Shown: positions 1 through 64,000, counted from the stretch's first letter. The stretch is DNA of 64,000 nucleotides from Somniosus microcephalus (GCA_052327205.1 CM126223.1:62806001-62870000); one strand, 5' to 3'. The notes: a model not told the origin generated them from the sequence alone. Translations and numbers: made by a program.

Positions 1-348
1 GCATCCAGTCGAATTGGATCAAATTGGAGCTGTCACATCCGCGAAAAAAGTGGGTTCGGTTTCTGTCGTTGCAGCATTGGGAGGGAGGGGGGGAGGAAAT
101 GTTTTTCTATATAATTGATGACATGGGAATAAAATTGCGACCCTGGCATAACATGGCATATTTCAAAGCAAGTCACGCGATTTCAGATGTCATTAATTAT
201 TCAGAAGAACAGTCACACTTTCCAATGTTTCTTCAGATGAATTTGCCCCATCTTCAGCAGACTCCATGTGCTTCCAAGATGTTGGGAAGGGGGGAAATTT
301 GCATCGGTTACTGTACGCATGGCTTTAGGCAGACTATCATAAGAAAGG

Positions 349-408
349 TAGGAGGAGACTCGTGTGGAGCATAGATGTTTTGGGCTGAATGGCCTGGTTC
401 TGTACCAT
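349..408 (+). mobile_element. CR1 (HER1-like) LINE 3' tail fragment
   Basis: TGGGCTGAATGGCCTGGTTCTGT is the conserved CR1/HER1 3' stem-loop motif; no ORF. Confidence 0.5.
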
Positions 409-845
409 AAAGAAAGACTTGCATTTATATAGTGCCTTTCACAACCACCGGATGTCTCAGCGCTTTACAGCCAATGAAGTACTTTTAAAAAGTGTAGTCA
501 CTGTTGTAATGTAGGGAACACGGCAACCAATTTGTGCTCAGCAAGCTCCCACAAACAACAATGTGATAACGACCAGATAATCTGTTTTGGCGATGTTGGT
601 TGAGAGATAAATATTGGCCAGGACACCGGGGATAACTCCCTTGCTCTTCTTCGAAATAATGCCATGGGATCTTTTACTACCACCTGAGATGGGGCCTCGG
701 TTTAACGTCTCATCCAAATGACGGCACCTCCGACAGTGCAGCACTCCCTCAGCACTGTACTGGAGTGTCAGCCTAGATTTTTCAGTTTCTGGAGTGGGAC
801 TTGAACCCACAACCTTCTGTGCTGCCCACTGAGCCACAGCTGACA
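409..845 (-). mobile_element. Deu-domain tRNA SINE (SacSINE1-like), near full length
   Basis: On the minus strand: tRNA head (GGCTCAGTGG A box, GGTTCAAGTCC B box), Deu core (GGATGAGACGTTAAACCGAGGCCCC...AAAGATCCCATGGCA...CCCCGGTGTCCTGGCCAA) and tail ATATAAATGCAAGTCTTTCTTT. Confidence 0.85.
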
Positions 846-974
846 CTATAAATACTATGCAATACTGTCTAGTGTAATGTGTAAATGTTCTATACTGAAA
901 TATTGATTGAGTGGCACACAAATGCTCTTTAGATTCATTATAGTTTGTATTAAAAGAAATCTGTGTCCACAGCT

Positions 975-1205
975 TAGGTTTTTAAACTGGGGCTCCTGGA
1001 CCCCAGTGAGTACTTTGTGAGGGGCCAGAGGGGTCCTTGAGATTATTTGCTTTCTGTATTTGTTGACTAATGACTATTATTTGCCGTATATTAAAGGTTT
1101 TCAATGGCTTTTTGACTCTGGCTTTCCAATGTTAGGGCACTGGGAACCCGGGCATGTGTCAAAATTTGTAGAGGGTCACTCCACAGAAAGGTTTGAGGGC
1201 CACCA
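975..1205. mobile_element. possible degenerate hAT-like MITE
   Basis: Ends GGTTTTTAAACT...AGGTTTGAGGGCCAC resemble decayed Charlie-type terminal inverted repeats; no TSD seen. Confidence 0.25.
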
Positions 1206-2751
1206 ATCTACAGGACTGGCTGGATTATTTTTTTAAATATATATTTCACTGTGTATTTATGTAAGAGTATCGCAGCCAGATGGGTGGGGGGAGGGGAGCG
1301 AGGAAGAGAAGAAGTGGTGGTGATGAGCGTGGGCACGCAGTGTGAGACGGGATATGAACTGTCAGGCAAAAGCAGCATGGGATGGGAGCAGAACCAATAT
1401 TCGGGCAAGGAAGTGGAGGAAATCGGAGGAAGATACATTAGTGCAATCTGACTGGAATCTTCTCTGGTTTAACATTTCATTACACTGGAATCTGTGCAAT
1501 GGTTACTGGCCCCGAGGCAGTAATGAATGAATAGTTTGGATAAAGTGAAGTGTGAAATAAGTTTAGTTTTTGAGGCCAGTGGCAGCTCATGAGCGATGAT
1601 GTATTTCTATTTATTTATCGCTAGTTGATGGGGTAAATGCAGGAGCTTTCTAGTCGGGAAATCTCAGTTCGAGCTTTCACCTGTAAATGCTAAGCTACAC
1701 GCCACTGCTTTAACAGAAGATGCCTGCAGCTGCAATCGGCTATTTGCCTGCACTCTCCAAGGATTAAAAGCTTTCCACAGTAGATGTGCACACCCACTTA
1801 TCTCTGCAAATAGCCAATTTAAATTTATAAAATTTTGCCAGAATGGTCGATGGTATGTGAAAAATGTTTGCAAATATTGACTCGGTGCTAATAATGGTTC
1901 TGTGCTGATTATGGACCAAGGCTTCAATGCTTCCACCATCCCCTCCACCCCCGCCTCTGCCGACCCCCCAATGATTTACAGTGGGTCAATGATCAGTTCA
2001 AATTCAATTAAAAAAGATACATTCTGACCTATTTTGTAAATGTGCAGATTTAATTGATGGTCTTGCTGTTACAAAGCCAGCTAAAACGAGGTGACATTTG
2101 CAGTATTGACAAGAAGTCAATTGGGCACTTGCAGATGGTTTATTGGTTGCTTTTTTAATTGAAGTCTCGCTGCGCTGATGCAGAGTTTTACAAATCAGAT
2201 CTGGGTGTATTACTTTTTTTTGATGAGGAACTGTGTCCTCTGAAGGTATCACCCGATGTGACCTCGAGTCTTTGATCCTACAGGTCTCCTTTGGGCCCTT
2301 GGGCAAACTGTGTAAATCATTTTGTTTCGAAAGCCTGTGGACTCCCATCAAGATACAGCCCTTGTGCATTCAGCATATTGTGGTCAAAGGCTGAATTGTT
2401 AGAAATATTCAAGAATGTGCTGGGCACACACACTTTCTGTTCAATTCTGAGTACTGAAAGACACGCCTCAAAAAGGCTTTGCCATGTTTTTTTGCTGACC
2501 CATCAGAAATGCGCAAGTGTTTTGTTAACTTTTATAAAAAATAATTTAAAAAAAGTTTTGTTTATAAATTGAACTACAGTCCACGCACCACCTGGCTCTC
2601 GCACAGCTAGCTGCACCTGGAAGTAAAATTGCCTTGATTCGGAAAGATGGGCAGCTAGGAAGACCCATCGTTTAACCAGGTGGTCTTGGCGAATCCCAAC
2701 AAGTTTATTTTCGGGCTGCAGTTGGCAGTGCAAGTCCCAGTTGGGAGCTTG

Positions 2752-3936
2752 TTTTTTTATTCGTTTATGGGACGTGGGCGTTGCTGGCAAGGTCAGCATT
2801 TATTGCCCATCCCTAGTTGCCCTTGAGAAGGTGGTGGTGAGCTGCTGCCTTGAACCTCTGCAGATGGTGTGGTGAAGGTACTCCCACAGTGCTGTTGGGT
2901 AGGGAGTTCTAGGATTTTGACCCAACAATGATGAAGGTTCGGCGATATATTTCCAAGTCAGGATGGTGTGTGACTTGGAGGGGAACTTGGAGGTGGTGGT
3001 GTTCCCATGCGCCTGCTGCCCTTGTCCTTCTAGGTGGAAGAGGTCGCGGGTTTGGGAGGTGCTGCCGAAGAAGCCTTGGCGAGTTGCTGCAGTGCATCTT
3101 GTAGATGGTACACACTGCAGCCATGGTACGCTGGTGGTGGAGGGAGTGAATGTTTAAGGTGGTGGATGGGATGCCAATCAAGTTGGCTGCTTTGTCCAGG
3201 ATGGTGTCGAGCATCTTGAGTGTTGTTGAAGCTGTACTCATCCAGGCAAGTGGAGAGTATTCCATCACACTCCTGACTTGTGCCTTGTAGATGGTGGAAA
3301 GGCTTTGGGGAGTCAGGAGGTGAGACACTCGCTGTAGAATACCTAGCCTCTGACCTACTCTTGTTGCCACATTATTTATGTGGCTGGTCCAGTTAAGTTT
3401 CTGGTCAACGGTGACCCCCCAGGATGTTTGATGTAAGCCAGAAGCGGACCAAGTGATATACAAGGTCGACGCTTAGTTGGGTACAGATGACAGACTTCGA
3501 GTGATGGTTCAAAACGATCCTTTAATTTTCACGGGCCTGGGGAGAACCTTCTGAGACCCTTCTCCGATTCGACTCCACTGATACCCTCGCGACGTTCACA
3601 ATTATACACAAAAATCATACCCTGCCCTAGTGGCAAATATAAAGTACGACATTTACATTCCTGATTAATCACATTTCTGTTGTTAGTTGGTTCCGGGATC
3701 TTCTGTGACTGCGGCCTTGGCTTAGTGCTGCAACAGCCGCCCTTTGTCTCTGGCCAGATGATTTGTTCAGTAACCTGTTTTCTTAAGCTAACAGTTCCTG
3801 TTTTCGTAACAAGCTCAAGTTACTTTGAATAAATATTCTTCCTTAACAAGGTCCTATGTCTAACACTTAATGATATTAATTATAAATTTGAATTACTTCA
3901 ATGTTGATGGTGGGGGATTCGGCAATGGTAATGCCA
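2752..3936 (-). mobile_element. CR1/L2-group non-LTR retrotransposon 3' fragment (RT C-terminus + 3' UTR), split by a solo LTR
   Basis: Translation GVTVDQKLNWTSHINN...YKAQVRSVMEYSPLAW...LHHQR. The 3' UTR GGGATGGGCAATAAATGCT is shared with copies at 13576, 31635 and 38733. The sequence resumes at 3901 after the insert. Confidence 0.85.
3429..3900 (-). mobile_element. solo LTR (472 bp)
   Basis: TG...CA termini with an imperfect inverted repeat (TGATGTAA / TTACTTCA). 5-bp TSD ATGTT at 3424-3428 and 3901-3905. ATTAAA on the minus strand near 3520 suggests the orientation. Confidence 0.85.
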
Positions 3937-4149
3937 GTGTTACCATCCTGGGTATTGACTCAATATAAAAGCAGCTTTGCTTTTGTGAGACGACAAATTC
4001 ACTAACAGTTCAGTGAAATAAAGGTGTATAGATGACATTTTGGACAGTGTCCACTTGTGCTGTGATAAATGCCCAGCAATACAATGATCGATCTGGTCCT
4101 TCCAAACTTGACTAGTATCTGAAGAGATTATTTTGAGCTATATTTAAAA

Positions 4150-4568
4150 AAAGACTTGCATTTATACAGCACCATTCAAGGATGTCCCAAAGCACTTTAC
4201 AGCCAATGAAGCACTTAACTCGGCAGTCAATTTTTTTGCACAGCAAGCTCCCACACGCAGCAATATGCTAATGGCCAGATAATCTGTTTCTGTGATGTTG
4301 ATTAAATATTGGCCCCAGGACATTGGGGGATAACTCCCCTGCTCTGAAATAATGCCATGGGATCTTATACGTCCACTTGAGAGGGCAGATGGGGCCTCGG
4401 TTTAACGTCTCATTCAAAAGACGGCTCCTCTGACGGTGTAGCACTCCCTCGGTACTGCACTGGAGTGTCGGCCTAGATTTTTGTGCTCAAGTCCCTGGAG
4501 TGGGACTTGAACCCACAACCTTCTGACTTGGAGGCGAGAGAGTGCTGCCCACTGAGCTACAGCTGACA
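4150..4568 (-). mobile_element. Deu-domain tRNA SINE (SacSINE1-like)
   Basis: Same head, core and tail as 409-845. Confidence 0.85.
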
Positions 4569-5469
4569 CAATGTAACATTAGAGTGCAGTTCAAGTAGTT
4601 TAGACTGTGGGTATTGGTGAGAGCAATTTGAGATGATTATTATTATAGAATATTGGTTTCAGTGAGCTCTTGTTTCCTGAAATCTGTTGGTACCAATTCA
4701 TTATACACGCCTTGTGACAATATTTCTCTCAATAGGGAGAGTCATTATTGGGTATCAATTCCTCAAGACAGTGTATGTACGTGCATTAAGTCATTGATTT
4801 ATTGAGTCATAAAGTTGATATAATAATGAGGAATGAGTTTACTTTGCAGCTATCGAGAGTAATATGCTGCCAAATTTATACTCTGCTGTTTACTGCAGGT
4901 AGAATGGGCCTTGTTAGGCTAATCGCGCACCTTAGTGAGTCTGGTACAGTTTGAGTTGTGGGCAAGGAGGTGGTTCGTGAGAGCAAGCATAGCTAATGAG
5001 GGAAGGGAGACGGTGCCTAGAATATATTGAGAAATTCATGTTTAATAGAGACGAGGTGTGTGTTCTGTTTTGTTTGTTCCCTTTTTGTGGTTGCTGTTCC
5101 AACTGCCTCCAGTAACTTGCACGATGCAAATCCAGCCCCAGTTATGTAACCTGCAGTTTCTGTATCTGTACACTTAGTCGTCTATAAACTGTGAAATTGG
5201 GCTTTATGACACAATGTGTGTTCGAACACTTCCATTGGTAGCTGTGGTAAGAGACTGCGAATAAACCCGGATAAGAATGATGCTGTCGGTGGAACAACCA
5301 TGGTTTGGGGGGGATGTTTTAATTGCTGTACATCCAGGGGCCTTCAGTAGGTTTACCGTTTGCACAGTGAAGGCACTGGGTTCTGATAAACACGCACGAG
5401 GCTCTTACAAACTAGGCACTAAAATAGGTAACTTGCTGCCAAAGACTGGGTGAAAACTGGTATGCTTTA

Positions 5470-6999
5470 TTCAATTCAATTCAATTTTATTTGTCATCTA
5501 TGCAACAGACGTGTGTACTGCACAATGAAATGTTGATTTTTACGAGTCCTCCCAACATTGGAATAAATATGGCACAACAATGATAAAAATACTAATAGAA
5601 AGACAGTAATAATAAATAAAACAACAGTAATAAATAATAAATTAATCGTTCATGAGTCTTATGGCCTGGGGGTAGAAGCTGTTTCGAAACCTGTTGGTAC
5701 GAGACCGTATGCTTCGGTATCTCTTACCGGACGGGAGCAGGGCGAAGAGGTTGTGGCTGGGGTGACTCATGTCTTTAATGATTCTCGAGGCCTTCCCCCG
5801 GCACCTCTCGGGGTAGATATCCTGCACAGCAGGTAGTTTAATTCCTATAGTGTGTTGTGCAGCTTTCACTACCATCTGTAGAGCCTTGCGGTCTGTGGCG
5901 GTGCAGTTGCCATACCAGGTAGTGATGCAGCCGGACAGGATACTCTCGATGGTGCACCGGTAGAAGTTGGTGAGAATCTGGGGGGCCAGTCCAAATTTCT
6001 TCAGTCTCCTGAGGAAGAACAGGCGTTGGCATGCCTTCTTGGTTACAACGTCGATGTGATGGGACCACGTTAAGTCCTCCGTAATGAATACACCCAGGAA
6101 TTTGAAGCTGCTGACCCTCTCCACCTCAGCCCCTTCGATGTAGATTGGGGTGTGTCCCTTCCCCTGCCGCTTCCTGTAATCCACGATCATCTCCTTTGTT
6201 TTGATGATGTTGAGGGAGAGGTTGTTGTACTTGCACCATTCTCCTAGGGCTCTTACCTCCTCACTGTAGCCTGTCTCGTCGCCATCTGTGATCAGGCCTA
6301 CAACGGTAGTGTCATCAGCAAACTTGATGATGGAGTTGAAGTTGTGCGTGACCACGCAGTCATGAGTAAACAGGGAGTATAGAAGGGGGCTGCGCACACA
6401 ACCCTGGGGAGCTCCCGTGTTCAGGATCAGTGTGGAGGAGGTGTTTCTGCCTATTTTCACCACCTGGGGTCTTCCCGTCTGGAAGTCCAGGATCCAGTTG
6501 CATAGGGAGGTGTTAAATCCTAGCTCACTGAGCTTGTTGACAAGCTTGGAGGGGATAATGGTATTGAATGCTAAACTATAATCAATGAACAACATTCTCA
6601 CATAGGTGTTCCTCTTATCCAGGTGTGATAAGGCAGTGTGCAGTACAGTGGCGATGGCATCATCCCTAGATCTGTTTGGGCGGTAGGCAAATTGGAGTGG
6701 GTCCAGTGTGTCAGGTAGTAACGAGTTGATGTGGGTTTTGACCAGCCTCTCAAAGCACGTCATGATGACAGAAGTGAGTGCTATGGGGCGCTAGTCGTTT
6801 AAACAGGTTGCTTTTGTTTTTTTGGGGACTGGAATAACCGATGTCATCTTGAAGTGGGTGGGGACTACAGACTGGTACAGTGAACGGTTGAATATATCCG
6901 TAAACACGGCTGCCAGCTGGTCAGCGCATGCTCTAAGGACACGCCCAGGGATTCCATCTGGACCGGGTGCTTTGTGGGTGTTCACTCTCTTAAAGGTCT
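5470..6999 (-). mobile_element. Rex1/Babar LINE, 5'-truncated
   Basis: RT with [27 protein letters not shown] and KFADDTT motifs; C-terminus [15 protein letters not shown]. (TTGAA)n tail after AATAAA. 7-bp TSD TGCTTTA at 5463-5469 and 7000-7006. Confidence 0.92.
5642..6999 (-). pseudogene. Rex1/Babar reverse transcriptase ORF fragment with one in-frame stop
   Basis: ORFs 6791-6985 and 5642-6763 are in the same frame. They are separated by TAG at 6791-6793 in place of the Tyr of the ND(Y)RPIALTS motif. Confidence 0.88.
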
Positions 7000-7359
7000 T
7001 GCTTTAGTGTAGCCAGGAGAGTTCATAAAGAGACTCTATGCAGGCAAACAGAAAATTCAAACGGCATCTGATTTGGGAACAAGCCAAAACATGAGACGGG
7101 ATTTGCATTTGGTGCTTCTGTTGACGTGTGGTTTCGGTTTAGTTGAGTTTCAAGGTGATTCTATCAATCTAAAGGCACTGAGGGCAAGCTAGATCTTGCA
7201 GGAAGTTTTCTCACCTGCCTTAAGTCAGCTGACTCTCTTGTGATTGCTGTAGCTCTTTAAAGGAGCATTACACCCCAATTGGCATTGATCGATCTGACAA
7301 TTAAAGATATCATGCGTCAGTCACATAGCATGTCTTTACATCGAGGCCTTCTGGACACA

Positions 7360-7595
7360 CAACAACAACTTGCATTTATAGCACCTTTTCCCAAGGTGCT
7401 TTACAGGAGTGTTGGCGGACAAAATTTGACATCGAGTCACCTAAGGAGATATTAAGGCAGAGGTAGATTTTAAGGAGCGTCTTAAAGGAGGAGAGGGAGG
7501 CGGAGAGGTTTAGGGAGGGAATTGCAGAGCTAGGGCCTGGGCAGCTGAAGGGACGGCCGTCGGTGAAGGAGCGATGGAAATTGGGGATGTGCAAG
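7360..7595 (-). mobile_element. L2 LINE 3' fragment
   Basis: (TTG)n tail after ATAAATGCAAG; translation SLSSFKTLLK is typical of the L2 ORF2 end. Confidence 0.75.
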
Positions 7596-8288
7596 CATGC
7601 ATGTGTTTCTGAATTCTTTGTACCAGGAGCTAAACCTAGGAACCTTCTGGTTCTATGGCTTGACTGCTTACTGGATAACTTGGAGAGTCCAACAGGAAAC
7701 GTAACTAGTTTTTCTTTCCCCCTCTCTATAGCTATGTTTACACTTTACAACCAGCACGAGATCACACTGGATACTAGTGCAACGGAAAGAGAGTTGAGCT
7801 TCTTTACCCCACACTCATCAAGTAGGGAGCACCCTTTACAGGTCAGGTAGACCTACTATGAAATATGTCATCACTACTTTTTCCATGCCAGTTGTGGTTG
7901 CTGTAGAGTTTTAGCACTGATTTAATGCCACGTGAATAATTACACTAGGGATAGACTATACAGCACTCAGGAGACCAGAGTGATACTTTATTATTACTGT
8001 TAGACAGTGTGAACTCTGCCATCCCACTAGAAATTGGATTGGCCTCTGCACTAATATAAAGCTGGTAGGTTGACGGGGTTCGAGAGCAAATAAGGTGTTT
8101 GCCCTATTTGTAGACCACTGTAAGTGGGTGTTGGATGGGGCCCTGTTTTAACATGGATGAACTGCTTTCAGTCGAGCGCTAGTATATCCACCTACCGTTT
8201 CGGAAAAAAATCTGTGGTCCCATTTTGGAGCAAATACAGATCAATCCGGTAATTCCCAACTATGATTTGGGGACAGGAAGGTGCTTGG

Positions 8289-8737
8289 TGTCAGCTGTGG
8301 CTCATTGGGTAGCACCCTCGCCTCCTAAACGTCAGAAGGTTGTGGGTTCAAGTCCCACTCCAGAGACTTAGCACATAATCCAGGCTGTCACTCCAGTGCA
8401 GTGCTGCGGGAGTGCTGCACTGTTGGAGATGCTGTCTTTTGGATGAGACGTTGAACCGAGGCCTCGTCTGCTCTCTCGGGTGGATGCAAAAGATCCCACG
8501 GCACTATTTTGATTATCCCCGGCATCCTGGCCAATATTTATCCCTCAATCAAGAAAACAAAAATAGATTATCTGGTCATTATTACATTGCTGTTTGTGGG
8601 AGCTTGCTGTGCACAAATTGGCTGCCACGTTTCCTACATTACAACAGTGACTGCATTTCAAAAAGTAAAGTTGGCTGTAAAGTGCTTTGGGATGTACTGA
8701 GGTTGTGAATGGTGCTATATAAATGCAAGTCTTTCTT
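8289..8737 (+). mobile_element. Deu-domain tRNA SINE (SacSINE1-like)
   Basis: TGTCAGCTGTGGCTCA head, GGTTCAAGTCC B box, Deu core and AAATGCAAGTCTTTCTT tail. CTTGGTGT occurs at both ends (possible TSD). Confidence 0.85.
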
Positions 8738-10013
8738 GGTGTTGGGTGGAAGTTTGGAGCAGTGAACTGGGCTGACACTGTCTTCACTCTTGTTACGTAT
8801 TTTTTAATGTAATGAATGCAGAATGTGTTTCCTTGTATATGCTTTAATTTACTTTATCTGAATTCAGCACCACAGTCAATGTTCTGTCCTGTAACAACTT
8901 ATCACAGCTGTGTGTGTGTGTATGAATTTAGTCTGCTGATTAAACATTCAAATTAGGGCCATCTAACTGTAATAGAGACAAAATTCTAACTGAATATGTT
9001 TAATCAAAAGAGTCTGCAGAGGTTAAACTGTTACAATATTCACTAATGTAAATATGCTGCAATCTGACCAGTGACGGATTTTGCCATCACAATTGATTTA
9101 AAGCTTATTTAGCAGTGTGCTGTTGAGTGAGATTCTTATTTAGCTTGTGGGCGCTTTTCAGCCAGTAGTTACTAATGGTGTTTAACCCGCTGGCTCATTT
9201 GTCATTCGGCATTGCGCCGTCCTGGTGGATACGCACGTTTGTGAGGCATTAACTCCTGCATGAGGCTGCTGAAGTTGTGAGCTTTGAAGTTTGCAATCTG
9301 ATTGAGAGTGGCGCTCCGCATGTGTCGAGTGGTGTGAAGGGGGCTTGTTTTTGTCTGGTAGTGACATCTGTCCAGTCACTGCAATGACAGATCGAGAATG
9401 GTGATGGTGGTGGGTTTAACTTGTATATCGTGTTAATTGAGAGTCAATAATTTCAACCCTTTTCTTAAAATACCCTTCTACGTTTTAATACTCCAGGCTA
9501 CACTTGGGCATTCTGTAACCGGACAATGGTAATGTCTGGACTGGCCAACTCGGCCTCTCTCTTTTCCCCCCCCACCTACACTTTGTTTTTTGTCACAGAA
9601 TATTGCTTTGTAAACTCTCTGGTTATCACCGTTCAGCACTTCTTGCCCAATTCTCCTTCCAGATAGCTGGGGAATCTGCCAGTACTTTCCATTGAGTCAG
9701 ATTGGTAGGCAATCAATCAAAGGCTGCTGTTCTGAAATTGGATGGCCATTTTAAGGGAAGTAATTGGGACGGAGCAGACTGGCACTATCCAGTGTGGACG
9801 CAATCTACTGGCAGTATAGCATAACAGTTTTTTGAACGAGGCGCTCCATGTGGGATGAATTTGGGTGACGCACTTGATTTGGTGGTAACTTCTATTTATT
9901 GATATGCAAAGTGCAGTCTTACGAACTCCTTTCAGAAAACAAATCTAAGAGACAAAGAGGGGATGTGACCTTCACACAGGTTTTGATTTGACACTTTTTC
10001 CCCCACCCCCCCC

Positions 10014-10045
<32 letters not shown>

Positions 10046-10619
10046 TCTTTTATTCTACTGATTTCAGCTGATCTGCATCTGCCTGAGGTTGTTTTGAGAT
10101 TAAGGGGCTGGATATGTGAACAGTTGAGCTGAGCTTGTTCCACACGGACTCGCCTTGGGGCAGGTGATGCCCAGGTGACTTGTGCTAAAGAGTCGCTCTC
10201 ACCAACAGCTGACTTGTGTTCTTTCCACACTGCGTACGTCATGGCTTGGTGGCCTCGGGCAGCTGTTTTCCTCCCTCGTCGGGTGGTGGAGCTGGCTATT
10301 TGTTCTCGGCTAGTCGGCTGCAACATGAGCCCTGCTCAAGCTGGACTGTTTCAATTTAGTGAGGGATGGGCTCTTTTTATGAGCCCCTCAGGCCTTTTTT
10401 AAAAAAAAACAGATTGACCTTTTGAGAGTTGTCTGCCATTCAAATCAATGTCAGCATTTCATTATAGGATTAGAAGTGTTAATGGGTATCCTGTTTAAAG
10501 GGATTGACTGCAAAAGCACAATTTCCAGTCTTACTGCAGTTTTTGCCTAAAGAATGGATAAAAATAACATTTTACTTTATTGGGTGAGATTTTTGGAGCC
10601 TTTAATTGTAAATTAGTCA

Positions 10620-10980
10620 CAGACAATGATGAGCCATACAGACCAAGACAACCTCTGGTTCAATCCCTAGTCTGGAATGAGTTCGTTGATCTTAGTTAGT
10701 TGATCTTAATTGGGATGGCAATGAGAAGACTACTTTTGGCCACAGCACCCCTAGCTTAGAGAAGGGGAGGATCAGTGAAGGGTTCTTATACCTGGTTGCT
10801 GTCCAGTGATGTTGGGGGGGTGAAGAAGATGGGATCCAGCTGAGTTGTGAAGCCTGCTGCTGTTAAATAGCATATCTACACTTAACTGAAGCCCACACAT
10901 GAATAATGACGATTTGGGTCAGGTGAGATATCCGGTTCCATGCACACCATAGTACAGGAAGGGGTCAATGCCTTGAGGAA
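10620..10980 (+). mobile_element. old diverged tRNA-like SINE (second family)
   Basis: B-box-like GGTTCAATCCC followed by TGAGTT..TGATCT and AGGGTTC..CCTGGTTGCT motifs shared with several other dispersed copies in the window. Confidence 0.5.
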
Positions 10981-11073
10981 AAAAAACTGGCAGCAAGTTA
11001 GCGAGGGGAGGGGAATGGAAGCTTTTATGGTCATTTTGTTGGGATTAATTATCATTATCACTACCTTATTTTG

Positions 11074-11183
11074 AAAGAAAGACTTTCATTTATATAGCAC
11101 CTTTCATGACCTCAAGATGTCCCAAACTGCTTTATAGCCAATGAAGTACCTTTTTGAAGTGTAGGCACTGTAATGTAGGAAAC
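11074..11183 (-). mobile_element. Deu-SINE 3' tail fragment
   Basis: AAAGAAAGACTT.CATTTATATAGCACCTTTCATGACC...GCCAATGAAGTAC. Confidence 0.7.
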
Positions 11184-12659
11184 ATAATTTTAAGCTTATC
11201 CTGAAAGGATAAGTCAGAAAGGAGTGTTTTTCAAAGTGGAAGGTATTCATAGACTTTTGGTGCCATGAGGTAGACTTGAGTATTTGGGTGTTATTTTGTG
11301 CATCTAAAAACCAATAATGCAAATAAAGTTGATTGTGTGATTAGCCAGTAGGTTTAGTGGGACTTCAATAGCCTGGTGCAGGTTAATGAGTATAACTCCG
11401 TATATTACAGCTGCCTTTCCACGTCGTGTGATGAATACATTTATATCTGCTTTTGGTTGTAGCACTGTGCACGCTGTACCCAATGGATTTGCCCACGCCA
11501 CAGGATCAAGGTCAGGAGCTGGCAAGGTACTGAAAATCTCTCCCAAGTGCAAATCAAAAATGTGGCTGTGCGCAATCAGGAGTTAAGACGTTGGCACAAG
11601 TGGACGACAATGAGTATCGGTCCTGCAGCTAATGCATCGTGAGCTTTTTGATTGTATAGCTTTGCTTTGCAATCCCTTCTTATCCCATTTATATTTTAAG
11701 AGGAAGCAGTTGATCCAATGCATTAGAGTACAATTTACGCTGCAGGGTTTGTTGTAGTCATTTGTTCAAGAGTCCAAACGAAACAGGATAAGTGAGTAAT
11801 AATTAGCAAAAGCGATTAGGGCAAGCAAATAAATGGGCCTGCAGAAAAGGGTATTAAAGCAAATTACAGTCTCGTGAAATAAAAAGCAGCTGAAAAGTTT
11901 TACAATCGGCTATTATTTTGCCGTTCAATATTACAGTATTGATGTATGGCTTCACTTCAGTGTTGGAGTAACAGCTGCAATAAAAGTTCACCCTTCTACA
12001 ATTTGGTGTTCTTTATTGCTGCTGACCTTGAACATACGTCAGTCGGAAGTTGAGCACCATAGTCTATCCCGTGTAAACGCGAGCTTGCATTTCATGCTGA
12101 AAATTTGTTGAGGTAAATGGCCTTGTGCACAATGCTGCACTTGTCGGGGTTGGGGGGGGGGGGAAACCCTGTTAACTTTCCAAGTTGTGTTAATTCAAGC
12201 TTTTCTCCTTTTTTTATGTTTCAGTAGGGCTACAATTTTCAAAAATGGTCCCCAGCCCAGCTTATCTTCTCTCCTTGCTCTATGGCAACAGGAGTGGGGC
12301 TGTAGTTAATTTCTGCTGCCCTTGGCTTGGAATCATGTCATCAGGCTCTGCAGGCATTTGTCCCTCCAGACTATAGTCCCTCATTGGTTTCTTTCTGTCG
12401 GTGGGCTACTGATGAGCCCAACATTGGCTTTGGGAATCTTGCTGGGTAGTGACGTATGTTCACAGGTCTCCTTTCTCCGAAAACTCTGCCGTGGAAATCG
12501 TTCTCTTTTGGGATTATATTTCAGCTCTATAATCCCGAGGAAGCTTAATTATATAACATTATGCTTCAGGATTTATGTAACCTTTCCCCAACCTCTGGAT
12601 TATATACAGTAGCAAAACACGAGCTAACTACAGAAACCTGTGAATTAATTTGTTTAATG

Positions 12660-13090
12660 GTCAGCTGTGGCTCAGTGGGTAGCACCCTCGCCTCCGAGTC
12701 AGAAGGTTGTGGGTTCAAGTCCCACTCCAGGGACTTGAGCACGTAAAGCTAGGCTGACACTCCAGTGCAGTGCTGAGAGAGTGCCGTCTTTCGGATGAGA
12801 CGTTAAACCAAGGCCCCATCTGCTCTTTCAGGTGGACGTAAAAGATCCCATGGCACTATTTCGAAGGGGAGTTCTCCCCGGTGTCCTGGGGCCAATATTT
12901 ATCCCTCAACCAACATAACAAAAACAGATTATCTGGTCATTATCACATTGCTGTTTGTGGGAGCTTGCTATGTGCAAATTGGCTGCCACATTACAACAGT
13001 GACTACACTTCAAAAGTACTTCATTGGCTGTAAAGTGCTTTGAGACGTCTGGTGATCGTGAAAGGCGCTATATAAATGCAAGTCTTTCTT
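12660..13090 (+). mobile_element. Deu-domain tRNA SINE (SacSINE1-like)
   Basis: Complete head, core and tail, close to the other full copies. Confidence 0.88.
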
Positions 13091-13575
13091 ATTATTTAAT
13101 TATAATTAGTTCACTGGGAGCTGAAGAGGCCTAACACTACCATGGAGCCTTGTGCCACAATGATGTGCTTTGTTATGGATTCTTTTTTGGGGACAAGGCT
13201 CTGGCCGGCACTGTCTGAACAAGTTTCCTCTTGTGCAAGACCGATGGAATGGAGTCATGGTGTTCTAGTGAAGCGGGTGTGCGATACCACCATATTTGTA
13301 GTAGTTTAATCCTTGATGGAGAGACTGGAAACAGGCATCAAACCTTAAGAAATTCAGTTTATTCCCTCGAGTTCTGCACTCCTGCCTTGAATGTAATGGA
13401 GTGTGGTTTCATTTTCTAGGACATTTTCTACTCTGCCAAAGGCCAGAGTATCTGATTTACAGCATGATTTGTCGCATTGTATGGCTCCTCAATGTTGCGT
13501 TCATTACTGATTTTAGTTTTAATGTTATACCATAATTTGAGTTCTCGCATTTTGGCTTTTTAAAATGCCAACTTA

Positions 13576-14058
13576 TTGTCTGGATGAGTGCAGCTCCAAC
13601 AACACTCGAGAAGCTCGACAGCATCCAGGACAAAGCAGCCCGCTTGATTGGCACCCCATCCACCACCTTAAACATTCACTCCCTCCACCACCGGCGTACC
13701 GTGGCTGCAGTGTGTACCATCTACAAGATGCACTGCAGCAACTCGCCAAGGCTTCTTCAGCAGCACCTCCCAAACCCACGACCTCTTCCACCTAGAAGGA
13801 CAAGGGCAGCAGGCGCATGGGAACACCACCACCTCCACGTTCCCCTCCATCACACACCATTCTGACTTAGAAGTATATCGCTGATCCTTCTTCATCCTAG
13901 GTCAAAATCCTGGAACTCCCTCCCTAACAGCACTGGGAGTACCTTCACCACACGGACTGCAGCGGCTCACCACCACTTTCTCGAGGGCAACTTGGAATGG
14001 GCAATAAATGCTAGCCTTGCCAGTGACGCCCACATCTCATGAACAAATGAAAAAAAAA
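13576..14058 (+). mobile_element. CR1/L2-group LINE 3' fragment (same family as 2752-3936)
   Basis: WMSAAPTTLEKLDSIQDKAARLIG...LHHRRTVAAVCTIYKMH; A-rich 3' end. Confidence 0.85.
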
Positions 14059-15545
14059 TAGTTTAATGTTGCAGCAATAAAATGAAGGTGGAGTTAGCTG
14101 CCAGATTTGTTTTACATCTATACTCTTGCTGACAACCAGGGATGACTATCCCCCTTGACAGTGGGTGGTAGAGGAGGAGGCGGTAAATGGGATCTCGTTG
14201 AGGTTGTTCTAAGGTAGCGCACCTGGCAATGAAAGATGAGAATGAAGTCTGCTCTGTGGCCCACCCTGTAACCCAATACCCGAGCCAGGCAGGTCCACAA
14301 CACTCCAGGCTGCTGATGGGCGACCAGACAGCCAGGTTCATTAATGGGACCTAGTGGGTAGACCTGTCACTGGGGGACTGGGATTCTTCCCATTCTACAC
14401 CTCTCTAACCCTGCAAGCCAATGTCTTAATGGGTGAGGTGGTTCTGGCTTGTAAGAGCAGTGGGAATGCTTACCAATGCTCCGTGTTGATGGGCTGCATG
14501 GTTTTAGCTGGCTAAACTCGAGCATTAGCCAATGCTCGCCAAGGGGCCCTTTAAACCTTGGCTTTTGCCAACTTGCGGCTAAGCGTTTAGTACTTGGCTA
14601 AATGTGGTGTGCCCTATTTTTGGTGGGGGTGGGTTGGTGGTGGAGGGAGAGATAGAACAAACTCCGTATCGATCGAACAAACAGAATTTCTACCTGTGTA
14701 GATTTCTCAGCTTGGTATGAAGACACTTAAACACGGTGATTAATTTCTACATGTGCTAGACACCCAGCTGATCCAAAAAAAAAGTATTTATGTGACTCTT
14801 TTTATTAAAGTTATCTTCAGAAAATGTGTATATTTTGTAGAAGGCACTACTGGTTTGTTGCATCTGTTGTTACCCAAGGGTTATGGACACAATTGTGCAC
14901 ATGTTGGGGGAGAGCACATTGCCTGGAGGTCAGAATAGTTTGGGGGAGAGACTTATTATCTGTCTGTCATCGGTGTTTCGTTCAAGTTTTGAACTATGTT
15001 AGCTGGAATTTTCTAAGTAGAGTGTGAGTGATAGAACTTGTGTTCAGTGTCAAGTAGGAAATAATTTCCGCAGTTTGCATGACACTCAAGTCACTTATTG
15101 AGATGCATTACTTTGATTTCTCAAAACCTTGTAATTCGTTTGAAAAAAGCTGAGAGCAACGGAAACAGAAACCTCCCAGGCCAGACCTTCAGGTCAGCAG
15201 TTCGAAATCTTTCATGGTTATCTCTTTTTAAAAAAATAAAATTAAATTAAATTAAAAAAAATTCCCTCCCTAACTGGGCAGCTGTGCGGCCTACAAAGAG
15301 GCTGTTGACATGACACGGAGGTGATGGCATGTTAGAAATGTGGGCAGCTGCAAAATAGCCCGATGAACAGGTTCATTTCCTGAGCAGATAACACATGGGA
15401 GGGAGGGAGCGAGCAGTGGTCATCTGTGCAGGCTGACGTGCCAACGTTCAGAAACAAAAGTGGCTGTGGCATGAAAATATTATAAATCCAATGTGTTCCC
15501 TCGCCTGTTCTCTGCTGTGACGCATTCCACGTTCTTCTATCTACT

Positions 15546-15830
15546 ACAACAACAACAACTTGTATTTATAAAGCACCTTTAACGTAGTAAAACGTCCCAA
15601 GGTGCTTCACAGGAGCATTATCAAACAAAATTTGACACCGAGCCACATAAGGAGATATTAGGGCAGATGACCAAATGCTTGGTCAAAAAGGTAGGTTTTA
15701 AGCAGCGTCTTAAAGGAGGAAAGAGAGGCAGTGAAGTTTGGGGAGGGAATTCCGGAGCTTGGGTCCTTGGCAGCTGAAGGCACGGCCGCCAAGGTTTGTG
15801 CGATTTTAAAATCGGGAATGCTCACAAGGC
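15546..15830 (-). mobile_element. L2 LINE 3' fragment
   Basis: (TTG)n tail; translation SLSSFKTLLKTYLFDQAF. Confidence 0.8.
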
Positions 15831-16809
15831 CTCTACATGTACAACCAAACCTTCTTAAATCACTGTGACATCTTTTCATATGGCCACTGTAACTAGCAGT
15901 TGCATTTAGTATGTCAGATTTCCATGTGAAGATATTCTTCAAGACCAGCAAAATGGATTGGACCCCATTTGTCAACAACATTGCATTGTCTGCAGACAGG
16001 CTGCATTGTGAAATCAGTATTCAGATGAGTGTGTAGGGATGCAGTCAGTGTGTTAATTTACCCCCTTTTTTATAAAGAGTAACTTTTTAACAACACAATT
16101 TGGTATTTCAAGCTAGCCAGCCATGTTGATTGAATACAATATTGTTGGTGGGGGGGTTGTGAAGTTTGTCACCATCAAAGTTGATCATATTTCAAATGGG
16201 CTCTCCATTCAACTGCGTTTTAGCATTGAGTACGCCCGAGTTGCGGGTGGATTATATGCAGTTTAGGCGTCCCTCTAGATTGCCCCTTGATGTTCCTTTA
16301 ACCCGATCTCTGAGCGCCCATTCTGCACGAGTGGAGAAAGTTGTGTACACAAACTGTTAATATTTGTTTGCCCAAGAAGGAGAAAGTATGTCTGGCATAA
16401 ATAGTGTGCTTGGTGAGTCACCCAAACCTCTAAATTCCAGAACCTATGTAGGCGAACTGAAGCAATAATGTACATTAATAAGGTTACTGTAGGTGTGATA
16501 GAAATGATGAGTAGTATTGAAAGAACATGTAGGAGGGAATGGAATCCTCAATGACTCGTTTGCCTCTGAACTGTCTTATTAAATAATGTCTGAAGTCGGG
16601 AGATTTTTCCTTTTGCAAGTTAGCAGTTTGAATTGCAGGACATACATTTTGAAATCCGCTTTGTTCTTTGTCCTGTGTAGGAACTGAGACTAATGGTCTG
16701 CATATTTAAGTTAATAATTCCAGAAATGCAACTCTCCTGATGGTTCAGTTGGAAATTAAACTGCTCAGTGAGGAACTTCGTTTCAGGAAGGCTGCCAAGT
16801 TTGGTTTTC

Positions 16810-16844
<35 letters not shown>
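16810..16844. repeat. poly-C tract (~35 nt)
   Basis: Directly visible homopolymer. Confidence 0.9.
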
Positions 16845-16889
16845 AGCTTGTGCAGAATTACCTGATCTCACCTAGGCTGCTGGTAGAGT

Positions 16890-17200
16890 TGCTGCCCTCA
16901 ACACTTGGACCATGGTTCCATGGGCACTGGTATCTCACTCAAGTGGCCATTCCTCCCCTAAATGAGCCTGGACCCAGGGATGTCAGCAAGGTGTTCTAAC
17001 CCTGCCGATCGCCACTATCGACTCTGATTCTGTCCTCTCGTGACATCCGTACACACCTGCTTTCCAGTCAGGAACACTGGTTAGGGATCAGGAGTAGGAA
17101 CCCTGGATTTGCCTACTCTCAAACTCTCTGCTTAGTGCAGCTGAGGCCAGTTTTAATAGCCCCACTTCTGCATCAGCGGCGATCAGCTGACAGCACTATT
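16890..17200 (-). mobile_element. old tRNA-like SINE (second family)
   Basis: GATCAGGAGTAGGAACCCTGG and GCGATCAGCT are reverse complements of motifs in the 10620 and 62215 copies. Confidence 0.45.
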
Positions 17201-17348
17201 CTACTGCCCAGATTCCTTTTTACGTCGCTGTCCTGTTTATTTGAAAATAAATTTCTGGATGGAGAAGATATCTAATTGGATTTGAACCTCTAAGATGTAA
17301 CTGACTGCACTTAAGAGTACTTTCATAATGTATACTGCTGAAACTAGC

Positions 17349-17576
17349 TAGAAAAATAGGAGCAGGAGTAGGCCATTCGGCCCTTCGAGCCTGCTCCGCC
17401 ATTCAATATGATCATGGCTGATCCTCTCTTAATACCATATTCCCACCCTCTGAGTGAAGAAATTTCTCCTCATCTTGGTTCTAAATGCCTTACCCTGTAT
17501 CCTGAGACTGTGACCACCCCCAGCTAGGGGAAACATCCTCCCTGCATCCAGTCTGTCTAGCCCTGTCAGAATTTTA
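17349..17576 (-). mobile_element. CR1 (HER1-like) LINE 3' fragment
   Basis: GGCCATTCGGCCC tail motif; translation KILTGLDRLDAGRMFPL...GHSLRI...RRNFFTQRV. Confidence 0.85.
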
Positions 17577-18126
17577 AAGAGAATTGAATGGATAGATAAA
17601 CAATTGAAAGCTAGTTTGGATGCCCTAACCTGTTGCATTACTTTGAAAGTGAACCTGCAAATCATCCTCATTAGTTTAGCTTCGGTATAATGGAAAGGGA
17701 AAACCCTTTAGGAATCCAATTGGACCTGCCCATCCACCCCTCTACACACTCAGTGCCCACCTAGTCATTGCCTTGATGGCAGATGTGCATGACATTAAAG
17801 ATTTTGAAGATTGGATTTGTTTATTATGTTCGTCTGTTCGAATGATTGCTCAACGCGGTAATAATTTCTTAATGTTTGGGAGTGTTTGGCGGTTTGTGGC
17901 CTTTTTATTTAACAACTGAAAGGTGCCACTGACTCAATGCAAGTCTTTACCAGCAGAACTGGCAGGTGCTGCTAGCAGCTTAATCCCACCCAATTCTCGT
18001 GCCAAGCCTTTGGAAGGATTATTGCAAATCTGAAGTAGCATGTCTATAAAGTCAAGTAATGCGTCTTTTACCAAGAAACGCACTTATTTTGGATCTTTGA
18101 TGTTAAATGAGCAGGTAAAAACCAGT

Positions 18127-18366
18127 AATACAAACCGAAAATGCTGGAAATACTCGGCAGGTCAGGCAGCATCTGTGGAGAGAGAAACTAGAGTTGAAGT
18201 TGATGACTGCAATTAAATGCAGCTTTCCAGTTCTGATGAAGGGTCATCGACCTGAAACGTTAACTCTGTTTCTCTCTCTCTACAGATGCTGCCTGACCTG
18301 AGTATTTCCAGCATTTTCTGTTTTTATTACAGATTTCCAGCACCCGCAGTATTTTGCTTTTGTATT
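18127..18366 (+). mobile_element. Penelope-derived foldback (inverted pseudo-LTR) element
   Basis: Arms AAAATGCTGGAAATACTC..GGCAGCATCTGTGGAGAGAGAAAC and their reverse complement match the Penelope terminus at 34130-34230. A degenerate 16-bp direct repeat flanks it. Confidence 0.75.
18229..18265 (+). ncRNA. minimal type I hammerhead ribozyme motif (Penelope-type)
   Basis: AGTT-CTGATGA-AGGGTC ATC GACCT-GAAACGTT-AACT: stem I AGTT/AACT, CUGAUGA and GAAA core boxes, stem II, palindromic ACGT helix III. Confidence 0.7.
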
Positions 18367-18980
18367 GGTGAAAACTGGTAATCGAAACAAGACTGGTTGG
18401 AAAATCTAGGCTCCAGTCTTAGCAGCAGTTGTGGGGTTAAATGCTTCTGGGGCTCTGAAACCATGCGTTTGTTACTTGTGCTGGTCAAAAGGTACAATCA
18501 CTCCAGCTGCATCAGATTGGTATGGGTATTGCAGCATTTACCTCCTTTGGGGAGGTGAGGTCGGTAGGGGAAATAGGTGTGAAGATTTTCAGGCTCATCC
18601 TGTGTTCTTTATCACATAATAATTTGGAAATTAAAAACAATGGCAAATTCAAGCATTTGATTTTTTTATTGGAAAAAAAGCTTTCCTGCTGGGTAAGAGA
18701 TGGAATGGAGCATGAGGATGTGTTTTTAATGATGAGGTTCTAGATTGTTTACAGCTTCTCTTTGAACTCCCACGTCGGGGGTGGGGTTGCATACGGTGCA
18801 CTGTCAGGTAATGAATTTGATTATCAAATGCTGATTAAATCCAGAGTCTGCCTTGCTTTGCTGTGAAATCACTGGTTGGCAGCAGTTGTATTTCCAGTCT
18901 GATTGCTTGATCTCATTGATTTCAGTGAGGAGAGTCCTGTGAGCAGCAGGATTACATTGTTCACTATATTATTTAGATTT

Positions 18981-19523
18981 ACTTAATACTGTGAGCAATT
19001 CTGGGCACCACACCTTAGGAAGGATATATTGGCCTTGGAGGGAGTGCAGCGTAGATTTACTAGAATGATACCCGGACTCCAAGGGTTAAATTATGAGGAG
19101 AGATTACACAAACTAGGGTTGTATTCCCTGGAATTTAGAAGGTTAAGGGGTGGCTGGATCAAAGTTTTGAAGATGTTAAGGGGAACAGATACGGTAGATA
19201 GAGACAAACTATTTCCGCTGGTTGGGGAGTCTCGGACTAGGGGACATAGCCTAAAAATTAGAGCCAGACCTTTCAGGAATGAAATAAGGAAACCCTTCCT
19301 ACACGCCAAGTGTGGTAGAAGTTTGGAACTCTCTTCTGCACATGGCAGTTGATGCTAGATCAATTGTTAATTTTAAATCTGAGACTGATGATTTTTGTTA
19401 ACCAAAGGTATTAAGGGATATGGGGCAAAGGCGGCTATATGGAGTTCAGTCACAGATCAGCCATGATCTCATTGAATGGAACAGGCTCGAGGGGCTAAAT
19501 GACCGACCTCCTGTTCATATGTT
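18981..19523 (+). mobile_element. CR1 (HER1-like) LINE 3' fragment
   Basis: ALEGVQRRFTRMIPGL..LNYEERLHKLGLYSLEFRRLRG...SRTRGHSLK; CR1-type 3' tail. Confidence 0.9.
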
Positions 19524-19789
19524 TGCATTAAAAAAAAAATTAACCCTCTTCTACCTGACACCGTTCCAATGTGGCTTCCTTGGCCCAGTGTCTTACAATG
19601 CATCCCCACATCATTGCTTCAGCCAAGTAAGTGAAAAAATGTGCAATGACTTGTTTTAGTAACTAGTGACCAATATATTAATTTGGCAAATAATTTAATA
19701 ACTGGTGGGGACCTGCGTTATTGTATTTGTTTTCTCCTCTCACTTTGTGCCATAGGTGCCAGCTATGTTCTATTACCTCACCGCCCCAC

Positions 19790-20110
19790 CCCCAATGCCC
19801 ATTCTTCACGTGAGTCTAGACAATGAGTACCGGCAAGTTATTCGTGGGGGTGGGGGAGAGAGGATAACAGTTTCGTGCGACCCTGCCCTCAACTGACAAC
19901 CATGCACGTGCACTAATTGAATCAGGAGCAGGAACTTTGGCTGAGTTTATTTAACATTTCACCATATCCTAAGGTAATAAAATCAATTGTAGCATCTCCT
20001 CTATTGCATCAGCTGAGGTTAGCTAACTGAGCATGGACTGGAGATTAAAACTGGGCTCTTCCACGTTGATGTAGCTCAGCTCTGCTGTAGGCAGTTTGTG
20101 CATTTGCCAA
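19790..20110 (-). mobile_element. old tRNA-like SINE (second family)
   Basis: ATCAGGAGCAGGAAC and GAGGTTAGCTAACT motifs shared with the family. Confidence 0.45.
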
Positions 20111-20208
20111 CTGAGCATTTTGGGAGACCACATTTGGGCAATATGCTTTCTAATTGGCTAGCTTCCATAACCCAGTAATCTGAGAGTAGAGAAGGACAAC
20201 ACTTTTGA

Positions 20209-20642
20209 GTATCAGCCTTGGCTCAGTGGTAGACTCTTGCATCTGAGTCAGAAGTTTGTGGATTCAAACCCCACTCCAGAGACTTGAGCACATAATCTAG
20301 GTTGAAACTCCAGTGCAGTGCTGAGGGAAGTGTCGTTTTATAGATGAAATGTTAATCAAGGCCCCGTCCGCCCCCTCGGATGGATATAAAAAGATCGTGC
20401 GGCACTGTTTGAAGAATAGCAGGGGCAGTCACCCGATGTCCTGGCCAACATTTATCGCTCGAGCGACACCACCAGAAACCGATTTATCTGGTCAATTCTC
20501 TCATTGCTGTTTGTGGGACCTTGCTGTGTAAATTGGCTGCTGTGTTTCCCTACATTACAACAGTGACCACTTCAGAAGTAATTCATTGGCTGTTAAGCAC
20601 TTTGGGGCGCCTTGAGGACATAAAAGACACACTATAAATGAA
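20209..20642 (+). mobile_element. Deu-domain tRNA SINE, diverged
   Basis: GGCTCAGTGGTAG head, Deu core and decayed tail. Confidence 0.75.
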
Positions 20643-21479
20643 TTTTTTTTAAACATCATTAAAATTAAATTCTGTTGGTCACCAATAACTTTAAATACTT
20701 GTGGTTTAACAAACTACACGTTTTAAATTGAGCGAGATGCTATGCTGGGTTTTTTTTTTAAAGCCTGTGACAATTTATTTTCTTTGAAAATGATGGTGAC
20801 TGAAATAAATTGTCTAATGGCACAAGACCAAACCAATCTGAACTTTGGAATAAATCATTAAAAAAAAAGTGACATCTTTTAATCAAGAAATACTTGCCTG
20901 TCTTACTGATGAGCTGTGTGTTGATTGAGTATTGGGTGTACTGTAGGCTCCAGCACACAGCACTCATTTACGGAAGGATTAAGAGCAAAAGGAAGATGGT
21001 CGATGATTTAAAGCTTGCCCTTTCCTCAGTGAATTCTCTCTCTCTCTCTTGACTGGGGCAGGTCAGGGAATGAGTTTACTGGGCATATAGCACTGAATAG
21101 CTTAGTTAAGCTTGGCTACTCCCATTCAGGAGAATTGTGGATGGAAAATACATTCCATTGCAAAGTTAGCTGACACTTTCAGTGCTACACTTGATAGGTA
21201 TATACAGTGACGTGAGACCATCTGGTTACCTCGGGTGAAAATAGCTCCCTGTCTTGTGCAATTTGTTCCCCCCCTCCAGAACTGATGGCTATTTAAACTT
21301 GGGTCCAGATGAAGCCCATCAGCTAATGGGGTCAGGATCCATTTAAAAATAGACAAAAATATGATCAGACAGCAATGGGAGTGATGCAATTGTTCTGCCC
21401 GCCCAACATTAACCCCCCCCCCCCTTTCCCCTTGACCGCCAGCCCCTCCTGACCCTATTGGGCCCTGCTTAGATGCATT

Positions 21480-21760
21480 GACAAGATTCCAGCTTCTCTG
21501 CAGCCGCTCACCCTGCGGCCATTCTTAATGTGATCTTCAGCAGTGCGGGTGGAATAACGGTCTATGCCAATCCTTCCTGTGTGTGGCCATACATTTATGT
21601 ATTAAAACATTGAGCGTCCGTGGACGGAAATCGAGAATGGGAGCCCTGACCGATTTTCTTCCTTGCCCAGGGCTGCTGAGGTAACTTGTAATGCCTCTGT
21701 TGCTACCCCTGCAGAGATCAGATAATTCAACACAGGGCAAGGGATTGACTCTGTGTATCT
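21480..21760 (-). mobile_element. old tRNA-like SINE (second family)
   Basis: GAGATCAGATAATTCAACACAG..GGGATTGA is the reverse complement of the family B-box region. Confidence 0.45.
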
Positions 21761-22103
21761 ATTTGATCTCTTTCCCACCACCACCACCACCATCCCTGAC
21801 CTTCTGATCTAACTCTTTTTTGGAGGGGTAGTAACATCAGCAGTGGTGGCATAATCACAAAGCTAGGCATGGTTTCAAGTTATAATAATCAAAACAAGAT
21901 GACTGCATTACCTGTAATTATGACTCATGGTTGCTCGGTGCAAGCCCGTAATCTCGTGATGTTTTCCCTCGACTACTTTTAAACTGCAGTCACGAGCTGA
22001 GAGGACTGTTGCCTCCAATTTCACGTTTGGGATCTCTCTGTGCCCTGTGCTCAGTCCAAATAAAATGAGATTGAAGGAACAACTGCTGCAAATTCCTTTC
22101 CAC

Positions 22104-22254
22104 CTAATTTTGTTCATCTGTAATTAATTATGAGGAGAAACAGCCATTCTCCAAATTTTGTTAGTCTCCAATGTCTCCTCTGGTAAACACGTATACAAGT
22201 GAAAATAAATACTGCACAGCAAGTGAGCGCTGGATTTATCCATCCCACAAAGAA
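22104..22254 (+). repeat. left arm of 151-bp inverted repeat
   Basis: Reverse complement of 23260-23410 with 2 mismatches by eye. Confidence 0.92.
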
Positions 22255-22381
22255 TAAAGTGATACTGAAAATATCAGCAAGGAATCTTGCACAGTAAAAA
22301 GCACACTGCTCCCAGTCATGATGATGTCTATGCGAGAGGTCCTCATAAAAGTCATATCCAGATCTGCTCCTGGAGGCAGCA

Positions 22382-22668
22382 AAGAAAGAAAGACTTTAAT
22401 TTATATAGGGCCTTTCGTGATCTCAGGATGTCCCAAAGCGCTTTACAACCAATTAAGTACTTTTCTTTTTGAAGTGCAGTCGCTGTTGTAATGTGGGAAA
22501 CGCGGCTGCCAATTTGTGCACAGCAAGCTCCCACAAACAGCAATGTAATAATGGGACCAGATAATCTGTTTATGTTGTTGATTGAAGGATAAATATCGGC
22601 CAGGACATTGGGGAGAACCCCCCTGCTCTGCTTCGAAATAGTGCAGTGGGGTCTTTTACATCCACCTG
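22382..22668 (-). mobile_element. Deu-SINE, 5'-truncated
   Basis: Tail and 3' half of the core. Confidence 0.8.
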
Positions 22669-22892
22669 AAAAATGCTGATACGTTAATATTTTAAAAAAA
22701 TATAATGGATCAACTAATTAGATAAATGACGGACGATATGTACTCTGATACAACCAGGTGTGTGAGGAAATACACTGGGATGTGTTTTTAGCTTTGTAAT
22801 TATGGGGGTTCTGTATTCATTGTTAGGCCAACATGTGTAGGAATAATAACTTCTGGTAGCTTAATTGTGCTGCGAGATAAGTTTAAAGAAAA

Positions 22893-23022
22893 ATTTGCAT
22901 TTATACAGTGCCTCTCGTGACGTAAAGGACGTCCCAAAGCGCTTTACAGCCAATGAAATACTTTTTGAAGCGTGGTCACTGTTGTAATGTAAGGGAACGC
23001 CTCATCCAAAAGACGGCACCTC
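22893..23022 (-). mobile_element. Deu-SINE fragment with internal deletion
   Basis: Tail joined to the CTCATCCAAAAGACGGCACCTCC core piece. Confidence 0.7.
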
Positions 23023-23259
23023 CAGTAGATGAAACTTCAGTAAATATTTGGCTCCTGTTTTTATGCTGTATTTAAAATCCCGATGATCGTGAATACATTC
23101 ATAATCCTGTGATTGTGGATAGGGGCCTGGGACTATCTGACACAATAATCTACCATCCACACAATTGATGTATTTTGTCAAGTCCGGGCCGTGCTAGTAG
23201 ATAAGGTGCCTCATTGTAGTCAAGTATCCCTGGCTGCCACACCTGGTGACGTTGTCGGC

Positions 23260-23410
23260 TTCTTTGTGGGATGGATAAATCCAGCGCTCACTTGCTGTGC
23301 AGTATTTATTTCCACTTGTATACGTGTTTACCAGAGGAGACATTGGAGACTAACAAAATTTGGAGAATGGCTGTTTCTCCTCATAATTAATTACGGATGA
23401 ACAAAATTAG
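23260..23410 (-). repeat. right arm of 151-bp inverted repeat
   Basis: Reverse complement of 22104-22254. Confidence 0.92.
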
Positions 23411-24136
23411 CATTTTTCAAATCCTTGCATTCCTGTTGTATCCATCATCTCTGACTGCGATAGTTCTTGTACAGCAGTATAATGAACAATTTGTTTATGG
23501 AGAGTCCCTTGTTCCATAGTATTTGAGGCATATAATGCTTGGGCAGCAATGAATGAAGAGCTCCTTATGTACTACAAAGATATGACTTTTATGAGGACCT
23601 CTCGCATAGACATCATGACTGGGAACACTGTGCTTTTTACTGTGCAAGATTGCTTGCTGATATTTTCAGTATCACTTTATTTACACAGTTTTATATATAC
23701 AAGATGGAAGCTGGATTTTTGTTTTGTCTAAAGAGGGCATTGTTCCTTCATGGGTGTCATGACCATCAACACCATTGTCCTAGATGTATACTATACTCCA
23801 GTATTATTTTTTTGAAGATGCCTGAAAGAGGTCAGTTATTCTTGGTTCAGTGACAATCCATTAGCACTGCTCCAACCCCAAGGGTATTGAGAGCAAAGTA
23901 ATACCTCCGAAGATAAATGCGGCCCAGCACCACCCTCCTTGTTGCATAAATTCATGTGCAGGTTCCAGTGTGATACCTGTGGAGGGGTGAGCAGCTTTGA
24001 ACCCATGTGTAGAGCTGCAGTAAGCAATTTTATTTATGATTTGGAAGAGTTTTCCAGATTTAATTTTTTTTAGCTCTCTTCAATTAAAAAAAATTGTTTC
24101 TTCTTCACAGTCTCCCTCCCAATTAATAATTCAACT

Positions 24137-24529
24137 TTATTGTCATTGTACAATGCACAAGTACATGAACAACGAAATGTGATCTTGCAAGCTCCCATGA
24201 GTCCAGTACAAATAACATTAAACGTAAATAGCACCGTCCTGGGAGAAGCAAAGCCGCTGCGTCTGTGCGCGCCGCCATTCCATTTCCACCATTCCTCCTG
24301 TCCGACAATCTTCAGCCCAACGCCCGGGCCTGCTCACCAGCCGCCCCTCCCGGGGCTCCTTCCGTGACCTTCTCACCAACCGCCCCTCCTCGGGGCTTCT
24401 TCCGTGACCTTCTGCACCTGGTCTTTCCCTGATGGTCACCCCTCCAGGTACTAATCCAGGCCTGGCTCTGCTTAGCTTCCAAGCCTTGCCAGTGACCCTG
24501 TCCCTAGTCCCAGGAACAGGGCTTACAGC
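24137..24529 (-). mobile_element. 5S rRNA-derived SINE (SINE3-type) with Rex1/Babar-like tail
   Basis: Minus-strand GGAAGCTAAGCAGAGCCAGGCCTGGATTAGTACCTGGAGGGGTGACC aligns to the 5S A box, IE and C box. 8-bp TSD ATTCAACT at 24129-24136 and 24530-24537. The tail resembles 5480-5555. Confidence 0.78.
24333..24411. repeat. ~39-40 bp tandem duplication inside the 5S SINE body
   Basis: CTCACCARCCGCCCCTCC(T)CGGGGCTYCTTCCGTGACCTT occurs twice. Confidence 0.8.
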
Positions 24530-25753
24530 ATTCAACTATCTTTTTTAAATGACTCCAAAGTTGTTTCCTCCATTCCCTCACTCTTTGCGTTAAGAACATT
24601 TTTGAGATCGGGCTTAAATTTACCTTTCACCAGTTTGAATCTGTGCCCTTTCCTACATGTGTGACTGACCTTGAAGCATTGCTGTGGATTTACCTCTTTC
24701 ACTGTACGATTAAATATCTAATATAATCGCCGACAAGCACAAGCCACAGTAACTCTTAAAGCAGAGATAACTGTAAGAGGCACAAAATGCTTCTGATACA
24801 ATATATAGAGCCATGGACTCATTAGAAGATAAAATATTATCATTCAGTATTTCAAAAAAAGGACGGCGAAGGGGAAAAAGTTGATGCATTCAGATAACGA
24901 CTCTCACTGGTGAATTTTAATGGTGTTGAGACTTTCAACATTATCTTTTGAACTTCACAATGTTGAAATTCTGGTTGCTAGAGACCCACGTGTCTTTGGG
25001 CGATGCAGCCTGGCTCTTTCCCATTTGTAAATCTTGTTGAATCGCAATTGATTGAACGTGGGTTTTTCCAAATCAATAGCAAAGTCACTTACCGTCAGTT
25101 CTGTAGTCCAGTTTAGCCAGGCTGCCTGTGTTTATGGGAGCAAATATTTGCGCAGTTGGAGGTCAAACTCTCGTCCTCTGAGCAAATAATAGCTGGGCAC
25201 ATTCTTAAACTTTCAAACCACTGATCGACCCTTAGCCTGCATAGACCGTCAAACCGTGATCTGAATCGTAAAAGCATGTAGAGTAATTTTGCTCTACACT
25301 AACTCATTAGGCTATGTAAATTTGGCGGTGTGGTGGAAATCGTATAGGACAGTATCCCAGTGCCTTCAAGGCATATTTATCCAATGTCTACTTGCTAGGA
25401 CTAAACAATAAGCTAATATAGTGATTTGTTAAATGGGTCCTATCGCTTTTAATGAAGGTTTATCTATTTAGAAATAAGATAAATGCATTTGAAATGAGAG
25501 TCCTGACTTCCCAATAAGATTTATACGATTTTGGCCAATGCATGTTCATATACAGTTGATTAAAGCTTTCTAATTGTAGTATGGTGTCCAAAGTCCGAAT
25601 AAGGGCACTATCCAAAGATTTCGCCATTTTATTTATTTTTATTATGAACTTGGTTGCTTAAGGTGCAGCCTCAGCCCAGGGTGCAAAGTGTGTAATATGA
25701 GGCTGAGTCAAGACCTTCCAAACTTGCCTGTTGAAGGTCTGCATTGAAATAAT

Positions 25754-26382
25754 GGCCCAGAAATTTGGGTTGGGGGCTTCCCGCGGGTGAAAGCCCCCGA
25801 CCTGCACTTACCTAGCGCGCCGGCCGTTTGAGCTGTGGGCCCGCGTGGAATTGCGATCCTGGGCCTCCTCCAACTGCTGGCGCGCAGTGCTTGCGTATCC
25901 CAGGGGCGCAGTTCGTTCGATGCGTCCCCTGGGATCACGTGGGCCACGGAGAGCCAATGGTAGCAGGGAATGCTTCAACTGTTAAACAATTTAAATTTTT
26001 GAAAAAATAACTACATTTTCTAACAGAGCTAAAAATAAACTTACCTTTCTTTAACGTATTTAAAAATAATAAACCTGTGGAAAAAAGCTTTAATTTTAAT
26101 TAATTCACCACTTACCTTGTTAAGAGCAGGCCTTGCGCCTGCTTTTTAAAAGTGTAACTGTTGGAGACTTACCCTCCCGGAAAAACCTGGAAAAAAACCG
26201 GAAGTTCGATGCACACGCGCAGCCTCTCCCACGCACGCGTTCGACCACTGAACCCCTTTCAGGGGAACTGAAGTGACGGTTTCCCACGCATGCGCAGTGC
26301 ATGCACGAAACCGGCACTTCCATTGGGCTTACGGGTGAGTACCCCATGCGTACTCACCTGTGGAGACCCGAATTTCTGGGCC
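25754..26382. mobile_element. non-autonomous DNA transposon (PIF/Harbinger-group, ISL2EU-like)
   Basis: 17-bp TIR GGCCCAGAAATTYGGGT with AT on both flanks; GC-rich subterminal regions around an AT-rich centre; related copy at 42804-43576. Confidence 0.7.
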
Positions 26383-27557
26383 ATTTGGCTTTTGAGCAAG
26401 AGTCCAGTGCTTCACCCCAAAGTTCTGTTTTTTATTTTAATTTTAAAGCAGACAACTGGAAGTTTTCATCACTTCACACTGAGCTTGCTTGATTTTAATG
26501 AGACCCTTGTGTAAGGTACAAATTGGAATAGAGGAATTAGGGCAGGACTGAAGCCTGCAGTAGGCCCCATGAGCCTTCAAAGTTCACACACTGACCTCTG
26601 CTGCCAGGGTAACCATTAATCCAATAGGTGCAAGTTAACCCAGGTGACATTGGGACTCATTTCTCCCTGTGGCTTAATGGCTGAATGCCTGAATCACACA
26701 GTGGTACTTACAGTACTAGGCTGTAGCTTAACAGAGCCATCAGTCTCCCTTATACATGTGGATTTAATCATGTGTAACATTGGATTAGGTCTTTATTTAA
26801 ACTGGGGCTTCTCATTCATTTGATATTCAAGGCTTGCTGGTAGTCTCTCATTTTGTGTGAACAAGTGAATTGAATTCAGATCCAAATTGAGTTTCGTCAC
26901 CCTTGACATGGCCTATAGCTATTGTTTGTGCAAATCCTGTTTACACAGAGAGGTCAAGTCAGGTCAGTTATCCAAAGAGATACTTCAGATAGATGCTTAA
27001 GCTATGTAAAGGGCCTAAAGAATGCCATTTTCTTGAGGCCTATCACAATATGAGGACAAGCTTTAATTTTCCTCGAAACAGAGAGCTTTTGACTGCTAAC
27101 ACTAAAAGAACTTTTGTATTCTTTCCTCCTCCCCAGTACAACTAGCTTTAAAGTCTTCTATTTGCATTGATCAGACTTGCCTATTTAATGACATGGTCCC
27201 GTAAAGCTGAATTCTTAATCAGTTGTGATGGTGTACAGTATATCTAAATGAACAAAGGTTTTTGCACTTTTATATACTTTAAAAAAAAAATGGGAATAGG
27301 CAGCGTGGATTTGGTTGAGATTCTTGCAGGAAACTACAGTAGTGTTGGTGGAATAGGCCTCTTGTGTTCTGATCGGCCTGTTCCATTTGGCTGCCTTGAT
27401 GGTTCAGTGGCTAAGTGCATGGAGTTGAGCGATACGGAGTCGCACACTGCAGTTAAGGGCCCATCTCTGCTCCTGGTGACATTTGCTTTACTGTTATGGG
27501 AGACCTTACACTAATACCAACTGTTGACGGCACATGGATCTTGCACAGTACTTCATT

Positions 27558-27718
27558 GGGGGTGATTTTAACCTAACTTAGAGCGGGGAACCCCACCGGA
27601 TCGGGTGGGATGCCGATTGTTGCACCCCACCCAATATTACTCTCCGATGCCGGGGTGAAAACTAGCGTTCCGTCTGATCTCCTCGGCTTCCCAACTGCCG
27701 GGTTAAGTTAAAATTGCC
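27558..27718. mobile_element. small MITE
   Basis: Imperfect TIRs GGTGATTTTAACCTAAC / GTTAAGTTAAAATTGCC. Confidence 0.55.
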
Positions 27719-29644
27719 AGTGACTGGGAGAACCTTTTTTTTTGTTTAAACTAAATAAACCTGGTCACCTTGGCAGTGGGCCTTTTGAACGTCCAGCAGC
27801 TTTAACTGCAGGCTGTAGCTGGCCGCAGGAGAGTGGTGTGTCGGGAACCGCCGGCGCTAGCACGAGTCTCGCTCGGTGGAAGAGCAGCTTTAGCCGATCT
27901 TGGCCAGAATGGCGTGGTGGAAGTTGAGAGTTGCTGCACTGGGCCTCTGTGCCCCTCGGCAAGGGAGGGAACAAGTCAGCCAATTATTCCAGGCTTTTTT
28001 GTGTATGTATATTGGGGAGTGGGAAGAAGGCGAACTGGGTAAGGGGAGAATCTGACTCCATTTGGACTGTCAAGAAAGCTCACTTGCACTTATTGCTCTG
28101 GCTCACTTATGAAGTAAAGACGATTGGCATTGGTACTTGAGGGCTGTGGAACTGTACTGTAGAATAAGCAAGCTCCTTTTGTGGAAGGTGGGAATAAGCA
28201 TTCATTCTGTTTAAGACAGGCAGTATTCCATGTATGAGGTACTATGCTCTTATTACATTGAGACAGCAAAGCACAAATATGCCTTCAGTTGAAGGCCTTG
28301 TATAAAACAACAGCTGGCAACATGAATTTGGTGAAGGTCTCCCCACCATTGCATAATTACATGCCTTAAGCTACCTCCTGGTATTTGTGATTTTGTGTGC
28401 TAGAATTATTATGCTGACCATTTTGCTCACTGTATTCTACCACTTAAAGCATCCTGTCAGTAAAACCCCAGAGCATTCAGAATATAATTTGTCTGACATT
28501 TTTCCAAAGCAGTGCAATGTAGCCTGGTGGGACCGTGTCAGTCGTATCCAATTCCCTTCCGACGTCTATTGAGGTTACACCACTAATGCCCTGTAGATTG
28601 CTGAAATCGTCCGATAAAGCCACCGGCCTTGGGCTGAATAACCGGGAGACGATTTAGACTTGAGAGGCTCGTGACAAGAGTCTGGACGAGGAGAATAGAC
28701 TTCTGCCCCCTTGGCGAAAGCATTTTATTGTACATTTGATACATTCTAGCAAACAAAAACCCTGATATCAGTGTTCTATTTTTTTTTTAGTTTTTGAGTG
28801 AAAGCAGAATAGTGGTTTCACATTATCTTTTTCCTGTCCGGAGAGTTTGGAATGCCTTCGAGGCCCATGCCAACCTTTAGATGTTCTCGTGTGGCCCAGT
28901 CTCTGCAGCAACCAGATTTATTGGGCTGAAAAGGTATTTGGCCCCATTTGCATGGTGAAAAAGCAAACTTGTAGCTATGAACTTGGAGCAATTAGAATGC
29001 TTTTAGTTGAAGTAGCAGGTCTATATGCAGTCGGTACTCGGCAATACCTTTATTACTAGAGTGTAGGGTTTGGGGAAAAAGAGAACTTGGTGGAAAATTA
29101 GCACAATTGAACAGTATAGTATTACTCGGCATGTAGCTTTAGATTAACACACTAACACACTAAATGTGAAAATTATTTGGTGCTTAGCGTTGAAAACAGG
29201 CGGTACGTAACAACAGTAATTACATTTTAGTTAAATACTGGGAGACCATTTTGCACAAATTTTCTGAAGAATGTTTTTTGGAAGCTAAACTCTTTGCTAC
29301 ATTTCCAGCTCCCCTGAAGCATTCCTGCCTCGGCCTGCGCACCAGAGATGAAGCAGGCAGCAAAAAAGAAACACGACTCCGGCCCTGAAAATGTTTCCCG
29401 GCATTATTGGGATCATTTTTATTTATAGCTCTAATTTATATTTACAGCAAGCGAAAGATTTCCATGTGTGGAAGATCTGGAAGCTCGAGACATTTTTGGT
29501 CACTTTTTTTCCGTTGGGAGCTGTGGGCAAACACATCTCATTTGACAACTTAGCTGTAGCAACACACCAGTAATGATTTGCCATTCAAATGCTCTTTAAT
29601 TTGAACGCCTGTGGGGATTTTTAAAAAACTGATGGGCGGGGGAG

Positions 29645-29735
29645 CGGGACTAGCTGAAGTGCTCTTGCACTGAGAGCCGGCATGGCTTGATGGGCCGAAT
29701 GGCCGCCTTCTGTGCTGTAACCATTCTATGATTCG
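29645..29735 (+). mobile_element. CR1 (HER1-like) 3' tail
   Basis: GATGGGCCGAATGGCCGCCTTCTGTGCTGTAACCATTCTATGATTC. Confidence 0.75.
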
Positions 29736-30797
29736 ATGAAATATTCTCTTTTTGGCTGTGCGGGTGAACCGAGTTTGGAAAGTCTCAAAATTCAATGGAC
29801 CTGGGCCCACAGCACCAAACTGGCCCTCCATCTGGGCACTAATACCAGACTGATTCATTGCCTATCTGGGTATCGGAGTGTCTCACAGCAGGTCCCTGGT
29901 TCAATGTAGCATCACTGCTAACCTGATCAGAAGGTTTCCAATCCCACATTGTTTCCAGTAGACTTTGTGATAATAGGAGTGGATTGAACCAAATCACATA
30001 TACTTCCACACCGGTTACAGACCAAGTTAATGTATCATTTTTGGCTTTCTCCCTCAGCCAACACTGGATGGCTGGTGTGGGAAATGGAAAATATCATGCT
30101 GATGCAGCAGTTGGTGCTTGGGGGTGAATTACTTGGCATAGACTAGAAGGAGCTTTACTTTGCATCTAACTATGCTCGACCGACCCGGGGGGTGCTTGAT
30201 GCCAACCATTGGGCCTACTTTGGGCCACCGAGGGTGCCGTGGTCACCATTGTCACCTAACAAAAATCAGCACAAAGTGCCCCTTTTGAGGGCACTACTAA
30301 TATAACAATTATATGGTCCAATCAAAATATTTTTTAAAAATGAAGCTCAACATAAGCAAAATAGTCCCCACAAACAAAGGGAACTTTCACAGCTAAATCA
30401 GAATGTTGTTTCCAGTGTCTGACACTCTCGACCCTGAAGTGCCCACCAGTTGCGGAAGGCCTCAAGTGTACCGGTGGGCACTGGATGTTCCCTCTCCAAG
30501 GTCACCCGGGCATGGAGAATAGGTTGCCTGAGCTTTATTGTGCATCTAACCTCTCATTGAGCATAAAATTCTCTCTCTCAAAAAAGCTTAACTTATTGCA
30601 TGACATATTTCTTGCCAAATCCAGTTACTCTTGACAGTCTTTATGAAATTGTACAGGCAGGGGTCTGAGCGTAGGCACACCTGATGGGGACTATAACACT
30701 CCAGGTCACTGTTCTCATTCCTTCCCAGTCTATTAAAGTCCGAAATCCAAGCAGAACATATCCTGTCAGATTGTTGTATTTTCACAGCGATGATCCC

Positions 30798-30995
30798 AGG
30801 TTGTGAATCTTTGGAATTCTCTACCCCAGAGGGCTGTGGATGCTCAGTCGTTGAGTATATTCAAGACAGAGAGATTTTTGGGTACTAAAGGAATCGAGGG
30901 ATATGGGGACCGGGCAGTAAGCCATGATCTTATTGAATGACGGAGCAGGCTCGAGGGGCTGTATGGCCGACTCCTGCGCCTATTTCTTATGTTCT
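30798..30995 (+). mobile_element. CR1 (HER1-like) 3' fragment
   Basis: GTTGTGAATCTTTGGAATTCTCTACC (VVNLWNSLP) and the GGAGCAGGCTCGAGGGGC tail. Confidence 0.8.
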
Positions 30996-31289
30996 CTTTG
31001 TTCTTGTGTTAAAAGCACCTCTTGTAAAGGTGAGCGACAGGGTGTAGGTCAGTCCGTCGGTGATGTAAATGGTGGGAGGGCTGTGCGGTTCAGCCAAGGG
31101 GACACTAAGCTGCGAGATGCTGTTTGCAGTTTAAAGAAATTAATTTACCAAAACTGGAAACGGGGCGTTATTCTGTGAAATAGCCGCACGTTTATCGGGG
31201 TTAGACTTCATTTATTGCTTCTCCTTTTAATCTTTCATATTCTCTTTCTATAACTGTATGTAGGACATTGGTATTGTTGTGGGACTTTC

Positions 31290-31605
31290 ATTTCTGCTCC
31301 CCTATTGATGTTGGCAGTTGCTGGGGTGTAGTTCCATGAGTGCTGACTGACTACATATTGCTACCACACAGTTGGGCTATTTGACCATGGGAGACCCTGC
31401 AACAGAGTCTGATTCTGCCCAACATTCCTCCTCCCCCCACCCCCCAACACACTTTTTTCCACAGTGGTCACTGCATAGCAATCAGGAGTCAGATTTTTTT
31501 GACTGCTCCTTCCTTCCACCAGCCCACCCTACCCTCCCCAAACCAGAGATACTGAGGCTAACTATAGAAACACAACTACTACCACAGTTGAGCTCAGCAA
31601 GCTCG
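31290..31605 (-). mobile_element. old tRNA-like SINE (second family)
   Basis: GGTCACTGCATAGCAATCAGGAG motif shared with the family. Confidence 0.4.
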
Positions 31606-31634
31606 AAGTGAATTTAAAAAAAATTCCCAATCGG

Positions 31635-31760
31635 GTTGTGGGTGTCGCTGGCAAGCCTGGTATTTATTGACCATCCCTAGTTGCCCTCGGAGGTGGTGGT
31701 GGTGAGCCACCACCTCTGACCGCTGCAGTCCGTGCGCTGAAGGTACTCCCACAGTGCTGT
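31635..31760 (-). mobile_element. CR1/L2-group LINE 3' UTR fragment
   Basis: Matches 2770-2895. Confidence 0.7.
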
Positions 31761-31891
31761 TACTGTATATAACTGCTTCATAGCAGAACATACTCCTCAT
31801 ATCTAATAATGGGAATTACATCGCTGACCCCACGTACAACCATTAAGAGCCAAGCTTACTTATAGTGGACAGTGTGATTCAGTAAAACAAA

Positions 31892-32003
31892 TAAACGTTA
31901 ACTCTGTTTCTCTCTCTCCACGGATGCTGCCCTGGCCTGCTGAGTTTTTCCAGCATTTTCTGTTATTTCGGATTTCCAGCATCCGCAGTATTTTGCTATT
32001 GTA
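31892..32003 (+). mobile_element. Penelope terminal-repeat fragment
   Basis: AAACGTTAACTCTGTTTCTCTC..GGATGCTGCC..CCAGCATTTTCTG, nearly identical to 44524-44632. Confidence 0.75.
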
Positions 32004-33094
32004 ATCATTATATTAGCATGGATTAAACCAGCTGATCTGTACCCAAATACTGGTAGTTAAACTGCCCTGTGCATAAGCTTCAAGGGTCACCTTGCTTTTG
32101 AGTTACCAACAGTGTTTGCAAGACTTGTTTGTGGATAGGTCAGTGCTGGCTTTTATGTATTCGTGGTGTTAATCAATAACTAATGAGTGACTGCACACAC
32201 TGGCGATGCCTCTTTTTTTTCTTTTCCACCCCCAACTGTTGTGTACTTGTAAGGAGAGAGCTAAGTCCCTGTTGCTTTTGATACCTGTGGTGAGTGCACT
32301 AGGAAGCTGGAAGCTTGCTTCAGACTTTGATCCGAAGGCATGCTTTTGTTACAGGTACACACATATGCCTCGGCCAGGTTTATCTAAGCAAAATAGAGGC
32401 CGTGAAAAGCAGCACGCGCTGAAGCGGTGTGCCTTTGTTGAACAGTCCGGCTTTTCAAGGGTACGCTGTTGAAACAGTTGGTCGTTCACCCGGGTCAGCA
32501 GAACAAGAGGACAGCTGGGTTTTTTTGGAAAAGAATCCTACAGCCAACTCTGATGAATAAGTTCAACGGCAAAATTGGACTGCAGTGAAACCTGTGATCA
32601 AGATCATGGGCCTGAATGGATCACCTGAGACCGTTCCCACTTGTCGATTGATTCACACCCACATGTCTGGTGGGAGATGGCAAGTTTGTGAAAACCCAAG
32701 TTAATCCGAAAGGTTGTGATTCACTGCCCGGTTTAAAGAATACTTTTGTTTTCTTTCCCAGTGACTGGGAGTATTATTTTCTGAACACGTGGTTCTTGTA
32801 AAACCGTAAAGTACCTCGTAAAATGTGTCCTGGAAATCCGTACGTGCTGGTTCCTGCCATTGAAGTGTTTTTACACTCGTGAACTGTTGCTTCCAGTTTA
32901 CATGTGTCCTGCAGGCTCCAAAATAGCCAAGAATAGGATTGCTTAAACCGGTTGAGATTGGGGGCAAACTAGGATATCCTATGTAGTCTCAGTGTACCCT
33001 TGTGTAATGTAATGGCCCTTACTGTTCAGGCTGTCTTTCTCCTCATCTTTCCTCTCTTTTCCCCCCCCCCCCCCCCCCCCCCCCCCAAAAATCA

Positions 33095-33420
33095 GAAGAC
33101 TTTCCACCAGTAGGCTACCTTGTGTCAGTGGTCATGATTCATGTGTAAACCTGGCTGGTGGCTGTCAAGCTATTTCACTAAGAGGGAAGGATATCATGGT
33201 CTAGTTTGATCCTGTCCACACCCATCCAGACATTGTCCGATAGATGTAACGGGATAGCGATCCAGGAGCTTGCTCTCCTTTCTCCCTTCCCCCTTGAACT
33301 CAAATATAATGGTGCCCCTGGGTGAGAGCAGCTAACTTTTTAAGACCAGCAATCAGACCTATGATCTTCCTGGCCAGTGTGCCTCGGGTCCCTTGTTGGA
33401 TGGTTCATTTTACTCCCATC
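33095..33420 (-). mobile_element. old tRNA-like SINE (second family)
   Basis: GGATAGCGATCCAGGAG and GAGAGCAGCTAACT motifs; preceded by a poly-C tract at 33061-33086. Confidence 0.4.
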
Positions 33421-34192
33421 AAAGAGCTTGTTTGTTCTGCCCTTTCTAAACGAGATTTCCTTCCGTTTCCAACGCGGTCAGGTGTAAATGACGTGAACTG
33501 CATCTGCCGAGTGCAAGAAAATGCCCCAGACCTGAAACCTTTTGGTAATCTGCAGAATCCGACTTTTGGGAAGTGGGTTGATCCCAGTTTAAAATGGACA
33601 ATGGTTCGGCACCAAGAGGCCAGAGGAGCACTCCATTATTGGAGAGACGAACAGATGTGTGTGAACTCAAATCTGCTTGTAACTTGGAATGCTGAATGTG
33701 TCACAAGAAGTAGAACTCGAGAGTAATCGGAGCTTTAGTCGGTATAAATTTGTAAAATATACATAATTGCTTTAACTTCTGAAAAGTGCTGGAAGGTTTT
33801 TAGAGCTGGATACAACACCTTGTTACAGAAGATAATGTACTGGGTTTGACACCCACTATCTTAATTATTAAAGTGTTGATGAGTAATGGGAGCCACACAG
33901 ACTGAAATAGCTCCTGACGCTCCCTGGCACACACTCCTTCAATTGCTGAAGAATCTCCCACTTGCTGTTCTTGAAGCTTCACTGGTATCGGCTTGGGCTT
34001 TATGTCTGAACCAGATCATTAGTTATTGGCAAAATATACGCATCCACTCATTATCACTACCTTGGTGGTGCCTCTTGCACTCCGCAGCCTCCCCCGGCTG
34101 CGAGGACCAGCTGGAGAGTTGCTTTCGGGAATAACAACAGAAAATGCTGGAAAAACTCAGCAAGTCAGGCAACATCCGTGGAGAGAAATTTG

Positions 34193-34227
34193 AGTTGACG
34201 TTTCGGGTTTGACCCTTCTTCAAAACT
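34193..34227 (-). ncRNA. minimal hammerhead ribozyme motif variant in Penelope 3' repeat
   Basis: Minus strand AGTT-TTGAAGA-AGGGT CAA ACCC-GAAACGTC-AACT: GUC cleavage triplet, U in place of C3. Confidence 0.55.
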
Positions 34228-34466
34228 GGAGAGAAAAGGAACTAGATCGAAGGCAGGGCTGCGATCGGACAAAAGAATAAAAGAACCAAAAGAAGTAAAA
34301 GAGATTAGAAGCTAGACGAGATGGTAATAGGCTGTGATTAGGTGTAAAGTGTACTGGCAGGGCAAAAGATAGCTGCCAGGTGTGAGAGAGAAACAAAAGG
34401 AAAGGGGGGGGGGGGAAAAAGGAAAGGAGTGGAAAAATATAAGTGAAAATGAAATAGGGGCCGAGG

Positions 34467-35762
34467 TTATGATCTGAAATTGTTGAACTCGATATTGAGA
34501 CCGGAAGGCTGCAGAGTGCCTAATCGGAAGATGAGGTGCTGTTCGTCGAGTTTACGTTGAGCTTCCGTGGAACAGTACAAGAGGCCAAGGACGGTGAGGT
34601 CCGAGTGGGAATGGAGCGGTGAATTGAAATGACAGGCGACCGGAAGCTCGGGGTCACCCTTACGGACTGAACGGAGGTGTTCCGCAAAGCGGTCACCCAA
34701 TCTGCGTTTGGTCTCCCCAATGTAGAGGAGACCGCATCGTGAGCAGCGAATACAGTATACTAGATTGCGAGAAGTACAAGTAAATCGCTGTTTCACCTGG
34801 AAGGGGTGTTTGGGGCCCTGGACAGTGGGGAGGGGGGGAGGTATAGGGGCAGGTGTTACATCTCCTCTGCTTGCACGGGAAGGTGCCAGGCGAAGGGGAA
34901 GGGCTGTTTGGGGTGATAGAGGAGTGGACTAGGGTGTCTCGGAGAGAGCGGTCCCTGCGGAATGCTGAAAGGGGAGGGGAGGGGAAGATACGTTTGGTGG
35001 TGGGATCACTTTGGAGGTAGCGGAAATGCCGGAGGATGATCCGTTGAATGTGGAGGCTGGTGGGGTGAAAGGTGAGGACAAGGGGAACCCTATCGTGGTT
35101 CCGGGAGGGAGGGGCAGGGGTGAGGGCAGAGGTGCGGGAGATAGAACTGACACGGTTGAGGGCAGTGTCAACCACGGTAGAGGGGAATCCTCGGTTGCGG
35201 AAAAAGGAAGACATGTCTGAAGCACTAGTGTGGAAGGTGGCATCGTCGGAGCAGATACGGCGGAGGCGGAGAAACTGGGAGAATGGAATAGAGTCCTTAC
35301 AGGAAGCGGGGTGGGAGGAAGTGTAGTCCAGGTAGCTGTGGGAGTCAGTGGGCTTGTAGTAAATATTGGTCGATAACCTATCCCCAGAGATGGAGACGGA
35401 GAAGTCGAGGAAGGGAAGGGAAGAGTCAGAGATGGACCATGTGAAGGTGAGGGAAGGGTGGAAATTGGAGGCAAAGTGAATGAAATTGTCAAGTTCGGGG
35501 CGAGAGCAGGAAACGGCACCGATACAGTCATCAATGTATCGGAAAAAGAGGTGAGGGAGGGGACCCGAGTAGGACTGGAACAAAGATTGTTCCACATAGC
35601 CCACGAAAAGGCAGGCATAGCTAGGACCCATGCGGGTACCCATGGCAACACCTTTGATTTGGAGGAAATGAGTGGAGTTAAAGGAGAAGTTGTTCAATGT
35701 GAGAACAAGTTCAGCCAGGCGGAGGAGGGTCGTGGTGGATGGGGACTGGTCGGGCCTCTGTT
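34467..35762 (-). pseudogene. Penelope RT + GIY-YIG endonuclease ORF fragment with a single +1 frameshift
   Basis: Removing one G from the G7 run at 34832-34838 joins ORF 34693-35910 to ORF 34467-34796 (CNTCPYTSPLPTVQGPKHPFQVKQRFTC). Confidence 0.85.
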
Positions 35763-36501
35763 CTTTCGGGCCTTTGCCAATGGCCAATGGCCAACCACGA
35801 GTAGGTGGGAGAGAGAATGGCCTGGGGTGTGACTTGGCCTCAGTATCAGACATACTAACATCTGGGGTGAAGATTTGCCGCGGCTCTTTCGAGGGTGAAG
35901 ACCTGAGCAATTGTTGCTGTAGTAAATTCTTTGGGATGGTGGGGAAAATTCAGGGACGGCTTGAGGCCTCATCAGACTGTTGTTGCAACTCCTTCATTTA
36001 GTCTGTTCGACACACAATCTATCGGCAAACCAAAGGGGTGGGAAGCGTACGTCTGTCTTTTTAAAAAATGCAGCCGATCGTTCAGAGAAGAGTGAGTTGA
36101 AAGGTGTTGCTTTTTCAACTGCTTAGAACAAACTTGCTCAGACACTGGATGCATTTTACAATGTTTGCTTAATAGCAATAATTGGATAAATGGAGCACTT
36201 TCCTCATTTATGTGGGCGTTGCCATTAAGATGGATTAACTGTCTGAAAGCTTTACAGTGTATTAACATTGCTGCTGATGATGGCAGCTCCCGAGTCTGTA
36301 ATAATGCAAATAAGGCGACCCTTCTGCCACTGGAGGCAGTCTGCGACGCCAAAAGCAGTGACCTCGTCCTGCACCTCTGGCCAGCACCGCAGCCTCTGGC
36401 TACGCAGATCTAAAGCGGCTTGCCACTAGAGGGAAGCCATGTTTTGTTGGCTGCCAGTGAGGGGAATTGGGCCCGTTTGCAACCTCACAATGGCTACGAA
36501 G

Positions 36502-36972
36502 AAGAAAGAAAGACTTGCATTTCTGTAAAGTCTTTCACGACCACCGGACGTCTCCAAGTGCTTTACAGCCAATGAAGTACTTTTGAAGTGGAGTCGCTGT
36601 TGTAATGTAGGAAATGCGGCAGGCAATTTGCGCACCGCAAGCTCCCACAAACCGCAATGTGATAATGGCCAGATAATCTGTTTTTGTTATGTTGATTGAG
36701 GGATAAGTATTGGCCCCAGGACACTCTGGATAACTCCCCTGTTCTTCTTCGAAATAGTGCCATGGGATCTTTTACGTCCACCTGAGAGAGCAGCCGGGGC
36801 CTCGGTTTAATGTCTCATCCGAAAGACAGCACTTCCGACAGTGCAGCACTCCCTCAACACTACACTGGGAGTGTCAGCCTAGATTTTTGTGCTCAAGTCC
36901 CTGGAGTGGGACTTGAACCCACAACCTTCTGACTTTGAGGCAAGTGTGCTAACCACTGATCCACAGCTGACA
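36502..36972 (-). mobile_element. Deu-domain tRNA SINE (SacSINE1-like), full length
   Basis: Complete head, core and tail. Confidence 0.88.
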
Positions 36973-38732
36973 CTTTCAAAGACAAAGGCACAATTTCCCG
37001 CCACCACCCCCACCCCTCGCAACATAAATGTGGCGCAAAACTGTTAACGATGCTGCTGCTTCAGCCCACTCCCCAGCCCATACTGTTTATATATTTTTTT
37101 AAAAAGGTGAAACGTAACTTTGTCATGCAAGTGTACATAGAGCATCAACAATTCCCACCGGCCACTTGAGCACGGCTCCTTCAATGAGTCTCATTTGCAG
37201 GAGATGCAGAGACTGTCTGGCACACCTCCTCGTGGCATCGGCAGAGCCTCGGGAGCAGGTTGCCTTCTCTGCTGGAGATGAAACACAACAGGAGGTGGGC
37301 CCAAGAAACGGGAAGGGGAGAAAATACATTTTTTTTTGGAGGTGGGGAGGAGGAGGAGAGCGAGAAGGGGAAGTCTTGCCCTGTAAGAGTAACAGAAGTG
37401 ATGAGGAGCGCACTCTCTTATTTTGGGTTAAACTATACCATTTATAAAAATATACAAGAATCTTAGAGTGAAAGAATATAAAATGTTGTACATTGGCAGC
37501 CAATTATTGTGTTGCCGGAAGCTAAGGAGCAGCAACCTCCCCCACCCCCTCCTCCCCCACAAACCCTTCCTCTGGGCCATTCCGTACAGCATCATTCCAG
37601 CCCAGTTGGAAGCCTCCATTGATGTCTTTCATCTCTGGCTGTTGGCAAACTCTGAGCTGTTGGGTGTCCTATGTTCCTTCTTGTTTCTCTGCAGCAAACT
37701 GCTGGCGTGAAACCCCCCCTCCCCTCCTCGAGTGCACAGCCCCCGCCCCGGGGCCCCTCGGGGAGGCTATTGCTTCATAGTACTGTACAGTAGTTGAAAT
37801 TTAAAAAGAGCATGTCCCATCGTGGCTGTCTCTTTGAGGGTGAGCTCGGGGCAATTTCCTGCAGCCTGTGTGGTCACACTGGGAAATGCTGCCTTGTTCC
37901 CAGCAGCAGCTGGAGAGCATCAAAAATTAAACCTCCCCTTTTCGGTCGCGTGTTAAATTAATACAAAAAAAAGTATAAATTGGCGCTGCAAGATTTGTAA
38001 TGGGATTATTCAGCGTTACATTCTCGCTGTCAAGCTTGTGTTCCCCTTTCTCCCCCAATCCACTGCAGACTCTTGATGAGAATTAAATGGGACTTTTCAT
38101 GAATAACTTGCCGCTTTATCATCTTCTTTTCCTCTGCTTTGTGCATGTACTTTGTCTAACTTTAATTGTTAATGAAATGAGATTGAGAATCTTGGTTCGG
38201 AGGAATTATCTATGCTACAGCATATATATTGCGTCTTGTGTAATTGTACTTGCATAAGAACATTAATTTTATGGAGATAGTTTCTGGCTGAATCTGACTG
38301 AATAGTACAATTATACAAAAGCTTTCAAATCCCAGGGCGATCTTTCAATTCATGTAACTTGAATTATTTATCTTTTATTTTCCATTCTGTTGGACAACCT
38401 CTTCATTTCTGCTTCATTTTGAAGCCATTTCAAGGCCTCCTCCATGTTGTACAGTGGTAGCTGCAGCCAGGCCAATGATTGAGCCATCCCCTCAGCCACT
38501 TGACTCCCTCCCATCAGATTGCCCCAACTGAGCCTGACTTTCCGCAGGCGCTGATTCACTGGTGATTTAGTGTTGAATGCCGATTTTAAAATCCCTGTGA
38601 GAGACCCATCAATATACTTGCAAATTTTTGAGAGCCAAGCCTGGATCCTGAAAACATTTTTTAAACAAGTTGCTCTAATTCTGCTGGTGAATTAGCTTGG
38701 GTTCCAAGAACCACCTGCAAGTCGCACGCCGT

Positions 38733-38900
38733 CACTGGGTCAAAACCCTGGAACTCCCTCCCTAACAGCACTGTGGGAGTACCTTCACCACACGGACTGC
38801 AGTGGTTCAAGAAGGCGGCTCACCACCACCTTCTCGAGGGCAACTAGGGATGGGCAATAAATGCTGGCATTGCCAGCGACGCCATGTCCCATAAAAATAA
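38733..38900 (+). mobile_element. CR1/L2-group LINE 3' UTR fragment
   Basis: Matches 13895-14050. Confidence 0.8.
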
Positions 38901-40213
38901 TTTTTTAAAAATTTCAACATCTTGTCCACTGGCTTCTGCATTGATGCTGCTTATCCAGGAAGCATCTGCTCGCTGGCTCCAGTGCTTGCGCTGTTTATCC
39001 TGGCAGCAGACTCGCAGACCCAGGGTTTTTTTTTGCGTGTCTGGATCTGCCAACAGAGTAAGGAAGCTGGAAGTTGGTACGGTAAATGCTGGGAGCTGTG
39101 GACGCAGGCGCTGCAATCCACAGTAAAAGCCGCTTTCTTCTACTTAACCGTCGGCCATGTGCCGCCTCGCAAGAGTGTTGAGCCCTTTTTAATGCTGTGT
39201 CGGTGTTTGCTGATCACCGCCGGATAAACACTGGGTCCCTGGGCTTTTCACGCCCCCCGCTCTCATAAATGACTGTGTGAAGCAGACACTTAGACTGACA
39301 CTTGCTGACCAAATGCTCTGCAAGTAACGGCTGGGAATAACACTGGGTCTGCAAACTTGATGGCTTCGTTCATAATCTGCCAGTTTTCCCACCTTCAGCG
39401 GTGCCGTTAACCCTTTTTGTTTTAAACTCCCTTTTGCGAAAGACACAGGTAGTAAATTAGTAGTGAATTTTTTTTTAGATGGTAGTTGGTGATTTTCACT
39501 TTGACCAAGGAGCACAAATGTTCTGCCTGATGATTGAAGTTTTTTTTTACTGTTGTGTCCTCTCTGTACAATGCAGTAATAATAACACCATTTGGCCTCT
39601 TCCTGACACTAAAGATCTGCAATGGTACTTATGACAAATGGGTCTTTAGTAGAGGGGGATCGGGTTGCTCATTAGGTTCAGCACTGGACTTAGGGCAATG
39701 CTCATTAGGTTTGAATCCCGGTAGGATGCATTAATCCTTTCATCTTGAGGTGGTGGGTAAAATAAGCCTGAAGACATGGGGAGGAAACTGGGTCTGAACA
39801 ATGCTTACTACACTGGTGGCTTCTCCTGGCTGCCCAACAACGGAAGAAGGGCACCAGCATTGCACCCAACAGCATGTAATGGAAATTAACCTCTACGTGT
39901 CTCTTTCTCTTCCTCCCCTTTCTCCTATCTCCCAATCAAGTAGACCATGAACTTGTGAAGTAGGGGGCACAATAATTCCTGAACTTCAAACGATAGACAT
40001 ACCCCTCCTCTCAAATAAATTTCTGTTTTGGCCTCTTTAGCTGTGTGTTCCCACTGCAAAAGACATGAACAGAAATTTTAACGTGCGGAAATGTGTTTTT
40101 TTTTTCTACCTGTGTTCATCCTGACAAATAGTCTAATCTCCTTCCCCGCCCCCCCCCCCCACCCTCTTCCCTTTTGCCCCCCCCCCCCCATCAGTCCAGT
40201 ACAAGCCACATAG

Positions 40214-40644
40214 AATTTGCATTTGTACAGCATCTTTCATACCCCAAAATGTTTTCTAGCTATTGAATTACTTATGAAGTTTAGTCACTTATTTCAGACA
40301 AACGCAGCAGCCAATTTGCACGTCTGACGGTCCCGCAAACGTAAATGAGACGAATGGCCAGTTAATTTTGGTGGTAGTCGGAGGGATAAATGTTGGCCAG
40401 CACTCTGGGAAAACTCCTGATCTTCGAATTGTACTCTGGGATCTTTTGTGCCCATTGGGGGGGTTAGATGGGGCCCCTGTTCAACACCTCGTCCAAAAGA
40501 AGGCACCTTCAAAAATGCAGCACCACCCCCCCCCCCCCCCCCCCACCCACTACGGAACTGAAGTGCCAGCCTAGATAATGTGTTCAAGTCCTGGAGTGGA
40601 ACTCGAAATCATGACCTTCTGGCGAGAGTGCTATCACTGAGCCA
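40214..40644 (-). mobile_element. Deu-domain SINE, strongly diverged
   Basis: Recognisable tail, core and head remnants. Confidence 0.65.
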
Positions 40645-41904
40645 AACCCATAGACTTGCAAACTCGGGCTGCTCGTTTTATGGTCAGTGCTGTACATTAT
40701 TTACCAGTATAGAGATTTATGGCTGGGTGGTTGTTGCACTTTATTCTCTTGCTGTGATCAATCTCGACAGAAAGTGCATGTAGCACTGTGGGCATGCCAG
40801 TGCATAGGGCAAAATAAAATGAGGATGATCCTGGGGTGGTTTTTTTCCCCATGCTCCTCCCTCCCTCCCTCTTGCTATTCACAAGGGACCTTGCCAGTGT
40901 AACTCTCCAAGCTAACTGCAGAGATGACTGAGCAAGTTGGTGACGCAGCCCCTGACACTTGGCTCCCAGTGCACGCTGACCTTCACTGAAATATCATGCC
41001 GATTTAGCATTTTTAAAGCTGTTCTGATTTGTACATCTTCTTTCCCTGTTTTGTGTTAACAGGAGTACTGCCAGCATCAGACATGTGATCCTTCTCGAGC
41101 TGGCTGCACTCCATGTAAGAAACTGACTGGCACTGCGGACCCAACGATCTGCTGTTAAGCCCACCCATTCCTGCAAAGTAAATGCAGCAACACCATCACT
41201 CTCTTCTGCCCCAGACATGTGCTGTCTGTTGAGCAACTGGATCTGAACACCATGCAGTGGAGCCCAACAGTGCTATAGAGATAGACACTCGGCGTAAAAT
41301 CATGGGTGATGGTTGCGGGGAGAGAGAGTGATGCAAAGATGTTGTTCCATGGGGACCATTTTAGCCGGTAAGCGTAGAAGTGCTTTCTAATTCTGCAGTT
41401 TGAAACAAGAAATTCAGTGCAGGGCCCAGTGAAACTCCTGGCAATCCTGATATTCCAGAATCTGGGAGTAACCATAGTCTCTCTTTTTATTTTCTCTCTT
41501 ACCAATTTCAGCTGGTACGCTGAGCACTCCTTCGAATAGAATTGGTCCTTGCTTTTAAGGTGTAGATGACTTCACTAAAGAGCTGTAACTAGGCTAATTA
41601 CCAAGGCTGTTCTTCTGGAGACTAAATATTCAATTAAAATCAACTAATTTGCCCTGATCTTTTTTGGGAATGTGATCCAATTAGGAGAATTGGTGCCGTG
41701 TTCTCTCTTTTAATGAGGTGCCTGAGCTAAGTTTTTGGATCAGACTGTGGTAAGTTCATTCTGGCGGCTTTCCCAACACTTCTTGGCCCAGCATTGCAAC
41801 CTGGTGCCTAATCTTGTTGCTCCTTTCCTGCTCGTGCACAGCCTGACTTGTTAATAAAGTTTCCTGCTGGCGCCAGCTTCGGAGCTGGATTTAAAAAAAA
41901 GTTG

Positions 41905-42003
41905 AAAGAACTTGCATTCGTATAGCGCCTTTCACAACCTCTGGACGTCCCAAAGGGTTTTCCAGCCAATGCAGTGCTTTTTGTGAAGCGCAGTAGTGTA
42001 GGA
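41905..42003 (-). mobile_element. Deu-SINE 3' tail fragment
   Basis: ACTTGCATTCGTATAGCGCCTTTCACAACC. Confidence 0.65.
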
Positions 42004-42161
42004 ATAAGGGGGCGGAATCAGGGTGGGGGTTAAGAATAGGTATCGGCTTGATGTTCCAACATTTGCTTTGCTGCTAATGAAAATTTATTAAAACCCTGCT
42101 AATAACTCAATTTTCCACGTAAGACACCAATAAATGGAGAGGGAGTGGATTTATAGATTTT

Positions 42162-42380
42162 AAAACAAAGAAAATACTGCAGATGCTGGAAATCTATAAT
42201 AAAAACAGAAAATGCTGGTAATACTCCAGCAGGTCAGGCAGCATCTGTGAAGAGAGAAACAGAGTTAATGTTTCAGGTCAGAAAGGTCATCAACCTGAAA
42301 CGTTAACTCTGTTTCTCTCTCCACAGATGCTGCCTGACCTGCTGAGTATCTCCAGCATTTTCTGTTTTTATTATAGATTT
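42162..42380. mobile_element. Penelope-derived foldback element
   Basis: ~88-bp inverted arms at 42190-42278 and 42293-42380, made of the Penelope terminal repeat. Confidence 0.8.
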
Positions 42381-42514
42381 TTAAAAACCGGACTAAAATG
42401 GGTGGTTTGCAGCCCGGTCTGACTTTCGCACGGATTGTGCGGCGGGTGGGTTTGGCTCTAATTGCCTTCCCGCATTTCTCTCCTCCCCTTCGTTTGTGTT
42501 CTGTTGCATGTACA

Positions 42515-42586
42515 TAGCGCCCCCTGTGAAGAGCCTTGGGATGTTTTACTATGGTAAAGTTGCTATTTAAATGCAAGTTGTTGTTG
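42515..42586 (+). mobile_element. L2 3' tail
   Basis: CCTGTGAAGAGCCTTGGGATGTTTTACTA...AAATGCAAGTTGTTGTTG. Confidence 0.7.
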
Positions 42587-42803
42587 GGCTGGATTCCACC
42601 GCACTGGAAGCAATCGAAGAACTGAGGTGCCAGATTTTTCTTGCCCAGAATCAGGATTTTTTTTCTCCTCAAATTGTGGCGTTCTCTTGTTTTTCTTTGC
42701 TCAAGCGCACAAATGCATCCAAGACATTCCAGTTGGGTTCTGTTTGGTTATAAGAGATCCTGAAGCACCTCTTGCCCCAGCCTCATTAAGTGTTTAAAAT
42801 GTT

Positions 42804-43576
42804 GGCCCTGAAATTAGGATCGGGCGCTTGCCGCGCGTGCAAGCCCCTGATGTGCACTCACCCGGTGCGCCGACATCTGAAGCCCGGGCCTGCTTGCATT
42901 TCCTGTCACAGGCCCGGTTCAGATGTTGGCGCGCTGTGCTTACCTGATCCAGCAGCGTAGTTAGTGCGATGTGCCGGCTGGGATCAGGTGAGCACTGTGC
43001 AGCCAATCAGGGGAGGGGAAACTTCATTCATGAGTTTTGAGAATAAGAACTGTCAAACTCATATGGGCTGCCAAAACACTACTTAAACTTTAAATAAAAT
43101 TTTTAAAAACATCCCACTGATTATGTTAACTATAAATAAGTTTTAAAAATATTTAAACAATTAATCAAATTTTTGAAAAAAATAAATTTTTTAAAAATAG
43201 GGTCTAAAACTAAACTTCCCTTACTGTAAATTCTTTAAAAATAATAAGCCTGTGGGGGGGAAAAAAATTCTAAATTGTACTAAAAGACCACTTGCCTGTA
43301 AAACTAAGTACTTACGTCTGGTTTTTCCACGCGTAAAAACCGGAGGCCTTTACACTCTGGCAACTCTTGGGGGGGGGGGGGGGGGGGAAGGAATTTCACT
43401 GCGCACGCGCTGCATCACAAGTCGCAAGCATTCTGCCTCTTAACCCCTTGGGTCAGAGGACAGGAAATGCCGGTTTTCAGTGCATGCGCTGTGCATGCTG
43501 AAAACCGGCAATTCCTCCGGGCACACGCGTGAGTACCCCGTCCGTACTCACGCGTTGTGACAGGAATTACTGGGCC
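42804..43576. mobile_element. non-autonomous DNA transposon related to 25754-26382
   Basis: TIRs GGCCCTGAAATT / AATTACTGGGCC; shared internal hairpin GTGAGTACCCC..CGTACTCAC and same overall layout. Confidence 0.7.
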
Positions 43577-44128
43577 GATAAAAGGATTCGATAGGGTAGA
43601 TACAGTGAAACTATTTCCATTGATGGGGCAATGAAGAACGAGGGGACATAATGCTAAAATTAGAGCTAGGCCGTTTAGCAGGGAAATCAGGAAGTGCTTT
43701 TTTTTTTACACACACAGCTGCCATGTGGGAGGGCCTTTCACTTTAATTCACCGCTCCACTGCCATTCAGACCTCGCCGTCCTCGGCCTCTTGCATTGTTC
43801 CATGGAAGCTCAGCGTAAGCTCGAGGAACAGCACCTCATCTTTTGATTAGACACTCTACAGCCTTCTGGACTCAACATAGAGTTCAACAATTTCAGATCA
43901 TAACCTTGGCCCTATATATATAATTTTCCCCCCCCTCCCACATGGCAGCTGTCCTTCATTCTGCCAGCGCAATTCACACGCCATCCTTTGTTGCTTAACC
44001 TGCCCCATTACCACCTCCTCTCGCCTTGAATATCTCTCAATGTCTCTTACTCTCCTGCTTTCTATCCTATCACAGACCTTCCCTTTTTGTTCTTTTATCC
44101 CCAGCCCCTAACTTGCTTTTAAATCTAT

Positions 44129-44471
44129 TGTGGCGGTACCACCGGTTGTCCCTTACATTGAGATACATAATTCCCTTTAACTTACCTTTAAATGTATCTG
44201 TTACTGCACGCAGGCTTCATTCCTGTACTCTGCGTGATGACGTCATGATGTCAGAGCTTGGAACCTGCTGGCAGTTGAGCTCGGAAACTTCTAGTCAGTC
44301 CTCGTGGCGCCCCCGCTGGGGAAAGACCTACACCACGGTACTCCTACAGTCAGCCATCTTACCTGCTACCTTACCTGTTGTATTTAACCTGTTCCTGTAA
44401 ATAAACAACTTATTTATAGTTCGTCGAAGTCGAACTCGATTATTTAGTGGCGATGCACACGAATCGCTACA
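44129..44471 (+). mobile_element. solo LTR (343 bp, Gypsy-like)
   Basis: TGTGGCG...CGCTACA termini, 4-bp TSD CTAT (44125-44128, 44472-44475), AATAAA at 44400-44405. Confidence 0.85.
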
Positions 44472-44497
44472 CTATTCTATTTCCTGCTTTTTTTTCC

Positions 44498-44534
44498 AGT
44501 TCTGACAAAGGGTCTTCGACCTGAAACGTTAACT
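44498..44534 (+). ncRNA. degenerate hammerhead motif (CTGACAA core)
   Basis: Same fold as 18229-18265, but the conserved G8 reads A, consistent with CpG decay. Probably inactive. Confidence 0.5.
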
Positions 44535-45949
44535 CTGTTTCTCTCTCCACGGATGCTGCCTGACCACCTGAGTTTTTCCAGCATTTTTCTGTTATTTCGG
44601 ATTTCCAGCATCCGCAGTATTTTGCTATTGTATTAGTGGTGGGTACATGGAGTTGAGGTACAGATCAAGCCATGATCTAATTGAATGATTAGAGGCAGGC
44701 ATGAGGGGCTGAATGGCCTACTCTTGTTCTTAGGTCTCTCCTGTTCTTTTTCGCACAAGCTGAAACCTCCGCTCACACACCTGTGAAGATCTCCCGTTGC
44801 CTGTCCCACGACTGATGTGTCAATTTGTGCTTGTTAAAATAACAGTTCTGGCTTTTAGAAAAACAGAGGTAACTTTTGTGCGTTGCCGAGCCTGTCACGA
44901 CCAGCACCTGACTGAAAAGTAAAAGGGATGAGTAAGCCCATTAGCTACTAAGTACAGTAGTTTAGGATTTGGTCTGTTGTCACTTAACCCGTGAAGTGGG
45001 GTTAGGTTGCAGGAGGACATGTAAATGAAACAGATTCCAAGGTTCTGGCACGCTGCCTAATACAGGCAGCTACCACTGAGCTGCTTCTGTAAATGTGCGT
45101 GAGGATTACACACTGGAGGGAATGTACAAAAACGCGCTCTTTTTGCAGACATTACAATAGGCAGTAAACGATGATAAAAGGAACCTTTGTATTCGATTTA
45201 GCAGTCAAGATCTAAGCCTCTCTTACATTGGCGCTATTTTAATCCGGTTTCCAGGAGACCAGTCCCTGTGAGCCAGCTCCCGCAGGTTGCACTGCTAAAT
45301 CCCGTTCTCTTATCCCAGCCGGTCACCCAAAGCAGATCTGTCTCAATTTCTTGTGTGTTTAAGATCCAGCTGCCGTAATAAAGGATTTAAGTCGTGAAAG
45401 TACAGGGAGCTGGTGCACCGATGCCAGTCTCTCCGAATCCATAATAGAAGAGCTCTGATTTACTTTGTGAAGAGTTTATTAACGACGCCTCTTTTTTTTG
45501 CATTTAATTCGGTTATTGCTGCGACCCAATATTTACTGACGGGGGGAGGGGGAGCTATTCCCTCTGTACGTGAGTCTTTAAAGAATCTACTCCCAACGAT
45601 TACAGTGATGTTGCTTATAATCTGTGTATCTGCTGCTGTGTGTTTTGTGTGTGCGTTTGTACACACATGCAGTGCTGATAACTAGGTCAAGTGAGTTGGC
45701 GTGTTATGACATCCCATGGCATCCATAAAATGCTACACTTGATTTGCGCACCCGTGGTATGATTTTACTAGCCCAGTTGTGCAATTTTCCACAAAGCGGT
45801 AGAAGGGCTCTTAACAGCCAAACACTTCCCGGAGTTGCCGAGGCAGCTCGTGTGATGGGCTGTTTGACTGCAGGAGGCAGCGCGGCCTGATTTCCCCCCC
45901 CCCCCCACCACACTGACAGTTTTCAGCAAAGGTCGCCGGAGAGCAGAAA

Positions 45950-46080
45950 AGCTGCAACATACTGCAGAAGCAGGAACTCCTGAAACTGAAAAGCTGGAAA
46001 CACTCAGCAGGTCAGGCAACATCTGCGTAGAGAGAAACACATAAGATATTTCGGATATGGGCCCTTCATCAAAACTCAAA
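45950..46080 (-). mobile_element. old Penelope terminal-repeat fragment
   Basis: GCTGGAAACACTCAGCAGGTCAGGCAACATCTG..AGAGAAAC..CCCTTCATCAAAACT. Confidence 0.6.
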
Positions 46081-47527
46081 TATTACACAGATGAACAGCA
46101 TTTTTAAAAAGGAACAGTACAAGGGGAAGTGGTGGGGGTGGAAGAGAATAAAAACCATACACAGGGAAATGAAACATGTAATGTGCTTAATGGAGAACAG
46201 GGGATGGTTAAATGGCAGAGTTGATGGTAACAATCCAAGAAATAAAAGACAAGAATGTAACTGGCTGCAGGGGTGGGGGATAGGCAGGTAGAACAGGAAG
46301 CATGGAAAAAAAACAAAAAAGTGGAGCAAACTCCAGTGGCCCAGGAGCCTAGTAGAAGAAGAAAACCGGTCGCCGCCAAGGGTGCATTTCAAGGGTGACG
46401 GTGAAGGAGCGGCTCAGCGCTTGGGGTGGGCACCACCCACCAGTCGGAACACTGGTGCCTAGCCCACGCTTGTCCATTCATCGTAATGGCGGTGAAATTC
46501 CTGCCTGCCTGTGGTTTCCTGGATGCTTTACCTGGGAGCGCGAGTCACCCGTTGCGTAACTGTGTCTGGAAACGGCCCAAAAATCCTGCTGGTAATGAAA
46601 GCAGCTGTGTAGCTTAATGAGGTGGAGCACAAAGTCAGTTTCTGGGTCAGACACCAAGAATGGTTTATGTGACTGGGCCTGCTGTCACTCAAAAGCTGCC
46701 ATATATAACCTTGATTGACAGCAATTATCCCTTCACAGAATTGCATTTCAGTGCTTGACCTGCAAGTTAACTTCTTCCTCCTAGAAGCTAACCATGGGTA
46801 CAGCTGGACAATGAAAGGGGAGCGAATCCACTCGACGAAAAGACAGGACCGTCCCCAGCAGATCCGCACCGACTGTTTTGTAGCCATCATCTTTAATATC
46901 ACGGTTAGAAGCCTGTTCTGTGTAGGTCAGTACAAGGACACCATTTTACAGCTTGGGTCTCCCTGCCTGCTCCTTTTAGATGTAATTCAAAGACAATTTA
47001 GACTGAAGGAGGAGAAGGTGGGGGGGGAATGCCTTGTTTTCATTCTGGACATATTTATCACGTTTTACCTGACTTGCTGTACGGTGTGTGCACATTAGAC
47101 CGTTTCTATGTTCACCCTTAATTGGATCGCAACGCCTTCAGCTACTTAACCTCAATTCCTCAATGCTCTGATTTGCTATGGTGAGCCGGTCGGGACAAAG
47201 GCCTTCTCCTGGCACCACCCCCCCAGCCCCACCCACATTCACCTTTCCTCATTGCTGCATTAACCCCCCTGTCCGTTGTGACATGTTTATATACAGGCCT
47301 CCGCCATCGCGCCTCTTGTAATTGTGCTGTTGGGCCACGGCCTGCACTTGCCATTAATCTTGTGGATCTTTCTCCTAATGCACTATTGCCATCAATCATT
47401 TCCTGAAGTTAGCTGTGCGCAGATCCTAGTAGAGGTGGTTGATGTCACAGCAGACACGAATGTAGGTTCCGTATGGATGCAGACACTGCTGTCCTGATTC
47501 TGTGATCAGGATTGCACCTTAAGTAAT

Positions 47528-47968
47528 AGAAAGAAAGAAAGACTTGGATTTCTATAGCGCCGTTCATGACCACCGGACGTCTCAAAGTACTTTACAGCCA
47601 ATTAAGTACTTTTGGAGTATAGTCACTGTTGTAATGTGGGAAATGCGGCAGCCAATTTGCGCAATGACCAGATAATCTGTTTTTGTTACGTGGGTTGAGG
47701 GATAAATATTGGCCCAGGACACCGGGGAGAACTTCTCCTACTCTTCGAAATAGTGCCGTGGGATCTTTTACGTCCACCTGAGAGGGCAGACGGGGCCTCT
47801 GTTTAACGTCTCATCCGAAAGACGGCACCTCTGACAGCGCAGCGCTCCCTCAGCACTGCACTGGGAGTGTCAGCCTAGCTTTATGTGCTCAAGTCTCTGG
47901 AGTGGGACTTGAACCCACAACTTTCTGACTCAGAGGCGAGAGTGCTACCCACTGAGCCACGGCTGACA
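47528..47968 (-). mobile_element. Deu-domain tRNA SINE (SacSINE1-like)
   Basis: Complete head and tail with a small core deletion. Confidence 0.88.
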
Positions 47969-48139
47969 ACCTAATAGGGCATCAATACCTCCGCAATTCT
48001 TGCTGTCAGTTATTCTGATGCTACATTTTTTTTTATTTAGTAGCAGTTGCCGAACGGTTTATCAAACCTTAGCTGGTTCCCAGGTACATATTTCCCGATG
48101 CAGATTTGGAACAGTGTAAAACCAGTACAAGCCCGTGTT

Positions 48140-48420
48140 GGTTTGGTTTGGTTGGTAGGACACTCTCTTGAGTTAGAAGGTTACGGGCTCAAATCCCACT
48201 ATGGACTTGAGCACACGATCTATGATGATGCTTCAGTGCCGTACTGAGGGAGTGCTGCATTGCCGGAGGGGGTCCAACATCAAAGTGAGTCTCTTGCTCT
48301 TTAATTGCTTTCTCTGTGGTTTAATGAGAACGAAGGGGGCCCTGTCTGGAGGCTCATGTGGATGTGAAAGACCCACGGCACTGCTCGACGAGGAGCAGGG
48401 AGTTCTCTTGCTGTCTTGGC
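48140..48420 (+). mobile_element. Deu-SINE 5' part, diverged
   Basis: GACTTGAGCAC..CAGTGCCGTACTGAGGGAGTGCTGCATTG. Confidence 0.6.
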
Positions 48421-48454
48421 TCGTGAGCCTTTGGGACTAAATCAGAATGTAGTA

Positions 48455-48967
48455 CAGGAAACACTTTGGTATCCGGCACCGACGGGACCGGCGTGTTGCC
48501 GGTTGATCAAAAATTCCGGATGACCGAGAGGGTTATCTACCGAGGCTATTTTTAAAACACAAATTTTTTTTAAATCAAGAAATGTGCAGTATACAGTAAT
48601 TGGGTACTCACTACAGAATGTTATTAAATGGATGGTGGAAGATGCTTGATTAAGTACAGTACTGCCAGTTGAGGGTAATGCAATGACTACCAGCAGCGTG
48701 GGAGACACACAGTACCCCTGTAAAATGGCAGATCAGAAGAGACTATCGGCAGCGCGGGAGAGTCAGACTCCTGTTACGGGGGGATTGAGGTGTTCCGACT
48801 TCCGACAGCACCAAGAAGCCGAGTAGTGGCAGTTTGGAGAACTACCCCCACTGACTAACCCGGCCACCGCGGGAGACTCGGACTCGGCAACATTGCCGGT
48901 TATTGAGGTGTTGTTTTCGGAGTGAGAATTTTGCCGGTTAATAGAGAATTCCGGATATTTAGGAACC
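48455..48967 (-). mobile_element. Tc1/mariner (Tigger/pogo-like) non-autonomous element, one end clipped
   Basis: TA-CAGGAAAC terminus and CCGG-rich subterminal repeats matching 50507 and 54950 in reverse orientation; longer, different interior. Confidence 0.65.
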
Positions 48968-50506
48968 GTTCCTTGTGATGCCCAAGGCCACTGACCTGAC
49001 TTGAACAGGGTTAATCTGGTTTTAGTTGTGGATAATTCTGCTATTTTTAATCAAGTGTTTCAGGAATGGAGTTCTGTCATTTGCTTCCACCTTGGTGTGC
49101 ACACGCGTGCACTGATTTCTGGGTTCAAGTAGGCTTGCATGCATCGGGTGACATTTTCTCACCCAAAATGTTAATTCTTTTTAAAACGGCTTGTCCAGTG
49201 AGAGATATTACGATGATCTCCATCACTGATTATCAGGCCTGCATCACCAAGTACAAAATACCGTTTAGTGTCTATTCTCTTGAAATTGGAATCCAGCACC
49301 CAAATCAATAGTCCAACGTATCCTATGTTAGCTAAAGTTACTGCCATTGAGGCAGCAGGTAGACCTCTTGATGGATCAGGTGGTAAAACATCATCAGAAC
49401 TGACACATCTACAGCCTCTGCATTGCCTTTAGTGTAGCTTGCTTGAGGGAGAGAGCGTGACATCCGCAAGAAGATTTATACAGTACAGCTAACGATGCAA
49501 TGTTGTGAGTAAATGTTGAATGTTGCGTGCTAAACTACTAGCTCATTCCACAAAAGCAAAGCCAGTTGACTTCATTTTTAAGCTATAAAAGTGTTGACAT
49601 TTGTCGGCGTGTGTTTTGGCACTTCTCTAACCTATCCTCAGTGCTCCGCTACACAGTTAATTTATGTTTCCTGGTGTCTCAAATGTCAAAACAGTGGGAG
49701 AAAATGTACTTCGCAACTTTACAGATGGAGCATTCATCCAAGATGCGAAGTGCAATATGTTTCCTTTTGCAAGCCTCGATGCCAGTGAGGAAGAAATGTT
49801 CCATCGGTTGTTAATGAACGCGTGACCAATGTAAGGATGTAGGTGACCCTCTGACCTAATTAACCCTTTAAAGCAGTCAGCAAGTGATTAACTTTCTTGC
49901 CTAGTATTTTCATATTAAGAAAATAGGTGGTCACGGCACACGGTGAATTGCAATGTTTGCATTGTTCTTGGTTCTGGCGATGGGTGTGGTGGAAGGAGGG
50001 GAGGGGTTGGTCCGCAGTGATCCAGAGGCCTAAAAGAGGACAAGAGACTCTGCCCAAGTCTGTGATTGATTCTCCGACCCACCATGTTGGTATACATAAA
50101 ATCAGAAGAGCGACCTCCACTGGTTGTTCAAAGGATGCTATATGAGGCTGCTGCACGATAGGAGGTGTAAAATTTATAGATAAATAATCTTTGGACTTTT
50201 TCCCAATTCTTCTTCTCCTGAAGATGTTGACTCCTTGCTAAGGGTACCGTTGTATCGGTATGGGTAACCCTTCAATGCCCTCCCCCAAATGGCCAATCTT
50301 CGTCTATGAGAATAGACAGTGGGGGCCCACAGGCTATTTGAATGTGAAGGGCATTGGAAATTTGCAAGATTTGGACATTAATCGCTTGAATCTGGCAGAA
50401 TTTCAGGCTGTGGGATTGGACTCCTAACCAGGAGTAGATAGTAATTCTTGAAACAGTCCAGGAAACTACAACTGCATGCAACAGTTTCAAGAGCAAAAAC
50501 AAATCA

Positions 50507-50825
50507 CAGGAAACTTTCGATTTACCGGCACCTAAATAACCGGAAATCTCGGTTAACCGGCAAAATTCAGGAGTAGGTTCAGGTAACTTTTTTTATTACT
50601 TGCCTTCCTCCATTTGTTGCTGTGCAAGGGTGTGGCTGCAGCTGTTGCTAAGCTACAGAGACGCTTGCAACTTGTGGCCATTGTTCTGAAGCTAACGGGG
50701 TTTGTTGCTTTATACGGCGCTCTCAGCTCTCCGTATCTTTTACTATAGCTTTCGGTTATCCGGAATTTTTGATGAACCGGCACCACGTCGGTCCCGTCCG
50801 TGCCAGATTTAAAAAAAGTTTCCTG
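50507..50825 (+). mobile_element. Tigger/pogo-like MITE
   Basis: TIRs CAGGAAACTTT / AAAGTTTCCTG; homologous to 54950-55267; flanked by CA on both sides. Confidence 0.8.
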
Positions 50826-53669
50826 CATTTTATTTATTCTGCTGAAGAGACTCTGAAGTGAGAGACTAGATTGCAGCTAACTTTCTCCCCCCCCCCCCCC
50901 CCCCCCGGATATCTCACACACTGAGCCCTCATTTCAGTCTATCTTGACGGCCATTGAATACGCATGTCATGATAAACATGTGTTTTGTGTAGTTTCTCCA
51001 TTCTAGGGGCTCCTAAGCAATGGGTATTTGTTGTATTGGACAGCATTTCAAAGTGAGGGATCAGCAGTGGGTCTTGTTGCAAAAGTCACCATTGCATATC
51101 CGTGAATCGGGTTCAGTGAGCTAGTTCTTCTAAAATAAATTCCTACTGTGTATAGTGGTGATAAGCAAGCGTCAACAGTATCTACTCTAGGAATTGTCTC
51201 TGGTTGGACTTTGCAGATGAGTAGTTGTTTACAGACTGGTAACATGGTCCTCCCTTTCCCTATGGGCTGTATGAAGAGGTCCATATGGGTTTTATAAAGA
51301 ATACATACTTTGTAAGACGCTTTTAAAATTGGAATAAAACTTAGAAAATAAATAAGCTCTGTTGTGGCTTTGGAAAATTATAGTGTATGTGCAGAGATAT
51401 TCTTCTGTGCCTTAAATTGCTGATCAAATGAATTTCCACAGAGCCTTCTAATCCGTCACATTTTAGATACATGTTGTGGACATTCCAGTAGCACTGCATC
51501 CATGCACAAGTAAGCCCTATACTGTAATGTTACCCATTTAGTGCTTGAATGTAAATCTGGCAGCCGATTAGCCGTATAATACGAGGGTGTGGCGAAGGCT
51601 GTGGAATCTATGGCCCCATTGAGCGGTCTCTCTCGGACCCAAGTCAAATGGTGGTCTTTGCATGAATCCGTGTTGTGTTGGCTCCAATATATAAAAGCGA
51701 GAACTGATCCAATGTGAATGTTAACTGCGCTGTTGGCACAAATTCAACTCTCCCAGGCTGTTGGAGAGAGCTGCACCAGTAACTGGCTTGAATTTGTGTG
51801 GCTGGGAGCAGTGAGGCCACGCGTACGGAGTGCTCCCAAGTTTTCTGAAGCACTGGAAGGTGCCGGAACACGAAGATGCCCAGGCATGTGGTGTTTCAAG
51901 ATTTGGGGGGAGCCGGAATGCTAGATAAGCGTAGCGGGCGCAAGTGAAGTGATTAAATATGACTTCACTCGTGGGGGGCTTGCACTATTGTATTGTTATT
52001 GCAGGAGAGAAATTGTACTTTAATACTTTGCTGGCTACTGTTTAAAAAATTGGAAATATTCCTTGCTGTGCAAGTTAGCTAAAATCTATTTTAAACCTTC
52101 AGAATCTTGAATTCCTACTAGTTATTTGCATCAGGCTTTAATTTATTTTTAGATGAAGAAAATAAGGATATAATTTCTTTTAACTTCAAAAAATAAATCC
52201 AAGTGTGTCGATTGAAGTTCATAAATGGGGCACTATGAATCATGAAGAATATCTAATTTAACAAGTGACAATCTATTATGTATTACACTGGTTATTAAAC
52301 CCCATGTCTGTGCGGGCTCATCGCCGTCATTTGTCAGGGACCGGTCTCTGTCCTGAAGGTATTATTTTGTTCCAGCGGCTTTATTATTTTCCAATTTTAC
52401 TGTCTGATTTCACACAGCGGGGATAGGTGATCTGTCCAAATTGATAGATTTTCGATGTAACCTTAAAGGAGACTGCAGCGTGCTTTTTAAAAAAAAAAAA
52501 AAAAAATGAAAACCATTTGCATTGCTCCATCCTCGACCAACATACATACGTGTGTGTGTGTGTGTGTGGTTGCTGTTATAATGATACATTTAAAAAGAAA
52601 CTAATAAGTGCATGCTGTAAATTAGCAATTCTAAATGAAGAAAGCCACTGCTGGCCGGCCACGGCTAACTGGTGCCTCAGCACTCCCAGATCATGACTAG
52701 ACATTATTTCATATCGACAGCTCTTTGCAGTGATGAGGTTACTGTGTCTGGAGATCCCATTCACTTTTCAAAGCTGTAACAGGGCATCGGGAGCGTTGAA
52801 GGGTTGCTGAGAGAATTCTGCAGCGATGCCGCCTTTCCTGCGCGCCCCCCCCCCCCCCCAAAGCCTGATTTCAATTTCTCTTTTTTTTCTTTCCCTGCCT
52901 ATTTTCTTGCCTATCCTCCTCCTCATGATACTGAATCTTTGCTGAAGTACAATTCTCTGGGTGCCACTCGCCCCCCCCGCCCCCCCCCCCCACCTACCTT
53001 GCCCAAGTGTGCATTTTTCTTTTGTGCCAGCCCTGCAGGTTGGCAACAACAACTTGCATTTATGTAGTGCCTTTAATGTAGTGAAACATCTCGAGCGCAA
53101 AGCAGAAAAAAAATGGCCGACAATTTGATCTGGCGTGGGGAGGGGCATCACCAGCAAGTCTTGTCTGCGCCCGACAGTCACGTGTGCACATTTTCAGCAG
53201 GAGTCACTAGCTAGCAATAGCTCGTGGGACTCACGCTCACACTGAGGGCACACCCCAATTATATAGTGCTCTTCACCCAGCACTGTTCAGATGTGTAATG
53301 GATCGAAAGGGCAGGCCGGAATAATCTGTTAGCCTTTACTTCACTGTCAAAAGTGAACTCCTCCTGCATATTAAATCTTTACCTGCCAGCCGCATACACA
53401 ACTACTGCAGTCAGTCAAGCCCAGCTTGTGTGTATCTCTTTTTTAAGGCTGCTGTGTTAATTCAGTCATCACTAACATTTTGTTTTAAAGAAGAAAAACT
53501 AGAAGTGCTCTTTTGAGGCACTGTATGTCCCTAGATTTATCTCCATTTAGGGCGAATGGAAATTTAGCCTCGAGTTCCGCTGGTACCTCAGTTAATTTAC
53601 AGAGTTGCGCGTTCTGCCAGAGGTCCGGTGAGAATTTACGACTTGTACCATACTCCCATTCTTTTTTTC

Positions 53670-53900
53670 CTCAAAGATGCATTACCTCATGCTTATCCAC
53701 ATTAAATTGCATCTGCCATCTGTCTGCCCAATCCACTAGCGTGTCTGTTTTTCTGAAGTTGTTTACAATCCTCCTTGCTGTTTGCCAAATCGCCTCCTTT
53801 GGTGTCATCAGCAGCAAATTCTGAGCCTGTAGTCCCGATACACAGATCCAAATAATTTTTTTATAATTCCTGGGATACACTATTTCCAACCTGAGCACCA
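53670..53900 (-). mobile_element. old CR1 RT fragment
   Basis: Translation LVDWADRWQMQFNVDK.EVMHL. Confidence 0.7.
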
Positions 53901-54457
53901 TTTACCCTAACTCTTACCTATCATTTGTTACGCAATGTAATGTGAAAATACCGGACACTGACCAAAGGAGTTCATTCAAAAGCAATATGGGGCTTTGACG
54001 CGAGAGTAACTCCCAGGGTACATCAATAGCAGATTCCCCTCCAGATCGAGCCTTCCAGTCCATTCTCTTTAAAACCACAAAAAAGTTTTATTAAAGGGGC
54101 ACTGTCTTTATTTTAATAAAATGCCTGGCAAACTTTGCTGCTTGACATTCAATCCAATTGCATAAACTGGGTCAAACCCCATGCTAAACCCAGTTACACG
54201 TGACACTGTGACAAAAATGATGGATAGTCCCTCGTGCTCTCTTTCTGTCAAAAGCTTCCCCCCACCAAAAGAGAAAATGTTTCCCAAGTACATTTTTATT
54301 GAAGGTAGCGCTCCTGTTGAGGAAAATACGCAACATTTTAATTTCTCAAGTTTCTGTTTCCATAGCCACAAGTGCAAGGAAATGCCATGAATTGCGAGTA
54401 TTTACTTCCATCGCCAGACCGTGAGCACGGAGTTTGTGTTAATAGACACCGACTGTT

Positions 54458-54519
54458 GTAATCTGGATGCGAGAGACTCTGGTCATGGGTAATCTGGATG
54501 CGAGAGACTCTGGTCGTGG
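54458..54519. repeat. 31-bp tandem duplication
   Basis: GTAATCTGGATGCGAGAGACTCTGGTCRTGG occurs twice. Confidence 0.9.
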
Positions 54520-54949
54520 GTTTAACATAGCGAATGCCACTAAAAGCAGTTATGTGACCCCTGCCCAACCCCTTTGTGGGAATAATCCAGTAGAGCATAA
54601 ACATACATTTTAGTCATAAATATGAACTTTGTTCCAGTACATTAAGTGCAGTTTTGCAATTTAGAACCAAATTGCTTCAGTGAAACATGTCGCTCTGTTG
54701 GGACTTTGGATGATTTTTGTTGGATTCTAGAATAGAGAAATTAAAAGGAGAGTCTGAGAAATCACGAGAAACCAACAGCACAGACTGTGTGACTGTACAG
54801 TGTTAACTGTTCTGGAGAGCAAACCTACGCACAGGACTTCAGCCAGGGAAGCTGACTCTGGGCAAAGTAGGATATTGAGTTCTGCATCTACAGTTCATTT
54901 GCCCCAAAATACCACATACAGTATATTTAAGACGTGACTAAAGGGACTA

Positions 54950-55267
54950 CAGGAAACTTTCGATTTACCGGCACCTAAATAAATCTCGGTTAACCGGCAA
55001 AATTCAGGAGTAGGTTCAGGCAAGTTTTACTTCATGTTGTACTTTCCTTCCTCGATCTGTTGCTGTGCGAGGGTGTGGCTGCAGCTGTTGCGAAGCTACA
55101 GAGACGCTTGGAACTTGTGGCCATTGTTCTGCATTTGTTGCTAAGCAACAGAGTTTGTTGCTTTATACGGAGCTGTCAGCTCTCCCTATCTTACTATAGC
55201 TTTCGGTTATCCGGAATTTTTGATGAACCAGCGCCCCGTCGGTGCCAGATTAAAAAAAAGTTTCCTG
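54950..55267 (+). mobile_element. Tigger/pogo-like MITE
   Basis: TA|CAGGAAACTTT...AAAGTTTCCTG|TA, with a TA TSD. Confidence 0.85.
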
Positions 55268-56250
55268 TATTCCAAAGCAGCAGCTTGAGTTGTGTATATA
55301 AATGCGCAAAGCACCGTTAATCCATCTCGTCCCATCCTAATGGTCTCTGCTGTGCCTGCCCTCGGCCCCCTTCTACTACAGTCATCTATATACTCCAATA
55401 AATAACTTCTTGTGGTTTTAAATGCTTAAAAACAGCTGTTCTGAAATTTGCAGTAAATCCTTAATTCATTATTGCAGCTAAATCTGTTCATGCCGAAAGA
55501 GAGAGAGCGAGAGAGAGGCAAGTTTACAACTTGACTGTTTTGAGGGCACCAGCTGAACTGCAGTTCATTAAAGGGGCAAAACTAGTTTTCTGCAGATTGC
55601 TGTTCTGCTAATGCGGCTGCTGTGCGTGGATTTGTTCAGAGATGTGGGATGTCTCTTAAGTGACTTGGTACCCGAGTGACTTAAGATACAGCCTCTTGCA
55701 CGGCTGTGGTAATCTTTCAGACACCTAGAAATATATAGAGCAGGCCCCTGAGAAACGTACCTGTAATTTTAACATCACCCCATCGGGTGGATTGCAGGGC
55801 TGATTGTTGCACTTTTCGATTTCCTTTTTTGCTCTGTCAAATGACTTGGAAAATAAAGCATTCAAATGCTGCAATCGGTCTCTGCAGGGGGCTCCTCGGT
55901 AAATATTTTACCTTTACAATATTAAGCCTCATTCATTTTCTCAAATAATGGAAGTCTGTACTGTCTTACAATTTGCTTTTGACATGTCTTGTAGTTAATT
56001 CTAAGAATCTCTGGCTCCCTCCAATGGCTCTGGGTTTTTTTATCCAGTAAGTAACCAAATTCCCAGCCAGGATTCCCGTTCCCGATTTTAGCTGGTCATT
56101 CATAGTTTGCCCACATAGCAACAGCACTTTGCTTCAAAGTACATTAGTTGCAACTGAAGCGCTCTGGGATGTCGAGAGAGAGAGAGATGATAAAGATGCG
56201 ATGTAAATGTGAATTTGTACATTTGTTCTTTCCTGATCACCAGATGCCTG

Positions 56251-56710
56251 TGTCAGCTGTGGCTCAGTGGGTAGCACCCTCGCCTCTGAGTCAGAAGGTT
56301 GTGGGTTCAAGTCCCACTCCAGAGACTTGAGTACAAAAATCTAGACTGGCTCTCCAGTGCAGTGCTGCACTGTCAGAGGTGTCATCTTTTGGATGAGACG
56401 TTAAACTCAGGCCCCGTCTGCGCTCTCAGGTGGACGTAGAAGATCCCACGGCCACTATTTTGAAGAAGAGCAGAAGGGAGTTATCCCCGGGTGTCCTGGC
56501 CAAAATTTCTCCCTCAATCAACATAACAAAAACAGATTATCTGGCCATTATCACATTGCTGTTTGTGGGAGCTTGCTGTGCACAAAATTGTCTGCCACGT
56601 TTCCCACGTTACAACAGTGACTACACTTCAAAAAGTACTTCACTGGCTGTAAAGCGCGTTGAGATGTCCGGTGGTCGTGAAAGGCGCTATATAAATGCAA
56701 GTCTTTCTTT
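56251..56710 (+). mobile_element. Deu-domain tRNA SINE (SacSINE1-like)
   Basis: Complete head, core and tail. Confidence 0.88.
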
Positions 56711-57679
56711 TACAACCGTGTCGGCGCCAAGTGAGGACTGGATCAGGTTCAACTGTCCTCTTTCTCTCATTTCTCCCCCCCCCCCCCCCCCCCCCGCCCC
56801 CTCACCCCTGCAGTCAAATAACCCATTTAAAGCTCATGGTCAAGACTCGGTATGGGAATAATGGCCTTGTGGGCGATGGACTGGAAAATGGCCAGCTACC
56901 CATGGGCATGTGTACCCTAGCGAGGTGTCGGCAGCTTCTGAAGAGGACGGTGGTGTAATTTGGGGAGGGGCTGAGGCGTGTGTTGGTCACGCGTCCATAT
57001 GGCTCCCATTTTGTCAGGCAGTAAGTCCATTCTATTGCCTGCGTTATTCAGAGTATAGATGTCGCAGCATCTATAGTCGGCCCCGCACCCTTCACCATGA
57101 CCTCTGACGGTACCGGGATAATTGAACTCCTCACCAGTGATGCTGTATAAACACCCTTGCTGCTTCACATGTTTTAAGGCTCCTGAAGGAGGGTGTCCTA
57201 GAGAAGCTTGTTTGTGTATTTAGTTAGTACAGTAGTAGGGCCATTTAGGACACCTCTTGACATTTTGACTGGTTTACTGTCAAGAGCTAATCAATAATGA
57301 GCATTACACTGACTCAACAGTTTTTTTTAAACAAGGGTAATTATGGGCCTGGGGCATCAATCTGCTGCCAGAGCGTAAAGTGCTTTTGTGGGGCGCACTT
57401 GAACAGAGAGTACCATTATTTGTATGCACTTAATAGAATGGGCATCAATAGAAATTCATTTGGAGGGGCTGTGGGCAGAGGGGGAATTGTGACATTAAAT
57501 AATAAAGCACTTAACAGCTACATAGAAAAGGCACTGATTATTTAAATTGGTGAGAGCGTGGAATTGGATTTAATTGAGAATTTGAGTCAATCCAGGCGTT
57601 CAAAGCATTTGTCACTTGTAGTGCCGACTGGACACAACCATTGACCTTTTAGCAGCGTTCGGCTCCCACTTTGGATTTA

Positions 57680-57859
57680 TAAACCTCCCTGAACTGCTCC
57701 GCCTCTTTACCTCTCTATCTCTTTTAAGATGCTCCTTAAAACCTACCTCTTCGATCAAGCTTTTGGTCACCTGTCCTGATATCTCCTTCTGTGGCTCAGT
57801 GTCAAAAATGTTGTTTTATTGATATTGCTCTTGTTAATGTTTAGGACGTTTTACTATGT
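57680..57859 (+). mobile_element. L2 3' fragment
   Basis: CTCCTTAAAACCTACCTCTTCGATCAAGCTTTTGGTCACCTG (LLKTYLFDQAF). Confidence 0.75.
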
Positions 57860-58410
57860 CAACAACAACAATTTGTATTTATATAGCGCCTTTAACATCG
57901 TAAAAAGTCCCAAGGCACTGCACAGGAGTATTCTAAGACAAAAAAATTGACACCGAGCCACATAAGGGTAAATTAGGGCAGGTGACCAAAAGCTTGGTCA
58001 AAGAGGTAAGTTTTAAGGAGCGTCTTAAAGGAGGAAGGCGGTGGGGAGGTTTAGGGAGGGAATTCCAGAGCTTAGGGCCTTGGCAACATCAGGCACGGCC
58101 ACCAATGGTTGAGCGATTTATAATCAGGAATGCTCAAGAGGGCAGAATTGAGGAGCGCAGATATCTCTGGGTGGGGGGAGAGGGTGAGGTTGTAGGGCTG
58201 AAGGAGATTAGAGATAGGGAGGGGTGAGGCCATGGAGGGATTTGAAAACAAGGATGAGAATTTTGAAATTGAGGCATTGCTTAACCGGGAGCCAATGTAG
58301 GTCAGCGAGCACAAGGGTGATGGGTGAACGGGACTTGGTGCGAGTTAGGACACGGGCAGCCGAGTTTTGGATAACATCAAGTTTACGTAGGGTAGAACTT
58401 GGGAGGTCAG
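57860..58410 (-). mobile_element. L2 LINE 3' fragment (RT C-terminus + tail)
   Basis: LPSSTLRKLDVIQNSAARVLTRT...LADLHWLPV...FKILILVFKSLHG; (TTG)n tail. Confidence 0.9.
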
Positions 58411-58529
58411 AAATGGAGTGCCATAACACTGTTGGATTTTTAATAAAGAAACTATATGTAATCAAAAAAATCTCTGCCATGCATATATAGCATTTGTTTT
58501 CAAAAGTGGATTTTTTTTCCTGATAAATA

Positions 58530-58690
58530 CATGCTTTTAAAGGGGAATTGGGTATATATTTGAAAAGGAGAAATTTCCAGGGCTATGGGTGGAGGAGGAG
58601 GGGGGCAAGCATTCAAGTGTGATTAATTGGCTAGCTCTCGACACGATGGGCCGAATGGCCGCCTCCTGTGTTGTATGATTCTATGCTATC
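58530..58690 (+). mobile_element. CR1 3' tail
   Basis: ACGATGGGCCGAATGGCCGCCTCCTGTGTTGTATGATTCTATG. Confidence 0.7.
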
Positions 58691-60282
58691 TGGGCAGTTA
58701 TGTCATCTCTGGGTTCAGGCGACCGTTAGAAACCACTTGGCTGCCCCTCTTCTATTTAAATACAAGACTGAATGCAATAGGCCGTTGGAGTGGATTCTGT
58801 TGGCTGGCTATAAATAGCACTGTTAATGCACGTCGTGCTTTCTTGACGTGCAGTGTATTCTGGGTGTTGACTGTGGAGCTGAGACGAGGGGCATCAACCT
58901 CAAGATAGTACCTTGGATGGATCACACTGTTGCCTGACAGTGATGAGCCAGAAGGCCAACACTCTTGATATTTTCCCTCCATTTTGCTCCCCCTCTCCTA
59001 AAGGCACTGACTTGCTGTGTGTGCTACAATTTGACCTGTATAACTTTTCGGCCCTTCTTTCAATTTTCTCTCTCTTTCTCCTCGGTTTCCCCCCCCCCCC
59101 CCCCCCCAACCGAAGGCGCTAACTCGCTATTGGGGTGCGGTCCCCTGGTCTGGCGGGCCTCTGCTACAGTTGCTGTGTTAAATGTCTATCCTTTTTGATC
59201 AGAGCAGAGTGAACTGAAAAAGCCGAGAGATGGGGGGGGAGAGAGAGCGTGCGAGAGAGACGGCTAATTTTAGAACAGGCCTGAGTTGTTCTTCAGTTGT
59301 CGGTATGCTGTCACTATAATTAACTATCTCAAAATGAAGCCACGTAGGATGATGGAAGGAGGTCACTGCTTGCTGACGGCTGAAACAACACTTTTTTTCC
59401 CCCCACATGTTTCAGTCTGTGGAGCCATGAGGGCTGCCTTCTGCACAGGGGACGCCAACTCTGTTAATGAGCAAGACGCCTGAATTTGCAGATTGTGCAT
59501 GTCAGCAATACATGACTTGCCGTACAAGCCTATTCTGCCATTTGGGAAATCAAAGGTCCATAGTTTTTATGCTATTGGTTGCCTGCAAGCACAGATTACC
59601 TACAACTTTACATCCTGTTAGTGTGGCTGGCTGTGTTTAGTTAAAACAGCACTTTGCAGCGAATCTGGGGTCTACCTTGATTGGAGCCTTTCTTTTAGTT
59701 GTCAAAGAAATAATAAGCTTTGAATCGAAATATTATTTGAATGAAGGGCTCCTGTGAGAATAAAGCATATTTCGAAATGGAAGAAAAATGTAATACTTGA
59801 AATCTTATCGGTTATTGTAATTCCTTCGTGGTGTAGAAATTTTAAACCAAAAGAGCAGAGAGATTTGCTGTGAACAGTGGCAGAAATGAACCAATCCTAT
59901 TCCAAAACAGTCAAATCCCATAGAGCAATGTGCCCTCATCCAATCTGATCGCAGCGCCATCTTTCCATCAGTCACAAAAAACAGCCAACCTACAATAACC
60001 TTCCTAGAGAAACTGTTGTATACGGCTGTCATACAGTTCCTTACTTTCACGATATACCCCTGCTACGGGATAGTGCCACACTCTCTCCACCCATACTTTG
60101 CTTTACACTTTAATTTCTCTCCAGCCCTTCTCCCCAGTAATGCCCAGCCTGATGCCTCATCTTATTTTCCAGTGACTTCCAAAGTCTGCTTCGAGCTGAC
60201 TCTAAGCTCTCTCTCTCTCTCTCTGGATTCCATGCTGCTGAATGATGTCAGCAAGTGACGCCGCCGTGGTGACTCCATATTA

Positions 60283-60463
60283 ACCACCTGAGGGGGCAGA
60301 CAGGGCCTCGGTCTAATGTCTCATCTGACGGCCCAGTGCTCCCTCAGCACTGCACTGGGAGCGTCAGCCTAGAGTATGTGCTCAAGTCTCTGGAGTGGGA
60401 CTTGTACCCACAACTTTCTGACTCCGAGGCGAGAGTGTGCTACCAACTGCGCCACGGCTGACA
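60283..60463 (-). mobile_element. Deu-SINE 5' half
   Basis: tRNA head and start of the core. Confidence 0.8.
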
Positions 60464-61699
60464 CTTTCAAGACTGGTTTCTGCATTGATCCCAGGAATAA
60501 TTATTTAATGTGTGTACAAACACGTAAACATTCAGGAAAACTTGCATTTTATCAGGCATCTCATCACATCTCTCAACATCCAAACACTTTATGGTAAATT
60601 ACTTTGAAGCGCAGTCACAGTTATGAAGGCAAGTGTGACGGCCCACTTTGTGCACAGCAAGATCCTTTAATTAGCAATGAGATTAAATTGTCCAGTAAAT
60701 ATTCTGGGACGGTCAGGAGACATTGCATAGCATTGCAGAATTTCAGGATGCACTTACTGTGTGCTAAGTGGCCAGCGATGACATTCATCCACGCCTGAGC
60801 CTGCTATACAGGCAAAAGAGAGCCACCTCAATTTGTTGCTATACAGATCCTGAGCCCAATCCCCCTCCCCATTCCTACATGACAGCGCTTGTGATCAGAG
60901 TGCACAAATGAGGGTCACAGAGAGAATCCCACTGGATTTGATGCTTTTTGCATTGATCCGATCAGAAGCCCTCTAAAAATCCAGATCAATTATTCAATCA
61001 TGTACAGCTCATAAATCTAAAGGAAATAATTCAGTCCGCGGCTGTGCTCTGAGACTGGAGCTGGGTTGCTTTTGTGTCTAAACAAATTCTAATTTGATTC
61101 ATGTAAACACTTAGTTTGAAAGAATTGTCCTGTTATCCGCTTTGTGTGTCTTCCCTCTTGAGAAGACATTCCGGGGCTGGGACACCGAACCCTACAGGTT
61201 CCAATATCCGCACAGATATTGCCGAAAAGTCTGTGCATCGGGGGAGCGAAATTCCTCCTTTTTCAAAAAGAAAATGGCACTGTGCCCATTTTCTTCTTGG
61301 TTAGTGAGCTGCTAACTGAAGCGCAGAAAGCAGTGGTTTTAAAATGTTCTGGTTTCTAAGGATGTACGGCCAGGGATTTCTCACTTCTCGGCTCGCCAGT
61401 TCCTGAATTCCACCTCTTTTTTTCCCCCCCGCCACCCAATTCACTTTATTGGATGGAAAATTGCGGCTGTGAAATTGGGGAAAATTCCGCAATCATTTGT
61501 TGGGTTATTAACTACAGGCTGAGGGTCGGGTGTCATCTCTGTTGTCAAGTAATGTGACGCAACTAATAAAAGTAAACCAGAACCTATTTCCACCTAGTTG
61601 CTGCCAGCTCGGTAATCGGGAATCGAGCTTCTCGTAACAATCTATAATGTAGTGGCTTTTTAGCGAAATGGAAGGTCCCCAGTAGCGTGAGTTGCAACT

Positions 61700-62345
61700 A
61701 CTGGGAGATCACCGGTTCAGTCCTCCCCCTTGAGTTAGCTGATCTCGGCTGGGGCCGGGTTGGGGGGTTGCCTTGATTGGTTCATTGTCAGTTGGTAGCA
61801 CTCTCGCTTCCCGAGTCAGAAGGTCGTGGGTTCAAGTCCCACCCCAGAGACTTGAGCAGGTTCATTGCACTGTCGGAGGTGCCCGTCTTTCGGACGGGAC
61901 CTTAACTGTGGTCCCATCTGTCCTCTTCGGGTGGATGTGAAAGAGTAACCAACCTCAACCAACACCACCTAACAGATTATCTGCTCCCTTATCTCATTGC
62001 TGCTTGTGGGAGCTTGCTGTGTGCAATTTGGCTGCTGCGTTTCCTACATTGCACCACTACACTTCAAAAGTCATTTGTTGGTTTGCGAAGGGTTTTGGGT
62101 CATCCTGAGTTTGTGAAAGGTGCCGTATTAATGCAAGTCCTTCCCTCCTCCTACCTTCTCCCCCTTAGCCCCCTCCCTCTTTCAATCTCCCTCTCCTCCA
62201 TCCCCTTACCTGCTTGGGGACTATCGGCCAGGGTTCCCCACTCCTGATTGCTAGCCACCGATCCCTATCGGAAGTGTCTGAGAAATCTGGATGAGGACCA
62301 GATTGGGCTTGGCTACTGCCTGAGCTTGAATTGTCTGCCAACAGT
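61700..62345 (+). mobile_element. old tRNA-like SINE (second family) split by a Deu-SINE
   Basis: Head (GGTTCAGTCC..TGAGTTAGCTGATCTC) at 61700-61775 and body (GGCCAGGGTTCCCCACTCCTGATTGCTA) at 62215-62345. Confidence 0.5.
61785..62142 (+). mobile_element. Deu-SINE with internal deletions
   Basis: GAGTCAGAAGGTCGTGGGTTCAAGTCCCAC head, core remnants and AATGCAAGTC tail. Confidence 0.75.
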
Positions 62346-62829
62346 CGCACGGGAGTGGAGTGGGTCTCTGAAAGTGAACAGCAGTAACGGATAACAACTG
62401 TGACATGTTAGCAGTGATGCCAACCTCTCCTAGTAAGCACAGAGAAACATTACCAGCTGCTGTAGTCGTCATTCCACCACCCCCCCCCCCCCATGCAAAT
62501 ATTCAAAGAAGCACTCTGTTCTCATGCACTTTAGAATTCACACACAGATCTAATAAGCTGTACTTGAAATTACAAAAGAATTTGAATTTATTATCGTCTG
62601 GCCAATTAAATTAAATTGTGTACCCTTACAGGGGGTCTTAAATATGTTTGGAATAAAATTCATGCGCAGTAAGTCTTTTAAGGGATAGTCTTGCCTTTTA
62701 GCAAGTTACTTTATAGTTTCTCCTCCCTCCCCCCTTATTCTTGGATTGAGTTGTGAGGTGCATCCCATCTGCAGTGAGCCGATGTCATGCTCCAGGCCAT
62801 TGCTTTTTAAAAAATCTCTTTCACATTTA

Positions 62830-63450
62830 TTTTGGTTTCCTCCCCCCTTGCCCCATCCCATATTGGGATAGGATTCCATGGTGCATCAGCTCCTCTAAAT
62901 TCTCTACTGACCACACATTCTTCGCATGTAAACCTAGACTTCGATATTTAAGCAGGCTATTCAACTACAAGGGCATCGCAGCCATACCAAAATCTCTTTG
63001 CTTGCTATTCACTGATGCGCTATCTAATAAAATTGATGCGTTATCAATTACTGAGAGAGACTGGAAGTTAAGAGAGTAACAAACAGGCTTTTATTAGCTA
63101 AAGAACGAAGGCATGCCTCTAGTGATCGACCGGTCCTGAATGCCTGGGGAACTGCAGAGCAGCCACCTTTATACCAGGGCATATGGGTGGAGCCAGGGGC
63201 GGAGCCAGCTGAGGCATGCACAGACAGGTACAACAATGGGCAAGAGTGAACAACAGTGAAGTGAACAACAGTGGTTTACCACATTCACACACTTGCATTT
63301 TCCGTACACTTGCTCTGCCCGGTAAGAATCTGAGCAATTGGAACCCTGGTAGGAGTTCCCCTTCCGTCTCTCACCGATCTCCCAATTGTACCTGACTGAT
63401 TCCAGGCCAAGATTGGCAAACTCGGCACAGATTGAACCTGGGATCTCTAA
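62830..63450 (-). mobile_element. old tRNA-like SINE (second family) interrupted by an LTR relic
   Basis: AACTCGGCACAGATTGAACCTGGGA (reverse B-box region) and body motifs on both sides of the LTR. Confidence 0.45.
63013..63283 (-). mobile_element. LTR relic (Gypsy-like) with duplicated 3' end
   Basis: Minus strand TGTGGTAAAC...TATAAAG...AATAAA...GCATCA. 5-bp TSD TTCAC at 63008-63012 and 63284-63288. Confidence 0.8.
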
Positions 63451-64000
63451 GTTACCACCTCCAGGGGAGATTATCTTGGTGGTGGGTGGGGTTGCAGAGG
63501 GAAAGAGACAAACGGATATTTCTTCCACTTTTTTATTTCTCCAGGATGCATGTTTGTGGCACAGTTTACAAAGAAGGTTTTTGAAGTTGTTAGTGCATTA
63601 AGCTGCACGAGAGATTTACTGCTCCTCGTTAACCCAGTCGCACAGAACTGCTGCTTTTGAACGGTTAAAAAATTGCGCTGTAAAAATATGAAATAAATGC
63701 TGATCAGTCTGAAGGTAGTGAGGGCATAAAAATTAATGATTCTCTTAATCCTTATTTACTGAAATGGAACAAACAAAACTTGAATTTGAATGAAAATGCA
63801 CTTCAGTCTGTGCCAGTGCTGCTGACATCTCTGGAGCCTGCGCGGATAAGTAATGACTGCAATTGGAGACCGGACAATGAGTGAGAGCGAGCTGCCATCC
63901 TCATCTGTAAAACGTTGTCAATTGGAAAATTTTAAATATTTTCTTGCCTAAATTTTAATGGTCGATTTAAAAAAAAATTGTAACTCATTTACCACAAGTA

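Follow-up and report, generated by a model that had tools for sequence, protein, structure and literature searches.

A SINE copy and its modules

The window, a stretch of 64,000 nucleotides of Somniosus microcephalus DNA (GCA_052327205.1 CM126223.1:62806001-62870000), carries a SINE copy whose location and minus-strand orientation in a first-pass annotation agreed with the sequence when checked. In this copy the modules follow one another 5' to 3', from 24524 to 24123, in the order hairpin, 5S part, tandem unit, linker, Rex1 5' piece, Rex1 3' piece and (TTA)n. The features discussed here are as follows.

24123..24524, minus strand: whole SINE copy, 402 nt including a short tail repeat
24495..24522, minus strand: 5' hairpin of 12 bp with a 4-nt loop, not 5S-derived, found by folding of the first 32 nt
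24410..24495, minus strand: zone of excess 1-2 nt insertions (element positions 30-115), from 27 near-full copies
24408..24483, minus strand: 5S rRNA-derived part (5S nt 44-117), 81.6% identical over 76 columns, E 4e-14
24463..24477, minus strand: A box, 13/15 identical to the genome's 5S gene
24454..24460, minus strand: intermediate element (IE), 6/6 identical to 5S in copy L002
24429..24446, minus strand: C box, 13/18 identical to the genome's 5S gene
24329..24418, minus strand: GC-rich 39-40-bp unit in 2.2 tandem copies, Tandem Repeats Finder score 143
24279..24328, minus strand: purine-rich linker
24226..24278, minus strand: Rex1 5'-end segment (LINE nt 5-57), 44/53 identical (83%) to Rex1-B
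24128..24225, minus strand: Rex1 3' UTR segment, firm at 24128-24202 and looser upstream, 80-82% identical to Rex1-B over 76-79 nt
24123..24136, minus strand: family 3' end and (TTA)n tail, containing the supposed 3' TSD 8-mer; 80/87 copies, 2,492 terminal 25-mer matches
24530..24537, minus strand: host flank, the supposed 5' TSD, 5 nt outside the 5' end and within the part (24523-24890) covered by the empty allele of organism E
5474..6994, minus strand: 5'-truncated Rex1-A copy, the partner proposed in the first-pass annotation, with a (TTGAA)n tail and one in-frame stop

Copy number and age of the family

The element is a real, young SINE family and, by its head, a SINE3. In a search of the 6.4-Gb host genome, all 40 scored matches out of 959 candidates were near full length and 95-100% identical, and they are spread over many contigs. 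A 22-mer of the tail has 3,164 exact matches in the genome, the terminal 25-mer has 2,492 and a 23-mer of the head has 1,389, with 0 for the controls, and the overlap between the pattern samples puts the family size at ~3,650-4,130 copies; a head-based estimate of 5,200 copies was set aside because insertions break the head pattern. The tail-, end- and head-anchored loci, 30 of each, are all copies of the SINE or 3' fragments of it. Divergence from the window copy has a median of 1.8% and a range of 0-6.6% in 40 tail- or end-anchored copies. Sequencing runs of organisms A, B and C contain at least half of the SINE words, and those of organisms D-G fewer.

With a length of ~400 nt (<1 kb) and an interspersed rather than tandem arrangement, the element agrees in length, interspersion, copy number, 5S identity and body with the SINEBase definition as given in the available text, namely <1 kb, interspersed, at least 100 copies, at least 60% identity over at least 60 nt to tRNA, 5S or 7SL, and not a pseudogene [PMC3531059]. 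The copies share a fixed body and common differences from 5S, and are therefore not RNA pseudogenes. The genome-wide search that the first-pass annotation had proposed thus returned a multi-copy family and not a single copy, and its main reading, a repeated SINE with a head from 5S, a Rex1-type tail and a body derived from both ends of Rex1, holds, with thousands of copies and matches at both Rex1 ends.

Leader hairpin and 5S-derived head

The first 32 nt fold with -19.8 kcal/mol (z -3.8; 0/200 shuffles as stable) into a hairpin formed by nt 3-30 of the element, and the whole 47-nt leader gives a z of -1.8 with 9/200 shuffles as stable. The first ~45 nt had been taken for diverged 5S sequence, a view that we abandon: the leader has no similarity to 5S (local score 10, equalled by 93% of shuffles), and it has a hairpin instead. 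As judged by alignment and folding, the leader is a replacement of 5S nt 1-43 and not drifted 5S. No tRNA and no other Rfam family was found as the source of the hairpin, and 14/14 hairpin matches followed by a different base proved to belong to this SINE as well.

Downstream of the leader, the 5S-derived part was aligned to this genome's own 5S gene as the reference and scored 90, compared with 35 for the best of 2,000 shuffles. The A box, the limits of which we take to be the textbook +50 to +64, starts at element position 48 and at position 50 in 5S. The window copy has one extra base inside the intermediate element, and the C box differs from 5S at 5/18 positions. The identities listed above confirm the 5S-derived A, IE and C boxes of the first-pass annotation. 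In the Rfam 5S search that it had also suggested, the window copy scored 19.1 bits (E 0.76) and two further copies reached 30.0 and 28.6 bits, each below the cut-off of 38 bits, so that the significant 5S match is the one to the genome's own gene. When the 3' ends are compared side by side, the SINE does not carry the 5S terminator.

The 5' end of the SINE is sharp and lies 48 nt before the A box, a position at which the 5S promoter would place the start. Deletion studies of 1980 reportedly found that the type 1 (5S) promoter fixes the start by distance, regardless of the leader. In the available text on 5S genes, these are described as having internal A and C boxes, TFIIIA and a T4 terminator [PMC5095917]. 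In primates, 5S fragments in LINE-1 chimeras are reported to break often at nt 46 [PMC13174262, available text], close to the start of the 5S part here, and a connection between the two may be suggested by analogy.

Single-base insertions in the head

Short insertions pile up in the leader and 5S part of the family. In 27 tail- or end-anchored near-full copies there are 24 insertions in 2,287 bases of the zone compared with 8 in 6,912 bases downstream (p 4e-9), which corresponds to 10.5 and 1.2 per kb, respectively, a ninefold difference, and 18 of the 27 copies carry such insertions. A set of 102 copies gives 61 insertions in 7,677 bases at positions 30-115, 0 in 1,746 bases of the hairpin and 19 in 25,795 bases downstream, and the excess was seen again in a multiple alignment made with MAFFT. 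Among the 61 insertions, 47 do not lengthen a run, and of these 35 follow a G and 34 are a T. The insertion sites hold different bases in different copies, with 38 events at 25 positions. The pile-up is independent of copy age, with 0.71 insertions per copy in the younger half and 0.66 in the older half of 89 near-full copies (Spearman 0.19, p 0.08). A common non-CpG substitution is seen in 4/34 pairs of copies that have an identical insertion, compared with 237/3,916 pairs in the background; as this sharing is near background, most insertions look independent. One insertion is common to three copies within a single deletion lineage, a set that was probably inherited.

As a control, 20 alignments of 5S genes from the arrays contain no gap. 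One insertion is present in Illumina RNA reads of two runs (22/79 and 8/83 reads), which argues against assembly error. At the 5' end of Rex1-B, 2 insertions were counted in 7,580 bases of top BLAST hits, a set that is biased against gaps, and a SINE set of top hits with the same bias still holds 22 insertions in 30 copies.

On running off a template and jumping, the reverse transcriptases of non-LTR elements append bases without a template, mostly A, as reported in work on R2. A T on the sense strand of the SINE is an A in the cDNA, and because these enzymes add mostly A, we favour the reverse transcription step as the source of the insertions. In detail, integration is the likeliest moment for the extra bases to appear: the reverse transcriptase would pause on the 5S-like RNA, or jump, and put an untemplated A into the cDNA, a cause to which we give slightly less than even credence. 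A somewhat doubtful but serious alternative is that the insertions were made before reverse transcription, through stuttering of Pol III as it passes its own bound factors, or were inherited from many source copies. The overlap of the zone with the internal promoter and the insertion common to one deletion lineage would fit such an earlier origin, whereas the different bases found at the same sites and the near-background sharing of substitutions between copies with the same insertion argue against it; in addition, 5S RNA would presumably not bear about one insertion per molecule.

The body and its LINE partner

The ~39-bp duplication reported in the first-pass annotation was recovered by Tandem Repeats Finder at 24329-24418, and the adjoining linker has no match to the 5S loci, Rex1-A or Rex1-B. 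The remainder of the body corresponds to the two ends of Rex1-B, with ~53 nt at the 5' end and ~75-100 nt at the 3' end. The 5' segment scores 70, compared with a best of 34 in 1,000 shuffles, and the tail scores 96 against Rex1-B, with a best shuffle of 56, and 65 against Rex1-A. All 13 of the printed full-length Rex1-B loci match the SINE at both ends. The middle of the SINE matches the 5' region, and its tail the 3' end, of one LINE family. A lineage without 38 nt at the junction of the Rex1 pieces comprises 10/38 copies and is present in RNA reads. Copy L140 begins at the Rex1 segment, which may be a chance truncation. A conserved stem-loop in the tail found no support, with a z of -0.13 on folding and a compensatory change in 0/11 pairs among 4 sequences.

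Rex1-B came to light through a pattern that skips the SINE context, 2 of the 6 matches of which are 5' ends of this LINE. It has at least 40 near-identical 5' ends, counted in the 40 scored out of 927 candidates, and its tail has 15,328 exact genome matches. Rex1-B is ~3.1 kb long, and copy L167 has a single open frame of 998 codons with matches to RVT_1 (E 8.5e-30), PF09004 (E 2.9e-14) and an endonuclease domain (E 8e-4, below its cut-off). The Rex1 clade is described, in the available text of two sources, as having a single ORF with endonuclease and reverse transcriptase and no ORF1 [PMC13343379; PMC6274825], and Rex1-B has this one-ORF layout without ORF1, with a weak endonuclease hit. Consensuses were compared by word searches on the first 400 letters of the rows in a published supplement, and within its CR1-group library, as available, the 5' words match only Rex1-named consensuses, and do so at their starts (2/2; 5/5 and 2/2) [PMC13343379]. 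The body motif likened to Rex1 5' starts in the first-pass annotation proved to be a word with which both the full-length Rex1-B copies and named Rex1 consensuses begin. Published Rex1 primer sites are found in Rex1-B as peptides (6/7 and 4/7, 581 nt apart), and the same primers as DNA gave no match above shuffles. The best protein matches of Rex1-B are unnamed fish reverse transcriptases with PF09004, mostly 60-73% identical. On the strength of these comparisons, the donor LINE is assigned to the Rex1 clade in the CR1 group.

Rex1-B copies are similar in age to the SINE copies, with a median divergence of 1.0% in 14 top-hit copies and mostly 96-98% identity in 30 tail-anchored copies. The tails of these 30 are (TTTGA)n in 19 cases, (TTA)n as in the SINE in 5, (TTATGA)n in 4 and other repeats in 2, and a Rex1-B sublineage thus shares the tail repeat of the SINE. 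From likeness and age, Rex1-B is the putative mobilising partner. The window LINE at 5480, a Rex1-A copy, had been proposed as the closest partner; the Rex1-type tail stands, but this choice of LINE does not, given its tail score of 65 compared with 96 for Rex1-B. Rex1-A is about 55-65% identical to Rex1-B in protein (65% over 451 aa) and has a different 5' end as well as the poorer tail fit, and as a donor it was rejected on this score and on the lack of any BLAST match to the SINE in 6 long loci.

With no more than 80-82% identity between the tail and Rex1-B, there may be a closer partner that has escaped notice. No closer Rex1 family was found among 30 tail-anchored and 30 end-anchored SINE loci, 0/30 Rex1-B tail loci held a headless two-ended Rex1 intermediate, and the sole match of a LINE-start pattern with SINE-type letters is a full SINE. 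We consider it unlikely that the working partner of this SINE is another Rex1 family, be it Rex1-A or one yet to be seen, and that Rex1-B only shares ancestry with the donor. Such a partner would account for identities of 80-82% in the tail and 83% in the 5' segment between two families that are each just 1-3% diverged internally; Rex1-A is likewise abundant and young, and a named skate Rex1 consensus and the 5' segment of the SINE share, by eye, a 16-nt word that is absent from Rex1-B. However, no such LINE turned up in the anchored loci or with the LINE-start pattern, Rex1-A has the lower tail score and a different 5' end, and it is a sublineage of Rex1-B that carries the tail repeat of the SINE.

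Transcription

The sense strand of the window copy has no run of four T, as the first-pass annotation had stated, although this is weak evidence by itself, as 17% of dinucleotide shuffles also lack TTTT. Among 75 near-full copies, 20 contain TTTT, mostly through a change at one CpG. At the end of the shared 5' segment, Rex1-B has TTTT and the SINE three T. With neither the 5S terminator nor the Rex1 5' segment's run of T left, Pol III would be expected to read through the element.

In two RNA-Seq runs, reads of the family come from both strands and many run into unrelated flanks; these runs show no start peak at the predicted +1 and no cover of the flanks of the window locus, and the indexed sequencing runs list no RNA holders of the family. 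From its internal 5S boxes, the SINE is likely to be transcribed by RNA polymerase III. The element could also be pictured as a non-autonomous derivative of Rex1 whose RNA comes from Pol II, driven by the Rex1 5' segment or as part of host transcripts, with the 5S boxes as passengers, and the retained LINE 5' end, the resemblance of the RNA-Seq reads to read-through of host transcripts, the Rfam score below the cut-off and the insertions in leader and boxes of 18/27 copies all have a place in that account. We regard it as very improbable: 27 of 40 tail- or end-anchored copies begin in the hairpin, within the first 24 nt, and 19 of them no further in than nt 8, whereas 0/40 start at the Rex1 segment, the 5' end has the spacing from the A box of a 5S promoter, and both of the T runs that would stop Pol III have been lost.

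Element ends and the empty site

The first-pass annotation had described a 393-bp insert between exact 8-bp target site duplications (TSDs), a structure that does not survive comparison with other copies and with a second organism. The 8-mer followed by (TTA)n closes 80/87 of the copies that reach the 3' end, and an upstream occurrence of the 8-mer is seen in 1/89 distinct copies, the window copy alone. A contig of organism E (one contig, depth 5) matches 23573-24093 and then 24523-24890, with 31 letters between the two matches compared with 429 in the window. The orthologous site in organism E is empty, and the upstream 8-mer is older flank that is kept at the empty site. Because the 8-mer is thus the family 3' end on one side and old upstream flank on the other, the element spans ~24123-24524 and not 24137-24529.

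A search for copies with TSDs of their own, which the annotation had proposed, gave no signal clear of mismatched controls among 75 near-full copies. Across the junctions, the best repeat has a mean of 4.17 nt compared with 3.81 nt in mismatched pairs, and 1/75 reaches 8 nt; in a junction-anchored test the longest repeat is 6 nt and the means are 2.39 and 2.09 for the control. There may be very short AT-rich overlaps at the insertion junctions. Full-length Rex1-B copies likewise have no clear TSD (12 of 16 printed, by eye). Upstream of the SINE, 33 copies that start at positions 1-3 have no base in common.

The flanks in organism E differ by ~5-6% from the window. Organism E has a shorter relative of the SINE, in which the hairpin is present, the C box is nearer to 5S, the tandem repeat is lacking and the Rex1 pieces are joined at another junction; its contigs join across most of the tandem unit, and the ~130-nt middle is partly absent there. 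As organism E has both a relative family and an empty site, the design is older than the split from organism E and the window insertion younger. Although single 5S/LINE-1 chimeras are known in primates, according to the available text of one report [PMC13174262], a one-off 5S/LINE chimera, a 5S pseudogene or an assembly artefact is hardly credible in view of thousands of copies with identical junctions, half the SINE words or more in runs of at least three organism labels, and the orthologous empty site.

Relation to known SINEs

In the available text of a survey of Repbase (Kojima 2018), LINE 5' pieces in the middles of SINEs come from RTE and Vingi only and two-ended derivatives from RTE, Ingi, Vingi and R2 only, and Rex1 is absent from that text [PMC5786205]. 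As far as they are described in the sources at hand, CoeSINE5, SINE-1_Pmo, HaSE3 and Ped-1 likewise consist of a 5S head and joined LINE 5' and 3' pieces [PMC5786205; PMC3747384], and two-ended RTE SINEs have similar LINE identities of 74-91% [PMC5786205, table 1]. In contrast to the CoeSINE5/Ped-1 type as described there, the donor here is Rex1 of the CR1 group and not RTE, which places the element outside the RTE and Vingi donors, the extreme LINE 5' end is kept and a hairpin replaces the first 43 nt of 5S. Set against the known families by their published descriptions, Rex1 is a new donor to a known two-ended SINE design.

RSg-1 is a Rex1/Babar LINE, and since OS-SINE1 pairs a 5S head with RSg-1, a 5S head joined to a Rex1-type tail probably has a precedent. 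In salmon and trout, OS-SINE1 is described, in the text available, as a 5S head, a Deu domain and an RSg-1 tail, with no LINE 5' piece listed [PMC3747384]. It is a DeuSINE, and the unexplained middle of the SINE here is ~130 nt compared with a vertebrate Deu domain given as ~330 bp in the portion available [PMC4824008]. A Rex1-type 3' tail is likewise listed for SINE2-5_NV with Rex1-24_NV in a sea anemone and for SlmI and Hpa I with RSg-1, but the entries at hand give these three SINEs tRNA heads and a LINE tail only, unlike the SINE here [PMC3747384]. Zebrafish SINE3-1 and AmnSINE1 share the 5S head and the type 1 internal promoter and differ, in the same partial accounts, by a Deu domain and a CR1/L2-type tail [PMC3747384, PMC7245038]; vertebrate SINE3s are there said to be moved by the CR1 clade [PMC7245038]. 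The shark and ray SINEs HE1, SacSINE1 and the CmiSINEs, probably from the host group of the SINE here, have, as far as listed, tRNA heads and CR1- or L2-type tails [PMC3747384, PMC5499810]. Such an element is not named in the available text of eight sources [PMC7245038, PMC5499810, PMC4824008, PMC5381603, PMC6274825, PMC3472496, PMC4698564, PMC3728117]. The literature searches found no account of a 5S SINE built with both ends of Rex1, and the tables of Repbase, Dfam and SINEBase may hold the family.

Proposed mechanism and implications

Taken together, we consider it highly probable that this is a young 5S SINE with both Rex1 ends, likely transcribed by Pol III and with the Rex1-B protein as the likely agent of its reverse transcription into new sites; the SINE joins part of a 5S gene to the two end pieces of a Rex1, probably the one that copies it. 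In the proposed mechanism, TFIIIA and TFIIIC would occupy the boxes and position the start ~50 nt upstream regardless of the sequence of the leader, and because the boxes fix the start by distance, the 5' part of 5S could be swapped for a hairpin of equal length. The Pol III transcript would read through the SINE to its 3' end, and the Rex1 enzyme would bind the 3' tail and prime on the tail repeat. As for its origin, an internally deleted Rex1 likely gained a 3' fragment of 5S via template switching.

A bolder proposal, tentative and in our view more probably wrong than right, is that Rex1 is the third two-ended donor clade and that its copying shows an undescribed error, in which each copy gains roughly one untemplated base, confined to the leader and 5S part, through stalling or jumping of the reverse transcriptase on 5S-like, protein-bound or G-nicked RNA. 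If this were true, the thousands of copies would amount to an in vivo map of where the Rex1 reverse transcriptase pauses. The promoter would be damaged from the outset in most copies, and exchanges of the head, such as that of 5S nt 1-43 for the hairpin, would be accounted for by these pauses too.

The leader swap is a natural counterpart of the start-by-distance rule of the 5S promoter, the insertion zone is a large in vivo record of how this SINE is miscopied, and lineage-specific insertions without TSDs are usable as phylogenetic markers. With this family Rex1, an ORF1-less LINE of the CR1 group, joins the few LINE clades from which SINEs have taken both ends. Whether so small a number reflects sampling or mechanism was left open in the available text of the Repbase survey [PMC5786205], and with a young SINE-LINE pair in which the LINE frame is intact, the reason for retaining the LINE 5' end can be put to the test.

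Variation within the SINE and at its 5' flank

Some copies of the 5S-headed SINE family (L217, L222 and L223) carry a partial duplication of the 3' arm of the 5' hairpin, and the loose RNA end at window position 24522 also shows a partial duplication of this arm. The 3'-arm duplications hint at slippage within the hairpin. SINE copies also occur in pairs no more than 1.2 kb apart, arranged in tandem at L086 and L120 and inverted at L220. Translation of the 5' flank of the window copy (24530-24620), which includes the false TSD, yielded short peptides in two frames that are reminiscent of the C-terminal end of a degraded ORF2 of CR1 type. This flank had no BLAST match among the loci sampled from the host genome. 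Elsewhere in the window, a 418-codon frame free of stops (34693-35949, minus strand) had no match in a Pfam search and is probably repeat sequence.

5' ends of the Rex1 elements

Full-length copies of Rex1-A, the more distant Rex1 LINE family, begin their 5' UTR with two tandem units of ~200 bp, located as follows:

L102:1390-1640 region, minus strand, tandem units
L104:1537-1940, tandem units
L105:1715-2140, tandem units
L106:1784-2186, tandem units

Arrays of 5' subunits of this kind are on record for ORF1-less CR1-group elements (PMC13343379). At L103 (G000:C4:152119500-152127000), a 1,251-codon open frame joins an apparent LTR-retrotransposon protease region to an in-frame, 5'-truncated Rex1-A downstream, which probably reflects a chance insertion.

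The opening word of Rex1-B (nt 1-12), the abundant young Rex1 LINE, is similar to the YY1 site at the human L1 start. At its start (window 24278-24272), the Rex1 5' segment of the SINE has lost the first bases of Rex1-B, as if the Pol II initiator had been dropped. At L169:260-330, the first ~25 nt of a Rex1-B copy are duplicated in inverted orientation directly upstream of its 5' end.

Tail repeats of Rex1-B

Because Rex1-B copies of 96-98% identity (L224-L253) bear three different tail repeats, the repeat unit turns over quickly inside this single family.
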